From Culturomica massiliensis (GTDB taxonomy: Bacteria; Bacteroidota; Bacteroidia; Bacteroidales; Marinifilaceae): a stretch of DNA of 64,000 nucleotides. Location: positions 2,715,858-2,779,857 of the forward strand of contig NZ_LT594621.1 in NCBI RefSeq assembly GCF_900091655.1, given 5' to 3'. This document shows positions 1-64,000 of this stretch, piece by piece. The notes beneath the pieces were generated by a model. The model was not told where the DNA came from. It searched no databases and worked only from the letters and a program-made list of their open reading frames with translations. The position numbers were made by a program, and so were the translations under genes. The first letter of the stretch is position 1. Each line of letters starts with the position of its first letter.

Positions 1-1048
1 CTAAACAAATTCCGATAATTCCCGAAAGCACGAAATACACCGTTGTCTCTACCAGAAAATGAATCCATACACTCTTATTATCAGCACCATAACAACGTTG
101 AATGGCAAACATTCTCAAATTATGTTGGCTCTGTACGACTTTGATCATGACGTAATTACAAGACGAAAGAAAAAATATGAGCAAGGTAATCCCGACAAGC
201 AAACGGGTAAGAAACAGTGAACCCTGAGGTGCTTTATAATCACTGCTGTATTCAACATTCTCTCCGTGGTAATAAACACTACCGAGGGATTGAAGCCTGA
301 ATTGGTATTCTGTTTCCGGCTGGACGACTGCATAAAATTTTTTAATATCCTCTTCTATCGTCTGAATGGAATTTTTCGGACTTAACTGTACATAAGTAAG
401 AGACAAAAAATTATTGTTCCAGTCCGTAAATTGTTCCGTATAACGATAATCCAATACAATATCCGTTTGTAATGTCGACCAGGCAGGAATATTCCGCATA
501 ACAGCGACCACCTGGTAAGGAATAGGCTTGGGAAACCACATATCCGAACGGACATAAACATTTTGTCCGACAGGATCCGTATCCTTAAAGTATTTTTGGG
601 CCGCTCTTTCCGAAATCACAGCCCATCGAAAAGGCAGATTTTGAGAAAATACCCCATGCACCAACGGAAAAGTAAAAACACTGAAAAAAGCAGAATCAGC
701 ATGAAAACATGTTTCTACTGCATTAAAATCGGCCATCCCTTCCGTCTTTATTTCCATTGATTGCGGCCAAATACGAACAAAATCCTCAATCCCGCTGATT
801 TGTCTCAAAACCGAGGGAGCCAGCAACCCACAATGCTCGCTGCTATAGGTATCGTCAGATTTTTCCTTGCCCAATATACGATAAATATTCTCACCATTCC
901 GATGGAATTCATCCGTCTGTACTTCTTTTACAACAAAGCTATAGACAAGGAGACTAATTGCTATCGCAACGCTTAATCCCATCAGGTTTATAAAAATATA
1001 CAACCTGTTTCGCGACAATTGCCGGGTAATAATCGTGAACAATCTCAT
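1..1048 (-). CDS. ABC transporter permease, FtsX/MacB-like. This is the N-terminal part; the 3' end runs off the window.
   Basis: Manual reverse-complement translation from the ATG at 1046-1048 gives an uninterrupted frame (MRLFTIITRQLSRNRLYIFINLMGLSVAIAISLLVYSF...). It shows an N-terminal TM helix, a large periplasmic domain and then a hydrophobic FtsX-type region. It is not in the ORF track because there is no stop codon inside the window. Confidence 0.55.
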   Translation of the reverse strand, partial: MRLFTIITRQLSRNRLYIFINLMGLSVAIAISLLVYSFVVKEVQTDEFHRNGENIYRILGKEKSDDTYSSEHCGLLAPSVLRQISGIEDFVRIWPQSMEIKTEGMADFNAVETCFHADSAFFSVFTFPLVHGVFSQNLPFRWAVISERAAQKYFKDTDPVGQNVYVRSDMWFPKPIPYQVVAVMRNIPAWSTLQTDIVLDYRYTEQFTDWNNNFLSLTYVQLSPKNSIQTIEEDIKKFYAVVQPETEYQFRLQSLGSVYYHGENVEYSSDYKAPQGSLFLTRLLVGITLLIFFLSSCNYVMIKVVQSQHNLRMFAIQRCYGADNKSVWIHFLVETTVYFVLSGIIGICL

Positions 1049-1273
1049 ACATCCGAATCATTTGTATACATAAATTAACAAAACATATGCCATTTTAATA
1101 AACTGCTGTATATAAGAATATTACATACACATAATCCTTTAAACTTGTAAAAGAAATAGACACTTATTGTCTCATTATTAGACAAATGCACAAAACAGAT
1201 ATTCCAATCAGAGATATCCATCCAAGCCTCAACTGTAGATTCAATATTTCAATTTCCGACTCTGTCCATTGTA

Positions 1274-1681
1274 TTATTTTTCTTTTTTCTCCGGATCTAC
1301 CCGGTCCAAATGAAACTCCAGTGCTTTGACAGAGATAAGCAATTCTTTCACCGATAATCCGAGTGAAATAACCAAAAGCAATAATGCCACTCCGAAAATA
1401 TAGACGGCAGCCATTTGCCAGCCAACGTAAATAAAAAGCGTACACACGACACAAAGTAATAAACTCATCACTCCGAAAATTTGCATAGAACGGGTAATAT
1501 AGAGCCTTTTTCTCAAATTATCGATCTGTCTTTGAGTGATAGGTGTCGGATTATTTTCATGCTCATTTTTCAAATTACGGATCACCGAGGCATAGGCCAG
1601 AAAGCGGTTTGTATAGGCCAGCATAATCAAGGATATGGCCGAGAACAATATCGAAGGAGTTGTTAATGTCAAATCTTCCAT
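1274..1681 (-). CDS. DUF2721-like small membrane protein
   Basis: 135-aa ORF with predicted TM helices. It begins MEDLTLTTPSILFSAISLIMLAYTNRF, which is typical of the DUF2721 family as I remember it. Confidence 0.5.
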   Translation of the reverse strand: MEDLTLTTPSILFSAISLIMLAYTNRFLAYASVIRNLKNEHENNPTPITQRQIDNLRKRLYITRSMQIFGVMSLLLCVVCTLFIYVGWQMAAVYIFGVALLLLVISLGLSVKELLISVKALEFHLDRVDPEKKEK

Positions 1682-1824
1682 AATTTCAACTTTTTTAAAT
1701 AGAAAACAACGTTCATAAAAGCAGACGCAAGGCGAAAACCACTTTTTAAAATATACGTATGTAAATTAAGCTTGTTTATTTTTTATTTCAAAAATAAAAA
1801 AACAAATCATCGGTTCCGGCATCC

Positions 1825-1954
1825 AATCGTAAATCAAAATCTTCTAAAGACCAGCGTATATGGTCTATTAAAATCTAAAATCAAATCCGCGGAATCAACA
1901 AAATCTGCAGGCCAGCAAAACCGTAAATCAAAATAAAGCCTCAGTCAATCGTAA
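1825..1954. repeat. Cluster of short AATCGTAAATCAAAATC / AAAATCTAAAATCAAATCC-type motifs, upstream of the lpxH-like gene
   Basis: Direct reading of the sequence. Related motif copies occur at 4026-4107 (opposite orientation) and 41947-42126. Confidence 0.5.
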
Positions 1955-2025
1955 CATATATGTCACTCATTTTTAACGCATTCTTCATAAAAACGGATTT
2001 ATTTTGTATAAGTAAAAAAAGAACT

Positions 2026-2811
2026 ATGAACGACAGATTAAAAGTTTCAACAGTAGTTATCTCGGATGTACATTTGGGTTCTGAACATTCAAAAGTAGAC
2101 GAACTTACTCGTTTTTTGAAAAGTGTTGATTGCGATAAACTTATCCTGAACGGAGATATTATCGACGGTTGGAAACTACAAAAGAATCCTTTCGGCCGTT
2201 GGAAAAAAAGTTATACCGATCTGATCAAAGTCATCATGAAAATGATGGAAAACCATCGGACACAGGTTATTTATGTAAGGGGAAACCACGATGACTTCCT
2301 TGACAAATTAGTACCGTTAATACTCCCCAACATCTCTATTGTCAGCGACTATGTCCATGTATCTAAGGGGAAACGCTATTATGTTACACACGGTGATATC
2401 TTCGATACCATCACATCCCATATGATCTGGCTGGCGAAACTCGGTGATTACGGTTACTCATTCCTGCTGTGGTTGAATAAAATACTGAATAACTATCGCC
2501 GCCGGCATGGTAAGCCTTACTACTCCTTCTCCCAACGTATCAAACACAAAGTAAAATCAGCCGTATCCTACATTTCAGATTTTGAAAAAGAACTGGTACA
2601 GATTGCAGCAAACCGCCACTTTGACGGTATCATCTGCGGGCACATCCATCAACCGGCCGATACCTGGTACGAAAAAGTACATTACCTGAATTCGGGTGAC
2701 TGGGTAGAATCACTCAGTGCACTCGTCGAGTATCCGGACGGCCGTTGGGAAGTATACGATTACAATAAAGATGAAAAAATGCAGGAAAAAACATTAAAAA
2801 TAGCCGTATAG
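2026..2811 (+). CDS. lpxH: UDP-2,3-diacylglucosamine diphosphatase-like metallophosphoesterase (LpxH family)
   Basis: The ORF is 1960..2811. The likely start is the internal Met in MNDRLKVSTVVISDVHLG. Calcineurin-like phosphoesterase motifs are present (DVHLG, GDIIDGW, GNHD, GHIH). Confidence 0.55.
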   Translation: MNDRLKVSTVVISDVHLGSEHSKVDELTRFLKSVDCDKLILNGDIIDGWKLQKNPFGRWKKSYTDLIKVIMKMMENHRTQVIYVRGNHDDFLDKLVPLILPNISIVSDYVHVSKGKRYYVTHGDIFDTITSHMIWLAKLGDYGYSFLLWLNKILNNYRRRHGKPYYSFSQRIKHKVKSAVSYISDFEKELVQIAANRHFDGIICGHIHQPADTWYEKVHYLNSGDWVESLSALVEYPDGRWEVYDYNKDEKMQEKTLKIAV

Positions 2812-2834
2812 AGCCAACATTCAATATCCGATCC

Positions 2835-3995
2835 ATGCGTTTTATTTTCACAATTCAGGGAGAAGGCCGGGGACACTTTACCCAAGCGATAACATTAGAA
2901 CAAATCTTAAGACAGCAAGGTGACGAGGTCGTTGCGATACTTGTCGGCAAAAGCAGCCGCCGTGAAATACCTTCCTTCTTCACAACCAAAGTAAAAGCGC
3001 CTGTATACAGTTTCGAAAGTCCGAATTTTTTACCGACACCACTGAATAAACGTTCACCACTGTTGAAAAGTGTGGCTTTCAATCTGAAAAAACTACCTGC
3101 TTTCAGGCAAAGTATCGGTTTCATAGACCGAAAAATCAAGGAGCTGCAACCGGATATGGTCATTAATTTTTATGAATTAATGACAGGACTGACATACCTG
3201 TTCAGACATCCTGAAACTCCAATGGTTTGCATTGGTCATCAATACCTTTTTCTTCATAAAGACTTTGTATTTCCCCGCAAACCATGGATTCAACTCGCCT
3301 CTCTCCGCTTTTTCACCCGCTTAACTGCCATCGGCTCTTCACTCAAACTCGCACTCTCATTCTATAATTTCCCCGAAGACCCTAAAAAACGAATCATTAT
3401 CGTACCGCCATTACTACGGGAAGAAGTTCTATCCCGAAAACCGACACGAGGTAATTACATTCACGGCTATCTGCTCAATAACGGCTACGTGGAAGAAATT
3501 GCCGAATGGCACCGGCGCTATCCGCATTATCCTCTCCATTTTTTCTGGGACCGGAAAAATGCTCCCGAAACCCAGGAGATCGCACCCGGCCTTACCCTTC
3601 ACCGAATCGACGACAATCTGTTTATCGACTATATGGCCGGATGTAAAGCATTTGCCACCACAGCCGGATTCGAATCAGTCTGCGAGGCCCTTTATTTACA
3701 AAAACCGGTACTCATGGTTCCTGTACACATCGAGCAGGAATGCAATGCGTTCGATGCAACACGTGCCGGAGCAGGAATCCGGTCTGATCGTTTCGATCCG
3801 GAAACCCTGCTTTCCTATCTGCCTTCCTATCGTCCGAATCCCGTTTTCCGCTCCTGGACACAATCGGCCGGGATACGGATTTATGCAACACTCCTAAAAT
3901 ACAAAAGCAACTCCCGGAAAAAAGTCCCCTTTTACGACCGCTGCATCGGTAAACTAAAATCCATCCTTTCCATCAAAACCTTAGTGCAAGTATAA
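2835..3995 (+). CDS. GT-B fold glycosyltransferase (MJ1255/MurG-like)
   Basis: 386 aa. It has an N-terminal G-E-G-R-G-H nucleotide-sugar motif and a length and architecture typical of GT28/GT1-like transferases. Confidence 0.5.
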   Translation: MRFIFTIQGEGRGHFTQAITLEQILRQQGDEVVAILVGKSSRREIPSFFTTKVKAPVYSFESPNFLPTPLNKRSPLLKSVAFNLKKLPAFRQSIGFIDRKIKELQPDMVINFYELMTGLTYLFRHPETPMVCIGHQYLFLHKDFVFPRKPWIQLASLRFFTRLTAIGSSLKLALSFYNFPEDPKKRIIIVPPLLREEVLSRKPTRGNYIHGYLLNNGYVEEIAEWHRRYPHYPLHFFWDRKNAPETQEIAPGLTLHRIDDNLFIDYMAGCKAFATTAGFESVCEALYLQKPVLMVPVHIEQECNAFDATRAGAGIRSDRFDPETLLSYLPSYRPNPVFRSWTQSAGIRIYATLLKYKSNSRKKVPFYDRCIGKLKSILSIKTLVQV

Positions 3996-4025
3996 ACGTT
4001 TAAGCAACAAAACCATATACCCAGG

Positions 4026-4107
4026 TTTTAAATTGTAGATTGACGATTTTAGATTACATTTACAATTCCTTCTCTGGAAGAGAAAAATATAAATCGTAAA
4101 TTAAAAA
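4026..4107. repeat. Inverted copy of the TAGATTGACGATTTTAGATTACATTTACAATT / AAATCGTAAATT motif family
   Basis: Its reverse complement matches the AATCTAAAATCGT[AC]AATCTA motif seen at 42086-42126. Confidence 0.45.
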
Positions 4108-4120
4108 TAAATATACGGCT

Positions 4121-5017
4121 ATGCTTACGTTTCAACCCATCACACCGGAAATCAGAGAGCTAATCACCACCTACACCCTACCCGGCGAATACCGTGACAA
4201 CAACTTATCCATTTGCAACCTGTGCTGTTGGCATTTTCTCAACGAAAGCAGTTATACATTGATCGGTAAACAACTGGTTATACGCTTCCGCTACCACGAC
4301 GGCAATTCGATTTATACATTACCTTTCGGAGAAGGAAATACGGCTGAAACGTTAGAAATACTACATACAGAAGCCCAAAACAACAAACAGCCTCTGATGT
4401 TTTTCGGTTCCTCTCCTTATCTTCAAAATGAGCTTGAAAAATATTTTGAACAAAAATTCAAATACCATTACCCGCGGGATCATGCCGACTATCTTTACAT
4501 CCGCGAAAACTTAGTCACACTCAGAGGAAAAGACTACCAACCGAAACGCAATCATGCAAACCGTTTCCGTAAAAAATACGATTATCAATATTTACCGCTG
4601 ACTCCGGCCATTGTTCCTCATTGCCTGGACCTGGCTGCAAAATGGTGTGAAGAACACGATTGCCAGGACGATCCCAATTTGCAATACGAACAACAAGCCA
4701 TGAAATTTGCCATGGAACACTTTGAGACACTGGCCCTTCTAGGGGGAGCCTTATGGGTAGATAATGAAATCGTAGCTTTTACTTACGGAGCCCCGGTCAA
4801 TTACGATACATTCTGTGTACACATAGAAAAGGCTGATACAAATTTTGACGGGGCTTACACCGTAATGAATCAGGAATTTGCTTCCAGAATCCCGGAACAG
4901 TTTACTTATATAAACCGGGAAGAAGATTTAGGTATACCCGGTTTAAGAAAGGCCAAACTATCATATTCCCCGGCGCTTCTATTAAAAAAATGCCGGGCTA
5001 CACTTATTGAAGAATAA
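4121..5017 (+). CDS. DUF2156-like protein (GNAT-like fold; lysyl-phosphatidylglycerol synthase C-terminal-like)
   Basis: 298 aa with no signal peptide. The sequence (ICNLCCWHF...YLYIRENLVTLRGKDYQPKRNHANRFRKKY) resembles the DUF2156 family. Confidence 0.5.
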   Translation: MLTFQPITPEIRELITTYTLPGEYRDNNLSICNLCCWHFLNESSYTLIGKQLVIRFRYHDGNSIYTLPFGEGNTAETLEILHTEAQNNKQPLMFFGSSPYLQNELEKYFEQKFKYHYPRDHADYLYIRENLVTLRGKDYQPKRNHANRFRKKYDYQYLPLTPAIVPHCLDLAAKWCEEHDCQDDPNLQYEQQAMKFAMEHFETLALLGGALWVDNEIVAFTYGAPVNYDTFCVHIEKADTNFDGAYTVMNQEFASRIPEQFTYINREEDLGIPGLRKAKLSYSPALLLKKCRATLIEE

Positions 5018-5026
5018 AGCGGAAAC

Positions 5027-5305
5027 TTAAGAAAGTAATAAATCTTCATATTCTTTATGCCGAATCATGAATGTTTCTGCAAAAGGACAAGAAGGCACTA
5101 CATTCAGATGACTTTCCCGTGCATATTCCAATGCTTGTTTTACCAATGCCGAGCCGACTCCCTTACCTTCCAGTTCCATCGGCACAACCGTATGCAGAAT
5201 ATCCATCACGCCGTCGGCAATAACATACTCCAGATAAGCTGTACTTCCCTGTATTTCAACCTCAAACCGGCTTTTCTTTTGACTATGACCCACCTTATAT
5301 TTCAT
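5027..5305 (-). CDS. GNAT family N-acetyltransferase (small, YjdJ-like)
   Basis: 92 aa with an acetyl-CoA-binding-like stretch (LEGKGVGSALVKQALEYA). Confidence 0.6.
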   Translation of the reverse strand: MKYKVGHSQKKSRFEVEIQGSTAYLEYVIADGVMDILHTVVPMELEGKGVGSALVKQALEYARESHLNVVPSCPFAETFMIRHKEYEDLLLS

Positions 5306-5445
5306 AACTTCAGTTATTAGTAAATAAATCCATCTTATTTATCGAATTCCATCAGAAAATGATAGCGAAATATAGACAATAAATGTGAAAAACAAAACAA
5401 AGAACTATGTTTTAAAAAATAACCTTTATTTTTGCGGAACGACTT

Positions 5446-8400
5446 ATGTTGAGAAAATTATTATTTCTACTATTATCAGTCTGTTCGACATATATTTGCG
5501 TAGGTAATCCTTATGCCGACGACTTCGAATCCGTAACTCCGGATCAAGGCCTGGCCGATCCGGTCATATATTGTTTTGCCCAGGATCCGCAAGGCTATAT
5601 CTGGATCGGAACAAAAGGAGGCCTAACCCGCTATGACGGTTACAGATTTACTACTTATACCCACACGGCAGGCGATACCACCTCTCTTTCTCATTCCCGG
5701 ATCAATTGTCTGATGGCTGACGGAGATACGATATACATCGGAACAGACAGAGGGCTCAACCTATACGATATCCGTACCGGCAAAATCCGGCAACTCCTCA
5801 ATACGCAAAATTATTCCGTAAAATTTATTCTTCATGATGCAAACAAACGTTTATGGATAGGTACAAATCAAGGCTTACTGAACTTCACTGAAAAAGGCAT
5901 CGTCCGTTATTCCCGGCAAGACAGTCTTCACTATTTCCCCGGCGAATATGTCCCCTGCGGATACCTTGCCGATGACTCCGTCCTCTATGCCGGCACTCAT
6001 AATTACATCTGCCGTTACCGGGAAGACGGGAAATTCAATCCGATACCCTTGCCTTTTTCTGAAAATTTAAAAGATAACTTGCTGCTTTCACTGATCGGAG
6101 ACAAGGAATATCCGGGGCAGCTATGGCTGGGTACAGAACAAGGTTTAATCCGGACGGATATGACAACGGGCAAATCAACCTTGTTTCTCCCCAATACACC
6201 GATCAAATCTCTGCTATACGACGAAAACGGATCGCTTTGGATCGGGACGGACAACGGACTGTATATTAAATCTCCGGGGACGACTGATTTTACCTATAAA
6301 AGAAAAAGTACCGATAACCCATATTCATTGCAAAACGATGTTGTATGGACCATTTTCAAGGACCGTGAATCCAACCTTTGGTTCGGAACAGACAACGGCA
6401 TATCCATAAAACAAGCCCGCAACAGCTACAATAGTTATTCCATCCGGGAAATTACAGGCAGTAACGAAGAAAACCTGCTCTTTACCATCCACCGGGACAA
6501 TCACGGCAATCTATGGCTGGGAGGATCAAACGGACTTATCCGCTGGCACCGGGCCACCGGAAAATACGAATGGTTTAAAGCCGGTAAAAACGGATTGTCT
6601 CACAACAAAGTACGCTATTTGTATGAAGACCCGCAATCGCTCTGGATAGCTACAGACGGCGGACTCAACTGCTACAATTATGCCGGCGGACAAATCCACC
6701 GCTATATCATCCGGGACAAAAACGAAGCCTATAACTCAAACTGGATGTATTGCATCGTCGAAGATAAAGCCGGAAAACTATGGCTGGGAACTTATGAAGG
6801 CGGAATCTTTGTTGTTGATAAAAAACAGTTGTCAACAACCGCAGACATCATATATGCGGAAAATCATTTCGGTAGCTATACCGCTACCCGGTCCATATCG
6901 GGAAATATTATCAATTCACTTGCCTTGCATCCGGACGGGGCAGTATGGGCCGGTACAGACAACTCAGGCATCAACCGGATTTCGACAATTGAACAAAAGG
7001 TCAATATCTATACGCATCCGGCCGACGGTTTGAGCAGCAATTTTATCAAATCCCTTGCCATAGACGATAAAGGAGAAATATGGATCGGTGCGGACAATGG
7101 ACTCAATTACCTGAAAAAGCCTTATGAACAAATCCGGACAATAGAACCGGAAAAAATTACCGATCCGGTACGTTTTATCACAATTCAAAACGATAACCTC
7201 TGGTTCGGTACCAACATTGGAATTGCTTGTTATAATCGCACCCGCCGAAATCTCAATGCAGTATACCTGGGACAATCCTACTTTTCCTGTGCCACCTATT
7301 ACGCCCCCGAAAACCGAATGTACCTGGGAGCGCCCAACGGAGTAATCGAATTTTATCCCGACTCCCTTTTAAAAGCAGAAACCGTACCGAGTTTACAAAT
7401 TACCGGATATTCCACGGACAACGATCAAACTCAAAAAGAATTATTTGAAAGGAAAACACTTCGTTTACCTTACCGGCAAAACTCCTTTTCCGTAGAATTT
7501 TCGGCATTCCTTTACCGCAAAGCTTTTCTACGATATGCCTACCGTCTGAAAGGATACGACAATATATGGCGGGAAATACCGGGAATCTCCAACCGGGCCA
7601 CCTATATCAACGTACCTCCCGGACAATATACGTTCGAGGTAGGTAATGTTGACAGCGACGGAACATTCATGGACAATACTGCATCCGTCGAAATCACAAT
7701 ACTTCCGCCCTGGTATCGTACAACGATTGCTTTACTCGTTTACATTCTGCTGCTGGCAGGCATTGTCATCGGGATCATCTACCGCACCCACAAACGCCAC
7801 CGACAGGAAATCGAACGGGTGAAACGGGAAAAAACGATGAAATTAACACGCATGAAACTTGATTTCTTTGCCAATGTATCCCATGAATTCAAGACACCTT
7901 TGAGTCTGATTATCGGTTACATCAGTCAGTTAATCGTGCACGAAACCGACAACGAACAAAAGCGACAAATGCAGATTGTCCGCAAAAACGCAGATAAGAT
8001 ACATACACTCATCAATCAAATGCTTGATTACAAAGAAGGCGAAAACAAAGACGAGGAATTGATATTATCGGAAACAACCCTGCCTGAATTTATCCGGGAA
8101 ATATTCACACAATTTGAAACCACATTCCGGGAGAAAGGAATCAATGCCGAATTTACCGCCGATAATATCCCGCACACCTTCTCCATCGACCGGGTAAAAA
8201 TGGAATCGGTATTGACCAATTTATTATCGAATGCTTCCAAATTCGTTTCTCCACAGGGCCATATCCGGCTATCCGTAACTACGGTTCAAGAAGACGAACA
8301 ATTTTATACCGCTTCAATTTCAATAGAAGACGACGGTTGCGGAATCCCCGCAAACGATTTACCGAAAGTATTTGACCGCTATTTTATATCACAGTCTTCG

Positions 8401-9378
8401 CAGCACCTGAACAAAGAAGGTAGCGGTATCGGCCTGGATATCGCCCGGAAAATTGTAGAACAACACGGAGGAACGATTGGTATCCGATCGGAAGAAAATA
8501 AAGGAACCTGTGTAACCATCACTTTGACAACCTCTAAAACAATCGCTTTTACCAAAGACGGACTCCCCGGCAATCGGATTGGTACACCGGCAGAGAAACC
8601 GATTGTCCTGGTTGTAGAAGACAATACCGAAATCCGGGAATTCATCACATCAAATCTATCGGAGCATTTCTGCTTCCTGACGGCAAGCAACGGGAAGGAG
8701 GGTGTGGACATCGCCCGGAAATCCATGCCCCAACTGATCATTACCGATCTGATGATGCCGGAAGCCGACGGCGAATACCTCTGCCGTAGCTTAAGAAACA
8801 ATGTCAACACGGCATTTATCCCGGTCATCATCCTCACAGCCCGCAACGACAGTCAGACAGAATTACAGTCGTACGAATACGCCGACGCTTTTATCACAAA
8901 ACCGTTCGACCTGAACTACCTTTACCGCTTAAGTGAAAAATTAATCACCAAATCCCGGAAAATCGCCGAAAAAACACGCCAAAAAGAGATCATTACCCCT
9001 CAAGTCACAGAACTCATTTCCCCTGACGAGCAATTTTTAAAACAAATCACCCATATTATCGAGGAATCCCTTTCCGATCCGGATCTGAACGTAACCACCC
9101 TCTGTCAGAAAAGCGGCATAAACGACAAGCAGGTATACCGGAAAATCAAACAATTGACAGGGATGAGTGTCGTCGAGTACATCCGGAGCATCCGCCTCAA
9201 AAAAGCCGCCATGTTCTTACGCCAGGACAAACTAAGCGTTTCCGAAATCATGTACCTGGTCGGATTCTCCAACGCCTCCTATTTTACCCGCTGCTTCAAA
9301 GAAGAATACGGTGTCAGCCCCAAAGAATTTACCAGACAAAATAACACAAGTAAGCACGACAAACCTACTGAAAACTGA
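5446..9378 (+). CDS. Hybrid two-component system sensor histidine kinase/response regulator with C-terminal AraC-type HTH (Bacteroidetes HTCS)
   Basis: 1310 aa. It has a signal peptide and periplasmic beta-propeller 'two-component regulator propeller' repeats (WIGT/WFGT). It continues with a Y_Y_Y domain, a TM helix, HisKA (FANVSHEFKTPL) and HATPase (GSGIGLDIARKIVEQHGG) domains. A receiver domain (VLVVEDN...DLMMPE) and an AraC HTH (YFTRCFKEEYGVSPKEF) follow. Confidence 0.9.
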   Translation: MLRKLLFLLLSVCSTYICVGNPYADDFESVTPDQGLADPVIYCFAQDPQGYIWIGTKGGLTRYDGYRFTTYTHTAGDTTSLSHSRINCLMADGDTIYIGTDRGLNLYDIRTGKIRQLLNTQNYSVKFILHDANKRLWIGTNQGLLNFTEKGIVRYSRQDSLHYFPGEYVPCGYLADDSVLYAGTHNYICRYREDGKFNPIPLPFSENLKDNLLLSLIGDKEYPGQLWLGTEQGLIRTDMTTGKSTLFLPNTPIKSLLYDENGSLWIGTDNGLYIKSPGTTDFTYKRKSTDNPYSLQNDVVWTIFKDRESNLWFGTDNGISIKQARNSYNSYSIREITGSNEENLLFTIHRDNHGNLWLGGSNGLIRWHRATGKYEWFKAGKNGLSHNKVRYLYEDPQSLWIATDGGLNCYNYAGGQIHRYIIRDKNEAYNSNWMYCIVEDKAGKLWLGTYEGGIFVVDKKQLSTTADIIYAENHFGSYTATRSISGNIINSLALHPDGAVWAGTDNSGINRISTIEQKVNIYTHPADGLSSNFIKSLAIDDKGEIWIGADNGLNYLKKPYEQIRTIEPEKITDPVRFITIQNDNLWFGTNIGIACYNRTRRNLNAVYLGQSYFSCATYYAPENRMYLGAPNGVIEFYPDSLLKAETVPSLQITGYSTDNDQTQKELFERKTLRLPYRQNSFSVEFSAFLYRKAFLRYAYRLKGYDNIWREIPGISNRATYINVPPGQYTFEVGNVDSDGTFMDNTASVEITILPPWYRTTIALLVYILLLAGIVIGIIYRTHKRHRQEIERVKREKTMKLTRMKLDFFANVSHEFKTPLSLIIGYISQLIVHETDNEQKRQMQIVRKNADKIHTLINQMLDYKEGENKDEELILSETTLPEFIREIFTQFETTFREKGINAEFTADNIPHTFSIDRVKMESVLTNLLSNASKFVSPQGHIRLSVTTVQEDEQFYTASISIEDDGCGIPANDLPKVFDRYFISQSSQHLNKEGSGIGLDIARKIVEQHGGTIGIRSEENKGTCVTITLTTSKTIAFTKDGLPGNRIGTPAEKPIVLVVEDNTEIREFITSNLSEHFCFLTASNGKEGVDIARKSMPQLIITDLMMPEADGEYLCRSLRNNVNTAFIPVIILTARNDSQTELQSYEYADAFITKPFDLNYLYRLSEKLITKSRKIAEKTRQKEIITPQVTELISPDEQFLKQITHIIEESLSDPDLNVTTLCQKSGINDKQVYRKIKQLTGMSVVEYIRSIRLKKAAMFLRQDKLSVSEIMYLVGFSNASYFTRCFKEEYGVSPKEFTRQNNTSKHDKPTEN

Positions 9379-9443
9379 AAAAATCAATATTCTTCTATTT
9401 CAGCAAAATTCGCATAAATACAATTTTACAGAAAAATAAAGAC

Positions 9444-10259
9444 ATGTACACTGAACACCGGCCTTGCACTTTACTCTCTCCCTACATCGACAAATACTGG
9501 GAATTCAAAGGTAATCCAGAACAAGGGACACGTATCAACATACTTCCGGACGGATGTACGGATTTTATCTTCACTTTGGGAGATTCTCCACAGACCCTAA
9601 ACGGCAACCTGACAATGCGGCCTTTTCATACCTACTTCATAGGACCGATGACAGGGTATTCGGAATTGATTACTTATACAAAAACCGTTCATATGCTCGG
9701 AATCCGCTTCCGGCCTTACGGAATATTCCGCTTTTTGGAACTGCCTCTACACGAACTCACCGATCAAAGGCTTTATGCCGGAGATATCAACACTTTCTTC
9801 AACGATTCATGGACACAGCAATTATCCGAACAACAAATCACCATAAAACAAATAAGCTTAATCGAAACCAGACTTATACAAGCGCTATACGAATATAAGC
9901 CGGTTCCCGATAAACCGATTTCATACGCAATCAACCAAATAAATACATTTAAAGGAAAACTTTCAATCCACACCTTGGTTGATAACATCTGTTTATCTCA
10001 ACGTCATTTTGAACGAAAATTCAAAACATATACCGGATATACCCCTAAAGCATACAGCAGAATCGTAAAATTCAGGAATGCCGTCGACATTTTACGTAAA
10101 ACGACTTTCGACAATTTATTATCCATCGCAATTGAAACCGGCTACTACGATGTTCCCCACCTTTCGAGAGAGATAAAAAAGATGTCCGGCAATACCCCGC
10201 TCTCGTTCTTATCATTACCCCCGGAAAGCGAAACGGCTTTACTTTATATAGAACAATAA
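9444..10259 (+). CDS. AraC family transcriptional regulator
   Basis: 271 aa. There is an N-terminal sensing domain and a C-terminal AraC HTH (SQRHFERKFKTYTGYTPKAYSRIVKF). Confidence 0.75.
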   Translation: MYTEHRPCTLLSPYIDKYWEFKGNPEQGTRINILPDGCTDFIFTLGDSPQTLNGNLTMRPFHTYFIGPMTGYSELITYTKTVHMLGIRFRPYGIFRFLELPLHELTDQRLYAGDINTFFNDSWTQQLSEQQITIKQISLIETRLIQALYEYKPVPDKPISYAINQINTFKGKLSIHTLVDNICLSQRHFERKFKTYTGYTPKAYSRIVKFRNAVDILRKTTFDNLLSIAIETGYYDVPHLSREIKKMSGNTPLSFLSLPPESETALLYIEQ

Positions 10260-10332
10260 AGTCGTTTTTATACAATACGATTCAATTTTTCGATCATATA
10301 TTTGTTCCCATAAATCTATAAACACATATTCA

Positions 10333-10743
10333 ATGGAGACATTAAACGAAAAAGCTTCGGTTATATTACAAAACAGTGAAATAGTAGTACTTACATCAGT
10401 AAACCAGGAAGGATACCCCAGACCGGTTCCCATGAGTAAAATCAAAGCCGAAGGCATTTCGGTTGTCTGGGTGGCGACAGGGAAAAATTCAGCGAAAACC
10501 AAAGATTTCTCTTTAAATCCCAAAGCGGGATTATGCTTTTACGAAAACGGAAACAGCGTAGCCCTGACAGGAGAAATTGAAATCATCACAGACGAAGCCA
10601 TAAAAAAAGAACTTTGGCAAGACTGGTTTATCAGTCATTTCCCGGGAGGCCCGACCGATCCCAATTACATCCTATTAAAATTCAAATCCCGGGAAGTTAC
10701 ATTCTGGATTGACGGCAGCTTCATCCACAGGAAAGTCAAATAA
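10333..10743 (+). CDS. Pyridoxamine 5'-phosphate oxidase family (FMN-binding split barrel) protein
   Basis: 136 aa with typical family sequence (VLTSVNQEGYPRPVPMS...GLCFYENGNSVALTGEIEIITD). Confidence 0.65.
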   Translation: METLNEKASVILQNSEIVVLTSVNQEGYPRPVPMSKIKAEGISVVWVATGKNSAKTKDFSLNPKAGLCFYENGNSVALTGEIEIITDEAIKKELWQDWFISHFPGGPTDPNYILLKFKSREVTFWIDGSFIHRKVK

Positions 10744-10793
10744 CGGAAAAGCAGGTACACACCTGTAAGGCAAGTTGTAAATAGACTGCAACA

Positions 10794-10832
10794 CAAAATT
10801 TCGACCGGCTTCACCTTATCCGGTCGAAATCA
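10794..10832. terminator. Hairpin terminator between convergent genes
   Basis: TTTCGACCGG-(11 nt)-CCGGTCGAAA forms a perfect 10-bp stem followed by TCATTTTTC. Confidence 0.55.
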
Positions 10833-10899
10833 TTTTTCAAACTTTACAGATAACGTAGAGAAACATCTTATACCTCCGGACAAACCGATAAATATAAGA

Positions 10900-11220
10900 T
10901 TATAGATCCTGACAGGAAACAGCTGTTCCGCTGGCGGTCACCATCAGCATGCTTCCATTGATGGTTTCATAATCCAGATCTACACCGATCACGGCATTCG
11001 CCCCCAAACGGGCAGCCTGCTCTCCCATCTCCTTCAAAGCTATATCTTTTGCCTGTTGCAACACTTCTTCATAAGCCTTCGACCGTCCGCCGACAATATC
11101 CCGGATACTGGCAAACAGATCCCGGAATACATTCGCGCCGATAATGGTTTCACCGGTCACAATACCATAATAATTAATTATTCGTTTCCCTTCGATAACA
11201 GGTGTCGTAGTTAATAACAT
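10900..11220 (-). CDS. YbjQ/UPF0145 family heavy-metal-binding domain protein
   Basis: 106 aa, highly characteristic ([32 protein letters not shown]...[10 protein letters not shown]). Confidence 0.8.
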
Positions 11221-11774
11221 AATTTTAAATTAATTTGAAATACAAATAAGTACTCCCTCATAATTAGCCGAAATATTTAAACGTCGTGAGAAACTCCAAT
11301 TAAGCAGATTAAAAATTAAACGTAAAATTTAATAAGTCGATCGGCCTACCGTATTTTCTCATACAATCTCAAATTTATAAAAAATATCCTGAAATACAAT
11401 TTTTCTACAGATTCCCTGAAACATATATTACATCAATAAACTACTTTCAAAAACAAGCCGTGACTTCCTTCATTTTATCCGGAATACCAGGCAAAACACA
11501 AGTATCCCACAAAATATATATCCACACAAACCTTGGGCTGAAAGAAAAATCAACGGACTTCAAAATAACGCAAAAACCTTTTCATTACCTTCTGTTTTTA
11601 TATTTTTGCCCGTTTGAAAATATTTAATAATCAAACGTTTGCGAACGGTGTCTAATTTGTGTTAGTCTTTGTTCAATATGTGACAGAAAGACTAAAAAGG
11701 ATTATCTAAAATTGCAAACGTTATCGGACATTCTTGGTGATGTCATTGGATAAACGGCTAAATAATATCATATC

Positions 11775-14153
11775 ATGTTAAAAAAACTGATCATACCCAT
11801 TTTATGCGTATTACAACTGGCTGTAGCCGGACAAAATTACAAAATAGATACGCAAGGAATCTTGCGTGACCCGCAAGGAAAAGAAGCCGCCTTTTTCGGC
11901 TTCAACTATTGCATGCCTTTTGCCCACGGCTACCGGAGTCACGGTATATTGGATACAGACCGTAAAACAGCTATCGACCGGGATATATATCACATGACCC
12001 GACTGGGAATCAACGCTTTCCGGATACATGTATGGGATGTGGAAATCAGTGACGGAGAAGGTAATCTGCTGGAAAACGATCACCTCGACCTGCTGGATTA
12101 CACCATCGCCCGATTTGCTCAGTACGGAGTGCAAACATTAGTGACGGCTATCGCATTCTGGGGAAACGGATGGCCGGAAGAAGACGATAAAACCTTGCCC
12201 GGCTTTTCCAATCAAGTAACCAAGCAACAGGCTACCGTAGACGAAAAAAGTATCGCAGCCCAGGAACGTTACCTGAAAGCTCTGATGAACCATCAGAACC
12301 CTTATACAGGTTATTCCTATAAAAACGATCCGGCAATAGTAGCCGTAGAATTGAATAACGAACCGGATCATACAGCCAACGTACCGGATAAAACAGTAAC
12401 AGCCTATATCGACAGACTGGCAAAAGCCGTACGCACCGCCGGTTGCCGCAAACCCATCGTATACAATATCACACAAAATCCGGAACGGTCGAAAGCTGTA
12501 ACTACCGCCCGGATCGACGGTGTCTCCGGACAATGGTATCCTTCCGGACTGGTAGGCGGAAAAAAACGTCACGAAAACTTTCTGCCGACAGTCTCCCATT
12601 ACAACCTGCCTTATGACACTCGTGGAAAGGCCCGTTTCATCTACGAATTTGATGCCGCGGACATCGACGGCTCCTACATCTATCCGGCAATGGCACGTTC
12701 CTTCCGGGAAGCCGGTTTCCAATGGGCAACCCAATTCGCTTATGATCCGCTGGCAATGGCCGCTTACAACACGGATTACCAAACCCATTGGATAAACCTG
12801 GTATATACACCGGCAAAAGCGATCTCCCTGCGTATTGCCGCAGAAGTCTTCCGCAGCTTACCCCGGGGAAAAAATTTCGGCGATTACCCGGAAAACAACC
12901 GCTTTGCCGACTTCAACGTCAGCTATATCGACGACCTTTCTGTATTGAACCGCGACACTCTGTTTTGTTATTCAAATACAACCGAAGACCTCCCGGTTGC
13001 TCCCGAACGATTACGCCATATCGCCGGTCACGGCAGTTCACCCATCGTAAAATATAACGGCAGCGGAGCCTATTTTTTAGATAAACAAACAGACGGCAAC
13101 TGGCGAATCGAAATTTACCCGGACATCACCGAAACAACCGATCCCTATAGCCGGCACAACTCTCTGAACCGCAAAATTGCATTAGCTCAATCGAATACCC
13201 GCCAAATGCAGATTTGCCTGCCGGATATACACACACAATTCGACATACGTCCGGGTATCTATTTATTACAAAAGGAGGGCAAACTGCAAAACATCACAAA
13301 CGATACGCCATACCCGGTAATCGAGGATGATGTAAAAGAAACAGCCGTATTTCATACTCCGGCGGCCGAATGGAACGCAAGCACCCCGGCAACCGTCACG
13401 GCCGATATTGTTTCCCCTGCAAAAATAGACAGTGTCGTACTCTACGGCACAATGTGGTACGGCGAATCATTTAAAACCGTCATGCAACAACAATCCGGTT
13501 TTACCTATACGGCCGAACTTCCGTCATCCTTCCTTCGTCATGGTATTTTCCGCTATCGCATCGGCGTATACACCGGCAAAGGAAACCGGATTTTTCCGGG
13601 CAATTGCGACGTAAAACCGGGAGCCTGGAACGACTATTGTAAAAACGATTATCACAGCAATATTATAACTTCCAGCACGCCAGCCATACTGCTGGATGCA
13701 CAAAACAAACCGGAATCCGTGGAATTGGTATGGCAACCCGGAATCCGGTTCACCTACCTGCCGGAAGGTATCGGCATGAAAACAGAAACAACCGATTACC
13801 GGGGCGAAGCAGCCTTAGTTACAGACGCCCTCTTTGCTCCCCGTCCGTTGAATCAAATGACAATAGAAGCAATCATCACAGAAAAACCGGCAGAAGCACG
13901 TTTAGAACTACTCGACCGGGACGGTTTCCTCTGGTGTGCAGAGACACCCCTGCAAAACGGAAAAACAACAATTGCATTATCTGACTTCAAAGCGACAGAA
14001 ATTCGTCCGGTAAGGGAACTCTATCCCGGTATTTCTTTCCGGGGAGGCATCCGGTCCGACAGGCCGGACATTCGGGCAGAAGAAATCACTTCCGTGCGAT
14101 TTGTTTTGAAAAAAGGGGATGTCGTCATTCAAAAAATCTCGTTGGGAAAATAA
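11775..14153 (+). CDS. Secreted glycoside hydrolase, clan GH-A TIM barrel (GH5/GH147-like), with C-terminal beta-sandwich domains. It may be a beta-galactosidase or galactanase of the galactan PUL.
   Basis: 792 aa with a signal peptide. A GH-A acid/base NEP motif (VAVELNNEPDHT) and a candidate nucleophile (FIYEFD) are present. It is the first gene of a Sus-type locus. Confidence 0.55.
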   Translation: MLKKLIIPILCVLQLAVAGQNYKIDTQGILRDPQGKEAAFFGFNYCMPFAHGYRSHGILDTDRKTAIDRDIYHMTRLGINAFRIHVWDVEISDGEGNLLENDHLDLLDYTIARFAQYGVQTLVTAIAFWGNGWPEEDDKTLPGFSNQVTKQQATVDEKSIAAQERYLKALMNHQNPYTGYSYKNDPAIVAVELNNEPDHTANVPDKTVTAYIDRLAKAVRTAGCRKPIVYNITQNPERSKAVTTARIDGVSGQWYPSGLVGGKKRHENFLPTVSHYNLPYDTRGKARFIYEFDAADIDGSYIYPAMARSFREAGFQWATQFAYDPLAMAAYNTDYQTHWINLVYTPAKAISLRIAAEVFRSLPRGKNFGDYPENNRFADFNVSYIDDLSVLNRDTLFCYSNTTEDLPVAPERLRHIAGHGSSPIVKYNGSGAYFLDKQTDGNWRIEIYPDITETTDPYSRHNSLNRKIALAQSNTRQMQICLPDIHTQFDIRPGIYLLQKEGKLQNITNDTPYPVIEDDVKETAVFHTPAAEWNASTPATVTADIVSPAKIDSVVLYGTMWYGESFKTVMQQQSGFTYTAELPSSFLRHGIFRYRIGVYTGKGNRIFPGNCDVKPGAWNDYCKNDYHSNIITSSTPAILLDAQNKPESVELVWQPGIRFTYLPEGIGMKTETTDYRGEAALVTDALFAPRPLNQMTIEAIITEKPAEARLELLDRDGFLWCAETPLQNGKTTIALSDFKATEIRPVRELYPGISFRGGIRSDRPDIRAEEITSVRFVLKKGDVVIQKISLGK

Positions 14154-14229
14154 AAATACAGTCCCTGTGTGCAAAACGACAAAGGAAATCTAAATAAAAA
14201 CAAAAGGATATCAACTTAAAATCCGAAAT

Positions 14230-16509
14230 ATGAAATTATTCGCACTCATCGCATTTTGTGTATGTCTGGGAGCTTGCAGCCCGGGAGAAAGAATGGAAAC
14301 ACCGAATGCCGTTCCATTTAACGACAATTGGTTATTCACCCGTTCGGCAGTAACCCCGGAATCACTCCCGCCCGATAGTATGAAGAGTGTCACCTTACCG
14401 CACACTCCCCGCATCGAACCGATGACCGTAAACGATCAATGGCAAGGTATCTGCTACTATGCCAAAAAATTCGAGACACCGGAAAAAGTAAAAGAAAAAT
14501 TGCTCTCACTTCGTTTCGAGGCCGCCATGAACATTGCCGATATATGGCTCAACGGCAAACACCTGGGAACACATACCGGCGGCTACCTTCCCTTCACGGT
14601 GTCCCTCGATAACGCTTTGAACAAATCCGGAGAAAACTTACTCGTCGTACGCCTTGACAACCGCGATAATGCCGTAACAGGCCCCAAACCGTTACATCTG
14701 CTCGACTTTTGCACTTATGGCGGAATCTATCGCAACGTATGGCTGATCGTTAAAGATTCGTTGCATATCACCGATCCCATAGCTCGGCAGGAAGGCGGCA
14801 TTTTTGTACATGCATCGAACATCTCTTCACGAAAAGCCGGTATAAACATCCGGGTCAATGTGGACAATTGCGCTACCGAAAAAGCAAATGCCGTCATCGA
14901 TTATGAAATCCGCAATGCTACAGGTAAAACAATTCTCCGCGAACAAAACCGGACAATAATAGCTCCCGGAACAGATACGACACTTACGACACATTGCTCA
15001 ATAGAAAATCCGGAACTATGGAGCCCTGAAAGCCCGAACCTTTATACCCTGATTACCTCTGTCAGTAACAACGGCCGGACAACCGACCGGGAAGAAGTAC
15101 GTTTCGGTATCCGTGATTTGAAAATTACGCCGGAAGGCTTGTGGCTGAACGGCAAAAAAAGATTCTTGCGGGGTGTCAACCGTCACCAGGAATACCCTTA
15201 TATAGGCTACGCCCTTTCAGACGAAGCACAGCGCCGGGATGCACAGAAAATCAAAGATGCCGGATTCGATTACGTACGCTCAAGCCATTATCCACAGTCT
15301 CCCGCCTTTCTGGACGCCTGTGACGAACTGGGCATTATGGTACTCGACGCCATCCTCGGATGGCAATACTTCGGCGACTCTCTTTTCACCGCACATGCTT
15401 TGCAATCTTCCCGGGAATTAATCCGCCGCGACCGTAACCACCCTTGCATACTGGGCTGGGAACTCTCCATTAATGAAACTCAGATGCCGCAAAACTTCAC
15501 CGAAGCAGCCAACCGTATCGCCAGAGAAGAATTCCCACATGACGATTGCTACACAGCCGGATGGATGAAAAAGGCTTACGACATTTACATCGAAGCCAGA
15601 CAACACCGCCACAGTGCCCATCTGTCACAACCGCTTATCGTTTCCGAATACGGTGACTGGGAATATTACGCACAAAATGCAGGATTTCATCAGAATACCT
15701 GGAACGATCTGCTGGAAGAGGAACGCAACTCCCGCCAACCCCGGCAATCCGGAGAAAAAAGACTATTGCAACAAGCCCTCAATATACAGGAAGCACACAA
15801 CGACAACCTGACAACCCACGCCTTTGCCGACGGCTACTGGGCCATGTTCGATTACAACCGCGGGTATGCCGACGACCTGGAATATTCCGGTATCATGGAT
15901 ATTACCCGCCTGCCTAAATTTTCCTACTACTTTTTCCGTAGCCAGCGTGATACACCCGAAATGGTATTTATCGCCTCCTACTGGCAACCCGGTATAAGCC
16001 GACAGGTAAAGGTATTCAGCAATTGCGAAGAAGTAGAACTCTATGCCGACGGCAAACTGACGGAACGTCGTCGTCCGGACAACGACAATTTTTCGACCCG
16101 GCTGTCCCATCCTCCTTTCACCTTCAACATTGCCTGCCAGAAACCGGGCACAGTGAAAGCCATAGGTTACAAAAACGGACAAGCCGTTGCCGAATACAGC
16201 GTAACGACACCTGCAAAAGCTGCTAAATTAACATTAAAAGTCGATGAAAGCGGTATAGCTCCGGCACGCAACGATGTCCTGTTCATCTATGCCACCGTAT
16301 GTGATGCCGATGGGAATCCCGTACACCATTCCGCAGACAAAATTACTTTTCACATAAAAGGAGCACAACTTTGCAGCCCGACGAATATCCGGGCGGAAGC
16401 CGGAATTGCTACCGCACTGATACGCACGGCTGATGCACCGGCATCGATCAGTATCAGTGCAGAAGCCCCGGGATTAGAACCGGCTCAAACGACAATTTCA
16501 ATCCAATAA
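14230..16509 (+). CDS. Glycoside hydrolase family 2 (beta-galactosidase-like)
   Basis: 759 aa. It has a lipoprotein signal (LGACSP), a GH2 sugar-binding N-domain (IWLNGKHLGTHTGGYLPF) and a catalytic TIM barrel (NHPCILGWELSINE, with acid/base Glu). Confidence 0.8.
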   Translation: MKLFALIAFCVCLGACSPGERMETPNAVPFNDNWLFTRSAVTPESLPPDSMKSVTLPHTPRIEPMTVNDQWQGICYYAKKFETPEKVKEKLLSLRFEAAMNIADIWLNGKHLGTHTGGYLPFTVSLDNALNKSGENLLVVRLDNRDNAVTGPKPLHLLDFCTYGGIYRNVWLIVKDSLHITDPIARQEGGIFVHASNISSRKAGINIRVNVDNCATEKANAVIDYEIRNATGKTILREQNRTIIAPGTDTTLTTHCSIENPELWSPESPNLYTLITSVSNNGRTTDREEVRFGIRDLKITPEGLWLNGKKRFLRGVNRHQEYPYIGYALSDEAQRRDAQKIKDAGFDYVRSSHYPQSPAFLDACDELGIMVLDAILGWQYFGDSLFTAHALQSSRELIRRDRNHPCILGWELSINETQMPQNFTEAANRIAREEFPHDDCYTAGWMKKAYDIYIEARQHRHSAHLSQPLIVSEYGDWEYYAQNAGFHQNTWNDLLEEERNSRQPRQSGEKRLLQQALNIQEAHNDNLTTHAFADGYWAMFDYNRGYADDLEYSGIMDITRLPKFSYYFFRSQRDTPEMVFIASYWQPGISRQVKVFSNCEEVELYADGKLTERRRPDNDNFSTRLSHPPFTFNIACQKPGTVKAIGYKNGQAVAEYSVTTPAKAAKLTLKVDESGIAPARNDVLFIYATVCDADGNPVHHSADKITFHIKGAQLCSPTNIRAEAGIATALIRTADAPASISISAEAPGLEPAQTTISIQ

Positions 16510-16538
16510 TCTAAATACACAACCTAATACACAAAAAC

Positions 16539-19499
16539 ATGCATAGCAAAACTTTATCACTACGTACAGCGGCAATATGCCTGATACTGTGTCTGTATAA
16601 TCTTTGCAGCACATATCCTGTCTTTGCCCAACAGGCAAGCAGGACTGTCACAGGTAAGGTACTTGACGAAAACAAGCAACCGATGCCTGGAGTAGCCATC
16701 CTTATCGTAGGAACCACCTCAGGGGGTACTACGGATTTCGACGGGAATTTTACCCTCAGCGTTCCTGCCGGAAACAACGAGCTGCAATTCTCTTTCATCG
16801 GATATGAAACGGTAAAAATGCCCATTCCGGCAAACAACAACATCCGGTTGCAAATGAAACCGCAAACGATGACACTCGACGACGTAGTAGTCATCGGATA
16901 CGGAACCTCCCGGAAAGGCGACCTGACAGGAGCGGTAGCCAACGTCAGCAGCAAAGACTTCAACGAAGGAATGATCAGTTCCCCGGAGCAACTCATCAAC
17001 GGCAAAATCGCAGGAGTACAGATCATGTCCAACAGCGGTTCTCCGACTGCCGGAAGCACCATTCGTATCCGGGGCGGAGCTTCCTTAAACGCAAGCAACG
17101 ATCCGTTGATCGTCCTTGACGGAGTACCCCTGGAAATCGGCGGTATCAGCGGTAACAACAGTAACTTTTTGAGCCTTATCAACCCCAATGACATCGAAAG
17201 CATGACCGTATTGAAAGATGCTTCTTCAACAGCGATCTATGGCTCCCGGGCCTCTAACGGTGTTATCATCATTACGACCAAAAAAGGAGCCGACAGCAAA
17301 CTGAAAATCAGTTTCAATACAACCAATTCGTTACAAGTACGCACCCAAACAGCCGATATGCTCTCCCGTGGGGAATTCATCAATATCGTCAATTCGAACG
17401 GGAGCGATGCCCAAAAAGCCCTGCTCGGTACGGCAAACACCGATTGGAACGACGAAATTTACAACGTCGCCTTCGGGACCGATAATAATTTGAGCTTTTC
17501 GGGTAAATTGAAAAACATACCTTACCGTGTTTCTTTGGGATATTACAACCAGGACGGAATCTTACGTACGGACAACGCAGAACGCATCACCGGAAACATT
17601 TCTGTCTCCCCGGGCTTTTTCAACAACTATTTAAAATTCAACGTCAACATAAAAGGTTCCCTCAATAAAAACCGTTTTGCAAACGACGGAGCAATATGGG
17701 CCGCGTCAACTTATAACCCGACCCTCCCCGTACATTCCGGTAACGATGCTTTCGGCGGATATACCGAAGCGATCGACAACACCGGAACCCCGGTAACCCG
17801 AGGTGTACGCAACCCGCTGGGGCTGCTCAGACAATACAAATCAACCAGTGACATAAAACGGGTCATCGGAAATGCCGATGTCGATTACAAACTCCATTTT
17901 CTGCCGGAACTGAAATTCCACGCTACCGTCGGCTATGACTACGCCGAAGGCAAAGGAAAAATCTATGTTCCGGAAGAGGCTGCCGAATATGCCACCACCG
18001 GAGGACGGGATTTCACCTACGGTCCGCAAATAAACACCAACCGCCTGTTGACCACTTACCTGAACTACAACAAAACATTCGGTGAATTCACTGTCGATGC
18101 GACCGCCGGATACGACTACCAGGCATGGAAAAGCTCCAGCGAAAAATATTCGGAATTAAATGTCGCCGGAATCGAACAAAAAAGCATTGCAGCCAGCGAT
18201 CAACGACACGTACTATTATCCTATTACGGCCGTCTGAACCTGACTTACGACACCCGTTACATGTTGACGGCAACCATACGCCGCGACGGGACCTCCCGTT
18301 TCAACAAAGACAACCGCTGGGGAACCTTCCCATCCCTCGCCCTGGCATGGCGTATCTCCGAAGAATCTTTTCTCGAAAACTGGGAAACATTGAGTAACCT
18401 GAAACTACGGGGTAGCTATGGTGTCACCGGACAACAGGACGGCATCGGCAACTACAACTACCTCCCCGTATATACCGGTAGTCAGAGCGGGGCCGAATAC
18501 CAGTTCGGAAATGCATTCTATCCTACCTATCGTCCGGAAGCCTATGCATCAGACCTGAAATGGGAAACGACAACCGCCTGGAATGCCGGCATCGATTTCG
18601 GTTTCTTCAACAACCGTCTTTCCGGAAGTGTGGATTTTTACACCCGGAAAACAAAAGATTTGCTGGCGACGGTCCCTTCTCCCGCAGGAACCAATTTCGA
18701 TAAAACAATCCTGACAAACGTCGGGAATGTCGACAGTCACGGACTCGAATTCGGACTGAATGTAACCCCTATCGATACCAAAAACATAACCTGGGATATG
18801 TCTTTCAATGCAACCTGGCAAAGAATGAAAATCCAAAACCTGTCGCTCGTAAAAGGCACAGCCATCACGAATACTTCCGTGGGACCGACCATCGACAGTT
18901 ATTATTTTCAGGTATTGAGCGAAGGCTACGAACCCTATATGTTTTACCTATACCATCAATTATACGACGAAAAAGGCAAACCGATTGAAGGTGCGTATGC
19001 CGACCTCAACGATGACGGCGAAATCAATTCCGACGACCTGTATCGTTACAAATCACCGTCGCCTGATTGGATTCTCGGTTTCAGCACCTCCTTGCGATAT
19101 AAAAAATGGAACCTCGGAATGAGCTTCCGGGCCAATATCGGTAACTACGTTTACAACGGAATGGCAATGAACACCGGAGCATGGAACACCATGTCCTATA
19201 ACGACTACCAGCTAAACAACCTGTCGTCCAGCTATCTGAAAACCGGATTCCGGGAACGTCAATTCCTCTCGGACTATTACGTAGAAAACGCTTCATTCCT
19301 GAAAATGGACAACATCACGTTGACCTACAACTTCGGTAAAATATGGAATTGCTTCAACCTGAATGCATCCGCAATGGTACAAAATGTATTTACCGTCACG
19401 AATTACTCGGGTGTAGACCCAGAAGTTCCCAATGGGATGGACTCCTCATTCTATCCCCGTCCCCGCATATTCTCACTTGGCCTCGGTCTGGATTTCTAA
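16539..19499 (+). CDS. SusC/RagA family TonB-linked outer membrane protein
   Basis: 986 aa. It has a signal peptide, a carboxypeptidase-regulatory-like N-domain and a TonB plug (DVVVIGYGT, NPLIVLDGVP). The C-terminus is the typical SusC one (RPRIFSLGLGLDF). Confidence 0.9.
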   Translation: MHSKTLSLRTAAICLILCLYNLCSTYPVFAQQASRTVTGKVLDENKQPMPGVAILIVGTTSGGTTDFDGNFTLSVPAGNNELQFSFIGYETVKMPIPANNNIRLQMKPQTMTLDDVVVIGYGTSRKGDLTGAVANVSSKDFNEGMISSPEQLINGKIAGVQIMSNSGSPTAGSTIRIRGGASLNASNDPLIVLDGVPLEIGGISGNNSNFLSLINPNDIESMTVLKDASSTAIYGSRASNGVIIITTKKGADSKLKISFNTTNSLQVRTQTADMLSRGEFINIVNSNGSDAQKALLGTANTDWNDEIYNVAFGTDNNLSFSGKLKNIPYRVSLGYYNQDGILRTDNAERITGNISVSPGFFNNYLKFNVNIKGSLNKNRFANDGAIWAASTYNPTLPVHSGNDAFGGYTEAIDNTGTPVTRGVRNPLGLLRQYKSTSDIKRVIGNADVDYKLHFLPELKFHATVGYDYAEGKGKIYVPEEAAEYATTGGRDFTYGPQINTNRLLTTYLNYNKTFGEFTVDATAGYDYQAWKSSSEKYSELNVAGIEQKSIAASDQRHVLLSYYGRLNLTYDTRYMLTATIRRDGTSRFNKDNRWGTFPSLALAWRISEESFLENWETLSNLKLRGSYGVTGQQDGIGNYNYLPVYTGSQSGAEYQFGNAFYPTYRPEAYASDLKWETTTAWNAGIDFGFFNNRLSGSVDFYTRKTKDLLATVPSPAGTNFDKTILTNVGNVDSHGLEFGLNVTPIDTKNITWDMSFNATWQRMKIQNLSLVKGTAITNTSVGPTIDSYYFQVLSEGYEPYMFYLYHQLYDEKGKPIEGAYADLNDDGEINSDDLYRYKSPSPDWILGFSTSLRYKKWNLGMSFRANIGNYVYNGMAMNTGAWNTMSYNDYQLNNLSSSYLKTGFRERQFLSDYYVENASFLKMDNITLTYNFGKIWNCFNLNASAMVQNVFTVTNYSGVDPEVPNGMDSSFYPRPRIFSLGLGLDF

Positions 19500-19517
19500 C
19501 TTTAAAATATCGAAGTA

Positions 19518-21092
19518 ATGAAAAAAATATTCTACATATTTATCATAACAGGAATATCCCTCCTGTCAACTTCCTGTGTCGGCGACCTCGACCAACTCCC
19601 ACACAAGGAAACCACTTCCGGCAACATCTACACCACTGCCGCAAACTACAAATCGGTACTTGCAAAATTGTATGCATCCTATGTCATTGCCGGCCAGGAA
19701 CAAGGCGGCGGTAACCCGGATCTGTCGAGCAATAGCGGGTACGACTACATGCGTTGCTACTTCAACATGCAGGAATGCGGCACGGAAGAAATCGCATCCA
19801 CCTGGCTCGAAGGGGATAACGTAAAAGGACTGACTTATCTGTCCTGGGACGTAAACGACCCCTGGGTATCCGACACCTACTACCGCATTTATTACACCAT
19901 CGCCCTCTGTAACGAATTTCTGCGGAATGCCGGCGACAGCCAGATTGCCGGATTCAGCGAAAGCGAACAGGCAGACATCCGTCATTACCGTGCAGAAGCC
20001 CGTTTTCTGCGGGCACTGTCATACTACCATGCCATGGATTTATACCGCAACATCCCTTTCGTAACAGAAGCGAACCCGGTAGGCTCTTACATTCCTCCCC
20101 GGTATACCTCTGCACAGATATTCGATTTCATCGAAACCGAATTGACAACCATCGAAAACGAACTGCTTCCGGTAAACGAATGCGAATACGCCCGGGCTTC
20201 TCAGGCGGCTGCCCAGGCCCTGCTGGCACGTCTCTACCTGAATGCCGAAGTATACAGCTGAACGGCCCGTTACACCGATTGCATTACCTACTGCCGGCGT
20301 GTCATGCAAAACGGATATCACCTCGAACCGGAATATGCCAAACTGTTTAATGCCGACAACAACCTGCGTACCCATGAAATCATTTTTTCATTCGCAGTAG
20401 ACGCCAACCGTACCACCTCCTGGGGAGCTACAACCTACATTATCTGCGGAGCCGTAAGCAGCACCTCCGAATTCCAGAATCCCGCCGACTACGGTGTCAC
20501 AAGTGGCTGGGGTTCATTCCGGGTTCGCCAGGAACTCCCCCTCTTATTCCCCGAAGGTGACAAGCGCGGTATGTTCTTCACCGAAGGCCAATCCATGAGT
20601 GTCGACATCATCGACGACCAAAGCAAAGGATATTTTGCAGAAAAATGGACCAACCTGACTGATGCCGGAGAAGCGGCTTCCAACACGGGAGCATTGGGGG
20701 TATCTACTGACTTCCCCGTGTTCCGCCTGGCTGATGTTTACCTGATGTTTGCAGAAGCCGTACTACGCGGCGGAGCCGGCGGTTCTGCCGGTGAAGCGGT
20801 CGGATATATTAACTTATTACGGGAGCGGGCCTATGGAAACACATCCGGAAATATCGGAACCGGCGATCTTACCCTCAACTTCATACTCGACGAACGGGCA
20901 CGCGAACTCTATTGGGAATGTGTACGCCGCACCGACCTGATCCGTTACGGACGTTTCACGGATAACTCATACCTATGGCAATGGAAAGGCGGAGTAAAAG
21001 ACGGTAAAGGAGTAAACGACAAATACAACACCTATCCGATTCCGGCCAGTGAACTATCCGCTAACCCGAATCTTTATAACGAAAAATATTAA
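19518..21092 (+). pseudogene. SusD/RagB family lipoprotein interrupted by a single in-frame TGA. It is either a nonsense mutation or a sequencing error.
   Basis: ORFs 19518..20261 and 20304..21092 are in the same frame. Reading through the TGA gives ...LNAEVYS*TARYTDCITYCRRVMQNGYHLEP..., which stays SusD-like on both sides. The combined length of 524 aa is normal for SusD. The lipoprotein signal is LLSTSC. Confidence 0.8.
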
Positions 21093-21111
21093 TCGATTAA
21101 TCTGAACAGAT

Positions 21112-22791
21112 ATGAAAACGATAAAAGGACTGATAGCCCTGCTCGCTATATGCTGCACTGCCGTTTCCTGTGAAAAAGACGGTGACAAGATCATCTTGTC
21201 GGGACTGGAACCTTCTAAACTGATCGCTACGGCGACCGATGTCAGGCTAACACAGGAAAACGCCGAAGCAATTGCCCTCTCTTTTGCCTGGAATAACAGT
21301 GAACTGTACACCAACACCCCGGGCATGAATGTACCCTCTTCCTTCCCGCATATAAGTTTACAGTCTGCGGCTGACGCAGCATTTACGACGCCGACAGAAA
21401 CAGTCGCAGACAAAGAATCTCACAGTTTTACGGGAATAGAACTCAATACCCTGGCTAAAAATGCCGGTTTGGAAGCTGATGAATCATCCCCGCTCTACTT
21501 TCGTCTCAAAGTAACTCTGGGGACCAACACAGATCCCGTATACAGCAATATTGTCAGCGTAAACATCACTCCTTATAAAATCGATATGTCGCTGATCAAA
21601 ATGCTGGACGCCAAAAAAGAAAAAGTGCTGGGCACACTCTACTCACCCGAATCCGACGGAGAATATGCCGGATTTGTAAGTGCCACCTCCTGGCTGAACT
21701 TTTTTCTGCAGGAAGGTGACGGTACCCTTTGGGGTAATGTAGGCGTTGATGGGATGGCTTTCAAACTGACAAACGACGAATCCATGTGGAACTGCTGGTA
21801 TCCCGGCCAAAGCGGCTGTTTCTACACGACAGTCAGCACATCCGGTAAAGAATGGACAGCCACCCATATTCCGGTCCTCGACATTTCCGGCGCTGTCGAT
21901 GCTGAAATGAGCTATGTCACCTCCAAAAATCAATGGAAGGCAACCGTTACGACAACAACCGACAATTCTGTCATACAGATTTCAGGTACCGGAAAAAAAT
22001 ACAATGTTTCCACCCAAACGGACGACGCAGCCACCATCGACACCCCTATCGCCTTTACCGTAAACGGCAATCAGGTTGCCCTGACCGCAACGGCAGGCGA
22101 CATCACCATCCCGACCGCCGGTACATGGACATTGACCCTTGATTTCAGCGATCCTAAAACAGGAACATATACTCTGACAGCAGGAGAAGGCGACGACCCC
22201 GAAGAGGAAATATTCCCGTTCCTCTATCTGGCAGGAATCGACGACGGAACGACAGGCCCGGATTGGAACTTCAATGTTAAAATTGCACGCGGCAACGACG
22301 GCATATACAGCGGAATAGTATATGTCAACTCCCTCTGGGGATTCAAAATGTACACCACAGCCGACGACTGGAATAACTATTACACCATGGGCGAAACAGA
22401 AGGTACGTTGATAAAAAACGGCGAAGGTAATATCACTGCCCCCGAAGAAGGAGTTTACCTGATCACAGTCGACCTGGCAAATCTGACCTATACCATGAAA
22501 AAACTGGAAAACCGGATTTACATCTCCGGCTTGAACGATGTATGGGATTTCACCGTAACTTTGGACAAAACCGCTGACGGCGTATATTCAGGTACAATCG
22601 AAGTAACCACCGTATCTCCATGGGGATTCAAAATTTATATCGAACCCGAAAACTGGAATGATTACTTCGGCGGAGGCGAAGGCCTGTTATATTACAAAGG
22701 CGAAGGTATCACCGACGACGCTGCCGGAGTCGGGATTTATACATTGACCGTAAATTTAATCAACGCCACCTACGAAATGATAAAACAATAA
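21112..22791 (+). CDS. SusE/SusF-like surface glycan-binding lipoprotein with tandem C-terminal carbohydrate-binding domains
   Basis: 559 aa with a lipoprotein signal (AICCTAVSC) and the SusE-like position downstream of SusD. Two homologous C-terminal modules are visible (GIYSGIVYVNSLWGFKMYTTADDWNNYY... and GVYSGTIEVTTVSPWGFKIYIEPENWNDYF...). Confidence 0.65.
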   Translation: MKTIKGLIALLAICCTAVSCEKDGDKIILSGLEPSKLIATATDVRLTQENAEAIALSFAWNNSELYTNTPGMNVPSSFPHISLQSAADAAFTTPTETVADKESHSFTGIELNTLAKNAGLEADESSPLYFRLKVTLGTNTDPVYSNIVSVNITPYKIDMSLIKMLDAKKEKVLGTLYSPESDGEYAGFVSATSWLNFFLQEGDGTLWGNVGVDGMAFKLTNDESMWNCWYPGQSGCFYTTVSTSGKEWTATHIPVLDISGAVDAEMSYVTSKNQWKATVTTTTDNSVIQISGTGKKYNVSTQTDDAATIDTPIAFTVNGNQVALTATAGDITIPTAGTWTLTLDFSDPKTGTYTLTAGEGDDPEEEIFPFLYLAGIDDGTTGPDWNFNVKIARGNDGIYSGIVYVNSLWGFKMYTTADDWNNYYTMGETEGTLIKNGEGNITAPEEGVYLITVDLANLTYTMKKLENRIYISGLNDVWDFTVTLDKTADGVYSGTIEVTTVSPWGFKIYIEPENWNDYFGGGEGLLYYKGEGITDDAAGVGIYTLTVNLINATYEMIKQ

Positions 22792-22864
22792 AAACGCGGA
22801 TTACACGGATAAAATTATCAGCGGAATCCGTGTAATCTGCAAAAACACTTAAAATAATCAAAAC

Positions 22865-23890
22865 ATGAAACTGCATTATTTATTTATATCCCTGCTCCTC
22901 TTCAACTCACTGACTGCGTGCAGTGACGACGACAACAAACCCGGTACGCCTCCCGTACCTCCCGACATGAGCGGATTCGCCAAAGGAGCCGATGTAAGTT
23001 GGATCACCCAGATGGAAAAAGCAAACGTCAAATTCTACAACACCCAAGGCCGGGAAATGGAATGTATGCGTTTATTACGCGACCTCGGCATGAACACCGT
23101 CCGTCTGCGGGTATGGGTCGATCCGGCCGACGGCTGGTGTAACAAAGCCGACTTACTGGTGAAAGCCTATCGGGCACATAATCTGGGGATGCGCCTCATG
23201 ATCGACTTCCATTACAGCGACGTATGGGCAGATCCGGGAAGTCAAACCAAACCGGCAGCCTGGGAAAATCTCTCTTTCGATGAACTGAAAACAGCGGTCG
23301 CCGATCATACGACTGAAATTCTTACGGCCCTGAAAAATCAGGGTATCACTCCGGAGTGGGTACAGGTCGGGAACGAAACGGGCAACGGCATGTTATGGCC
23401 CGACGGACAAGCCGATAAAAACATGGCACAATATGCCGCCCTCAACAATGCCGGGTATGATGCAACAAAAGCAATATTTCCGAATGCCAAAGTCATCGTA
23501 CACTTGCAAGGCGGCGACAACAACAACCTCTATCGCTGGCTCTTCGACGGCCTGAAAACCAACGGCGGGAAATGGGACGTCATCGGCATGTCCTTATATC
23601 CCTCCGCCGACAAATGGCAAACGTTCGTTGACGCTTGCGTCGACAACATCAAAGACATGACCGAACGTTATGGCAGTGAAGTCATGATTTGCGAAACAGG
23701 TATGCCTTGGGAACAGGCCGCTACCGCCAAACTTTTCCTCACCGATCTGATCACCCGTGTTCAGGGCTTTGACAACGCTCTCGGTGTTTTATATTGGGAA
23801 CCGGAAGCTCACAATAGCTGGAACGGTTATCAATTGGGAGCCTTCGACGAATCGGGCAAACCTACCGAAGCCCTCGATGCCTTCAAATAA
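22865..23890 (+). CDS. Arabinogalactan endo-1,4-beta-galactosidase, GH53
   Basis: 341 aa with a lipoprotein signal. GH53 hallmarks are present (GADVSW, VRLRVWVDP, VQVGNETGNG acid/base, MICETGMPW nucleophile). Confidence 0.85.
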   Translation: MKLHYLFISLLLFNSLTACSDDDNKPGTPPVPPDMSGFAKGADVSWITQMEKANVKFYNTQGREMECMRLLRDLGMNTVRLRVWVDPADGWCNKADLLVKAYRAHNLGMRLMIDFHYSDVWADPGSQTKPAAWENLSFDELKTAVADHTTEILTALKNQGITPEWVQVGNETGNGMLWPDGQADKNMAQYAALNNAGYDATKAIFPNAKVIVHLQGGDNNNLYRWLFDGLKTNGGKWDVIGMSLYPSADKWQTFVDACVDNIKDMTERYGSEVMICETGMPWEQAATAKLFLTDLITRVQGFDNALGVLYWEPEAHNSWNGYQLGAFDESGKPTEALDAFK

Positions 23891-23923
23891 AAAACGTCCA
23901 TAAAACAAAACTAAAAGGAATAG

Positions 23924-23950
23924 GGCCTGCCTGGAAACCAGACAGGCCCT
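23924..23950. terminator. Bidirectional hairpin terminator between convergent genes
   Basis: GGGCCTGCCTGG-AAA-CCAGACAGGCCC forms an 11-bp stem with one mismatch. Confidence 0.55.
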
Positions 23951-24003
23951 CCACAACTCAGGATAAATATACTATTTCGCCCTATGGGCCGACATAGCCG
24001 TCA

Positions 24004-25266
24004 TTATTTTTTCGTCCAACCTGTCGTCCAATCGTTACCTGCTTTCACTGCCCCCTGATACTGGGCCTTTGTAAAAAACGGATCGATAGCCGACATATCC
24101 TCGCCTCCGTCAATTACACCGATATACTTATTGGTAAAAGCCGGGGTTGCATTGATCGTATTATGATTTGCAGCTGCCGTAAACAAGGCTGAAGAATAAA
24201 TTCCCTCCTTACAATTGATATCTCCGGCCATTGTAATGTATTTCAACACCGATGTCCCGTCTGCCAGAAAACCTTCCGTCTCCGTCGTCTCCGTTGTCAG
24301 ATTACGGGTCTTTCCGGTTACAATCGTATTGTAAAGCTTAGCCTGTGTACCGGCACGCAAACGGATACCCCGGTTTTGGGTGGCAATATCGCTACCTTCT
24401 GAAATCTCACTATCGGCACCGATCAAAGTCATATTGGCCAATACCGGACAAGCAATCGGAGTTGCACCGAAACCCTTATCCCAGTTATCGGCCTCGATCA
24501 AACAGTCACAACCCAACGGGAATTCGGATTGCGGAGCCTGATAAGCAACAAAAAATTGTCCTTTTCCTACCCATCCCTGTGTCCAGTCGAAAGCATCGTC
24601 ACTATTGCTGTACGACACCAGATATTTGGCATTCACAGTACCGCCGAACCACTCGAAACCGTCATCCGTACCTTTATATGCCTGTAAATATTCCAAAGTA
24701 GTACCGTTACCAACACCATAAAAAGTGAAACCGTTACACTCTTTTTCTGCGGTAAACTTATACCCGGCATATTCAATACGTACATAGCGGAGAATACCGG
24801 AATTATCGTTAACGATATTTCCTCCGTAAGGTGCATCGCCGACCTCAGACTTCTGATTTCCGGCATTGATCGGAGCTCTACCGCAAATGTGCAAACCTCC
24901 CCATGCTCCCGGCTCTTCGGTTTCCGATGTCATGATAATCGGTTTTTCAGCTGTTCCTTCGGCCATGATCTTACCGCCCTGTTCCACCAGAATAAAATCG
25001 ATCGTCTGATCTTCACTCTTGGCGATGATTTTCGTCCCGGGCTCGATCCGTAATACACCGCCGTCTTTAACGATATATTCTCCATCCAGATAATACGTAT
25101 TATTAGCCGTCAACGTAACCGTAGACGTAACGTCTCCTTTCAGTGTAACCTCATCTCCGTCTCCACCGCCACCGTTACCATCGTCACTACAGGAAGTAAA
25201 TGAAAGAGCCACAACTGCCATGGCCAATACTGCAAATTTCCAATAATTCATTTTCATACTATTCAA
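24004..25266 (-). CDS. Hypothetical surface lipoprotein, co-transcribed downstream of a TonB-dependent receptor
   Basis: 420 aa with a lipoprotein signal (LSFTSCSDD) and a Gly-rich linker. It sits 75 nt downstream of the TBDR on the same strand. Confidence 0.45.
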   Translation of the reverse strand: MNSMKMNYWKFAVLAMAVVALSFTSCSDDGNGGGGDGDEVTLKGDVTSTVTLTANNTYYLDGEYIVKDGGVLRIEPGTKIIAKSEDQTIDFILVEQGGKIMAEGTAEKPIIMTSETEEPGAWGGLHICGRAPINAGNQKSEVGDAPYGGNIVNDNSGILRYVRIEYAGYKFTAEKECNGFTFYGVGNGTTLEYLQAYKGTDDGFEWFGGTVNAKYLVSYSNSDDAFDWTQGWVGKGQFFVAYQAPQSEFPLGCDCLIEADNWDKGFGATPIACPVLANMTLIGADSEISEGSDIATQNRGIRLRAGTQAKLYNTIVTGKTRNLTTETTETEGFLADGTSVLKYITMAGDINCKEGIYSSALFTAAANHNTINATPAFTNKYIGVIDGGEDMSAIDPFFTKAQYQGAVKAGNDWTTGWTKK

Positions 25267-25340
25267 AATTAAATTGTTAATGTCTGATTCAATTAATATT
25301 ACACATTCTATAGATTGTGGTTAAACAACTTCATTCGTAT

Positions 25341-28064
25341 TTAAAACTTATATGAAAAACCGATTTCTGCACTGCTTCCCGGGCGGAAAGATTCTACCAA
25401 CTCACGGCTGCCGGTTGCGGGTATCTTTTGCATAAAGCGGATCTCACTATTCAGCAAATCCTTCACCTGTGCCTTCAGGCTAAAATGCTTATTGATAGCA
25501 TAACTCGCTACAAAATCGAGTGTATGAAGAGTTTCCTGCTTGATATCCCCGGTTTTATAAATCCCTACCGAATGAATCCGGGGCCCCTGAACATTATAAA
25601 CCAATGCCAACGTCATATCGCTCTCCTCATTAAAACGGGGGGTATAACTTAAATCCGCATTGATCAGAAAAGGGGAAGCTCCTTGTAAAGCCCGCTCGCT
25701 CTCTGTATAAACTCCTTCATCCGGTAACTTGACATTCGTATACATAAAAGAAGCATTAGCACCCAAACGGACATCTTTGATAAGTTCTTTCCGGAATTCG
25801 ACCTCTATCCCGGCAGCAATCCCATCCTCCGCATTGCGGAAAGAATGATAAACCGATCCTCCGGCAGCCTCCTGTGTACGCTCGATAGGCGAATCCAGCC
25901 TTTTAAAATAACCGGTCACGGAAAACATATCCCCCCGCCCCTGCGGGAACAAATCATAACGTAAATCCACATTATAATTGTACGCATTTTTCAGATTTTC
26001 ATTACCACGCACATAAGCACTTCCGTACGATTCCTGATAGAGGAAAGGCGACATCTCGATAAACGAAGGACGAGTAACGGTACGCGACACGGAAAAACGC
26101 AGGCTACTGCTCTTGTTAATATCGTATTTTATATTCAATGCCGGGAAAAAATCCCCTTTGTTCAATCTGGCTTTAAACTCCCTGCCTCCGTCATTCCAAT
26201 AACGTACCCATTGTTGCGATTGCTCATAACGGAGCCCGAAACTAATCATCAAAACCGAAAGCGGTAAATACTCCACCTCTGCAAAAGCCGCTCCGATATC
26301 ATTTTTAGCATAGTAAGTATAACGGGGCTGTGCATCCAGATTAACCGTAATCAATCCGTTAGCTATATTCTCCTGGTTCAGATAGCCGTCAGTATCGTAC
26401 ATATTTTCCACTGCAGGAGAAAGATTATACACATCGTAATAAAAATTCATACACTGGAAATCCCGTTTCTTGCTCTTATATACCCCTCCGAAACGGATAA
26501 AATTACTTTCCCCGAAACGATAAGCCGCCCGCACATCACCTACACCCTCATTCTCGTCCAATTCACTGAAATAACGGGACGTCGTTTGATTTTGCTTATA
26601 TAATGTCAGCTTTCCCGTATTCCTATCCTTAAAAAACACCACCTGTCTCCGGTCCGGCTCATCACTATTCGTAATCCCATACGACCCACTCCAATTCAAG
26701 GTCCACCGCTTACCGAACTCATGATGTCCTGCCAACTGATTATTCAACAAACTATATGCCCGGAAAATACTGTTGCTGGTCGCGATATGATCACCCTCGG
26801 CATCCGTACCTTCCCGTTGCATATACGTATCGATCGCATTACGGGCATAAAAAAACGTATAACTGATCCGGTCCGTCTGACGGAAAGTATAACCCAGATT
26901 TGCCAGCCCGGCAATCTTCAGGTCTGAAGTATAACTATCGTAACTGAACTCATCCAGATTATATCCCTCGGCGTTCAACGTCCGCACATACCCGTTATCC
27001 AACATCTGCCGGCTGTTGCTGATCCCGAATGAAGCCAGTAAACTAAGCCGCTGGTTTCCGACATCCCAGCTTTTTCCCAATCCGGCAGAACCTCCGAAAT
27101 CCGGCAATGCTTTTTTATCACGGACAGCAAACGTCGTCCCGAAAAGATCCTTCTTACGGGCATATTCCCTGAATTCTGTCTTCCCCATAGAAAGCACACT
27201 CTTATCCTCCAGATTAGGAGTTGTAAAAAGCGTACCCTTTTTATCGCTGTAATAAAAAGTTTTGCCCAACGTATTGAACTTCCCTCCGGTATTAAAGCCG
27301 AGCGTAAAAAAATCCCCACCCGTATTCTCCTTTGTTCCGATATCGATATGTGCTCCTGAATAATCGGCAAAAGAACCGGCTTCATACACCTTACTTACAG
27401 TGATATTTTTTACCGTTGCTGCCGGGAACAAATCCAGCGGTATCAACTTATTATCCGGATTCGGTGAAGCAATCGGCAATCCATTCAACGTCGTCGTACT
27501 ATACCGGTCCCCCAATCCCCGCACAATCAATTGTCCGGCACTTGCAATCGAAATCCCGGTTATCTTCTTCACCCCTTCTTCCACATTCGATGCCCCTTTC
27601 AGACTCATTTCCTTCGCTCCGATATTTTCGATAGCCACCATCGATTGCCGACGTTCCATCTGTAACATCCGTTCGTTCTCCATATTTTTACGTGCTTTCA
27701 CCGATACTTCCTCCAAAGCCTCTGCTACTGCCTCCATTTCAAAATTCAATTCCGTATCTGCACCAACCCTTACCTGCTCCCGTACCACATCCCGATAGCC
27801 CATATACCGCACCTGTAACCGATAAGTCCCGCTTTCCAGATTCAATACATATTTTCCATCCAGATCGGCGGCAGTTCCGAATGTAGTCCCAACTACCTGT
27901 ACCGTAGCCCCAATCAAAGGTTCCTTCGTTTGTTTATCGATAATCGTTCCCCGGAGAACACCTGCCGCTGCCTGAAAAGAAAGAGCGGCCCAAAAGAAAA
28001 GTAAAACAGTCAATTTTAAGTAATCTTGCTTTTTATACATCGTTACGTTTTTTATTCGTCGCAA
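25341..28064 (-). CDS. TonB-dependent receptor (with N-terminal carboxypeptidase-regulatory-like domain)
   Basis: 907 aa. It has a signal peptide, a CarbopepD_reg-like region (GTIIDKQTKEPLIGATVQV) and a plug (QLIVRGLGDRYSTTTLNGLPIASP). The C-terminal beta-barrel ends ...GFSYKF. Confidence 0.85.
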   Translation of the reverse strand: MRRIKNVTMYKKQDYLKLTVLLFFWAALSFQAAAGVLRGTIIDKQTKEPLIGATVQVVGTTFGTAADLDGKYVLNLESGTYRLQVRYMGYRDVVREQVRVGADTELNFEMEAVAEALEEVSVKARKNMENERMLQMERRQSMVAIENIGAKEMSLKGASNVEEGVKKITGISIASAGQLIVRGLGDRYSTTTLNGLPIASPNPDNKLIPLDLFPAATVKNITVSKVYEAGSFADYSGAHIDIGTKENTGGDFFTLGFNTGGKFNTLGKTFYYSDKKGTLFTTPNLEDKSVLSMGKTEFREYARKKDLFGTTFAVRDKKALPDFGGSAGLGKSWDVGNQRLSLLASFGISNSRQMLDNGYVRTLNAEGYNLDEFSYDSYTSDLKIAGLANLGYTFRQTDRISYTFFYARNAIDTYMQREGTDAEGDHIATSNSIFRAYSLLNNQLAGHHEFGKRWTLNWSGSYGITNSDEPDRRQVVFFKDRNTGKLTLYKQNQTTSRYFSELDENEGVGDVRAAYRFGESNFIRFGGVYKSKKRDFQCMNFYYDVYNLSPAVENMYDTDGYLNQENIANGLITVNLDAQPRYTYYAKNDIGAAFAEVEYLPLSVLMISFGLRYEQSQQWVRYWNDGGREFKARLNKGDFFPALNIKYDINKSSSLRFSVSRTVTRPSFIEMSPFLYQESYGSAYVRGNENLKNAYNYNVDLRYDLFPQGRGDMFSVTGYFKRLDSPIERTQEAAGGSVYHSFRNAEDGIAAGIEVEFRKELIKDVRLGANASFMYTNVKLPDEGVYTESERALQGASPFLINADLSYTPRFNEESDMTLALVYNVQGPRIHSVGIYKTGDIKQETLHTLDFVASYAINKHFSLKAQVKDLLNSEIRFMQKIPATGSRELVESFRPGSSAEIGFSYKF

Positions 28065-28248
28065 AGATTACCCATAAACATTACATTACCGTCTCGTTTT
28101 TATTTCTATTTTATTACATTTCATAACAACCTGAAAACAGACTGTCAAAATCATTCCAACTGCGGCAACAGTTAAAACAAACTTTATAACATCCGGCAAA
28201 AAAGAAAACTACAACCTGAATCACAACGCAACAAATCCGCCCTCCTGC

Positions 28249-28280
28249 GTAAAAACAAAAGCTCCGGCATAAAAGCCGGC
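28249..28280 (-). terminator. Weak hairpin plus T-run downstream of pabC (minus strand)
   Basis: CCGGC-ATAAAA-GCCGG forms the stem. On the minus strand it is followed by TTTTGTTTTT. Confidence 0.3.
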
Positions 28281-28304
28281 ATCCTTCAGATAATTAATTG
28301 AAAC

Positions 28305-28913
28305 CTATTTGACAATCCGGTCCACCGGGATAGCCACCTCATCCTCCAGATCCAGCATAGCGTTGATCAGATAAACACGGTCATAAGTATAAAGATCGGC
28401 AACACGGACCGGACATGCCCGGATTAAACCCTGTTGCAATAAGAAACGGCGTTTCGTCCCGTTCAGCAGATAAGTGTCCGGCGTATAAAATTCACCTCTA
28501 CGGCTCAACACCACATTACTATAACTCGTATCCGTCAGAAATCCGTCCTTTACAATCAGCACATCATCGCAATCGCCCCGTTTCTCGTACAGCTTCATAA
28601 GCATCGAACGATCGGCAGACTTGTAAGGATACACGATGTCATCATCATCTACCACCTTCAGCGCACGGATAACCCGGGGACGATAAGCCGCAAATTCCAC
28701 TCCACATATGCCTGCCGGATCATACACAACCCGACACTTCACCACTCCATTCCGTAAACCGGCAGGCGGTAAAAACAATCCTGCCTGCAATTCCGGCATA
28801 GGCATACCCATAGATTGCAGTGTTTCCTGCATCCGCCGGATATGAAACTCCAAATGACAAGGATACCCTTCCGAAATTTTAATTGTTTCTATAAATTGCA
28901 TAGACTCTCTCAT
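28305..28913 (-). CDS. pabC: Aminodeoxychorismate lyase / class IV aminotransferase-like
   Basis: The ORF is 28305..28979. The likely start is the internal Met (MRESMQFIE...), which gives a short overlap with upstream pabB. The fold-type IV signature context and the pabB-adjacent position support the call. Confidence 0.5.
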   Translation of the reverse strand: MRESMQFIETIKISEGYPCHLEFHIRRMQETLQSMGMPMPELQAGLFLPPAGLRNGVVKCRVVYDPAGICGVEFAAYRPRVIRALKVVDDDDIVYPYKSADRSMLMKLYEKRGDCDDVLIVKDGFLTDTSYSNVVLSRRGEFYTPDTYLLNGTKRRFLLQQGLIRACPVRVADLYTYDRVYLINAMLDLEDEVAIPVDRIVK

Positions 28914-28929
28914 AATATCCTCAAACCGG

Positions 28930-29901
28930 CTAAAACGGTAGATATACCTTTTGTAAAACCTCCCGGTATTCATCCTCACAACGGCTGTTTACAGTGATTC
29001 CGCCTCCACTATGGAAATAACGCCTCCCCTCCCGCTCTTCGATAAACCGGATCAACACGGCCGAATCCAGATCACGACCATCAAAATAACCGAACACACC
29101 CGTATAAAATCCGCGTTTTTCCTTCTCCGCCTTCCCGATCATTTTTACCGTAGCCTCTTTAGGGGCACCGGAAATCGAACCTGCCGGAAGCATACGGAAC
29201 AAAATATCTCCCAAATACGCCGGATAATCTTCCGGCAACCTTCCGGCAATCTCCGAACTCACCTGTAGAATAGCCCCGTTCGTCGTTTCAAGCCGGTCTA
29301 TATAACGAAAACGCTCCACTTGTACATCCGTGGCAACCATACTCAAATCATTACGTATCAGGTCGACAATCGTATAATGCTCCGACGTCTCCTTATAATC
29401 TTCCAGTATCACCCGCTCTGCATCCGGTATCGATGCATCGATCGTTCCCTTCATCGGATAAGAAGCAATCCGCCCTTCCTGTATCCGCACGAAAGTTTCC
29501 GGAGAAAAACACACAAACCGCCCCGGCACCCACAACCGGTAACGAGCCCGGCTATACCGAAAAATATCCGCTAAACTTAAATCCGTCGTCACCTCCGTTC
29601 TCACGGTCAAATTAGCAAGAAATGAATCCCCCCGTAACAAGCCCTGACGGATAATCCCGAACTTTTGTTCATACGCTTCATAAGTCAACGGCTTCCGGGA
29701 AAAAGAAAAATCCCGGTCCGGAAGAACAACCGGATAAGCAGCATTCGTCACCCCTCCGATTTGCCACAACACTTCCTGTTGTGCAATAGGCATACGATAG
29801 AAAAAGCCTTCTTCTTGTTCATAATCTACTCCGAACAAAAAAGGACATCCGGCTTTGCCGGCCTCATTCATCAACTGTTTTACTTCAATCGCTGGAATCA
29901 T
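28930..29901 (-). CDS. pabB: Aminodeoxychorismate synthase component I (short-form, chorismate-binding enzyme)
   Basis: 323 aa with chorismate-binding motifs (SPETFVRI, PAGSISGAPK, GFYTGVFGYF, FHSGGGIT). Confidence 0.75.
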   Translation of the reverse strand: MIPAIEVKQLMNEAGKAGCPFLFGVDYEQEEGFFYRMPIAQQEVLWQIGGVTNAAYPVVLPDRDFSFSRKPLTYEAYEQKFGIIRQGLLRGDSFLANLTVRTEVTTDLSLADIFRYSRARYRLWVPGRFVCFSPETFVRIQEGRIASYPMKGTIDASIPDAERVILEDYKETSEHYTIVDLIRNDLSMVATDVQVERFRYIDRLETTNGAILQVSSEIAGRLPEDYPAYLGDILFRMLPAGSISGAPKEATVKMIGKAEKEKRGFYTGVFGYFDGRDLDSAVLIRFIEEREGRRYFHSGGGITVNSRCEDEYREVLQKVYLPF

Positions 29902-30016
29902 AAAGACAAAATAAAGCCATCAGCACCGATTTTCCAACAACAACGCCTTTTATCTTCTTCAGATATTTTCCTTCCGGCAATTTTAAACTATTTTTGTCCC
30001 GGCAATCCCGATCGAT

Positions 30017-30589
30017 ATGCAGCACATTTTAGTCATCGACAACCACGACTCCTTCGTATATAACCTGGTCCAACTCCTCCGGCAAAACGGTCGTTGCCGG
30101 TTCGAAATCATTTCCAACGACCGGATTGCCCATTGCCACCCCCGTCGTTTCGATAAAATCCTTTTGTCTCCCGGACCGGGCATACCGGAAGAAGCCGGAG
30201 ATATGCCGGCACTCATCGACCAGTGCAAACACACCCACCCGATATTGGGAATATGCCTTGGTCATCAGGCTATTGCCGAAAATTTCGGAGCCCGCTTACA
30301 ACAGCTCACGTCTCCCCGGCACGGCCATAGCAGTCCGCTCAACATCACAGACCCCGGTGATCCTTTATTCCGACAGATACCCCCCGGTACGCCAATCGGT
30401 CGCTATCATTCCTGGGTCATCGACCCCGCCGGATTACCGGCCTGCCTTAAAATCAGTTCTCTGGACGAAGAAGGACACATCATGTCCTTCTACCATGCAA
30501 GCCTTCCGATTCACGGACTGCAATTTCATCCCGAATCCATCATTACCCGCCACGGCCGGCAAATCATCGATAACTGGCTCGACGAATAA
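30017..30589 (+). CDS. pabA: Aminodeoxychorismate/anthranilate synthase component II (class I glutamine amidotransferase)
   Basis: 190 aa. The GATase triad context is present (ILGICLGHQ, HS, LQFHPES). Confidence 0.75.
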   Translation: MQHILVIDNHDSFVYNLVQLLRQNGRCRFEIISNDRIAHCHPRRFDKILLSPGPGIPEEAGDMPALIDQCKHTHPILGICLGHQAIAENFGARLQQLTSPRHGHSSPLNITDPGDPLFRQIPPGTPIGRYHSWVIDPAGLPACLKISSLDEEGHIMSFYHASLPIHGLQFHPESIITRHGRQIIDNWLDE

Positions 30590-30677
30590 AAAAAAACTGT
30601 AACAAGCGTAAATTATTCAGGAAAAATGACACCTTTGTAAAACGTCTGAATACAACTAACCTTAAATACTAAATATC

Positions 30678-31250
30678 ATGCAAGAATGGTGGATGTCTCT
30701 TGACTTATTTTTAAAAAGCCTGTGGTGTATCAGCATCACAACGAGTCTGATCTTTATCATCCAAACCGTCCTTACCTTTATAGGTATGGATTCGGATGCC
30801 GGATCAGGTGCCGACTTTGACGGCAGTACCGGTACGGACGGGGATTTCCCTTTCCAGCTCTTTACATTCCGTAACTTTATCAACTTCTTCCTCGGATTCA
30901 GTTGGACGGCCATTGCCTTTTACGAAGTTATCACCCCGACCTGGTTCCTGTTGTTTATAGCTATCCTCGTCGGACTTTTACTTGTTGCAGCCGTTATGTA
31001 TATTTTCTACCTGATGAGCCGCATGGAACAATCCGGAAACATCAATATCGACAACGCCCTCGGATGCCGGGGCAATGTATATCTTAAAATCCCGGCAAAA
31101 CGTTCCGGTGAAGGGAAAATACAAATATCCATACAAGGGGCTATCCGGGAATACGATGCGCTCACCGATGGAGAAGAACTCCCTACGGGAAGCCCGATCC
31201 GGGTAATAGAAGTATTAAACGCAGAAACCCTGCTCGTCGAAAAAATTTAA
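30678..31250 (+). CDS. NfeD-like membrane protein, partner of the flotillin gene
   Basis: 190 aa with a TM segment and a C-terminal OB-fold-like region. It lies immediately upstream of the SPFH/flotillin gene. Confidence 0.55.
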   Translation: MQEWWMSLDLFLKSLWCISITTSLIFIIQTVLTFIGMDSDAGSGADFDGSTGTDGDFPFQLFTFRNFINFFLGFSWTAIAFYEVITPTWFLLFIAILVGLLLVAAVMYIFYLMSRMEQSGNINIDNALGCRGNVYLKIPAKRSGEGKIQISIQGAIREYDALTDGEELPTGSPIRVIEVLNAETLLVEKI

Positions 31251-31277
31251 ATCCAAACAATCATTAAATTACAGTAA

Positions 31278-32723
31278 ATGGAAACAACCCTTTATCCCAT
31301 CATTGCGATCGTCGCCGTACTATTCGTCACCTTCGCCGCTATTCTGTCCCGTTACAAACGGTGTCCTTCCGATAAAATCCTTGTCGTTTACGGAAGAACA
31401 GGAAAAAACAAAGCCGGAGCAACCAGCTCTGCCCGTTGTATACACGGTGGTGCTGCTTTTATCTGGCCTGTATTCCAAAGCTACGCTTTCCTGGACCTTA
31501 CTCCGATTTCCATCGAATGCAACCTGACCAACGCTTTGAGTAAACAAAATATCCGTGTCGACGTCCCCTGTCGTTTTACCGTAGGTATATCCACCGAATC
31601 CGAAAGCATGACCAATGCCGCCGAACGCTTACTCGGACAACGACTTGAAAATATTCAGGATTTAGCTAAAGACATCTTATTCGGACAATTACGTCTGGTC
31701 ATTGCAACAATGGACATCGAAGAAATCAATTCCGACCGGGACAAATTTCTGGCCAATGTCAGTGCGAACGTAGAAGCCGAACTCCGTAAAATCGGTTTGA
31801 AACTGATCAATGTGAACGTCACCGACCTCCGCGATGAGTCCGGATACATTGAAGCTTTAGGAAAAGAAGCTGCAGCCAAAGCCATCAACGACGCCAAAAA
31901 AAGCGTAGCCGAACAAAACCGATTCGGGGAAATCGGTAAAGCCGAAGCCGACCGGGACAAAGACATCCGCATCGCCGAAACCGTACGCGACACCCGTGTC
32001 CGTACTTCAGAAGCCAATGCTTCAGCCGTAGAGGGGGAAAACAATGCCAAAATCCTCATCGCCGATTCCGATGCCACCCGTCGCGAAAGAGAAGCCGAAG
32101 CCGCACGTAAAGCCATCGCCGCCGAAAAAGTACAATCGGCAAAAGCCCTGGAAGAAGCCTACCTTGCAGAAAAAGAAGCCGAAACAGCCCGTGCCGAACG
32201 TGAAAAAGCGACCCAAACGGCCAACATCGTCGTTCCGGCACAGATTGAAAAAGAAAAAGCCATCATCGATGCAGAAGCAGAAGCAGAACGTATCCGCCGA
32301 CTGGCCAAAGGTGAAGCCGATGCAATCTATGCTAAGATGGATGCTCAGGCAAGAGGTTTACTTGAAATCCTGACCAAGCAAGCATCGGGTTACGACCGTA
32401 TCGTACAGGCGGCAAACGGCGATCCCGACAAAGCGATCCTCTTGCTGATCACCGACAAACTGCCCGAACTGGTTAAAACCCAGGTTGAAGCTGTTAAAAA
32501 CATTAAAATCGATAAAATTACGGTATGGGATGGTAACAACACTGGAAATGGTAACACATCCACAGCCAACTTTATTTCCGGCATGATGAAATCCGTTCCA
32601 CCGTTGAACGACCTGTTTAACATGGCAGGCCTGGATCTCCCGACCTATCTGAAAGGAAAAGAACAGGAAAAAAATCAACAAATACCGGTTGCCGAAGAAG
32701 TTCCCGCCGAGGAAACCAAATAA
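31278..32723 (+). CDS. Flotillin-like SPFH/Band 7 protein (YqiK/FloT-like)
   Basis: 481 aa with an N-terminal TM helix and an SPFH domain. A long Ala/Glu-rich coiled coil follows (EAEAARKAIAAEKVQSAKALEEAYLAEKEAETARAEREKA). Confidence 0.85.
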   Translation: METTLYPIIAIVAVLFVTFAAILSRYKRCPSDKILVVYGRTGKNKAGATSSARCIHGGAAFIWPVFQSYAFLDLTPISIECNLTNALSKQNIRVDVPCRFTVGISTESESMTNAAERLLGQRLENIQDLAKDILFGQLRLVIATMDIEEINSDRDKFLANVSANVEAELRKIGLKLINVNVTDLRDESGYIEALGKEAAAKAINDAKKSVAEQNRFGEIGKAEADRDKDIRIAETVRDTRVRTSEANASAVEGENNAKILIADSDATRREREAEAARKAIAAEKVQSAKALEEAYLAEKEAETARAEREKATQTANIVVPAQIEKEKAIIDAEAEAERIRRLAKGEADAIYAKMDAQARGLLEILTKQASGYDRIVQAANGDPDKAILLLITDKLPELVKTQVEAVKNIKIDKITVWDGNNTGNGNTSTANFISGMMKSVPPLNDLFNMAGLDLPTYLKGKEQEKNQQIPVAEEVPAEETK

Positions 32724-33011
32724 ATACCGAAAAGAGGCTGAATTCTAAGTCTCTTGCAAATTTTTGAGCAAGAAAATCGTGATAAACTGAGTTTTTATTG
32801 CGATTTTCTTTTTTTCGCATGTTTTCTTTTCCCAAATCTCGTGCTTTGTAAAAGCTTTCAAAAAGAAAAATAATCCCTCCTCTTTCTGGAATATCCCTTA
32901 TGCGCTTAATATAACAAATGGCGTTCTTCTTTAAATTTCCTTGATTTCGCCTGTCCTTATAAATCCGATTTCGTTTCATTTTAATTATTATTTTAAATTT
33001 AAAATCTGATA

Positions 33012-33059
33012 TTTGTATATTAAGATATAAATTATATATTTGTATTATTAATATACAAA
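33012..33059 (+). promoter_or_regulatory. Candidate Bacteroides sigma-AB promoter for the RiPP operon, embedded in a palindrome. The -33 element is TTTG and the -7 element is TATATTTG, with 19-bp spacing.
   Basis: TTTG lies at 33012-33015 and TATATTTG at 33035-33042. The perfect 12-bp inverted repeat TTTGTATATTAA (33012-33023) / TTAATATACAAA (33048-33059) brackets both elements. The start codon is at 33124. Confidence 0.4.
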
Positions 33060-33123
33060 ATGTGAATTTTAGAAAAATATTTTCATTTTTAAATATCATC
33101 ACGATACAAATTATGATAACCCT

Positions 33124-35085
33124 ATGCACTCCCCACTAACTATGTACTCCCCACTAACAGTTATAATTCCATTTTTAAATGAAGGTGATGAAGTTGAAAA
33201 TACTGTAAAAAGCATAAGGGAAACAAATAGGGAGTATATCGAAATAATATTGATAAACGATTGTTCCAGTGATGGGTATGATTACGAAAGAGTAGCTACT
33301 ATATATAATACACAATATATCGTTAACCCACAGAGAATGGGTGTTGCCAAAAGCAGAGAAATAGGGGTATCTTTAATCAAAACGCCGTTTTTTATTCTTC
33401 TCGATGCTCACATGAGATTTTATAAAGAGAATTGGTGTGATATCCTTGTCTCCTATTTAGAGAAGGAGGATCGAGCATTATACTGTCTTGCTTGTAAGGC
33501 AATTGATAAATCAGGTGAACCTATAAATAATCTTATCGGATGTGGTGCTAAACTATTTTTATATGGGAACGATTTTTCAAAAATATTACAGCCGGAATGG
33601 ATAACCGAAGAAATTCCATATCAAGAAAAGGATATAGAAGAAATCCCTTGCATTTTAGGAGCGGCTTATGCCATGTCCAGTCGCTATTGGAATTACCTGA
33701 AAGGCTTATCGATGCTCAAATATTACGGGGCAGACGAAGCTTATCTTAGTCTGAAAGTCTGGTTAGAAGGCGGACGATGTATATTGATTAAAAATACGAT
33801 TACCGGGCATATCTTCAGAACAGGCACTCAAACGCCTTATGCCATGTATTGGCCGCATTTATTTTTTAATAAACTGATTATTTCTGAAACAGTATTGCCG
33901 GAAGATTATAAACGATATGTTCACGCAAAATTAATGGCTTTGAATCCCGAAGCCTACATGACGGCATATGCAGAACTTATAAAAGTAAAAGACGATATCG
34001 TCAATTTACGGTCCTATTATCAAGCTATTTTTACAAAAAACTTTGATTTTTTCAAGCAAATCAATCAAAAATACATCGATTCTGAAAATACCGATATCCC
34101 CTCTATAAAAATAAACGAGGAAGACGGTATCCGAAAAGTTTTGAAATCGGTTTATGATTATTTGATTAAAAATAATTCCTCAACGATTGGTTTTGGAGTA
34201 GGTGGCTTAGGAGAAATAATGTATATGGCTGAATATGCTAGTATATACGCTAAAGACGAATTACCTAAGGTAAAAAAATTACTCGACGAATTGCTGGAAA
34301 ATAGTAAACTTGAGCAATTCGATTTCGAAACGGGGCTATCTGGCTTAGCCTGGGGACTGAATTATCTGAACCGTCATTTCCATGCTTTTGATATCGATGA
34401 ACAATTCAAAGAATCAGATAAGCTGTTATGTAATGTTTTGTATGATAAAATCCAAAAACAGGATTTTGCCATCCCGGGCGGTGCGTTGGGAATTTCTTTC
34501 CCTTTTATGGAAAGAAAAAACAATAAAACTTTAAATGATACTATCGACATATTGTTAAGATATATAAATGCTTATATCTTTCGGTACAAAGATCGGATTC
34601 CCCGGTTCACATTATTCGAGATTACCTATTTTCTGATTTTAGCCCGTGACAAAAATTTTTGTATTTCAGATTCTCTGCATCTCGTATCTCAAGTTCTGTC
34701 AGACAGTGATAAAACAGATTATCTTTCCGAATGTATCTCGGCCTACCTTATGATAGCTATAAATGAAAAAACAGAAAATTCCTCAAAAGATTTCCATTAC
34801 AATACACTGAGAAAGTCGGCGGCTTGCCGGGAAGCTGTTTTGGCTAAAGTATCGGAAATAGGTATTTATAAAGGATATCCATTACTGATGTATATATTCC
34901 ATGCTATGTATAGAAAAACGCAAGAAACGGTATTTAGAGATGCCCTGGCCTATTGGAAGCAAGAAACGGCATTGAAAACAGCAAGCATACTGCTTCACAC
35001 CTCCGTTTTAAGCGAAACTGAAAAGAGTTTTCTATATGGAATCGCAGGGGCCGCATTCGTTATATTAAAAACAAATCAACAATGA
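33124..35085 (+). CDS. Peptide glycosyltransferase candidate. It has an N-terminal GT-A (family-2-like) domain with ppGalNAc-T-like motifs, fused to a roughly 350-aa all-alpha C-terminal domain.
   Basis: 653 aa. The N-terminal 270 aa carry VIIPFLNEGDEV, LINDCSSD, LLDAHMRF (DxH), YYGADEAYLSLKVWLEGG (Gal/GalNAc-T-motif-like) and GHIFR. The C-terminal part is helical with GxxG-type repeats (GFGVGGLG, GLSGLAWGL, LYGIAGAAF). It is the first gene of the AT-rich operon. Confidence 0.6.
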   Translation: MHSPLTMYSPLTVIIPFLNEGDEVENTVKSIRETNREYIEIILINDCSSDGYDYERVATIYNTQYIVNPQRMGVAKSREIGVSLIKTPFFILLDAHMRFYKENWCDILVSYLEKEDRALYCLACKAIDKSGEPINNLIGCGAKLFLYGNDFSKILQPEWITEEIPYQEKDIEEIPCILGAAYAMSSRYWNYLKGLSMLKYYGADEAYLSLKVWLEGGRCILIKNTITGHIFRTGTQTPYAMYWPHLFFNKLIISETVLPEDYKRYVHAKLMALNPEAYMTAYAELIKVKDDIVNLRSYYQAIFTKNFDFFKQINQKYIDSENTDIPSIKINEEDGIRKVLKSVYDYLIKNNSSTIGFGVGGLGEIMYMAEYASIYAKDELPKVKKLLDELLENSKLEQFDFETGLSGLAWGLNYLNRHFHAFDIDEQFKESDKLLCNVLYDKIQKQDFAIPGGALGISFPFMERKNNKTLNDTIDILLRYINAYIFRYKDRIPRFTLFEITYFLILARDKNFCISDSLHLVSQVLSDSDKTDYLSECISAYLMIAINEKTENSSKDFHYNTLRKSAACREAVLAKVSEIGIYKGYPLLMYIFHAMYRKTQETVFRDALAYWKQETALKTASILLHTSVLSETEKSFLYGIAGAAFVILKTNQQ

Positions 35086-37448
35086 AATATTTATATTTGA
35101 TTTTTATATTGACTCTATCGCTGCAATCCGTAAAATCGCAGATTTTAATAGGACGTGTTACCGATCTCTCGGACAAACCTTTGTCGGAAGCTACGATTGT
35201 GATTACAGACAGCATGTATTACAACATCCTTATCACAGACATGAAAGGAGGGTTTCGTGCCTTGGACTGTCCCGACAGCATAACAATCCGGATTTCGTAT
35301 GTGGGATTCGCTACCTGGCAGAAAGATATAGTCATAAGTCAACTGAAGGACAGCTTGTTAACAGTAAAACTCGAACCGTCGAATATGGAATTGGACGACG
35401 TTATTGTGACCGCGCAACCGCCGAAAATCAAAAAAGAGCTGGGTAAGTTCGTAATGGACAACGTATCTGTATCGCCCTTTGCCAAAGGAACCAATGCACA
35501 GGGTTTTCTTCGTTTTATTCCTATTTTGAACACTGCCACTAACGGCACCGTCAAGATATTACACAGAAATGAGCCGGCAACCATTCAAATTAACGGCCGG
35601 CCGGCAACCATGCCGCTTAACCTTATACCAGCCCGCAATATCGATCGTATCGAAATAATCGCTGTTCCAGGAGCAGAATACGGCGGCAGCAAAGGCGGAA
35701 TAATCAATGTCGTGTTAAAAAAAGAAATGGACGAAGGATTGAAAGCAGTAGTCAGTCTGAGCGATAAACAAAGCTATTATAATACACAGAATATCGGAAC
35801 ATTTATCTACTATTCAGGAAAAAAAATACGTATTATGGGTAGTGTTTCCGGAAATAATTTCAAAATGCGGTTAAAAAACGACTATAAACATATTCTGGCT
35901 GCCGAAAATAAAGTTTGGGATATCGTTTCTCCAATTAAAATTACCAAAAAGACCTTAAGTGCAAGCTTTAATCTGGAATACTTGCCTACCGACCGGCAGA
36001 CATGGGGATTCCAGGTATCCGCTTTCGGTTCTGAAGACGAAAATACCTTCCATAGCAAGACAGTTTATTACAGGACAGAAACCATTACACCGGATTCTAT
36101 TTTTAAGACAAAGATCAAGAACGACAATCCATTCAGACCGCACCTAAGCGCAAACGTGAGTTATAACCTGAAAATGGATAACAACGGAAGTAAATGGAAC
36201 ACCAATCTATATTACGGGCATTACAACAACAAAACCAATACCCGTGAAATAACCGGAGAATATCGCCAAAACGACCCATCCGGCAAAGAAATCAATGCGA
36301 CACAATATACTTCCGTAAAAGTAGACTACAGCGGGTTGACAACCGATCTCCACAAAAAGTTCAATGACGACAACACATTGAAAAGCGGAGCCAATTTATA
36401 TTATTACCACATGAACAACAAACTAGCTTATGAACAGACAAGCGGTACAAAATACGGACCTGAGCCTGTGGGTAGCTATTCGTTTCTTCACAAAGAGTTT
36501 ACCGGAGCTTTTTATATCACTTACGAGCGGGTATGGTCAGATATGTTCGAAACCTCATTAGGAATAAGAACACAATACCGATGGGTAAACGGTATCGACA
36601 CAAGGTGGAGTAACCGCATAATTAAAGACTATTTCCATATTCTTCCGTCTGTTTCTCTGTTATTTACACCAAACGATGAGCATGAGTTCTCATTAGATCT
36701 AAGCTCGTCGGTATCTTACCCCTCACTTAACAACCTGACCTCTTTCAAATATTTTTTGTCAGCCAATGAATACTCTCAGGGGAATCCGGATTTACTCGCT
36801 TCGCGTAATTTTGATTTCATGTTTTCCTATAATTTCTTCGATGATTACAGTTTCGTTGTCGACTATATGCACGATACCGACTGCTGGAGCGATTTTGTCA
36901 TCCCGGACAAAGACGGCAATATCGTACATACACAAGCGAATTACGGCAATTGTGATGATATAGACTTCGCATTTATCATTCAAAAATATTTTTTCAACAA
37001 TCGTTGGATGCTTAGTAGTGACCTCGGTGCAAATTATACTTATGATAAAGGAAGTTATAAAGGAATCAGAATAGATAATAAAAATTGGAGTTACAACTTC
37101 CGGCTGAGCAACAATATTTTCTTGTCAAAGGATCAGAGTTGGCTAGCAGTAGTTGTATATAAATTTTCGAGTAAATCCAGAAATACAGTAACCATACCTG
37201 CCCATCATTCGATAGAAGCCAGCATACAAAAGACATTTAAAAATAGTTCGCTTTCAATTAATGCAGAGACGATGTTTAATAATAAAATGCAACTCAGCAG
37301 CAATTATGCGGAATCAGGGTATAGCTATAAGCTGACCAAACAATTTTATCCGTCTGTTTCGATAAATTATACCTATACATTCGGAAATAAAAAAGTAAGA
37401 AATATATATGAACGAAAAGATAGTAATATTTTAGATCGGATAAAATGA
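35082..37448 (+). CDS. Outer-membrane beta-barrel protein (TonB-dependent-receptor-like: CarbopepD_reg-like N-domain plus plug plus barrel)
   Basis: 788 aa. It has a signal peptide (LSLQSVKSQ), a GRVTDLSDKPLSEATIVI motif and a plug-like region (ATIQINGRPATMPLNLIPARNIDRIEI). It overlaps the upstream GT gene by 4 nt. Confidence 0.65.
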   Translation: MKYLYLIFILTLSLQSVKSQILIGRVTDLSDKPLSEATIVITDSMYYNILITDMKGGFRALDCPDSITIRISYVGFATWQKDIVISQLKDSLLTVKLEPSNMELDDVIVTAQPPKIKKELGKFVMDNVSVSPFAKGTNAQGFLRFIPILNTATNGTVKILHRNEPATIQINGRPATMPLNLIPARNIDRIEIIAVPGAEYGGSKGGIINVVLKKEMDEGLKAVVSLSDKQSYYNTQNIGTFIYYSGKKIRIMGSVSGNNFKMRLKNDYKHILAAENKVWDIVSPIKITKKTLSASFNLEYLPTDRQTWGFQVSAFGSEDENTFHSKTVYYRTETITPDSIFKTKIKNDNPFRPHLSANVSYNLKMDNNGSKWNTNLYYGHYNNKTNTREITGEYRQNDPSGKEINATQYTSVKVDYSGLTTDLHKKFNDDNTLKSGANLYYYHMNNKLAYEQTSGTKYGPEPVGSYSFLHKEFTGAFYITYERVWSDMFETSLGIRTQYRWVNGIDTRWSNRIIKDYFHILPSVSLLFTPNDEHEFSLDLSSSVSYPSLNNLTSFKYFLSANEYSQGNPDLLASRNFDFMFSYNFFDDYSFVVDYMHDTDCWSDFVIPDKDGNIVHTQANYGNCDDIDFAFIIQKYFFNNRWMLSSDLGANYTYDKGSYKGIRIDNKNWSYNFRLSNNIFLSKDQSWLAVVVYKFSSKSRNTVTIPAHHSIEASIQKTFKNSSLSINAETMFNNKMQLSSNYAESGYSYKLTKQFYPSVSINYTYTFGNKKVRNIYERKDSNILDRIK

Positions 37449-37501
37449 AAAAGCGGAACCCGAAAAGCATAAAGAGTAGGGAAAATATTATATTTTATAT
37501 T

Positions 37502-37801
37502 ATGAACCATAAATTGAAAATTGTGGAAGACTTTCTGAATTCATTGGAAAGCGAGCAACTGAAAGCAAATCAGGATACAATGCTCATAAGCGGTTCCTAT
37601 GAAAATCAATCAGGAGCAATAGGAACTAACGCAAGCAGATGTGTTAATGGAACAACCGCTTGTATTGGTTCTATTAATGACAGGCGGTGTTCCAATGGTG
37701 TTTGTGATTATACGATTAATGGTAAAAAATGTACGACAGTTAATGTCCCGACACCGGCACCGACACCGACACCAACCCCTGCAACGGGAGGCTCAATTTA
37801 G
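37502..37801 (+). CDS. Precursor peptide A1 (leader plus 5-Cys core plus Pro/Thr-rich tail)
   Basis: The sequence is MNHKLKIVEDFLNSLESEQLKANQDTMLISGSYENQSGA / IGTNASRCVNGTTACIGSINDRRCSNGVCDYTINGKKCTTVNVPTPAPTPTPTPATGGSI. Its leader is about 75% identical to that of A2. An alternative upstream start at 37445 adds a 19-aa basic extension that A2 lacks. Confidence 0.7.
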   Translation: MNHKLKIVEDFLNSLESEQLKANQDTMLISGSYENQSGAIGTNASRCVNGTTACIGSINDRRCSNGVCDYTINGKKCTTVNVPTPAPTPTPTPATGGSI

Positions 37802-37812
37802 TTGAGATTCTC

Positions 37813-37843
37813 AGGGTTTATGTAGATATTTTTGCATAAACCC
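37813..37843 (+). terminator. Intra-operon hairpin (partial terminator/attenuator) directly after precursor A1
   Basis: AGGGTTTATG-(11 nt)-CATAAACCCT forms a perfect 10-bp stem followed by TTATTA. Confidence 0.5.
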
Positions 37844-37917
37844 TTTATTAAAAGAAAGATTTATCAGGAATTTCATTTCTATCTATTAAGCCATTACTCA
37901 CATTCTACCGATAAAAA

Positions 37918-39228
37918 ATGACCGATTACAAATTCAGTAAGTATAATTCGATATTAAAAACCGATGCTAAATTAAACGTATTGTACAATGGGTTGAGCGA
38001 CCGATTCATAGTGTTCAGAAAAAAACTCCGGGCACTGTTGGATAAAGATATCGAAGAATTGAAAAATACATCGGAAGAATTTTATCGTACATTAGTAGAA
38101 GCTGATGCAATTATAGCAACCGACCGAGACGAATTCGCAGAACTGAAAAGCCTGAGTGAAAAGATAGACAACGCACAGCATGAATGCAAAATAATTGTTA
38201 ATCCGACGATGGATTGCAATTTTAAATGCTGGTATTGTTATGAAAATCATGTCGTCAATTCAAAAATCAATTCCGATATTCTGGAACGGATCAAACGATT
38301 GATCAGGCGACAAACAGAAAATGAGCAAATCGAATTTATAGATCTGGCATTCTTCGGAGGAGAACCTCTTCTCCAATATCCTGCCATCAAAGAACTGATC
38401 GACTATACCAGGGAACAATGCTGTTATCAAAAAAAGAATTACCACCTTGGATTTACTTCAAATGGATACTTACTGAATGAGGAAATAATCAATCATCTGA
38501 GCAGTATCGAAGACTCCAAAAGCTTTCAGATCACTCTCGACGGAGACCGGGAAAAGCATAATAAAATCAGGCATGAAAAAAATAACAGTGACTCATATGA
38601 TACAATCATATTCAATAGTAAAATACTATTGAAACATAAAATACACGTCCTGCTAAGAATAAACTATACATTGCATAATATATTATCCGTCAAAAATATA
38701 TTAGCAGATATAAATGATATTCCGGAAACAGACAGAAAATACCTCAGGATCAGTTTTCACCGGGTATGGCAGGATATAGACCATGATGAGGGAAATAAAA
38801 CATTGATCGCAGATATCATAGAGTCATTTAAAAGCGAATTCGATCAAACTAACGATTCATATCATATGAATGACATGCATTACCCATGCTACGGAGATAA
38901 ACAAGGGACAGTAGTTGTGAATTACAATGGGGATGTCTATAAATGTACCGCACGGAATTTCTCGGCAGAAAATCGATATGGCATATTACTATCCGATGGG
39001 ACAATAGCCTGGGATCAGCAAAAACTTGAAAAACGGAAACATGCTAAAATGAACAAAGAGATATGTAAATCATGCCGTATATTACCACTATGTGGAGGAG
39101 GATGTGCACAAAATTCGGTCGAAAATCCCGATAATTTTTGCGGATTAGCTTTCACTGAATCCGACAAAGACCGAATCATATTTAATCATTTTTACAATAG
39201 ATATTTAAACAATACATACAATGAATAA
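37918..39228 (+). CDS. Radical SAM/SPASM-domain peptide maturase (sactisynthase/ranthipeptide-synthase-like) with an N-terminal leader-recognition-like extension
   Basis: 436 aa. The CX3CX2C motif (CNFKCWYC) lies at about residue 100 after a roughly 95-aa N-terminal domain. A GGEP-like motif (FFGGEPLL) is present. The C-terminal Cys-rich SPASM region is CYGDKQ...YKCTARNF...CKSCRILPLCGGGCAQN...FCGLAF. Confidence 0.75.
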   Translation: MTDYKFSKYNSILKTDAKLNVLYNGLSDRFIVFRKKLRALLDKDIEELKNTSEEFYRTLVEADAIIATDRDEFAELKSLSEKIDNAQHECKIIVNPTMDCNFKCWYCYENHVVNSKINSDILERIKRLIRRQTENEQIEFIDLAFFGGEPLLQYPAIKELIDYTREQCCYQKKNYHLGFTSNGYLLNEEIINHLSSIEDSKSFQITLDGDREKHNKIRHEKNNSDSYDTIIFNSKILLKHKIHVLLRINYTLHNILSVKNILADINDIPETDRKYLRISFHRVWQDIDHDEGNKTLIADIIESFKSEFDQTNDSYHMNDMHYPCYGDKQGTVVVNYNGDVYKCTARNFSAENRYGILLSDGTIAWDQQKLEKRKHAKMNKEICKSCRILPLCGGGCAQNSVENPDNFCGLAFTESDKDRIIFNHFYNRYLNNTYNE

Positions 39229-39487
39229 AATAAAAATCGTAAAAGACTTTCTAAATTCCTTAGAAAGCGAACAAATGCAAGACGGACAAGATATTCTGTT
39301 ATTGTCAAAACCACAGGAGAACTATTCTGCCGGAACTTCTATCAACAGCCGATGTTATAATGGGAATGCGACTTGCAACAGCAGTCAGAATGAAAAAAAA
39401 TGCTTTAACGAAAAAAATTACTGCAACCAAGCCTACAATTCCGGAAGGTGTAAAGAACAGAAACCCCGTTGGGCGAAGAAGAAATAG
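39221..39487 (+). CDS. Precursor peptide A2 (leader plus 5-Cys core plus Lys-rich tail)
   Basis: The sequence is MNKIKIVKDFLNSLESEQMQDGQDILLLSKPQENYSAG / TSINSRCYNGNATCNSSQNEKKCFNEKNYCNQAYNSGRCKEQKPRWAKKK. Its start overlaps the rSAM stop by 8 nt. Confidence 0.7.
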   Translation: MNKIKIVKDFLNSLESEQMQDGQDILLLSKPQENYSAGTSINSRCYNGNATCNSSQNEKKCFNEKNYCNQAYNSGRCKEQKPRWAKKK

Positions 39488-39493
39488 GAATAA

Positions 39494-41677
39494 ATGAGAA
39501 AAATACCATTTTTCCGCCAACGCTCATCCAATATATGCGGACCGACCTGTATACAAATGCTGTGTGCTTATTATGGCAAATTGTACAATATAGATACGAT
39601 CATACAGCATTGTGAATTAACGAAGGCCGGCGTATCCATCAGGGATATCGTCAATATGGGAGAAAGCTTGGGATGCTATGCTTCATCTTTTAGCGTAAAC
39701 CCGGCAGAAGCCCGAAGAATCCCCCTTCAAGCCATCCTTTATCTTAAAGAAGGTCATTTTGTTATCCTTGAAAAAATAAAATATAAACGAGGTCATTATT
39801 TCTACAAAATAATAGATCCGGATTACGGCCGGGTGGAATTGTCTGAAAAGGCTTTTATTGAAAAATGGATGGATAATAACAGAGGATTCGGGGTACTCCT
39901 GGTACCTAAAGACGATTTTCTTACTATCAATCCTGAAATTAATCTCCGGAACCGTAATAAAGAGATTTTTACTGATATAAAATCGGTGGCCAGCATTCAT
40001 AAGAAAAAATTCATATGGGTGATCTTACTGACTTTTATCGTGCTTGGAACCAATTGGGCCATGCCGATTCTGTTACAGAAAACGATAGATGACGGTATTA
40101 TGGCAAAGGATATAAATTTCGTTTGGCTGATGTTATTGGCTCAATTCGTCTTCTTCATCGGGTTTATGTTATCAAACACAATAACCAATCTTCTTTCGGC
40201 AAAAATAAATTTTAAAATCAACATTGACTTTGTCCAAAAATACTTCAACAAAGTTGTCAGGCTTCCGATCAATTTTTTTGATACAACGTTCCGGTCGGAT
40301 TTGATACAACGATTGTCCGACCTCGGAAGGATTAACGGATTTATAACAGACAATATTGTCGATATTGTCTTTTCATTTGCAAACCTCATCGTTTTTTCAG
40401 TCATCCTGATGATCTACAACAGTAAGATATTTTTATTATTCATTCTTTTTAGTACCCTTTCTATCGTTTACTCATTGCTGTTCCTGAAAAAAAGAAAAAG
40501 TTTGGACTATTCTTTCTTCTCAATAGATTCACAAAGACGGAATTCTGTATATGAGTTGATTATGGGAATGTCCGAGATCAAGATCAACAATGCTTACCAT
40601 TCCCGGATCAAGGCGTGGAATATCATTGAATCCAAACTGAATAAACTGAAGCTAAAAATATTATACTGGAGCTTTTACTCATCTGAGGGCGTTTCAATTA
40701 TCGGACGTCTAAGGGATATCGTACTGACAGCCTTATCAGCATATTATGTGATCCAGGATCAAATGACAATGGGTACAATGATGATGATAAGTTTTGTTTT
40801 AGGACAGCTTTCTGCCCCTATAAGCGATATGATGTCCTACACTAAAATTATTCAGGACATTAAATTGTCTTATGAACGGGTATTTGATATATATAGTAAA
40901 AAAGATGAAGATGATGAGAAAATGATACATCTAAATCATCAGATAAGCGATGGTATCCGATTTGAAAACGTATATTTTAAATATCCAGGAACATCGAATC
41001 CATATATACTCAAAGATGTAAGTATTGATATCCCGGCGGGAAAAACTACCGCTATTGTCGGTCCCAGTGGAGGAGGCAAAACAACCATGTTAAAATTGAT
41101 CCTGGGTTTTTACCAACCGTTGCAAGGAGCCATCAGGATCGATCGGTACAATTTAAATGACATCCGGCGGGAATCATGGAGAGAACAATGTGGTATTGTA
41201 ATGCAAGACGGTTATATCTTCAGCGCCTCAATTGCCGAAAACATAGCTTTACATGAAGAGGAACCTGATATCAAGCGGCTTATATATGCGGCAAAAATAG
41301 CTAATCTATACGATTTCATTGAAAATTTACCGATGAAATTCAACACCAAAATTGGTGAAATAGGCCTCAATCTCAGCGGAGGAGAAAAACAACGTCTCTG
41401 GATAGCGCGTGCTGTTTACAAAAATCCTGCTATCGTATTATTTGATGAAGCTACTTCCTTGTTAGATGCGAATAATGAAAAAACAATCATTGGTAATTTA
41501 ACTGCCTTTTTATCTAAGAGAACAGTAGTTATTATTGCTCATAGGCTAAGTACGGTAAAAAATGCCGATAATATTATTTTCTTGGATAAAGGAACTATTG
41601 TGGAACAAGGAACTCACGATGATTTGATTAAATTACGCGGAGCCTATTATAATTTAGTTAAAAACCAACTGAATTAG
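39494..41677 (+). CDS. Peptidase C39 domain-containing ABC transporter (bacteriocin leader-cleaving exporter, SunT/LagD-like)
   Basis: 727 aa. The N-terminal C39 domain carries catalytic Cys and His context (NICGPTCIQM, EGHFVIL). Six TM helices follow. The ABC module shows Walker A (GPSGGGKTT), the signature motif (LSGGEKQR) and Walker B (VLFDEATS). Confidence 0.85.
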   Translation: MRKIPFFRQRSSNICGPTCIQMLCAYYGKLYNIDTIIQHCELTKAGVSIRDIVNMGESLGCYASSFSVNPAEARRIPLQAILYLKEGHFVILEKIKYKRGHYFYKIIDPDYGRVELSEKAFIEKWMDNNRGFGVLLVPKDDFLTINPEINLRNRNKEIFTDIKSVASIHKKKFIWVILLTFIVLGTNWAMPILLQKTIDDGIMAKDINFVWLMLLAQFVFFIGFMLSNTITNLLSAKINFKINIDFVQKYFNKVVRLPINFFDTTFRSDLIQRLSDLGRINGFITDNIVDIVFSFANLIVFSVILMIYNSKIFLLFILFSTLSIVYSLLFLKKRKSLDYSFFSIDSQRRNSVYELIMGMSEIKINNAYHSRIKAWNIIESKLNKLKLKILYWSFYSSEGVSIIGRLRDIVLTALSAYYVIQDQMTMGTMMMISFVLGQLSAPISDMMSYTKIIQDIKLSYERVFDIYSKKDEDDEKMIHLNHQISDGIRFENVYFKYPGTSNPYILKDVSIDIPAGKTTAIVGPSGGGKTTMLKLILGFYQPLQGAIRIDRYNLNDIRRESWREQCGIVMQDGYIFSASIAENIALHEEEPDIKRLIYAAKIANLYDFIENLPMKFNTKIGEIGLNLSGGEKQRLWIARAVYKNPAIVLFDEATSLLDANNEKTIIGNLTAFLSKRTVVIIAHRLSTVKNADNIIFLDKGTIVEQGTHDDLIKLRGAYYNLVKNQLN

Positions 41678-41946
41678 GCCGGTTTATAAACAATAAGTCT
41701 TTTCAAGCCAACACTCCTGCTTTGAATAAATTTACCGGAGGCAAAACAATAAACTAAAATCGGTTATTCCCCAGAATAGCTGGACTGCCCGGAAACATTC
41801 TACACAAATCACATGCCATATCCCACCGGTAACATAGTGACAGCTTTCCTGACTATTTTTCATGAAAATTTGACAGCTTTAACAAACGCCGCATTCAATT
41901 CACATCCTTGCCTCTTTTCCGGGCTACCCATATATTCAACCAAAAG

Positions 41947-42126
41947 CCGTAAATCTAAAATTGTAAACACCAACTTATATTGCTAATTTAAAATCTAAAA
42001 TTAAACCTACAGCCGGTCTAAAGCTTAAAATCCCCAAACCGCGCTTTTCACCTCCCTATACATATCAATCCTCCATCCCCCCCCCAATCTAAAATCGTAA
42101 ATCTAAAATCGTAAATCAAAAATCCC
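41947..42126. repeat. Array of AAATCTAAAAT(C/T)GTAAA(T/C) motifs, including a 2.6-copy tandem ATCTAAAATCGTAA repeat at 42086-42126, with an adjacent C9 homopolymer (42077-42085)
   Basis: Direct reading of the sequence. The same motif family occurs at 1825-1954 and in inverted form at 4026-4107. Confidence 0.55.
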
Positions 42127-42206
42127 TACACTTCAGACACCTCCACCTTCCAATCGTCAATCTATCGGAAATTTTCTATCTTTGTCCCCCCATTAAAAAC
42201 ACTGCC

Positions 42207-42794
42207 ATGGAAAACATTCTTCAAATTGCCGAACAAAACCAACAAAAAGCCCGCAACATCATCCGGGATACCAGACTCATTGAAATCTGGCAATCGATCG
42301 GGGCCGAACCCCGGCTCGTCGGTTCGTTGAAAACAGGCTTACTCATGAAACACCGGGACATAGACTTTCACATTTATTCCGCTCCGCTAACCGTATCCGA
42401 TAGCTTCGCTGCCATGACACGCCTGGCTGAAAATCCCGGAATCGTCCAAATTCAATACGGCAACCTGCTCGACACCGAAGAAAAATGCATCGAATGGCAC
42501 GCCTACTACCGGGACTCCGACAAACAGCTATGGCAGATCGACATGATCCACATCCTGAAAGGCTCCGCATACGACGGCTACTTTGAGAAAATGGCAGAAC
42601 GTATCACGGCCGTCCTCACTCCCGAAACCAGGGAAGCCATACTCCGGTTAAAATACGAAACCCCGGACACGGAAAAAATCATAGGTGTCGAATATTACCA
42701 GGCCGTTATCCGTGACGGCATCCGCAATTATACAGACTTCACAATCTGGCGTAAACAGCATCCGGTTACGGGCATTGTCAAATGGATTCCTTAA
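42207..42794 (+). CDS. Minimal nucleotidyltransferase-fold protein (Pol-beta superfamily; DUF4269-like)
   Basis: 195 aa. The NTase signature is hG[GS]-x11-DxD (VGSLKTGLLMKHRDIDFHIY). Confidence 0.45.
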   Translation: MENILQIAEQNQQKARNIIRDTRLIEIWQSIGAEPRLVGSLKTGLLMKHRDIDFHIYSAPLTVSDSFAAMTRLAENPGIVQIQYGNLLDTEEKCIEWHAYYRDSDKQLWQIDMIHILKGSAYDGYFEKMAERITAVLTPETREAILRLKYETPDTEKIIGVEYYQAVIRDGIRNYTDFTIWRKQHPVTGIVKWIP

Positions 42795-42925
42795 TAAACT
42801 CCGGACCGGAAACGACACAATCTTCCCGGAATTCAACGTATAAAACAAGGGCAGCCGCAACTTGCCGGCCACCCTTGCCATTCCGCTCTATCCGCTTCGG
42901 AACATCCGGTAAAATCCGGACCGGC

Positions 42926-44143
42926 TCATTTCATCTTTCTGATCTTCCTTTTTATCCGGAAATAATAACCGGTTACTGCAAAAACAGCTCCGAGTAATGA
43001 AGCCAGACAAGACAAAATCCGTGTTGTCATTCCACCCCAGGTACCGGTATGTACGGAATAAATCCATCCCCTTATCTTTCCGGATTTCGGCTGGTCCTTA
43101 TACAACTGTACATCTGTGATTTGTCCGCTTGCCGGATCAAAAAGATAACGATCGCTTCCTCTCGTATTTCCATAATCAGCGGTAGCAACAGTTGCCGAAC
43201 CGTCCTGAATTGTAATGGAATTGAAAGAGGAATACCGCTCTTGCAAAACGGATAACACCTCCGCCCACCGGATATAATCCGGTTTTTGCGACTCTTTTCT
43301 TTTTCCTGCGGATAATCCGGTTTCTTTTACAGCAACACGGCTTTCCCGGCCGGAAAAACTTCTATCCCCGTCCTTCTTTTCCACCCCCCTTCCGATCTTC
43401 CCTTCTTGTCCCATACTTCGTCCTCCGGCTGAAATCGGGACATGTACCTCTGTCCGTCCGGTAGTGCCTCCGAACACTGCATAAAAAGCATCACGATACC
43501 AGCCGAACGACCAGGTTAACCCGGTTAAAGCAAGGGCAAGCAAAAACAATGCCGCATAAAAACCCCCGGACACATGCAAATCATAAAAAAAACGATGCCA
43601 ACCGGCCCTGGTTTTTATTTTCAACCGGTTTTTCAGCATCTTCCTGTTACATGGAAACCAAACCGCAAGTCCGCTCACCAAAATAACGACAAACACCAAT
43701 GTTGCATATCCCACCACGGCTTTCCCCAGCGAAAAGCTGCCGTCCCGTTTATAAGAATCGAGCAACCAGCGGTGAAGGCGCATTGTTTGCATGAAAAATC
43801 CCTGTCCGTCGTCTATCCCGGTTACCTCTGCCGTATAAGGATCGATAAAACAGACTGCTTTCTTTCCCGGCAAAACCAACTGATAGGTCCGTCTCGGATC
43901 AGAAGAAATCCGGATACCGTTTATTTTAACAGAATCGGGTAATTGTTGCTGTGCCGAATAAATCAGGAAGGCAGGCGAAAGCGGCTCACCTTTGATTTCT
44001 CTGACAAAATAACGGGAAGGATAACATAACTCCAGGATTTCTGTTTCAAATACCAATATTGCACCTGTCAGGCAGACAATCGTTATGATAATACCGAAAG
44101 GTATCGATAACCATAAATGCATTTTCGCAAAAAACTTTCTCAT
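42926..44143 (-). CDS. PepSY-associated TM helix protein (XusC-like)
   Basis: 405 aa with N- and C-terminal TM helices. It is last in an operon with a TBDR and a DUF4374 gene. Confidence 0.65.
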   Translation of the reverse strand: MRKFFAKMHLWLSIPFGIIITIVCLTGAILVFETEILELCYPSRYFVREIKGEPLSPAFLIYSAQQQLPDSVKINGIRISSDPRRTYQLVLPGKKAVCFIDPYTAEVTGIDDGQGFFMQTMRLHRWLLDSYKRDGSFSLGKAVVGYATLVFVVILVSGLAVWFPCNRKMLKNRLKIKTRAGWHRFFYDLHVSGGFYAALFLLALALTGLTWSFGWYRDAFYAVFGGTTGRTEVHVPISAGGRSMGQEGKIGRGVEKKDGDRSFSGRESRVAVKETGLSAGKRKESQKPDYIRWAEVLSVLQERYSSFNSITIQDGSATVATADYGNTRGSDRYLFDPASGQITDVQLYKDQPKSGKIRGWIYSVHTGTWGGMTTRILSCLASLLGAVFAVTGYYFRIKRKIRKMK

Positions 44144-44162
44144 CCCCGGTCATATTTGATTG

Positions 44163-45542
44163 TCAATTCCGGAAATAAGTCAGTTTGCCTACCCCGCTGA
44201 TCTTCTCCGATTCTACGGTAAGTCCTTTTGTTGCAACAGCCGTTTTCGGATCAATCCGGTAAATGGCCGGCTGATTTCCGTCAGTTGTCGTTACAGGCAT
44301 ATAGGCAATACCGTTTTCAGAAAACGGTGTATTACCGAACCCGGAAATGACATCCTTGGCAGGCATACCTGTTACATAAGTAAGCCTTCCGGACTCTCCT
44401 TTGTAAATAGCCAGTTCATTGGCTGTAAACCCACTCTCCGTCAAAGGCCTGTCATACATCAGCAACAGAAAATAATCTTCGGTAATATGCCAGCAACGTA
44501 AAAACGACCTACCCTCGGTTTGTTCTTCGAGATTACAGTAGTAATTCGGATCGAATTCCTCTGTTCCGGCTTTAATACGCACCACTCCGGCAGGTAAAGC
44601 CGTTTTTTGTACCTGGGCGGTCATCGTCTTGGCATAAGACGGTGAAAATACATATACATCACCATTGTCGGCTGCCCAAATCGTTTGGTAATATTGCGAT
44701 TTGTAACGTCCGCAGGCATAACTGATCTTATCCGTCCGGATTAATTTCGGACTCTCGAACCTCTCATCGGCATATATGGCAATCCAGGCTTCATCCGGAT
44801 ACTGTGTCCACTGTAATTCACCTTTCTCATAAGCACCGCTGCCACTTCCCCCCGATTCGGTCTTCACCAACTCCGGATACTTAACATACTCGCCGTTATT
44901 CGCCTTTACACCGTACTTACTCAATCCCATCGGAATCGCCGCAGAATAAATCTTATTACCGGCTTGCAGAATACCGGCCAAAGTGACAAACTCACCGTTT
45001 CCCAAATAATTCTCTGCCATGAGGACACTTTGATTCGTTGCAAACGTTTCATTGACCACATCCAGGTAAGACAACAGAAAACCCTTCGGCAGAAAACCGT
45101 TTCCATCGGACATATTCTCACCCAGATTACCGGTGGAAGAAGTGATAATATAATTCTTATAAATACCGTAAGATGTAAACCGTTTGATCTCATACGTATT
45201 GTCACGCTCTTCCGCTTTCCCTTTTTCATTCAGAACATACGAAGAAGTTACGCCTGCATTCCCCTGATTATATACCAGACGATACAGATATTTGTCCTGA
45301 TAAAAAATCCATTGAGTTCCGCTCTCTGTGGTCAAACCGTTATTTTTAGCCGACACACTTCCCTCATCGAGTTTATCGCTGATCAGCAAATAATTGGCAT
45401 CCCCGACAGAAGCAGCAATGACAAAATCAGACAATGCGCCATCACCTCCGTCACCCCCGCCCGATACATGATCGTCGCAGGATATTGTTAAACTCAAACA
45501 CAAAATAACGGCTAAACTCCGGTTAAAATAATTCTTTTTCAT
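44163..45542 (-). CDS. DUF4374-like surface lipoprotein (XusB-like siderophore-binding candidate)
   Basis: 459 aa with a lipoprotein signal (LSLTISCDD). It sits between the TBDR and the PepSY gene, as in Bacteroides xusABC. Confidence 0.55.
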
Positions 45543-45643
45543 ATAAACATCGTTTTTAAAACTATAACATCATATTCAAAATAACAGCACAGGACATTCC
45601 ACAACTTACCAAGCCGACCTTCCTTTCCTCGTCCCTTCCTTTT

Positions 45644-48028
45644 TCACCGTCCCCCTGAAAGATACACCCTCACCTTGCCGTAAAATGCCCTGCCGGCCTT
45701 CTGCAAACTAAAATTGTCATACAACTTTTCATTCGTAAAATTCCGGCACTCGAAAGAAAAATTGTAGCGTCCCTCCTGTACACCGTAAGAAATTGTCAGA
45801 TTGTGAGAAAATTGTGTCGGTACGATAAATTTAGACTCACTGCCGACAGCTTCCGAATAAAGCGGAAAACGATGCATATATAAATTATCGTAAGTAACCG
45901 TCAGCTTATTCCCTTTTCGTAACAGGTCAGGCCAATAAAAAGTGATGTCCGAATTGGCAAACCGGTAAGGCAGATTAGGCATCCGGGCTTTATATGTCAG
46001 GCTGGCCTGATTCGACCCGCTGGTGACAGTCTTCACATTGTCGCGAACATCCATCTGCGTGAAATTTCCTCCGGCACTTATCCGGTTCGCAAAACCGTAA
46101 CGAAAAGAAACAGTATACCCTTTCGTCAGCACTTTGCCGTGATTTACATAAGTAGCTCCGTACTTCCCGCCACTCAAACCGGATATATTCCTTTGGATGT
46201 AATCCTTTGTATTGCGATAAATCAAACCGCCCTCGGCATACACAGAATGCTTACCGAACAACTCATTATAACTCAGATTCAAATTTACATTATCACTATT
46301 TTCAGGTTTCAGTGCAATATCTCCGGTCTCGAGGTCCTCATCCCCGAACATCTCCTCATTGGTAGGTAAACGGTAAGCCTTTTCATAAGATAACTTCCCC
46401 TGCAGACTCTTCAATATAAAGTACGTACCGGCTGCTCCGTAACCCATTGCTCCGATCGAATTTGTTGTCCGTATATACTTGTCCTGTGCGGACGAAGTAG
46501 CAATCGGACCCGCAATAAATTGATCGTAATATTTACCGAAAACAGAAATATTCCAATGTTCCTTTGGCATCAGCCGATAAGAAAATCCACTGATATTCTT
46601 ACGGGTTTCCTTCGGGATGACATTTGCCTCCGAACTATTGTCCAGCAAAGAGCGGTTCGACCGCCGGAAATCATTAATCACATGGTTAAAAGTAAATACA
46701 TGGGACCTGCCGAGACGGTAATTGACCGTAAAAGTCCCGTTCCAGTTATTATTATCCGAACGGATATTCTGGTAAGACTGTTCCCCGGGCATCCGGAGAG
46801 GACGCATTTCTCCCCGCCAGTTAAACTCATAGGAAGAAGTATCGACATTATGAGTTACATTCTTATTGTAATTGGCCGTCAAAACCACATCCAGCCCTTT
46901 AGTAAACAAATCCCGCTTACGGTATTCCAGCGATGGCATCAGAGAATAACCTTTACGGTATTTCCCGCCGAATACAATTTCCTGCCGTACCCCCGTTTGT
47001 ATATCCTTATACATATTCGACCAGGTAAATCCGAACACCAAACGATCTGCCCAGATCTTACCCGCAACACCGATCTTTCCGGCAACAGCCTCGTTATGAT
47101 AATTATCATGGAAGCGTTTTACATGCTCTATCTTTTTCTTATTGATTGCGCCGGTCTCGAAATTCTTCACCGGAGTATCCACATAATAATCGTTATCGGA
47201 ATAATTCTGGAACGCATTGATTTCATATATAAAGCCGCTCCGGAATGTCTGTCCGAAATTGACGTATGACTTATGCGTATTAAACGATCCGTAAGAATAA
47301 GAGGCATCCAGAAACCAGCTTTTCTGATTCCTTTTAGTAACAATATTGATCACTCCGCCGATAGCATCTGTTCCGAAACCGACGGGAACGACACCCTTAT
47401 ACACCTCGATACGCTCGGCAAAATTGACCGGAATATTATTCAGACCGAACGAGCTCCCGACGCCTTCCTGCGGGACACCGTCAATAAACACCTTGACATG
47501 TTTACCGCTGAATCCGTCCATCATCAACTGCATATCCGAACCTACACCCCCCGATTCACGGATTTTCATACCCGGAGCTTGTGCCAGGGCCTCACTCAAA
47601 TTCTGTGTCGAATTTTGCAAAGCCTTCGTATCGAGTGCTATCGCGTTAAATGCCGAACGCTTCAAACGACTTATCCCATTAGAAACGACCACGGCTTCTT
47701 CCAGTTCTTCCACCTGCGGGATAAGCGTTACATTTTGCTTATGCCGTTCGCCCGCAACCAACAACACCTGTATTTCCTCCGTCTTATAACCGACAGCAGA
47801 TACCACAAGCGTATAGCGACCTGCAGGAGCTTTCAGGTGATAAATTCCCTCTCCGTTAGCAACACCTCCATAACTGCTACCTTTCAGATAAACAGTTGAA
47901 AAATCCACGGTACCCCCTTCCGCAGATAATATCTTACCCGAAATCAAAGCTTGATCTTGCGAAAATGCCGATACCGCTGATAATAAAAAAACAAAACAGA
48001 GGGAAAATTTCAAAAAAAATGCTCTCAA
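45644..48028 (-). CDS. TonB-dependent siderophore-type receptor (XusA-like)
   Basis: 794 aa. It has a signal peptide, a CarbopepD_reg-like N-domain and a plug (GMKIRESGGVGSDMQLMMDGF...VFIDGVP). The barrel ends in an aromatic residue. Confidence 0.8.
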   Translation of the reverse strand: MRAFFLKFSLCFVFLLSAVSAFSQDQALISGKILSAEGGTVDFSTVYLKGSSYGGVANGEGIYHLKAPAGRYTLVVSAVGYKTEEIQVLLVAGERHKQNVTLIPQVEELEEAVVVSNGISRLKRSAFNAIALDTKALQNSTQNLSEALAQAPGMKIRESGGVGSDMQLMMDGFSGKHVKVFIDGVPQEGVGSSFGLNNIPVNFAERIEVYKGVVPVGFGTDAIGGVINIVTKRNQKSWFLDASYSYGSFNTHKSYVNFGQTFRSGFIYEINAFQNYSDNDYYVDTPVKNFETGAINKKKIEHVKRFHDNYHNEAVAGKIGVAGKIWADRLVFGFTWSNMYKDIQTGVRQEIVFGGKYRKGYSLMPSLEYRKRDLFTKGLDVVLTANYNKNVTHNVDTSSYEFNWRGEMRPLRMPGEQSYQNIRSDNNNWNGTFTVNYRLGRSHVFTFNHVINDFRRSNRSLLDNSSEANVIPKETRKNISGFSYRLMPKEHWNISVFGKYYDQFIAGPIATSSAQDKYIRTTNSIGAMGYGAAGTYFILKSLQGKLSYEKAYRLPTNEEMFGDEDLETGDIALKPENSDNVNLNLSYNELFGKHSVYAEGGLIYRNTKDYIQRNISGLSGGKYGATYVNHGKVLTKGYTVSFRYGFANRISAGGNFTQMDVRDNVKTVTSGSNQASLTYKARMPNLPYRFANSDITFYWPDLLRKGNKLTVTYDNLYMHRFPLYSEAVGSESKFIVPTQFSHNLTISYGVQEGRYNFSFECRNFTNEKLYDNFSLQKAGRAFYGKVRVYLSGGR

Positions 48029-48337
48029 CGTATTCTAAAATTTATGCCATTATTAATCCGGCACAAATATCTTTATAAACGAAAAACATAACAATCACTC
48101 AAAATAGGTAAAAAACAGCCCTGTTCCCATATAAATTACTAACCATTTATAGGTATGAGCACACACAACCGTCGGTAGAATATTTACCGTTTTACTTCCG
48201 ATTTTCACCCTTTCTGCCTACCTTCGTATGACTTTTTCTGTTATCAGTAATTGTTCGAAATCAATCCTACATCTTAACATTCTAAGTGATTGTATACAAA
48301 TAGTTTACGACGCATTAAATAAGTCAACGGACTTGAA

Positions 48338-49537
48338 ATGAATAAAGCAGTTATTTTCGAAAATAAGGAAAATCGTAAAGACACGATCATTTCAGCCTGT
48401 GTCTTTCTTTCCGGATTCTCTTGCTTTGCACAGCTATACTATTTCCAGCCCCTTCTACCGGACCTGGCACGCGAATTCGCACTAAGTGCCAGTCAAAGTA
48501 GCCTGGCAGTCTCTTTTTCCACCCTTGGAATGGTATTCGGACTGATAGCGACGATGTTTATCGCCGACCGTATTCCCCGAAAAACACTGATTAGCATCGG
48601 ATTACTAGCTTCATCCGTTTTTTCCGTAGCCGCTTCCTTCTCACCCGTCTTCTGGTTGCTGATCCTGTTAAGCGCTGCCAAAGGCTTCCTGCTGGCAGGG
48701 GCAACCTCTGTTTCCATGGCTTACATCGGAGAAGAAGTATCCGACCGGAACAAAGCCAGAATTATGGCACTCTACATTGCCGGAAATGCCCTCGGAGGCA
48801 TGGGAGGCCGCTTCATTTCCTCCTGGATCGGAGCCGTATCCGATTGGAGAATAGCCTCCGTTAGTATCGGACTGCTATGTGCTGTTTTTGCGCTGCTCTT
48901 TTTAATTTTCAGTCCGAAATCCACACATTTCACACCTAAAAAAGAAAGCCTTCACACCTTAGTCGTCTCCAACCTGCAACTGATAACCTCCAAATCCCTG
49001 GTACCCTTCTACCTCACCGGAGGACTGATCCTGGGGGTATTCGTCAGCCTTTATAATTACATGGGATTCTACCTGATTAAAGAGCCGTTCAACCTTCCGG
49101 AATACAGCATCCACTACATCTATCTGATGTACATCTTCGGAATGTTCGGTTCGATAGCCACCGTCCGCCTCACACGCCGGCGTACCCCTTTCTGCATCTT
49201 AAAAACCATGCTGCTGATATCTGCCGGAAGCATACTCTTACTCTATGTCGCTCACTTCCTCTTAATAGCTATCGGCCTGGCCATATTCACCTTCAACTTC
49301 TTCGTCGTCCACGTCCTTTGCAACCGTATCGTCAGCGACTACGACCTGTCGAAACGCTCCGTCACCATCTCCATTTACCTGCTTACCTACTACCTCGGAT
49401 CGAGCCTGCTCGGTTGGGCAACCGGTATCCTCCTGGACATTTTCGGCTGGCGCTACTTCCTTGCCGGACTGATCGGGATCGTTCTCCTCAATTACACCAT
49501 CGTCACACTAGGTATCAAACGAATCGAAAAAAAATAA
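48338..49537 (+). CDS. MFS transporter
   Basis: 399 aa with about 12 predicted TM helices and an MFS motif region (ADRIPRKTLISIGLL). Confidence 0.75.
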   Translation: MNKAVIFENKENRKDTIISACVFLSGFSCFAQLYYFQPLLPDLAREFALSASQSSLAVSFSTLGMVFGLIATMFIADRIPRKTLISIGLLASSVFSVAASFSPVFWLLILLSAAKGFLLAGATSVSMAYIGEEVSDRNKARIMALYIAGNALGGMGGRFISSWIGAVSDWRIASVSIGLLCAVFALLFLIFSPKSTHFTPKKESLHTLVVSNLQLITSKSLVPFYLTGGLILGVFVSLYNYMGFYLIKEPFNLPEYSIHYIYLMYIFGMFGSIATVRLTRRRTPFCILKTMLLISAGSILLLYVAHFLLIAIGLAIFTFNFFVVHVLCNRIVSDYDLSKRSVTISIYLLTYYLGSSLLGWATGILLDIFGWRYFLAGLIGIVLLNYTIVTLGIKRIEKK

Positions 49538-49658
49538 TCCGGAAAACAAACTGAAAGCACTCACCGCAACCTCACGCCCCATAATATTATAACTTCCAAC
49601 TTTGATCGTTTTGTCAAAAAATAATTACATTTGACAAAATCTCAAACATCCTTCAACC

Positions 49659-50570
49659 ATGAAATCTATAAAACTATTTATCTGCATGATCCTGCTGAAC
49701 TTATGTTTTCTGGCCGTTAAAGCACAGGAAATGCCGGAAGTATATCTACTCTGGCCTGACGGACCGGAAGAAAACAACGGGTTAGCCGACCAAGAAATTA
49801 CAGAATCAAACGGTAACATCACATTCAACAGTACCGCAAAATTGCATGTTTACCATCCGGAAAAAGAGATCCAAAACGGAATCGCTGTTATCATCTGTCC
49901 CGGAGGAGGTTACTCATTCCTTTCAATGGAATATGAAGGCCGGATGTTTGCCCAATGGCTGATCAAACAAGGAATAACGGCAATCATATTGCAATACCGC
50001 ATGCCGGCACAGCACGACCGTATTCCACTGGCAGATGCACAAAGAGCAATGCGTTGGGTAAGAAACCGGGCTGAAAACTGGGGAATAAATCCGGATAAAG
50101 TGGGAATTGCCGGATTTTCTGCAGGAGGACATTTAGCATCCACGTTAGCTACTCACTTCGATCAAGGCAAAACCAAAGCCACCGACAGCCTGGAACATTT
50201 CAGTTGCCGTCCCGACTTTACCATACTGTTTTATCCGGTAATTTCCATGCAAGAAAGCCTGACTCACAAAGGTTCACAAAAAGCACTTCTGGGAAAAACG
50301 CCTGCTCCGGAAAAAATAACGGATTATTCCAACGAATTGCAAATCACTGCAGAAACACCAAAAACATTTCTGGTACACAGTGACGACGACAAAGGAGTAT
50401 CCGTACAAAACAGTATTGTTTACTATCAAGCTTTGAAAAAACATAATATTCCGGCCGTTATGTATATTTTTCCGACCGGTGGCCACGGTTGGGGATTGCG
50501 AAGCGATTTTGAATATTATCCGGCTTGGACGTCCTTACTGAAAAAATGGCTTGAAGATATCGGAAAATAA
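49659..50570 (+). CDS. Secreted alpha/beta-hydrolase esterase (carbohydrate esterase-like)
   Basis: 303 aa with a signal peptide. It carries the nucleophile elbow GFSAGGH, an oxyanion motif ICPGGGY and a C-terminal GGHGW. Confidence 0.75.
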   Translation: MKSIKLFICMILLNLCFLAVKAQEMPEVYLLWPDGPEENNGLADQEITESNGNITFNSTAKLHVYHPEKEIQNGIAVIICPGGGYSFLSMEYEGRMFAQWLIKQGITAIILQYRMPAQHDRIPLADAQRAMRWVRNRAENWGINPDKVGIAGFSAGGHLASTLATHFDQGKTKATDSLEHFSCRPDFTILFYPVISMQESLTHKGSQKALLGKTPAPEKITDYSNELQITAETPKTFLVHSDDDKGVSVQNSIVYYQALKKHNIPAVMYIFPTGGHGWGLRSDFEYYPAWTSLLKKWLEDIGK

Positions 50571-50597
50571 ATTCCCGGAAAAATTCTTCACCATACG

Positions 50598-50634
50598 AAA
50601 ACAGGCTGTTTCCCTTCCGAAAACAGCCTGTTTT
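50598..50634. terminator. Bidirectional hairpin terminator between convergent esterase and GH97 genes
   Basis: AAAACAGGCTGTTT-CCCTTCCG-AAAACAGCCTGTTTT forms a perfect 13-bp stem flanked by T-runs. Confidence 0.65.
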
Positions 50635-50657
50635 AATTATTTTTCTAAAACCGGATT

Positions 50658-52796
<2,139 letters not shown>

Positions 52797-53170
52797 CTAT
52801 TGTAATTGGTTTATTTATACTTTATAACGTTTGCAGCCCCCCTTCTATCCCTCTTCCCTTTCCATCGGACAAAAATATATCATCCGCCCTTACCGAACTA
52901 TAGGCACACTAGAAAAAGGAGTGAAAAAGAGATCCACGTCCCAAACAACAAACTGATAAACAATATATTAAACTTCATGCAAGTATTAAAAAAGGGAGTA
53001 AATATTTCTAAAAATCACACGGACTTTTCCCCGATACAATTCAATCAGACATTAAAAAATAAGACCACATCCCATCGAATACGGAAAAGCCCTGGATTTA
53101 ACCCGACTTATTTCCACAATAAAAATCTGCGGAATCAACGTGATCTGCAGGCCACTATTCCTTTCCCCCT

Positions 53171-54844
53171 TTAAAACGTCCCGATCCGCATCACCTCCTG
53201 TTCGAAATCATCCCGTACTCCCCGGGCCTTATTGCGCATCTTCGTCCGGTAATTATATATCGTCTTCAAAGAATAACGCAGAAACTGCGCAATCTTATTA
53301 CTGTCCGTTATCCCCAGGCGGATCAGGGCAAAAATCCGCAACTCCGTATTCAGTAACTCACCCGGTTTCAGTACAATTTCTTCCCCATCTGCCAGCAAGG
53401 CATTAAAATCCGTTACAAAATCCGGAAACAGACGCAGAAAAGCCGTATCGAAATTGGCGTAAAACTCCTCCAGCTCATCGTCCACAAACTGTGTTGACCT
53501 CAACTCTTTAAACAGCTCCTCCGTCTGACCGTTCATAGCTTTCTTATTCAGCGAACGACGGTAAGTATCCAGCTTACCGATATACATCGAACAAAGATCC
53601 AGAAAACGGCCGATATAGGCTTCCTTGATATAATTCACTTCCGCCAGACTATCGTTCGTCTCCTGCAAACGCCTGTTCGAATCAGACAACTGCCGGTTCA
53701 CATCCTGTAACTCTTCATTCAGCCACCTCAACTGCTCGTTCACCTTTCCCAGTTCCCGCTTCGCTTGTGCCAACCGCCTCATCTGCCGCCTCAAATACAA
53801 AGCCAAAAGCACTAAGAAAAAAGCCAGCACACTGATACTCAACAAAGACACCGTCATCTGCCGTCTCTGCCTCTCCGTCTGCAAACGGTAAGCCTCATTG
53901 ACAATCGGTAACACCTGCGACACTTCTATCGTGCGCAGCCGCGCATTACAAAAAGCAGCATCCTCCATAGCCTTCTTCATATAAGCATAAGCTCTCGCAA
54001 CATCCCCTTCCTTATATAACAGCACTGCCAATTCCCGCAACGAAATGTACTCCTTCACCCCACACTTCAAATCCGATAAAGCCGATATCGTCAGATATTC
54101 TTTCTCCTTCCCTTCATCTCCCAAACTGCGATACGCATCTGCCACCGAATAAGCCGTATACCCCATTTCCCGTCCATCCGGATCGAGCGTAGCATAATAA
54201 GGCATCAAAATAGCCAAAGCCTCCTGCGCCCTTCCCCGGCTGATAAGCTGTTCCGCCTCCACCAGCACCTGGGTATCGCTTCCTGCCGGATAAAGCATCA
54301 ACAAAGAATCCCGGTACAGATTTGCCAACCGTTCGTACTCCTGCTGTAAATCTTTACCGATAGCATAATCCCGCATTGCGCCGTACAAAGTATTGTACAA
54401 ATGGTAGTAATATCCCTTCAAATCCTCAGACAATCCGGGGCTGCCGGCAACAGACAGCAAATCCTGCGCTTCCCGGTACATACCGGTAATAATCCGTACC
54501 TCTGCCAGCATCATCCGGGCTTTATCCGCCAACCTGCGGTCTCCCAGCTTCTGTGCAAGATACAACTGCTCCTGTACATAATGCAAAGCCGAATCTGCAA
54601 TATACACCTTATATTCCTCCACCAACTTCGCATCGGCTTCAAACCGATCTGCCTCCGTCACAGTACGGGCCCGTTCCGCCTTCAACACCGCAATCCGCTC
54701 TTCCTTTTGCTGTTCATACTTCTCCGGAAAAGCAACAATCCGGTCCAACTCTTTCAAACGGACCTCCCGGTCCGTAGATTGGGCGATCACCGGTAAAGAA
54801 AACAATAAACCGAATAAAAAATACAAGGATATTTGCATAATCAT
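53171..54844 (-). CDS. Membrane-anchored TPR-repeat protein with C-terminal HTH-like domain (DUF6377-like putative regulator)
   Basis: 557 aa. It has a signal peptide, TPR-like repeats and a single TM helix (LLSISVLAFFLVLLALYL). A coiled coil and a C-terminal DNA-binding-like region follow. It lies upstream of GH97 on the same strand. Confidence 0.5.
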   Translation of the reverse strand: MIMQISLYFLFGLLFSLPVIAQSTDREVRLKELDRIVAFPEKYEQQKEERIAVLKAERARTVTEADRFEADAKLVEEYKVYIADSALHYVQEQLYLAQKLGDRRLADKARMMLAEVRIITGMYREAQDLLSVAGSPGLSEDLKGYYYHLYNTLYGAMRDYAIGKDLQQEYERLANLYRDSLLMLYPAGSDTQVLVEAEQLISRGRAQEALAILMPYYATLDPDGREMGYTAYSVADAYRSLGDEGKEKEYLTISALSDLKCGVKEYISLRELAVLLYKEGDVARAYAYMKKAMEDAAFCNARLRTIEVSQVLPIVNEAYRLQTERQRRQMTVSLLSISVLAFFLVLLALYLRRQMRRLAQAKRELGKVNEQLRWLNEELQDVNRQLSDSNRRLQETNDSLAEVNYIKEAYIGRFLDLCSMYIGKLDTYRRSLNKKAMNGQTEELFKELRSTQFVDDELEEFYANFDTAFLRLFPDFVTDFNALLADGEEIVLKPGELLNTELRIFALIRLGITDSNKIAQFLRYSLKTIYNYRTKMRNKARGVRDDFEQEVMRIGTF

Positions 54845-55102
54845 TTATATTCCAGGATCGGAAAGATTTCCGTATTTCGTTATTTCTACAAATATAACGA
54901 CAAATCAGCCAATTCCTGATCGCCGGGACAAAGAAAAATAGCTATACGCACAACTGAACCGACGCGGCTATATTATTCCGATATCCCGAAACAAGGATAT
55001 GCACGACAACTCTACTTTTCCCCCGTGCATCTTGGGAATACCCAAAAGAAAACCTAATTTTGCATAAAATATCTATAAAGACAAGCCATAAAAACATCAG
55101 AC

Positions 55103-57406
55103 ATGAAAATATTGAAACCCATTGTTGTTACATTGTCGGCAATCCTGGTACTCCTTATCCTTGCTACCATTATCGCCCCTCCGGTAGCCAAAAATTACAT
55201 CATAAAACACAGCAAAGAAATGATAGGCCGCCAAATTAATATAGACGGCCTATATGCCAATATTTTCACAGGATACAGCCGCATCACGGGATTCGAACTC
55301 CTCGATACCAACGACAGAGAGCGTTTCGTCAAATTCGATACCCTGGCGGTAAAAGTATCCCTCTTCCGGCTATTGGCCAATGAGCTGCGCATCAATCGTA
55401 TCCGCCTGGTAAACCCGGACATACAAATATGGCAAAAAGGCAACGACTTTAACTTCAGCGACCTGTTACAAACTCCTGCCGATACCGCAACCTTACCGCT
55501 GGATACCGTCGTGCCTGCAACCACCGACACCACAGCTGACGACGATCCGATGGCCATCGCCATCAACAATATCGCCATCGTAGGCGGACAATTGGCTTAC
55601 CGCGACCTGATTGTCGGCTCGGAATGGGACATGAATGATCTGCAACTGCATATTCCGGGTATTTACTTCAGCGGACAAAACACGGACATCGGACTGAACC
55701 TCAACTTCAACGAAGGCGGCTCACTCACCACAAGCATGCAATACAACCTGGAAGCCGGTAACTACAACCTTCACCTGCAACTGAACGACTTTGCCATCGG
55801 AAACGTACTGCCCTACCTGCAACAATCCATGAACGTCGGAGAAGTAGACGGCCTACTATCCGCCGACTTCACCATAGAAGGCAATACGGCACACGCTTCA
55901 GACATCACGATAACCGGTAACACCGCCCTGAGACAATTCAGGCTGGCCGACAATGATAAAAAAAATCTGCTCTCTGCCGGAGAACTTTTTATCGATATCG
56001 CCGCCCTTAACCCCGAAAAACAGCAATTCAGGTTTAACACCGTTTCCCTCAAAGATTTCAACTCCTGCTTCGACCTTTACCCGCAAACCAACACCCTCTC
56101 CCAATTGCTGAAAACAGAGACCGGCAAGGACACACTGCCTTCCGTAGAAAATACAGAAAAAACGTCCCCCGCTCCGGAAACACAATCACCTGACTTTTTT
56201 GTCAGCCGGTTTGCTATTGATAACGCAACCTTTACATTCAACGATCACACCCTGCACCAACCCTTCCGGTTTACGCTCGCTAATATCGGCATACATGCCT
56301 CGAACCTGACTTTGACAGACAAGAACCGGATAGATGTAAAAAGTACCCTCGACAATGGCGGTACCGTCAATCTCACTTGGGACGGACAACTCAACGATCC
56401 TTCCAACCAGGACATCAACCTTCAGATTAAAAACCTCGACCTCAAACAATTTACACCATACAGCCTGCAATATTTCGGTTACCCGCTAAACAAAGGCGTA
56501 CTGGCATTTTCAAGCATCAACGATATCCGGAACAACTACCTCGATGCCCGGAACAACCTCGACATCTATCGCTGCGAAGTCGATAAAAAACGCAAAGACA
56601 TCAAGGCCGAATTTAATATCCCTTTACGCACAGCCCTCTACATCATCAAAGATGTTAACGACAAAATAAAAATGGACCTTCCCGTTAAAGGAAACATTAA
56701 ATCTCCTTCATTTTCCTATAAAAAAATTATCATCCGTACCCTCACCAACCTGTTGGTAAAAGTAGCGGTTTCTCCGTTCAGCTTTATCGCCAATTCTTTA
56801 GGATTAAGCGGTGACGGATTCAAAGACATACCCTTCGAAGTCTATCAGGCTGATTTTACACCGGAACAATTCGACCGCATCAACCAACTGGCTACCGTTA
56901 TCAAAGCCAAACCCGACATGACACTGCAACTCCGCCAATACTATAATCCGGAACAAGGCCGGCAAACCCTGGCCGCTTTTCAGGCCCGGAAAGCTTATTA
57001 CCTGCATTCCCATCCGGAAGTCAGCGACACTACCCTCCAGGCCATCGACTATGCCCGTATCATTGAAATTGATGTCAAAGACCCGGCATTCCTGGCATAT
57101 ATCACCTCCTTCGTACCCGAAGAAGTGAAAACGGCGGAACTCAACCGGAAAATTCTTTCCCTTACTCCCGCTGAAAAATTACAGAAACAAATAGCATTTT
57201 TGGCCGGAATGCGGGATAGCAAACTTAAAAATTATCTGCTCCACCAAGGACTGACAGAAAAAAACATCCGAATCGATACCGTTCCCGCCGATTCATTAAA
57301 CAACTACCAGGGTAAAAACCGCTACACCTTCCAACTCACCCTCGACGACGACATGTCGGGAATGACATTGGACACTCCGGATGAAACCGAAGAGACAAAT
57401 AATTAA
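55103..57406 (+). CDS. Large DUF748/AsmA-like envelope protein
   Basis: 767 aa with an N-terminal TM anchor. It has long beta-rich repeats with no enzymatic motifs. Confidence 0.4.
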   Translation: MKILKPIVVTLSAILVLLILATIIAPPVAKNYIIKHSKEMIGRQINIDGLYANIFTGYSRITGFELLDTNDRERFVKFDTLAVKVSLFRLLANELRINRIRLVNPDIQIWQKGNDFNFSDLLQTPADTATLPLDTVVPATTDTTADDDPMAIAINNIAIVGGQLAYRDLIVGSEWDMNDLQLHIPGIYFSGQNTDIGLNLNFNEGGSLTTSMQYNLEAGNYNLHLQLNDFAIGNVLPYLQQSMNVGEVDGLLSADFTIEGNTAHASDITITGNTALRQFRLADNDKKNLLSAGELFIDIAALNPEKQQFRFNTVSLKDFNSCFDLYPQTNTLSQLLKTETGKDTLPSVENTEKTSPAPETQSPDFFVSRFAIDNATFTFNDHTLHQPFRFTLANIGIHASNLTLTDKNRIDVKSTLDNGGTVNLTWDGQLNDPSNQDINLQIKNLDLKQFTPYSLQYFGYPLNKGVLAFSSINDIRNNYLDARNNLDIYRCEVDKKRKDIKAEFNIPLRTALYIIKDVNDKIKMDLPVKGNIKSPSFSYKKIIIRTLTNLLVKVAVSPFSFIANSLGLSGDGFKDIPFEVYQADFTPEQFDRINQLATVIKAKPDMTLQLRQYYNPEQGRQTLAAFQARKAYYLHSHPEVSDTTLQAIDYARIIEIDVKDPAFLAYITSFVPEEVKTAELNRKILSLTPAEKLQKQIAFLAGMRDSKLKNYLLHQGLTEKNIRIDTVPADSLNNYQGKNRYTFQLTLDDDMSGMTLDTPDETEETNN

Positions 57407-57410
57407 AAAA

Positions 57411-57441
57411 AACACAGCGGAGCGATAAAGGCTCCGCTGTG
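57411..57441. terminator. Strong hairpin after the DUF748 gene
   Basis: ACACAGCGGAGC-GATAAAG-GCTCCGCTGTGT forms a perfect 12-bp stem. It is preceded by an A-run and followed by a T-poor tract. Confidence 0.5.
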
Positions 57442-57496
57442 TTATCCATAACTTTTCCATACTCATTCCGTACTGATAATCAAAACAAACAACTTA

Positions 57497-57702
57497 TGAA
57501 ACGCCGTTTATGCCCGCAATGTAAAATACCGAATTTCTATCTTCTCAACGAAAAAGGCGAACGCCGCCTCGTTTTCGTCACCGACGACTTCCGGATCGTT
57601 CCTTCCCGCCCCGGCGAAACCATCGAGGGTTTCGACACCACGGTTATCTATTGCCTCGGCTGCTCCTGGAGCGGATCTCCCCGCAAAACCGTCCGCTATT
57701 AA
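57497..57702 (+). CDS. Small zinc-ribbon protein (CPxC...CxGC)
   Basis: The ORF is 57439..57702. The likely start is MKRRLCPQCK. Two CxxC pairs are present (CPQC, CLGC). Confidence 0.35.
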
Positions 57703-57912
57703 AACAATGCCTCTTCCGAAGCAGGCCATATCACATTTATAAACAGTCCTGAGACAAAATCATCCACCTACCTGAGCATACAAGCAGGAGTAAGCCCGAG
57801 TAGACCGATAACACCGGACACACCCAATGTAATTGGCCAGGTATCCTTGTAAAAAATACCGGAAACTCCGCAAACACAGACCGCACAACTTTTTAACCTC
57901 CGTATCGTTATA

Positions 57913-59364
57913 TCATTTCCCAACCTGCTTCTCCCTCCGTTCTATCGCCTCCTGCAATTTATTCATGTTCCTCTTCGTATAACCGAAAGAAAAAGCCGTA
58001 CTCCGCTTGTTCAGGTCATTGACACTATTAATCCAAACCTGCCCCCGGTCGAATACGACGAAAATTTGCTCCCCCCACGTTGCACTAAGCCAATGCGAAT
58101 GAGTATGGGCCACAACACAATCCCTCCCGGCATGATCAATCGTCCAGTTGTTCTCCCGGGCAGTTTCTTCCACAACTTCCAACATCACTTCATCGGAAAA
58201 CGATATTTTCACAGACCGGAAATTGAGTTTTGAACGCTGGTTACGATAGACCGCAAAAGCAAGAAACGCAGGTAACAATCCGCACCAAAACCAAGGAAAA
58301 AATAAATCCTGACGCCCTTCCGTAAAATATTTGTATAAATTGCTAAGTAGAAAAAAGAACGGAATACTTACAAGAAACAATGGAAATCCGTAATGTGTCA
58401 AAGCCCAGTCCGTACTCAGATTCAAACGTCCCTCCCGGAGAACAAATGAAGCCAGTTCCTCGTCGGCTTCCCGGTGGAAACGCAACCACATAAAGCCGAA
58501 TATCAACATACAACCGATGACAAGCACAATGACCACCTCATTATTTCCTCCCGGAGAAGAATGGCGTGTCTCGGCTATCTTTATCACCTGATTGTCCAAA
58601 GAATACGGAATCCCGCCAAAAGTCAGGTTTTTCGCAGAGAAAGTATATACTCCACTTCCGTCCGATCGGATATTATAATGAAATTCATAAGATTCTTTCG
58701 CATTGACAAAAGCTGAGGTATCCTTTCCCGAACCCTTCGTATAGGAAAAACGCGAACTGGACCCGCTGGGTTTATAAATGCTGTCCCCCAACTCAAGAAG
58801 GGGAGCCAGATTATCCGGACGCCGGTTACAGGTAAGTGTCACAAAAAACGTTTCGCCTTCCTCAATATAGGATCTTTGGGTAGTTACACTACACACTACC
58901 CCTTGTATATCCTGCTCGGCAGGCTTTACCCGGACATGAAATGGTGGTGTAATATACACCCTGCCCTCCGCCTTTACCGAAGCTATAGGTAAACTGATAA
59001 CACCCTCTCTCAAAAAACGGACTTGATAAGAAAAAACCTCCTCCATCCTCTGCTTCTTCTTTCCGTTTACAATAATAGTCGACAAATGCCGGTTAGGTAC
59101 AGGACCTTTGATAACTTCAATCAGATTAGCGAAATCAGGCGGACTCACAGAGTCAAAGCGCACCGTACATCTGTACTTCAAATTATACTCCTGTCCCACA
59201 TATACACCATTATACGCCGTATCTATCTCCATAAAAAACGGGACTTCCGTTTGAGCCAATGCAATCGTTCCAAAGGCCATAACCATTGCGGTACATACTG
59301 CTTTATATACCAAACGTCTTATCGGACAACAAATTCGCAAACACATCTTTCCTATGCTTATCAA
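57913..59364 (-). CDS. Hypothetical membrane protein with an N-terminal secreted beta domain plus TM helices (BatD-like?)
   Basis: 483 aa. A signal-peptide-like region runs to AQT. Internal TM helices are present (VIVLVIGCMLIFGFMWL, LFLVSIPFFFLL). Confidence 0.35.
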   Translation of the reverse strand: MISIGKMCLRICCPIRRLVYKAVCTAMVMAFGTIALAQTEVPFFMEIDTAYNGVYVGQEYNLKYRCTVRFDSVSPPDFANLIEVIKGPVPNRHLSTIIVNGKKKQRMEEVFSYQVRFLREGVISLPIASVKAEGRVYITPPFHVRVKPAEQDIQGVVCSVTTQRSYIEEGETFFVTLTCNRRPDNLAPLLELGDSIYKPSGSSSRFSYTKGSGKDTSAFVNAKESYEFHYNIRSDGSGVYTFSAKNLTFGGIPYSLDNQVIKIAETRHSSPGGNNEVVIVLVIGCMLIFGFMWLRFHREADEELASFVLREGRLNLSTDWALTHYGFPLFLVSIPFFFLLSNLYKYFTEGRQDLFFPWFWCGLLPAFLAFAVYRNQRSKLNFRSVKISFSDEVMLEVVEETARENNWTIDHAGRDCVVAHTHSHWLSATWGEQIFVVFDRGQVWINSVNDLNKRSTAFSFGYTKRNMNKLQEAIERREKQVGK

Positions 59365-59562
59365 TTAAACCTATCCCCCCAACATCCCGGCAAACGATTT
59401 TAAAACAACTCCATCCAATCCCCCTCCTGAACAACCGATGAAAACCTTTGCTCTTCAGAACACACGGCATATTAATTTATACACAAATATACACGATTTA
59501 CATAAAGTCCCTCCGAAACATCAAACAATCACACCCCTTTTAATATGTGATAACTTAATATT

Positions 59563-61953
59563 ATGGATAATTCACGTGAAAATGGAATATTATTTAGTTG
59601 GCAAAGACAAGATAAAAACATTATAAAAGAGAAAATTCAAACAAATAAGTTACTAGCAATAAAAAGTATTAACTTAAATTTTGAACAATTGTTTTTGTAT
59701 GATATTTTCTCTGAGTTATCTACAGTTATTCAAATGGAAAAGAATGCTTTTAATTTGCCTTTCTTTCCATTTTATGAAAGTCTTAATGAATATTACAAAT
59801 CTGATTTTGAACATTTTTCTTTTAAATCGCTATTAAGTAATCTTGTTGTAGATTTAACGCAATCAGAAACTCTTAAATATATTATTGACAGTATAGAAAA
59901 TAGAGATTTCATGTTAGATGAAAAAAGTCAAGGAATCATAAATACTTTAGTCAAATTAGTCTCTTTAAATGGGAATATATATCTTGTATGTAAATATCCA
60001 CATTTATTTGATGATTACTCAAAACAATTGTTGAAATTTCTGCAAAATTCTAGATTTATAGAAGAATACCCAAAGTTGAGATATTTAACATTAATATTTC
60101 TGTCTGATAACTTTGATGATGTTTTTTATAATGATATTAATAGAATTATTGAAATTATTGAGCCCCAAGAACGTGATATACCCGAAATATTTCACATGTT
60201 TGGAAGGAACGATATAGAGAAAGATTTTCAGTTGGCTATATTTCAATTATGTGATGGGAATTTAAATAAAATGGAATATTTTATAAATAATCTGTCTTCT
60301 GAAATAATAGCATTCACCCAACAAAAATTCGAGAATGCGGTTAATATGATGCTTACAAATAAACTGCGTTCAATAGGAGATAATTCAAGGGACGTATTGA
60401 GAGTTCTGACTACTGCTTCAGAATTGGGTGAAATAATTGATCTATTACCTTTAATAAAGGTAATAGACCATGACAGATCGTTTGTTGAAGATACACTAGA
60501 AATATCAGAGAGATACAATTTCACTATAAAAGATAGAGATACAGTAAAATTCGCCAATATATTTGTCAAACGATATTTTGAGAAATTAATAAAATACAAA
60601 CGTGTGATAAATAAAAAAATATCAGATGCTTATTCTGAACTTTATCCTTCCAATTATGAAGTTAGACTGTTTTTTTTAGAAAAATCAAGTTCTGAAATGC
60701 TAAGCGAATCTTGCGATCTTCTTATTCTTATCTGGTTAAATTATAAAAAAAATGGGATTGAATGTCCTCCTGATTTGAAACTCAAACTAGACAAATACGC
60801 ATATAGGTTTCACCGTACTGAATATATAAAGGTAATGGAATCTTTCTTTTTGTCTTTCAATAATCAGAATTTTGAGAATGCAGTTTCAATTTTAGATGCT
60901 TATTCAGAAATAGATTCTCCTTTATTAATGCTTGAAAAAGATTATTTTACGGGACTTGCATATTACAAACTTTCCAGAAATAAAGAAGACCTTGATAATG
61001 CATTATTATATATGAAAGATGTACAGCATCGAAGCAAGGAAATATCAATAGCATTATATGAAACAAGCTCATTGACATTAATTTCATTTATAATTAATAT
61101 TACAGGAAATTGTAGTGCGGCTCAAAAAATTGAACGGGAAGTGATATATAATATCTCTTATAGAATAGAGTACGACTATAGTGCGAAAGACAATTTGCAT
61201 AGAATCTATCGTAAATACGCAGCACTTCATCCTATTGAATTAGCTGTTCAAAAAACCGAAAAGAGCCTAAATTATTTTGAAAAGACTCCATTAACTAATG
61301 AATATTATATGGCAGTTGTAAATCATATTGGCAATTTATTACATTTAGGAGAATACGATGTGGCATATTCTTTTGCGAAATTATTATACTGTCACTTAGA
61401 CGTATTTCATTATTCAAATAATAAAAAGATGATAATATATTCCTTGAATAATATCCTAATTGCATTTTTTCGTGCTAGTATGCTAATCCCCAAGGAGTTG
61501 TTAATGCAATATATAGATATATTAGATACGATCCCTGAAAATCCTACAAAAATAATACCTTACCTTACTATTGCTATTATTTATTATGAACAATTTGAAG
61601 ATATATTATACTCTATTAACTTATTAAAAAAGACTAAAAAACTCAATAATCTAATTGCAGATTCATATTATAAGTATTACATTTTGATTAATGAAGCTGC
61701 ATTATTATATTTAGACTCAAAAAGTAGACAAAAGGCTATCTCTATAATGGAGGATCTAAAAGATAGTTCTCCAGAATTATATAGAGATTCTATCCGTAAA
61801 TGTTTGGTAGAAAGAGCGCAAATTATTTTGGCAAGTATGAGAATTGGAAAAAACAAAACTACTATTGAAAATGAACTTGGAAAAACGAATTGTCGCTACA
61901 AACTTATTATGAACTATTTCCTGTTTTCAGATATACAATTTTGGTCAGAATAG
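59563..61953 (+). CDS. Hypothetical 796-aa protein in an AT-rich island. It is helical-repeat rich and of unknown function.
   Basis: Long ORF in a region of sharply lower GC. I recognise no catalytic motif. Confidence 0.5.
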   Translation: MDNSRENGILFSWQRQDKNIIKEKIQTNKLLAIKSINLNFEQLFLYDIFSELSTVIQMEKNAFNLPFFPFYESLNEYYKSDFEHFSFKSLLSNLVVDLTQSETLKYIIDSIENRDFMLDEKSQGIINTLVKLVSLNGNIYLVCKYPHLFDDYSKQLLKFLQNSRFIEEYPKLRYLTLIFLSDNFDDVFYNDINRIIEIIEPQERDIPEIFHMFGRNDIEKDFQLAIFQLCDGNLNKMEYFINNLSSEIIAFTQQKFENAVNMMLTNKLRSIGDNSRDVLRVLTTASELGEIIDLLPLIKVIDHDRSFVEDTLEISERYNFTIKDRDTVKFANIFVKRYFEKLIKYKRVINKKISDAYSELYPSNYEVRLFFLEKSSSEMLSESCDLLILIWLNYKKNGIECPPDLKLKLDKYAYRFHRTEYIKVMESFFLSFNNQNFENAVSILDAYSEIDSPLLMLEKDYFTGLAYYKLSRNKEDLDNALLYMKDVQHRSKEISIALYETSSLTLISFIINITGNCSAAQKIEREVIYNISYRIEYDYSAKDNLHRIYRKYAALHPIELAVQKTEKSLNYFEKTPLTNEYYMAVVNHIGNLLHLGEYDVAYSFAKLLYCHLDVFHYSNNKKMIIYSLNNILIAFFRASMLIPKELLMQYIDILDTIPENPTKIIPYLTIAIIYYEQFEDILYSINLLKKTKKLNNLIADSYYKYYILINEAALLYLDSKSRQKAISIMEDLKDSSPELYRDSIRKCLVERAQIILASMRIGKNKTTIENELGKTNCRYKLIMNYFLFSDIQFWSE

Positions 61954-62103
61954 AAACTTTAAAAACATATAAAGTTGATTAGAAGCGAAGACTTTTAGTC
62001 AGGTAATCCTTATGAGGCTGAAGTCTTATAGATCAGTCTCATAACGTGGATATAAGATGTGTTTAAGCCTTATTAATTTATTTTTAATGGCAAACTAATA
62101 TTA

Positions 62104-62688
62104 CTACCATTGATAAATATAACGTTTACGGTCTTCAGATCTTTTAAATATACTTTTTTCTGTAAGATTCTCATATATATTTATTATTGCATTTTGAGAG
62201 CAATTACATAATTCTCCATTTCTAAATTTACATTGGGAATTTATCCGTTGACACTTCCCTTTGTAACTCTTTAATATATTTGCATCTCCAATTCGAGGCT
62301 TACGCAAAAGTGTTTCTCTTAATACACATTTTTCTCCATCATCACTAATTGTAGCTAATGCTTGATTATTAACTCCTAATAAGGACAAACTTAATGCTGC
62401 AATACCAGATGTTAAATTTATATCAAGCAAGAATGCTATCATAACGATTGTCATAGTTTTAACATTAATATATAATGAAGAATTAAACATGGTTAGGGCC
62501 ATCTGTTGTCCATCATTATCATATTCTTCTATTTCAATACTTTCAAATTCATCTAGAAGGTTGGGATTTTTACATAAATAATCGAGAATTGCTTGCGCAT
62601 CTTGACTATCTTTAATTCCAATTTTACATAGAGTAAAGATAACTTTATCTTTAGAACCCAATAATTCAATCATTAAAGGTATACTCAT
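62104..62688 (-). CDS. Hypothetical protein (AT-rich island), downstream partner of the HExxH protein
   Basis: 194 aa. The gap to the upstream gene is 14 nt. It has a Cys-rich C-terminus (CQRINSQCKFRNGELCNC). Confidence 0.4.
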   Translation of the reverse strand: MSIPLMIELLGSKDKVIFTLCKIGIKDSQDAQAILDYLCKNPNLLDEFESIEIEEYDNDGQQMALTMFNSSLYINVKTMTIVMIAFLLDINLTSGIAALSLSLLGVNNQALATISDDGEKCVLRETLLRKPRIGDANILKSYKGKCQRINSQCKFRNGELCNCSQNAIINIYENLTEKSIFKRSEDRKRYIYQW

Positions 62689-62702
62689 AATAATTTTTAT
62701 TA

Positions 62703-63680
62703 TTAAAAAACAGGAATTCTTGAATATTGAGATAATATTTTACATGTATTCAAAAGCCATTCTTGTCTCATAGCATTAAAAGTCTCATCAAAACTCCCAT
62801 CTGTTATATGGTTAAACTTTTTTTCTTTTTGCATGGAGGTTAATTCAATTCCACCAAAAAGATAATCACTAGAATATAATATTTCCATAAAATATTTCTC
62901 TTTAGGCGGTATTTGAAATTGATAATATAAATGTTCTATCAATGTTTTTCCTGTATAATAGCAACGAGCTATTGCAGGAGGATGGTCATGTGTCGCCTCA
63001 TTATGCCTACGTCCTTTAGGTATTTCGCCATTAGAAGTAAGCATGTATGATTCTTTTGCTTCCAAAAGTTCTAAATACATTAAAATGTAAAAGAAGGCAT
63101 TTATGCCTTTTAATATATCTTCATAAAAAATATCGATAGACTTATAGCCTAATATACTTTTATATCTATCATCAAATATTAGTGTTACCATTTTTTCTCC
63201 AAGTCTTTTTGCTGCAAAAGTATCAGCATCGGCTTCCAGCATTTGATATATTGCAATGTCAGTATTTTCATTAGTATTTTCTATTGCACACATTCTCATA
63301 TCTTTTTGTATTTGGCAATGACCTAGTAATAGATGGCCCATTTCATGAAAAGCACAATATGAAATAGCTGTATCTATCATACATGCTGCACGATTATTGT
63401 CTGGTTCAGAATTGAATATTATGCTCTCTATCATTTCTACTAATTTCTCAGTAATAATAATTACATCCTTAGTCGCCTTATATATTGAAAACGCATTTAT
63501 TATAGGATATTTACCATTGGCAACTCCATGTCTTTCTATCTTAAATAAAAGATCTCGCTTGGATAAGTTTTCTATGAGCGGATTATTTGTAGGATTGTAT
63601 ACAAAACTATAATAGTCTTGCAAAGTGATATTTATAATATCCTGTATCTGTTTATATCGAAAAGACGATTCTATATACAT
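62703..63680 (-). CDS. HExxH zinc-metallopeptidase-like protein (ImmA/IrrE-like?)
   Basis: 325 aa with the motif CAFHEMGHLLLGHC and downstream acidic residues (EADAD). Confidence 0.4.
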   Translation of the reverse strand: MYIESSFRYKQIQDIINITLQDYYSFVYNPTNNPLIENLSKRDLLFKIERHGVANGKYPIINAFSIYKATKDVIIITEKLVEMIESIIFNSEPDNNRAACMIDTAISYCAFHEMGHLLLGHCQIQKDMRMCAIENTNENTDIAIYQMLEADADTFAAKRLGEKMVTLIFDDRYKSILGYKSIDIFYEDILKGINAFFYILMYLELLEAKESYMLTSNGEIPKGRRHNEATHDHPPAIARCYYTGKTLIEHLYYQFQIPPKEKYFMEILYSSDYLFGGIELTSMQKEKKFNHITDGSFDETFNAMRQEWLLNTCKILSQYSRIPVF

Positions 63681-64000
63681 GGCTTAAATATATTTACAAG
63701 CTTTTTTATGATGTTTATATATGAAATTTACATAATAAAAATATAAAAAATAGCATTTGATACAAACTGTTAATCCTTTAATCATTCTTAATATTAAACA
63801 AGATAATTAACATGTGCAGTTTATAAGGAATGTCACTTATTATACTCTAAAGAATATTATATTAAAGCTGTACTAAGAATTGTTTTCATTATTGCTTCAG
63901 GAGATAATGACAATTGTTCAAAAGCATAGTTTACAGAACTATGATGTACAAAATGAGGATTTGTGGAAACATCTGTAACATAACAGCACCCAGATTTGTC

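What the first reader, a model, noticed from the sequence alone, without database searches (positions are those of the whole stretch)
32990..41700. AT-rich island encoding a candidate undescribed glycosylated, radical-SAM-modified Cys-rich peptide system
An 8.7-kb island is markedly AT-richer than its flanks (flotillin gene on the left, NTase-fold gene on the right). It is organised as one tightly packed plus-strand operon. The genes are, in order, a GT-A glycosyltransferase-helical-domain fusion (4-nt overlap with the next gene), an outer-membrane beta-barrel and precursor A1. A hairpin follows A1. Then come a radical SAM/SPASM enzyme (8-nt overlap with the next gene), precursor A2 (6-nt gap) and a C39-peptidase ABC exporter. 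Known glycocin clusters such as sublancin combine a GT2 S-glycosyltransferase and a C39-ABC exporter with disulfide oxidoreductases. Sactipeptide and ranthipeptide clusters instead combine rSAM/SPASM enzymes with C39-ABC exporters. A cluster with a peptide glycosyltransferase, an rSAM/SPASM maturase and an OM beta-barrel, in a Gram-negative Bacteroidales genome, fits neither class as far as I know. Haft's TIGRFAMs define a computational 'GG-Bacteroidales' peptide/rSAM family that may overlap with this one, but it has no described glycosyltransferase and is uncharacterised.
Basis: partly seen in the sequence, partly recalled or inferred. Interest (0 to 1): 0.9.

Follow-up and report, generated by a model that had tools for sequence, protein, structure and literature searches.

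The report
Strain-variable modified-peptide biosynthesis island
A 9-kb island present in only some strains of the gut bacterium Culturomica massiliensis encodes two small cysteine-rich peptides together with a radical-SAM enzyme, a mucin-type-like sugar transferase, a cleaving exporter and an outer-membrane barrel; it is a real but experimentally untouched member of a peptide-product family that is widespread in Bacteroidales.

Summary
Six tightly packed plus-strand genes lie in an AT-rich block (GC 0.36 against 0.45-0.47 in the flanks). Comparison with empty-site strains puts its limits at 32756-41758.

The organism is Culturomica massiliensis. Among about 20 long metagenomic contigs the site is empty in 13, full in 4 and decayed in 3.

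All domain calls hold, with three refinements:
- The glycosyltransferase (GT) is closest to eukaryotic polypeptide GalNAc-transferases, with all three Mn ligands conserved.
- Its "helical domain" is a LanC-like fold without zinc ligands.
- The barrel resembles a TonB-dependent receptor.

A1 and A2 belong to a family of at least 59 small proteins. Three other clusters keep the same gene order.

Searching from the rSAM enzyme shows that the core module is precursor + rSAM + barrel + C39 exporter. The GT is an accessory. It co-occurs with Thr/Ser/Pro-rich tails after the last Cys (33/40 precursors against 2/9).

Best reading: the rSAM enzyme makes Cys thioether cross-links, probably to the conserved Asn residues. 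The GT O-glycosylates the A1 tail. The exporter cuts at GA/AG. None of this chemistry is shown.

rSAM+LanC+GT combinations in Bacteroidales were already flagged by an in-silico survey in 2023. I found no experimental work. I class it as a new variant of a known kind.

The parts
32756..41758 (.). Strain-variable island (9003 bp, GC 0.363) that replaces a 226-bp filler found in empty-site strains
   Evidence: blastn against empty-site contig L082 and decayed-island contig L084; GC; no terminal repeats or target-site duplication found
33012..33042 (+). Bacteroidetes-type promoter-like motifs: TTTG at 33012 and TAnnTTTG (TATATTTG) at 33035, about 89 nt upstream of the GT start codon
   Evidence: pattern search; a consensus match only, no evidence of function
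33124..35085 (+). Peptide glycosyltransferase fusion. Residues ~10-300 form a GT-A domain of ppGalNAc-T type (D94-x-H96, H229). Residues ~330-653 form a LanC-like toroid without Zn ligands
   Evidence: PF00535; PDB phmmer and alignment to GalNAc-T2; AF2 pLDDT 86 with the Foldseek top 50 all ppGalNAc-T; C-terminal model pLDDT 89 hits LanCL1/2, GCR2, ThurKC; 14/18 homologs hit PF05147; only Gly/Leu invariant in the C-terminal half
35082..37448 (+). Outer-membrane barrel resembling a TonB-dependent receptor: signal peptide, CarboxypepD_reg domain, weak plug-like segment, OMP_b-brl_3 barrel
   Evidence: PF14905 E 4e-43, PF13715; Plug E 0.013, below threshold, and homolog L096 hits TonB_dep_Rec_b-barrel above threshold; no PDB sequence relative; co-occurs with the rSAM in 25/39 and 36/44 loci
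37502..37801 (+). Precursor A1 (99 aa; an alternative upstream start at 37445 gives 118 aa): leader, 5-Cys/Asn-rich core, PTPAPTPTPTPAT tail
   Evidence: Leader is paralogous to A2 at DNA level (57 nt, 81%); member of a family of at least 59; orthologs in L093, L096, L097; PT-repeat length varies between strains while the Cys/Asn core is kept
37813..37844 (+). Stem-loop after A1 (14-bp stem, U-rich 3' side): candidate attenuator or partial terminator
   Evidence: RNA fold, dG -24.2 kcal/mol, z -2.6; not called by the simple terminator scan
37918..39228 (+). Radical SAM/SPASM peptide maturase (C100-x3-C104-x2-C107; seven C-terminal SPASM Cys)
   Evidence: PF04055, TIGR04085; best solved relative is CteB 5WGG, E 3e-18; no NCBIfam equivalog reaches its cutoff (best is CefB, 160 of 600 bits); Cys positions
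39221..39487 (+). Precursor A2 (88 aa): same leader as A1, 5-Cys/Asn-rich core, short basic tail with no T/P stretch
   Evidence: Alignment with A1; ortholog in L096 with the same basic tail; exact sequence seen on 206 contigs
39494..41677 (+). Peptidase-C39 ABC exporter (PCAT) with an intact catalytic set (Q9, C15, H88, D108), Walker A at 523 and LSGG at 627
   Evidence: PF03412, PF00664, PF00005; motif positions; 72% identical to the L096 exporter

Best explanation
The island is a biosynthesis and export cassette for ribosomal peptide products (RiPPs), acquired horizontally.

**Proposed pathway.** Two paralogous precursors, A1 and A2, carry a shared leader. In the cytoplasm the rSAM/SPASM enzyme converts the five core cysteines into intramolecular thioether cross-links. 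The most likely partners are the conserved Asn residues 3-4 positions upstream of each Cys, giving ranthipeptide-like chemistry as in NxxcB. The GT-LanC-like fusion holds the peptide with its zinc-less LanC-like domain and O-glycosylates Thr/Ser in A1's Pro/Thr-rich tail, in a mucin-type manner. A2, which lacks such a tail, is probably not glycosylated there. The C39-ABC exporter then removes the leader at the double-glycine-equivalent site (GA|I in A1, AG|T in A2) and pumps the peptides across the inner membrane. The TonB-dependent-receptor-like barrel handles the outer-membrane step, which could be export, re-uptake or self-protection. The products most likely act in competition between related gut bacteria.

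**Shown:** gene content, domain folds, catalytic motifs, conservation of the cassette and precursors, strain variability, and the link between the GT and T/S/P tails.

**Inferred:** every chemical modification, the cleavage sites, the role of the barrel and the biological activity.

**My sub-probabilities:** RiPP cassette 0.9; thioether cross-links 0.55; O-glycosylation of the tail 0.5; antagonistic function 0.4.
For: **Domain evidence.**
- Domain and family hits.
- The GT aligns with GalNAc-T2 over residues 12-270. D94xH96, H229 and the Gal/GalNAc-T motif align with their counterparts and are invariant in the family.
- Foldseek's top 50 hits are all ppGalNAc-T.
- The C-terminal domain has a LanC-like fold, and 14/18 homologs hit PF05147.
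- The rSAM has the CX3CX2C motif plus a 7-Cys SPASM domain. Its closest solved relative is the thioether-forming CteB.
- The C39 catalytic residues are intact.

**Precursor family.**
- A1 and A2 belong to a family of at least 59 members. The family's GG motif aligns with GA in A1 and AG in A2.
- The same gene order, GT-OMP-A-rSAM-A-PCAT, occurs in L096, L097 and L093. L096 keeps both an A1-type precursor with a T/P tail and an A2-type with a basic tail.

**Conservation of the cassette.**
- 44 of 77 GT-family loci carry this rSAM family. Of those, 36 also carry the barrel and 15 the PCAT within the DNA fetched.
- Loci found from the rSAM mostly have precursor + rSAM + barrel + PCAT without the GT.

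**Link between GT and tail.** At least 5 T/S/P residues follow the last Cys in 33/40 precursors of GT-containing loci, against 2/9 in GT-less loci (Fisher p 0.001).

**Asn-Cys pattern.** Asn sits at position -3 of 67% of 260 Cys in 32 related precursors. NxxcB makes a Cys-Asn beta-thioether at an NxxC motif (PMC9389541).

**GT relatives without rSAM.** They sit next to GG-leader, Cys-rich, T/P-containing peptides, with VKOR/thioredoxin genes in L091.

**Strain variation.** The site is empty, full or decayed in different strains.
Against: - No modification has been observed for any member of this family.
- The rSAM reaches no curated equivalog cutoff, so its chemistry is open. Epimerisation, C-C cross-links and formylglycine-type oxidation are not excluded.
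- In A1 and A2 the Asn sits mostly at -4 rather than -3, unlike the NxxC precedent.
- A1 and A2 lack a canonical GG, so the cleavage site rests on alignment alone.
- The GT/tail association is not corrected for relatedness, and n = 9 for the GT-less set.
- One locus (L099) has a distant GT2 next to tail-less precursors.
- No membrane-fusion protein and no immunity gene is present.
- A TonB-dependent-receptor-like barrel is by analogy an importer, not an exporter.
- In decayed islands the barrel stays intact while the precursors are lost. That fits a role other than export.
Confidence: 0.5

Rival explanations
1. Glycocin-like reading. The GT modifies a residue inside the Cys-rich core: S-linked on Cys, O-linked on the conserved Ser of the S-x-N motif, or N-linked on Asn in N-x-S/T sequons. 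It does not act on the tail. Some cysteines form disulfides.
For: The precursors carry conserved S-x-N motifs, and several N-x-S/T sequons (NAS, NGT, NAT, NSS) can be read directly from the A1 and A2 sequences. A2 has no T/P tail yet sits in the same operon. A relative of the GT lies next to VKOR/thioredoxin genes and a Cys-rich peptide, as in sublancin-type clusters. A2 has two C-x6-C spacings.
Against: SunS-type GTs do not appear among PDB sequence or fold matches, while ppGalNAc-Ts fill the list. T/S/P tails track the presence of the GT across loci. The island has no thiol-disulfide oxidoreductase. Five Cys is an odd number. The C1-C2 spacing varies from x4 to x7 across the family.
Confidence: 0.2
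2. Metal-binding peptide shuttle. The Cys-rich peptides are secreted, bind a metal and are taken up again through the TonB-dependent-receptor-like barrel, by analogy with methanobactin and its receptor MbnT.
For: The barrel is TonB-dependent-receptor-like. It is a core partner of the rSAM and PCAT in 25/39 loci. Many family cores look metallothionein-like, with GCGC or NCNC repeats. The barrel stays intact in decayed islands. A xenosiderophore-type XusB/PepSY_TM/TonB-receptor set lies next door.
Against: A thioether-forming rSAM would consume the thiols. No metal-related regulator or periplasmic binding protein is in the island. Presence in only about a third of strains is more typical of antagonism loci. 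There is no precedent in Bacteroidales that I know of (my own knowledge).
Confidence: 0.12
3. The products are signalling peptides (quorum sensing or kin recognition) rather than toxins, and the barrel is the sensor or uptake route.
For: No immunity gene is in the island. One homologous cluster (L097) starts with an HTH regulator. Many rSAM-modified peptides in streptococci are controlled by quorum sensing (PMC9389541).
Against: The Culturomica island has no regulator or kinase. Its patchy presence within one species, together with decayed copies, fits antagonism loci better.
Confidence: 0.13
4. The GT-LanC-like fusion is itself a ring-forming enzyme. Glycosylation of Ser/Thr would activate them for elimination, and the LanC-like domain would then add Cys to the resulting dehydro-residue. 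This would be a lanthionine route without LanB, LanM or a kinase.
For: The LanC-like fold is fused to a Ser/Thr-directed GT type. Class III lanthipeptide synthetases also lack the Zn ligands, by my own knowledge of that family, and their structures are among the fold matches (ThurKC, CuvL, SalKC). No LanB or LanM lies in these clusters (PMC10352776). GT-LanC-like proteins also occur with Cys-rich peptides without any rSAM.
Against: There is no lyase domain. No His, Cys or acidic residue is conserved in the LanC-like half; only Gly and Leu are invariant. Many family members have a truncated LanC-like part or none, at about 550 or 320 aa. There is no chemical precedent for glycosyl elimination in RiPPs.
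Confidence: 0.05

Closest known systems
Glycocins (sublancin-type: SunA precursor, SunS GT2 S-glycosyltransferase, SunT C39-ABC exporter, BdbA/B oxidoreductases)
   Same: A leader-bearing Cys-rich precursor, a cytoplasmic GT-A peptide glycosyltransferase with a C-terminal helical peptide-handling domain, and a C39-ABC exporter. A 42%-identical GT relative sits next to VKOR/thioredoxin genes.
   Different: The GT is ppGalNAc-T-like, and SunS is not among the sequence or fold matches. The helical domain is LanC-like. An rSAM takes the place of disulfide oxidoreductases. There are five Cys rather than two nested C-x6-C pairs. The host is Gram-negative and the cluster has an OM barrel.
Ranthipeptides and sactipeptides (CteB, PapB, NxxcB rSAM/SPASM thioether maturases)
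   Same: An rSAM/SPASM enzyme with a 7-Cys SPASM domain, CteB as the closest solved relative, Cys-rich precursors, a C39-ABC exporter, and Asn placed 3-4 residues before Cys as in the NxxC substrate.
   Different: No equivalog model is met: PapB scores 109 of 340 bits and SCIFF 95 of 425. The Asn spacing in A1 and A2 is mostly -4. There is an added GT and an OM barrel. The chemistry is untested.
Haft's GG-Bacteroidales system (TIGR04148 rSAM, TIGR04149 precursor, TIGR04150 pseudo-rSAM)
   Same: A Bacteroidales RiPP-like cassette with an rSAM, a GG-type leader peptide and often LanC-like or GT neighbours. About 550-aa GT relatives occur with that other rSAM type.
   Different: The rSAM scores 48 bits against a cutoff of 300. 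The precursors do not hit TIGR04149. There is no pseudo-rSAM gene.
Eukaryotic polypeptide GalNAc-transferases (CAZy GT27)
   Same: The catalytic-domain fold, the DxH + His Mn site and the Gal/GalNAc-T motif are shared. The likely acceptor is a Pro/Thr-rich, mucin-like stretch.
   Different: Identity is only about 20%. There is no ricin-type lectin domain; a LanC-like domain stands in its place. The enzyme is bacterial and cytoplasmic. The sugar donor and the anomeric outcome are unknown.
rSAM + LanC (+GlyS) 'areas of interest' in Bacteroidales from the BAGEL4 survey (Front Microbiol 2023, PMC10352776)
   Same: The same combination of enzyme classes, LanC-like proteins without the C...CH zinc motif, and PCAT plus OMP without a membrane-fusion protein.
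   Different: The survey did not report the GT-LanC fusion, the ppGalNAc-T likeness, the T/S/P tails, the Asn-Cys pattern or this precursor family. Its detailed clusters contain a pseudo-rSAM. Culturomica was not mentioned.

Membership tests
RiPP biosynthetic gene cluster (generic) | Small precursor gene(s) with a leader and core next to tailoring enzymes and a leader-cleaving exporter, with the precursor conserved in homologous clusters | tested here: met
   A1 and A2 share a leader. There are at least 59 family members. The same arrangement occurs in L096, L097 and L093.
Glycocins | SunS/GccA-type GT2 peptide S/O-glycosyltransferase | tested here: inconclusive
   A GT-A/PF00535 domain is present. 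The nearest structures are ppGalNAc-Ts, and no SunS-type chain appears among PDB sequence hits at E<=1 or in the Foldseek top 50.
Glycocins | Two nested disulfides from paired C-x6-C motifs, plus dedicated thiol-disulfide oxidoreductases | tested here: not met
   There are five Cys with spacings 6/8/4/8 and 6/8/6/8. No oxidoreductase gene lies in the island.
Glycocins | Glycan attached to the mature peptide | not testable with these tools
   Needs mass spectrometry of the product.
Ranthipeptide/sactipeptide systems | rSAM with CX3CX2C and a SPASM domain adjacent to a Cys-containing precursor | tested here: met
   C100/C104/C107; TIGR04085 at 46.7 bits against a cutoff of 27; seven SPASM Cys.
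Ranthipeptide/sactipeptide systems | Membership of a curated maturase equivalog (PapB, SCIFF/CteB, CefB, TIGR04463, RumMC and others) | tested here: not met
   The best is CefB NF038107 at 160.6 bits against a cutoff of 600. All others are also below their cutoffs. The same holds for four related rSAMs.
Ranthipeptide/sactipeptide systems | Cys-to-carbon thioether in the product | not testable with these tools
   Inferred only from the Cys/Asn pattern and the NxxcB precedent.
GG-Bacteroidales system (TIGR04148/04149/04150) | rSAM meets TIGR04148, precursor meets TIGR04149, and a pseudo-rSAM TIGR04150 is present | tested here: not met
   TIGR04148 scores 48.1 bits against a cutoff of 300. A1 and A2 do not hit TIGR04149 at E<=1. 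There is no third rSAM-like gene in the island.
Lanthipeptide systems (LanC cyclase) | LanC fold | tested here: met
   The C-terminal model matches LanCL1/2, GCR2 and ThurKC. 14/18 homologs hit PF05147. The window protein itself is below Pfam detection.
Lanthipeptide systems (LanC cyclase) | Zn ligands (Cys, Cys, His) and a partner dehydratase (LanB, or LanM/kinase-lyase) | tested here: not met
   No Cys or His is invariant in the LanC-like half of 18 or 22 aligned homologs. There is no dehydratase gene in the island.
Polypeptide GalNAc-transferase-like GT-A (GT27-like) | DxH plus a distal His as Mn site, the Gal/GalNAc-T motif and the catalytic-domain fold | tested here: met
   D94xH96, H229 and YGADEAYLSLKVWLEGG align with DSH, GHVFR and WGGENLEISFRVWQCGG of GalNAc-T2. 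Foldseek gives E about 1e-13.
Polypeptide GalNAc-transferase-like GT-A (GT27-like) | C-terminal ricin-type lectin domain; UDP-GalNAc donor; retaining mechanism | tested here: not met
   A LanC-like domain takes the place of the lectin domain. The donor and stereochemistry cannot be tested here.
Peptidase-containing ABC transporters (PCAT) | C39 domain with catalytic Gln/Cys/His/Asp, six-helix ABC membrane domain and an ATPase | tested here: met
   PF03412, PF00664 and PF00005; Q9, C15, H88, D108, Walker A and LSGG.

The most novel reading that the evidence does not exclude
This would be the first example of a RiPP class in which a mucin-type (ppGalNAc-T-like) glycosyltransferase, fused to a zinc-less LanC-like peptide-handling domain, decorates a Pro/Thr-rich tail of a peptide whose Cys/Asn-rich core is stapled by rSAM-made Cys-Asn thioethers. 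Export in a Gram-negative would go through a PCAT plus a TonB-dependent-receptor-like barrel rather than a TolC/MFP route. In short, a 'glyco-ranthipeptide' family spread through gut Bacteroidales. A still bolder sub-case, at about 5%, is that glycosylation activates Ser/Thr for LanC-like thioether formation.
Probability: 0.3. Interest if true: 0.8.

Novelty: new variant of a known kind. Interest (0 to 1): 0.62.

Why it matters
Gut Bacteroidales are major players in the human microbiome. Very few of their secreted peptide weapons or signals are known, and none of their rSAM, LanC-like or GT clusters has been characterised.

This island offers a compact six-gene, strain-variable test case from a cultured species, with natural empty-site and decayed controls. 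It could settle three points:
- What the abundant zinc-less LanC-like proteins of Bacteroidales do.
- Whether bacteria use a mucin-type O-glycosylation enzyme on ribosomal peptides.
- How a PCAT-exported peptide crosses, or re-enters through, the outer membrane without a TolC/MFP partner.

A mucin-like glycopeptide made by a mucus-associated commensal would also be of interest for host interaction.

Tried and rejected
- **GG-Bacteroidales membership.** Rejected on scores.
- **SunS-like GT.** Not supported by PDB sequence or fold searches.
- **Functional LanC cyclase.** No Zn ligands are conserved.
- **Mobile-element signatures.** I found no terminal direct or inverted repeats and no target-site duplication. 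I did not scan for integrases or tRNAs beyond the ORF list. There is no plasmid match by megablast.
- **Word-indexed protein search with A1.** It returned only Culturomica's own cluster. The exhaustive profile search was needed to find the family.
- **Minus-strand 170-aa ORF at 32617-33129.** It has no Pfam hit and overlaps the end of the flotillin gene. I treat it as spurious.
- **Sigma-70 promoter scan.** Uninformative in this AT-rich DNA: 48 found against 38.6 expected.
- **Simple terminator scan.** It did not call the A1 hairpin.
- **Literature searches.** I searched for glycocin or ranthipeptide with Bacteroid*, for Culturomica, for GT27 with RiPP, and for the TIGR0414x names. I found only in-silico surveys and no experimental work. 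Subscription-journal papers are not covered by that library.

Full report
**1. The observation**

| Gene | Coordinates | Size | Junction |
|---|---|---|---|
| GT fusion | 33124-35085 | 653 aa | |
| Barrel | 35082-37448 | 788 aa | 4-nt overlap |
| A1 | 37445 or 37502-37801 | 118 or 99 aa | |
| rSAM | 37918-39228 | 436 aa | |
| A2 | 39221-39487 | 88 aa | 8-nt overlap |
| C39-ABC | 39494-41677 | 727 aa | 6-nt gap |

- GC is 0.30-0.41 across the block against 0.43-0.54 outside. Averaged, it is 0.363 against 0.465 and 0.449.
- The hairpin after A1 is a 14-bp stem at 37813-37844 followed by a U-rich stretch, with dG -24 kcal/mol and z -2.6.
- A Bacteroidetes-type TTTG ... TAnnTTTG pair lies about 89 nt upstream of the first gene. 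This is a consensus match only.

**2. Organism and population genetics**

- All six proteins match RefSeq entries of Culturomica massiliensis (Odoribacteraceae) exactly.
- I looked up the flanking flotillin gene in public assemblies. About 20 of the 23 long contigs read could be classified from the places listed, and they show three states of the same site:
  - Empty in about 13: flotillin, a 226-bp filler with a 37-codon ORF, then the right-hand gene.
  - Full island in about 4, plus L001-L003.
  - Decayed in about 3: the GT is frameshifted to 590 + 59 aa, the barrel is intact, A1 through most of A2 is deleted, and the exporter is cut to 285 aa.
- blastn fixes the island at 32756-41758 (9003 bp) replacing the filler.
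- I found no terminal repeats or target duplication and no plasmid match.
- A 78%-identical GT with barrel and an A1-like gene sits in a different neighbourhood of cobalamin genes on contig L093. The cassette therefore moves.

**3. The enzymes**

*Glycosyltransferase, N-terminal half.*
- Pfam sees only Glycos_transf_2.
- Against solved structures, the best sequence matches are all polypeptide GalNAc-transferases, at E about 1e-12 over residues 12-271.
- In the residue-level alignment, D94-x-H96 falls on the DSH Mn site, H229 on the GHVFR histidine, and YGADEAYLSLKVWLEGG on WGGENLEISFRVWQCGG. These residues are invariant among 18 homologs.
- The AlphaFold model has pLDDT 86. Its top 50 Foldseek hits in the PDB are all ppGalNAc-Ts. 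SunS-type glycocin enzymes do not appear.

*Glycosyltransferase, C-terminal half.*
- Most homologs carry PF05147 (LanC-like). 14 of 18 aligned homologs hit it, with a best E of 6e-24.
- A separate model of residues 330-653 has pLDDT 89. It matches LanCL1, LanCL2 (TM 0.70), GCR2 and the cyclase domains of class III lanthipeptide synthetases.
- No Cys or His is conserved there; only Gly and Leu are invariant.
- It is therefore a zinc-less LanC-like toroid. I take it to be a peptide-handling domain.

*rSAM.*
- It has C100-x3-C104-x2-C107 and seven SPASM cysteines.
- It passes the SPASM domain model but no equivalog. The best is CefB at 160 of 600 bits, and TIGR04148 reaches 48 of 300.
- Its closest solved relative is the thioether-forming CteB.

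*Exporter.* It has an intact C39 catalytic set of Q9, C15, H88 and D108.

*Barrel.*
- It has a signal peptide, a CarboxypepD_reg domain and an OMP_b-brl_3 barrel, plus a sub-threshold Plug match at E 0.013.
- Its 42%-identical homolog in L096 passes the TonB_dep_Rec_b-barrel model.
- It therefore resembles a TonB-dependent receptor.

**4. The precursors**

- A1 and A2 are paralogs. They are 44% identical, and their leader DNA is 81% identical over 57 nt.
- An exhaustive profile search of 1.84 billion representatives found 59 small proteins (74-126 aa) at E <= 1e-3.
- These share two features:
  - A leader of the form K-(I/L)-x-x-F-(I/V)-x-S-L-E ... Q-Q ... G-G.
  - A core built from repeats of N-x3-C-x-N ... 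C-x2-S-x-N-x-(K/R)2-C.
- The family's GG aligns with GA in A1 and AG in A2. The likely cleavage sites are therefore GA|I and AG|T. This is inference by alignment.
- Strain variants of A1 differ in PT-repeat length but keep every Cys and Asn.

**5. Homologous clusters**

- L096 has the same order. Identities to the window proteins are: GT C-terminus 51%, barrel 42%, A1-type 54% with a TTTPPP tail, rSAM 60%, A2-type 48% with a short basic tail, exporter 72%.
- L097 has an HTH gene, an extra GT2, GT-LanC-like (49%), barrel (40%), two precursors and an rSAM (56%).
- The small ORFs are therefore conserved, and so is the split into tailed and untailed precursors.

**6. The wider family**

*Found from the GT.*
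- A genome scan seeded with the GT found 77 usable Bacteroidales loci. Of these, 44 carry this rSAM family next to the GT, 36 also have one to three barrels, and 15 have the PCAT within the DNA fetched.
- The usual order is GT - rSAM - precursor - barrel(s) - PCAT. An example is Prevotella sp. P3-122, L051.
- Their precursors have an LRGGF-type leader, a Cys/Asn-rich core, a T/S/P-rich stretch and often a hydrophobic end such as SLLF.
- In 32 such peptides, Asn occupies position -3 of 67% of 260 cysteines. This is the NxxC pattern, for which NxxcB is known to form a Cys-Asn beta-thioether (PMC9389541).

*Found from the rSAM.*
- A metagenome scan seeded with the rSAM gave a different picture. 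Of the 39 closest loci, 25 have the barrel and most have the PCAT. Only 2 have a GT-family protein anywhere in the DNA fetched: L111, where it adjoins the rSAM, and L109, about 6 kb downstream.
- The core module is therefore precursor + rSAM + barrel + PCAT, and the GT is an add-on.

*A natural comparison.*
- At least five T/S/P residues follow the last Cys in 33 of 40 precursors from GT-containing loci.
- The figure is 2 of 9 for GT-less loci with at least 5 kb of context (Fisher p 0.001, Mann-Whitney p 6e-5).
- The test is not corrected for relatedness, and the GT-less sample is small. It is still the best available pointer to the GT's substrate.

*GT relatives without any rSAM.* These also sit beside GG-leader, Cys-rich, T/P-containing peptides in L005, L007 and L091. 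In L091 they lie with VKOR/thioredoxin genes, as in glycocin clusters.

**7. Mechanism proposed**

The steps below are inferred unless marked otherwise.
1. The leader-bearing A1 and A2 are bound in the cytoplasm.
2. The rSAM staples the five Cys to nearby carbons, most likely the conserved Asn.
3. The GT-LanC-like protein O-glycosylates the A1 tail.
4. The PCAT cleaves at GA/AG and exports the peptides.
5. The barrel serves the outer-membrane step.

The direction of the barrel's role is unresolved. Its receptor-like build, and its survival in decayed islands, leave import or self-protection as open as export. The strain-variable, decaying distribution fits an antagonism locus.

**8. What is known**

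- A 2023 BAGEL4 survey of 1,136 Bacteroidales genomes counted 263 rSAM+LanC and 41 rSAM+LanC+GlyS areas. It noted that the LanC proteins lack the zinc motif and that PCAT+OMP clusters lack a membrane-fusion protein (PMC10352776). Earlier surveys noted the TIGR04148-50 cassettes (PMC4573289).
- None of these describes the GT-LanC fusion, its ppGalNAc-T likeness, the tails, the Asn-Cys pattern or this precursor family.
- I found no experimental study. The searchable library lacks most subscription journals, so this absence is not proof.

**9. Verdict**

- It is a new variant of known kinds of system: an rSAM thioether RiPP combined with a peptide glycosyltransferase. It belongs to a widespread family that is computationally flagged but uncharacterised.
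- Interest is moderate to high, at 0.62. The most novel reading is a 'glyco-ranthipeptide' class with mucin-type glycosylation and barrel-assisted transit. I give it about 0.3 probability and 0.8 interest if true.

Noticed in passing
window 33122-33157: An 18-nt tandem duplication (CTATGCACTCCCCACTAA / CTATGTACTCCCCACTAA) spans the GT start and gives two in-frame ATGs (MHSPLT-MYSPLT). It probably explains the 653-aa and 647-aa forms of this protein in public data.
   Followed up: partly
L084 and L086 (same site as window 32756-41758): In decayed copies of the island the GT is frameshifted, and the precursors, rSAM and most of the exporter are deleted. The 788-aa barrel gene stays intact. This hints that the barrel may be useful on its own, for example for resistance or uptake.
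   Followed up: partly
L082 11481-11706 (empty-site allele): The 226-bp filler that the island replaces carries a minus-strand 37-codon ORF. The same segment is still present to the right of the decayed island in L084. The full island and the filler are therefore alternative alleles rather than a clean insertion.
   Followed up: partly
L091 10001-15703 / L092: A 42%-identical GT-LanC-like gene is followed by a VKOR-thioredoxin fusion, a 93-aa GG-leader Cys-rich peptide with an S/T/P/G tail, and a second thioredoxin-like protein. This is a glycocin-like cluster without an rSAM in another Bacteroidota genome.
   Followed up: partly
L011-L081 (precursors listed): Most precursors of the GT+rSAM family end in a conserved hydrophobic C-terminus (G-x-S-L-L-F, GFSF, MSMLF and similar) after the T/S/P stretch. 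It resembles an outer-membrane beta-signal ending in Phe. A1 and A2 of Culturomica lack it. Its role is unknown.
   Followed up: no
L033, L034, L037, L040, L041, L068, L076: Related cassettes carry two or three tandem copies of the TonB-dependent-receptor-like barrel gene between the precursor and the exporter.
   Followed up: no
window 42926-45542 and further right: Immediately right of the island lie PepSY_TM, XusB-family and TonB-dependent receptor genes, a xenosiderophore-uptake-type set (Pfam marks). To the left lie chorismate-binding, aminotransferase-IV and GATase genes, which look like p-aminobenzoate synthesis.
   Followed up: no
RefSeq names it hypothetical or, in one strain, 'phosphoglycerate mutase family'.
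   Followed up: partly
window 32617-33129 (minus strand): Gene callers in public assemblies predict a 160-170-aa minus-strand ORF across the island's AT-rich left end, overlapping the flotillin stop. It has no family hit and is probably spurious.
   Followed up: partly
L061: One GT-family hit (44% over residues 11-314) lies on a contig labelled Thiomargarita sp., and another (L072) on one labelled Roseburia sp. These are outside Bacteroidota. They could reflect binning errors or horizontal transfer.
   Followed up: no

Follow-up and report, generated by a model that had tools for sequence, protein, structure and literature searches.

Precursor peptides with a tandem cysteine-asparagine module and a CteB-like radical SAM/SPASM enzyme at a candidate RiPP locus of Culturomica massiliensis

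Results

Here, we describe a gene cluster from a 64,000-nucleotide stretch of the Culturomica massiliensis genome (hereafter the window), to which all coordinates refer and in which all features lie on the plus strand. The operon runs in the order glycosyltransferase (GT), outer-membrane protein (OMP), precursor A1, radical SAM enzyme (rSAM), precursor A2, and C39 peptidase-domain ABC exporter (PCAT). Its 5' boundary is a terminator-like hairpin (32770..32810), a 17-bp stem followed by a T-run, which closes the upstream flotillin operon, the flotillin-like gene ending at 32723. The GT gene (33124..35085, 653 aa) is followed by that of a TonB-dependent receptor-like outer-membrane beta-barrel protein (35082..37448, 788 aa; OMP_b-brl_3, E 4e-43, and CarbopepD_reg_2 in Pfam). 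In many of 80 related loci a homologue of the latter adjoins the genes for precursor and rSAM, and by its genomic context the barrel is a conserved partner of the precursor/rSAM/ABC module. At the other end lies the PCAT (39494..41677, 727 aa), with the Pfam domains Peptidase_C39, ABC_membrane, and ABC_tran and with scores below cut-off for the NCBIfam NHLP-type and bacteriocin ABC families. The original prediction had matched the precursor leaders to a C39 exporter, and the Peptidase_C39 domain (E 3e-21), with its CGP and GHF catalytic motifs present, agrees with that.

The A1 open reading frame (37502-37801, 99 aa) comprises a 39-aa leader (37502..37618, M1-A39) ending in ENQSGA, a core scaffold (37619..37732) made of two C-x-N...C-x2-S-x-N-x3 modules and a terminal Cys, and a Thr/Pro tail, TTVNVPTPAPTPTPTPATGGSI, which with the stop codon occupies 37733..37801 and is a candidate O-glycosylation tract. 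A2 (39221-39487, 88 aa), whose first 8 nt overlap the end of the rSAM gene, has a 38-aa leader (39221..39334, M1-G38) ending in ENYSAG and a core (39335..39487, stop codon included) with a basic tail (KEQKPRWAKKK) and no T/P tract. The five core cysteines lie where they had first been placed, at 8, 15, 24, 29, and 38 in A1 and at 7, 14, 23, 30, and 39 in A2. Both genes are called in the RefSeq annotation of C. massiliensis, under the label "hypothetical protein". The start of A1 is ambiguous, with an in-frame ATG at 37445 giving a protein of 118 aa and RefSeq holding both versions; we favour 37502 because family members all start some 8-10 residues ahead of the motif F-x2-S-L-E. The length of the A1 tail differs between Culturomica strains.

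A1 and A2 are 45% identical (BLASTP, E 2e-20) and, judged by their sequences, are paralogues. Their leaders, described at first as near-identical, have DFLNSLESEQ in common, and residues 3-19 of the A1 leader are helical in the AlphaFold prediction. In the family alignment the putative cleavage sites (GA in A1, AG in A2) line up with the GG of relatives, which upholds the double-glycine-type site that had been proposed. The alignment supports classifying A1 and A2 as RiPP precursors with a double-glycine-type leader. We considered whether the two might be spurious open reading frames and ruled this out, since Cys and Asn are invariant across 85 representatives with a divergence of 50% or more.

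Two further elements flank A1. Directly upstream of its start lies a conserved 27-nt block (37456..37482), a possible regulatory element, which occurs once in the window and is found only ahead of A1-type genes. In a related locus (L001), whose proteins are only 41-60% identical to those of the window, the block is the same save for one position at which the search pattern allowed any base (N); over about 33 nt there are two changes in L001, both non-synonymous in the frame of the longer A1 reading frame. Downstream of A1 is a stable hairpin (37813..37844; 14-bp stem, -18.9 kcal/mol, z -3.35), possibly an attenuator setting the ratio of precursor to enzyme.

Searched against 1.84 billion proteins, the precursor profile matches 84 cluster representatives at E<=1e-3. 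Columns C47, N49, C63, N65, C68, N73, and C77 are invariant in an alignment of 72 sequences whose mean column identity is 23%, and the Cys pattern of A1 and A2, read from such comparisons, is far beyond chance. Conservation had been named as a check on the original prediction, and relatives of the leader do carry the same Cys/Asn module, both in the family profile and in the loci. A1, A2, and ten members of the wider family matched no family in NCBIfam and Pfam scans.

The module, C-x-N-x(2-5)-C-x2-[S/A/T]-x-N-x3-C, is about 16 residues long and stands in tandem, closed by a final Cys, giving 2n+1 cysteines: five in A1 and A2 and seven in two relatives, the three-module P0129 (spacers 6, 8, 7, 8, 7, 8) and P0141 (7, 8, 6, 8, 6, 8). 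The spacers read (a,8,c,8), a and c each being 4-7; across the family the C1-C2 spacer ranges over 4-7 residues and C2-C3 is rigid at 8. Asn occupies position 5 of C-x8-C segments in 99% of cases (n=145; position 3 is S/A/T in 97%) and position 2 of C-x(4-7)-C segments in 100% (n=145), the Asn background in precursor cores being 14%. In the family alignment, an Asn that is all but invariant precedes each Cys by 3-5 residues. A sixth, distant Cys is found in 25 of the 87 relatives analysed.

The original prediction had taken the A1/A2 spacing (6, 8, 4/6, 8) to be symmetric about the central Cys, as in a glycocin-like hairpin with nested cross-links. It is instead a translational repeat, (a,b,a,b), whereas a mirror would read (a,b,b,a). 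Among the 80 relatives with a five-Cys block, the second spacer equals the fourth in 64 and mirror symmetry occurs in none (0/80); the tandem two-Cys module and the seven-Cys members likewise speak against nesting. Glycocins have fixed C-x6-C helix staples, and a variable C-x(4-7)-C combined with a rigid C-x8-C is the reverse of their pattern. The sublancin positions given for the analogy (Cys at 7, 14, 22, 29, and 36) were right (PDB 2MIJ, 37 residues). The analogy fails elsewhere: residues N/G/S/T/P/D make up 46-50% of the A1 and A2 cores versus 30% of sublancin, AlphaFold predicts no helix in the A1 core at low confidence (pLDDT 66) where a helix-loop-helix had been expected, and a PDB search with the precursor profile matches no glycocin. 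Among all open reading frames of at least 100 aa between 28.9 and 49.5 kb, Pfam and NCBIfam identify none that resembles thioredoxin or DsbA/B.

The enzyme encoded between A1 and A2 (37918..39228, 436 aa) has the cluster C100-x3-C104-x2-C107 and a seven-Cys SPASM region, which scores 46.7 bits against the TIGR04085 cut-off of 27. Its top NCBIfam matches are CefB, TIGR04463, Clo7bot, PapB, and the SCIFF maturase, all under cut-off; the best curated score is 160.6 bits (CefB cut-off, 600), with all equivalog models below theirs. CteB is the nearest solved structure (5WGG, E 3e-18 in a PDB search), and its RefSeq label goes no further than "radical SAM/SPASM domain-containing protein". By its motifs and matches, this is a CteB-like radical SAM/SPASM maturase with a complete SPASM domain.

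GTDB species genomes contain 148 relatives of the maturase, with Alistipes, Segatella copri, Bacteroides ovatus, and Muribaculaceae among the hosts, and 80 of the 148 loci were retrieved for context. In most of these 80, a C39-ABC gene stands beside a precursor that shares the leader and the module. On this sequence survey, the maturase family is common in gut and rumen Bacteroidales. Searching by leader gave a different picture: the pattern [VI][EK][DN]FLNSLE had 88 pattern matches in GTDB genomes, none confirmed, and JGI metagenomes returned the window's own sequence alone. The leader search proposed at the outset therefore did not reach the wider family by pattern, which was found only by profile and via the rSAM, and the close A1/A2 subfamily is rare, as leader searches returned no confirmed match beyond the window.

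The GT combines a GT27-like GT-A domain (residues ~10-300) with a LanC-like alpha-toroid (~335-650). The GT-A fold, the metal site (D-x-H plus a distal His), and the motif region of Gal/GalNAc-T are all present, while a C-terminal ricin-type lectin domain is absent, and the nearest structural relatives act on polypeptides. The enzyme is not SunS-like, so the SunS-family glycosyltransferase of glycocins is not found here. Missing from the LanC-like domain are the Cys-Cys-His zinc ligands of LanC (WCxG and CHG motifs): in a profile alignment with MadC, AWCYG stands opposite ksGD and FCHG opposite LynG, and in the window protein YKG can be read by eye at the CHG position. As a single sequence this domain gave no PDB match, and a profile search was needed to find its kinship. 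Homologues of the GT number more than 450, and the annotation of most combines PF00535 and PF05147. A GT27-like fold is not in itself proof of a peptide acceptor, nor does it fix the sugar.

The GT family is RiPP-associated: the fusion also occurs in LanB/LanC clusters (L006-L008, L090, L091, and L093), where intact stand-alone LanC genes accompany it. Most of the 80 rSAM-family loci have no glycosyltransferase. In the window, the GT can be assigned to the cluster because its stop overlaps the OMP start, because the order GT, OMP, A1-type precursor, rSAM is kept in two more lineages (L001 and L094) with differing flanks, and because the A2-only loci (L002-L004) have neither the GT nor an A1-type gene. 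The window lacks the hexapeptide acetyltransferase gene that adjoins the GT in L005, and we do not count this gene as part of the system.

Precursors next to a GT tend to carry TPAP, (TP)n, or poly-Thr tracts, which are found in 9 of 14 GT-adjacent precursors versus 1 of 23 without a GT. Scored by a windowed T+P measure over cores that were picked by hand from lists of open reading frames and checked, the association gives p 1.4e-4 (Fisher) and p 7e-6 (Mann-Whitney), statistics that ignore kinship. Counting TP/PT dipeptides proved too crude to split GT-positive from GT-negative rSAM loci. The GT-positive loci L080 and L083 have no clear T/P tract, and the precursor tails of L094 are short (PGATGS). 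Glycosylation probably does take place in the A1/A2 system, and its likely site is the Thr/Pro tail of A1 and not the central Cys, which had first been named as a possible site.

Discussion

In light of these findings, we propose that A1 and A2 are rSAM-modified peptides with Cys-Asn thioethers, exported by the C39 transporter, with the A1 tail also O-glycosylated, a reading to which we give a probability of roughly 60%. The leader would dock on the rSAM/SPASM enzyme, which would iteratively form intramolecular thioethers from Cys thiols to nearby acceptor carbons. Five small rings would follow one another, like beads on a string, comparable to the six C-x3-D rings that PapB makes. The invariant Asn residues are the likeliest acceptors, by analogy with NxxcB, which makes a Cys-Asn beta-thioether with the acceptor upstream of the Cys (PMC9389541). 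An iterative cross-linker would need one upstream Asn for each Cys, as is seen here, and the thioether by the radical SAM enzyme, which the original prediction had held as a fallback, is on such patterns the best-supported chemistry. The upstream GT would glycosylate A1, and not A2, on Thr or Ser of the Thr/Pro tail, its dead LanC-like domain serving as the peptide-binding module. The PCAT would then cut after GA in A1 or AG in A2 and export both peptides, and the co-conserved beta-barrel protein might, as a guess, carry them through the outer membrane or take them up again.

The conserved Asn could instead be structural, as turn formers. Sequence cannot separate alpha-, beta-, and gamma-carbon linkages, or a wholly different radical reaction.

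The rival that survives best, though we consider it unlikely, is that the cores are disulfide-rich or otherwise folded mini-proteins whose Cys and Asn are kept for folding, the rSAM enzyme performing non-thioether chemistry such as epimerisation, C-C or C-O cross-links, or Asn modification. SPASM rSAM enzymes have many reaction types and this maturase reaches no curated family cut-off; export is to the oxidising periplasm, and the sixth Cys of some relatives makes their count even. However, most members have an odd, 2n+1 number of cysteines (5 or 7), which is at odds with simple disulfide pairing, the nearest characterised or curated relatives of the enzyme (CteB, PapB, SCIFF, QhpD, and CefB-type) all make thioethers on Cys-rich peptides, and the one-to-one pairing of Cys with upstream Asn is what iterative cross-linking would call for.

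Less probable again, and to our minds improbable, is that the GT is a cell-envelope glycan enzyme merely lying upstream of a plain rSAM peptide cluster. Its annotation as a "glycosyltransferase involved in cell wall biosynthesis" would suit this, as would the majority of rSAM-family loci, which do without it, and the lack of an obvious target tract in A2; yet its stop overlaps the start of the next gene and a terminator precedes it, it is kept with A1-type precursors in three lineages with differing flanks, it is fused to a peptide-handling LanC-like fold in a fusion that recurs within lanthipeptide clusters, and its closest structural relatives glycosylate polypeptides. A glycocin-like core, that is, a helix-loop-helix hairpin with nested C1-C5 and C2-C4 disulfides and an S-glycosylated central Cys, is very improbable: its five Cys at spacings numerically near those of sublancin, its GG-type leader with a C39 exporter, and the glycosyltransferase in the operon are outweighed by a translational repeat with a variable C1-C2 (4 to 7) and a constant C2-C3 (8), Asn/Gly/Ser-rich cores with no helix in the low-confidence model, no sequence similarity to PDB glycocins, no thiol-disulfide oxidoreductase in the operon, A2-only and most other family loci that lack any glycosyltransferase, and an always-present rSAM left without a role.

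Returning to the thioether and tail-glycosylation reading, a full-text literature search found no description of the A1/A2 precursor family or of GT27-like/LanC-like fusions, and on the genomic evidence A1 and A2 represent an uncharacterised, widespread Bacteroidota family of putative rSAM-modified secreted peptides. We would go further only tentatively, to a joint reading that we think doubtful as a whole: a new RiPP class of gut Bacteroidales with 2n+1 Cys-Asn rings made by one SPASM rSAM, of which a subfamily would carry mucin-type O-glycans on a Thr/Pro tail, added by the first bacterial GT27-like polypeptide glycosyltransferase, recruited via a dead LanC domain and common to rSAM and lanthipeptide pathways.

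The motif C-x-N-x(2-5)-C-x2-S-x-N-x3-C, with its invariant Asn, predicts the positions of the cross-links. In addition, the GT27-like/LanC-like fusion suggests bacterial O-glycosylation of secreted peptides on mucin-like Thr/Pro tracts, of relevance to an organism of the mucus-rich gut, and would give RiPP engineering a portable glycosylation module. The glycocin analogy, tempting as it is for A1 and A2, is now corrected as wrong.

Comparison with known systems

The closest systems are the ranthipeptides and other thioether RiPPs (freyrasin/PapB, SCIFF/CteB, and NxxC/NxxcB), in which a Cys-rich precursor likewise sits beside an rSAM/SPASM maturase and, in the PapB rings, the donor/acceptor motif is likewise repeated and short-range. 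Unlike these, the A1/A2 precursors match no Pfam or NCBIfam model and have the module C-x-N...S-x-N-x3-C with 2n+1 Cys; their host is a Gram-negative member of the Bacteroidales, the cluster has a dedicated outer-membrane barrel, and the rSAM falls under every curated cut-off, one subfamily having a GT partner.

Glycocins (sublancin 168/SunA-SunS, glycocin F, and thurandacin) share with A1 and A2 five Cys at similar positions and a double-glycine-type leader, as well as a cluster with a C39-ABC exporter and a GT-A glycosyltransferase. In contrast, A1 and A2 are tandem repeats that lack homology to them, with an rSAM and without a disulfide oxidoreductase, and the GT is a GT27-like/LanC-like fusion whose probable acceptor is the Thr/Pro tail. 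Compared with the polypeptide GalNAc-transferases of GT27, this GT is bacterial, cytoplasmic, and ~20% identical, with a dead LanC-like domain in place of the ricin-type lectin domain.

Class I lanthipeptide clusters of Bacteroidota (pinensin-type LanB/LanC) have the same GT-LanC-like fusion, GG-type leaders, a PCAT, and precursors with T/P tracts, such as TPAPTPTPTPTPKPTTPTPTPTP in L008, but they use LanB and a separate intact LanC, whereas the window has neither and has an rSAM/SPASM enzyme instead. Finally, the GG-Bacteroidales systems (TIGR04148-04150; BGC3-5, PMC10352776) combine, also in Bacteroidales, an rSAM, a LanC-like protein without zinc ligands, and GG-leader precursors; BGC3 adds a glycosyltransferase, and the same study notes rSAM+LanC+GlyS regions in Bacteroidales in clusters that differ from that of A1/A2 (PMC10352776). 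Against these systems, the A1/A2 rSAM scores weakly (48 bits versus the TIGR04148 cut-off of 300), the precursors match no curated family, and the cluster has no pseudo-rSAM, its LanC-like part being a domain of the GT.

Operon and precursors

On sequence grounds, we conclude that the precursor genes A1 and A2 are real and part of a large family. They belong to six closely packed genes on the + strand (33.1-41.7 kb), beginning with a 653-aa glycosyltransferase (GT; 33124-35085), whose stop is overlapped by the start of a 788-aa outer-membrane beta-barrel protein (OMP; 35082-37448), and continuing with A1 (37502-37801), a 436-aa radical SAM/SPASM protein (rSAM; 37918-39228), A2 (39221-39487, whose first 8 nt are the last 8 of the rSAM gene) and a 727-aa C39-peptidase ABC exporter (PCAT; 39494-41677). 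Upstream, a strong terminator-like hairpin (32770-32810) ends the preceding flotillin operon. Immediately downstream, the - strand (42926-48028) carries a locus of the xenosiderophore-uptake type (PepSY_TM protein, XusB-like DUF4374 protein, TonB-dependent receptor), which we place outside the peptide cluster because its synteny is kept in the related locus L005 and not in L001.

Re-reading the ORFs bore out the original prediction on the leaders, their ends, the Cys positions and the relatedness of the two precursors. The A1 leader (39 residues) ends in ENQSGA and its core has Cys at 8, 15, 24, 29 and 38; the A2 leader (38 residues) ends in ENYSAG, with Cys at 7, 14, 23, 30 and 39 of the core. 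They are 45% identical (E 2e-20) and share DFLNSLESEQ. An exact protein match assigns the sequence to Culturomica massiliensis (Odoribacteraceae), in which both are annotated as "hypothetical protein", and rSAM as "radical SAM/SPASM domain-containing protein". Where A1 has a Thr/Pro tail (37733-37798), A2 has a basic one. The A1 tail is length-polymorphic in Culturomica strains with identical Cys cores (window and cluster members P0245-P0247; VPTPTPTPATGGSI, VPTPAPTPTPTPATGGSI, VPTPAPAPAPTPTPATGDPI), and its PATG(G)S-like end has the counterpart PGATGS in L094.

Directly 5' of the A1 start lies a 27-nt block (GAACCCGAAAAGCATAAAGAGTAGGGA; 37456-37482), present once in the window and matched in L001 at all positions but the single unconstrained N of the search pattern, despite only 41-60% identity between the proteins of L001 and the window. 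Over a ~33-nt block that includes it, the two differ at two positions, both non-synonymous in the long-ORF frame, and the block was seen exclusively before A1-type genes. The comparison suggests a nucleotide-level regulatory element and not an N-terminal extension of A1. The A1-rSAM intergenic region holds a 14-bp hairpin (37813-37844; -18.9 kcal/mol, z -3.35), which may be an attenuator yielding surplus precursor transcript; lacking a clean T-run, it was not called by the terminator scan.

Breadth of the family

A word-indexed search returned few close homologues, and every one keeps the five Cys. A profile run against 1.84 billion representatives picked out 84 proteins (E<=1e-3), and querying GTDB species genomes with rSAM gave 148 relatives, including Alistipes, Prevotella/Segatella, Bacteroides, Muribaculaceae, Paludibacteraceae, Chitinophaga and Empedobacter. 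Around the rSAM-adjoining precursor, most of the 80 rSAM loci fetched have a C39-ABC gene and many an OMP homologue, and the small ORFs adjoining the relatives' rSAM genes have a common leader (I-x2-F-[IV]-x-S-L-E ... Q-x3-L-L ... GG) and the same core pattern. Pfam and NCBIfam scans of A1, A2 and ten wider family members matched no model.

Many Muribaculaceae- and Bacteroides-type rSAM loci have, just 5' of the precursor, a conserved secreted protein of ~110-135 aa with a signal peptide and (H)R-x-P-x-R-P and YE(L/I)WD(A/E) motifs (L026 7174-7569, L028 6883-7290, L039 7238-7600, L041 7163-7498, L044 6941-7303, L062 7071-7454, L066 6744-7151, and others). It has no counterpart in the window and may serve in immunity or as a partner. 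In an A2-only relative, the rSAM gene is broken into 222- and 201-aa ORFs (about 6631-7935 in L002), identically placed in three independent samples (L002, L003, L004), and the OMP gene is also split (4230-6562 in L002). Either decay of the cluster or programmed frameshifting may explain this.

A repeated Cys/Asn module

Among 85 family sequences, Asn fills position 5 in 99% of the C-x8-C segments (n=145), with Ser/Ala/Thr at position 3 in 97%, and it fills position 2 in 100% of the C-x(4-7)-C segments (n=145), against a background of 14% Asn in the cores. In a 72-sequence alignment of 23% mean column identity, only C47, N49, C63, N65, C68, N73 and C77 are invariant, with F11, C54 and N59 at >=90%. 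This gives as the repeating unit C-x-N-x(2-5)-C-x2-[S/A/T]-x-N-x3, with a Cys closing the array. Two units (five Cys) occur in 61 sequences and three (seven Cys) in two, spaced 6,8,7,8,7,8 (P0129) and 7,8,6,8,6,8 (P0141). A conserved Asn stands 3-5 residues before every Cys, the first included.

Equal second and fourth spacers are the mark of a translational repeat. The core had been described as symmetric about its central Cys; this was a misreading, since among the sequences with a five-Cys block the second and fourth spacers are equal in 64/80 and mirror symmetry occurs in 0/80, the pattern being (a,b,a,b) and not (a,b,b,a). The glycocin-like hairpin built on that symmetry is rejected. Its model, sublancin, had been described correctly (PDB 2MIJ), and searching the PDB with the precursor profile found no glycocin homology. 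The supposed helix-stapling spacer is variable and the "loop" spacer rigid; the cores are turn-rich, and AlphaFold gave no core helices (at low confidence). No disulfide oxidoreductase was found by Pfam/NCBIfam scans of ORFs >=100 aa in 28.9-49.5 kb, and GT is not SunS-like. The analogy fails also because most of the 80 family loci fetched have rSAM without a glycosyltransferase.

The other fate proposed for the central Cys, a thioether made by rSAM, is favoured by the evidence, except that it would apply to all Cys. In close homologues of the enzyme, every Cys of its C100-x3-C104-x2-C107 motif and its seven-Cys SPASM region is invariant. Among NCBIfam models it best matches those for maturases that act on Cys-rich peptides (CefB, TIGR04463, Clo7bot, geopeptide, PapB, QhpD and the SCIFF maturase), with every score far under the curated cut-off, and the nearest solved structure is the thioether-forming SCIFF maturase CteB (5WGG, E 3e-18). 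NxxcB provides a precedent for a radical thioether onto an Asn upstream of Cys (PMC9389541). We infer that rSAM would write consecutive small thioether rings, most probably from each Cys to its upstream Asn, much as the product of PapB has six C-x3-D rings.

A glycosyltransferase fused to a LanC-like domain

GT, which the original prediction did not mention, is a two-domain protein. In its GT27-like N-terminal domain, LDAH and GHIFR align with LDSH and GHVFR of GalNAc-T2, and D94, H96 and H229, corresponding to the manganese-binding D-x-H and distal His of GT27 enzymes, are invariant across the GT family. The order GT-OMP-A1-type precursor(s)-rSAM recurs with different flanks in two more lineages, L001 (GT C-terminus 51% identical; A1-like and A2-like genes both present) and L094 (GT about 48% identical; two A1-type precursors), while L002-L004, with only an A2-type gene, are missing both GT and A1. 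The fusion has >450 homologues, every named one from Bacteroidota, and 6/7 contexts examined place it in a LanB/LanC lanthipeptide cluster that has an intact stand-alone LanC as well. It is a recurrent tailoring enzyme, apparently undescribed, of class I lanthipeptide clusters in Bacteroidota. Such loci (L006-L008, L090, L091, L093) often have a Peptidase_S41 gene and intact LanC nearby, and their precursors have TPAP or (TP)n tracts. In L094, the fusion gene is preceded by a second glycosyltransferase gene (275 aa, GT2; 1481-2308), a hint of a disaccharide. The GT of L005 is adjoined by a hexapeptide-repeat acetyltransferase, not found in the window.

Thr/Pro tracts recur in precursors adjoining the fusion: VPTPAPTPTPTPAT in A1 of the window, TPAPTPTPTPTPKPTTPTPTPTP in L008, KTPAPTP in L093, TTPAPK in L091, CPTPTLPPPV in L090, TPTPEPTPTPPPVTTTTT in L089, TTTTTTTKDPT in L077 and TTTPPPLTKEPETT in L001. 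The motif occurs in 9/14 GT-associated precursors versus 1/23 without GT (Fisher p 1.4e-4, Mann-Whitney p 7e-6, statistics that ignore phylogeny). The most economical reading is that GT would O-glycosylate Thr or Ser in the A1 tail, its dead LanC-like domain serving as a putative peptide-binding module.

Comparison with known systems

No description of the A1/A2 system was found in the searchable literature; a 2023 Bacteroidales survey lists rSAM+LanC+GlyS regions and analyses different clusters (PMC10352776). The cross-link type, acceptor residue, sugar, glycosylation site and role of OMP are all putative assignments. A known kind of system, RiPPs modified by a SPASM radical SAM enzyme and exported by a PCAT, here gains a new precursor family and a new combination of enzymes. 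The Cys spacing of A1 and A2 is numerically close to that of sublancin, yet their profile finds no homology to glycocins in the PDB.
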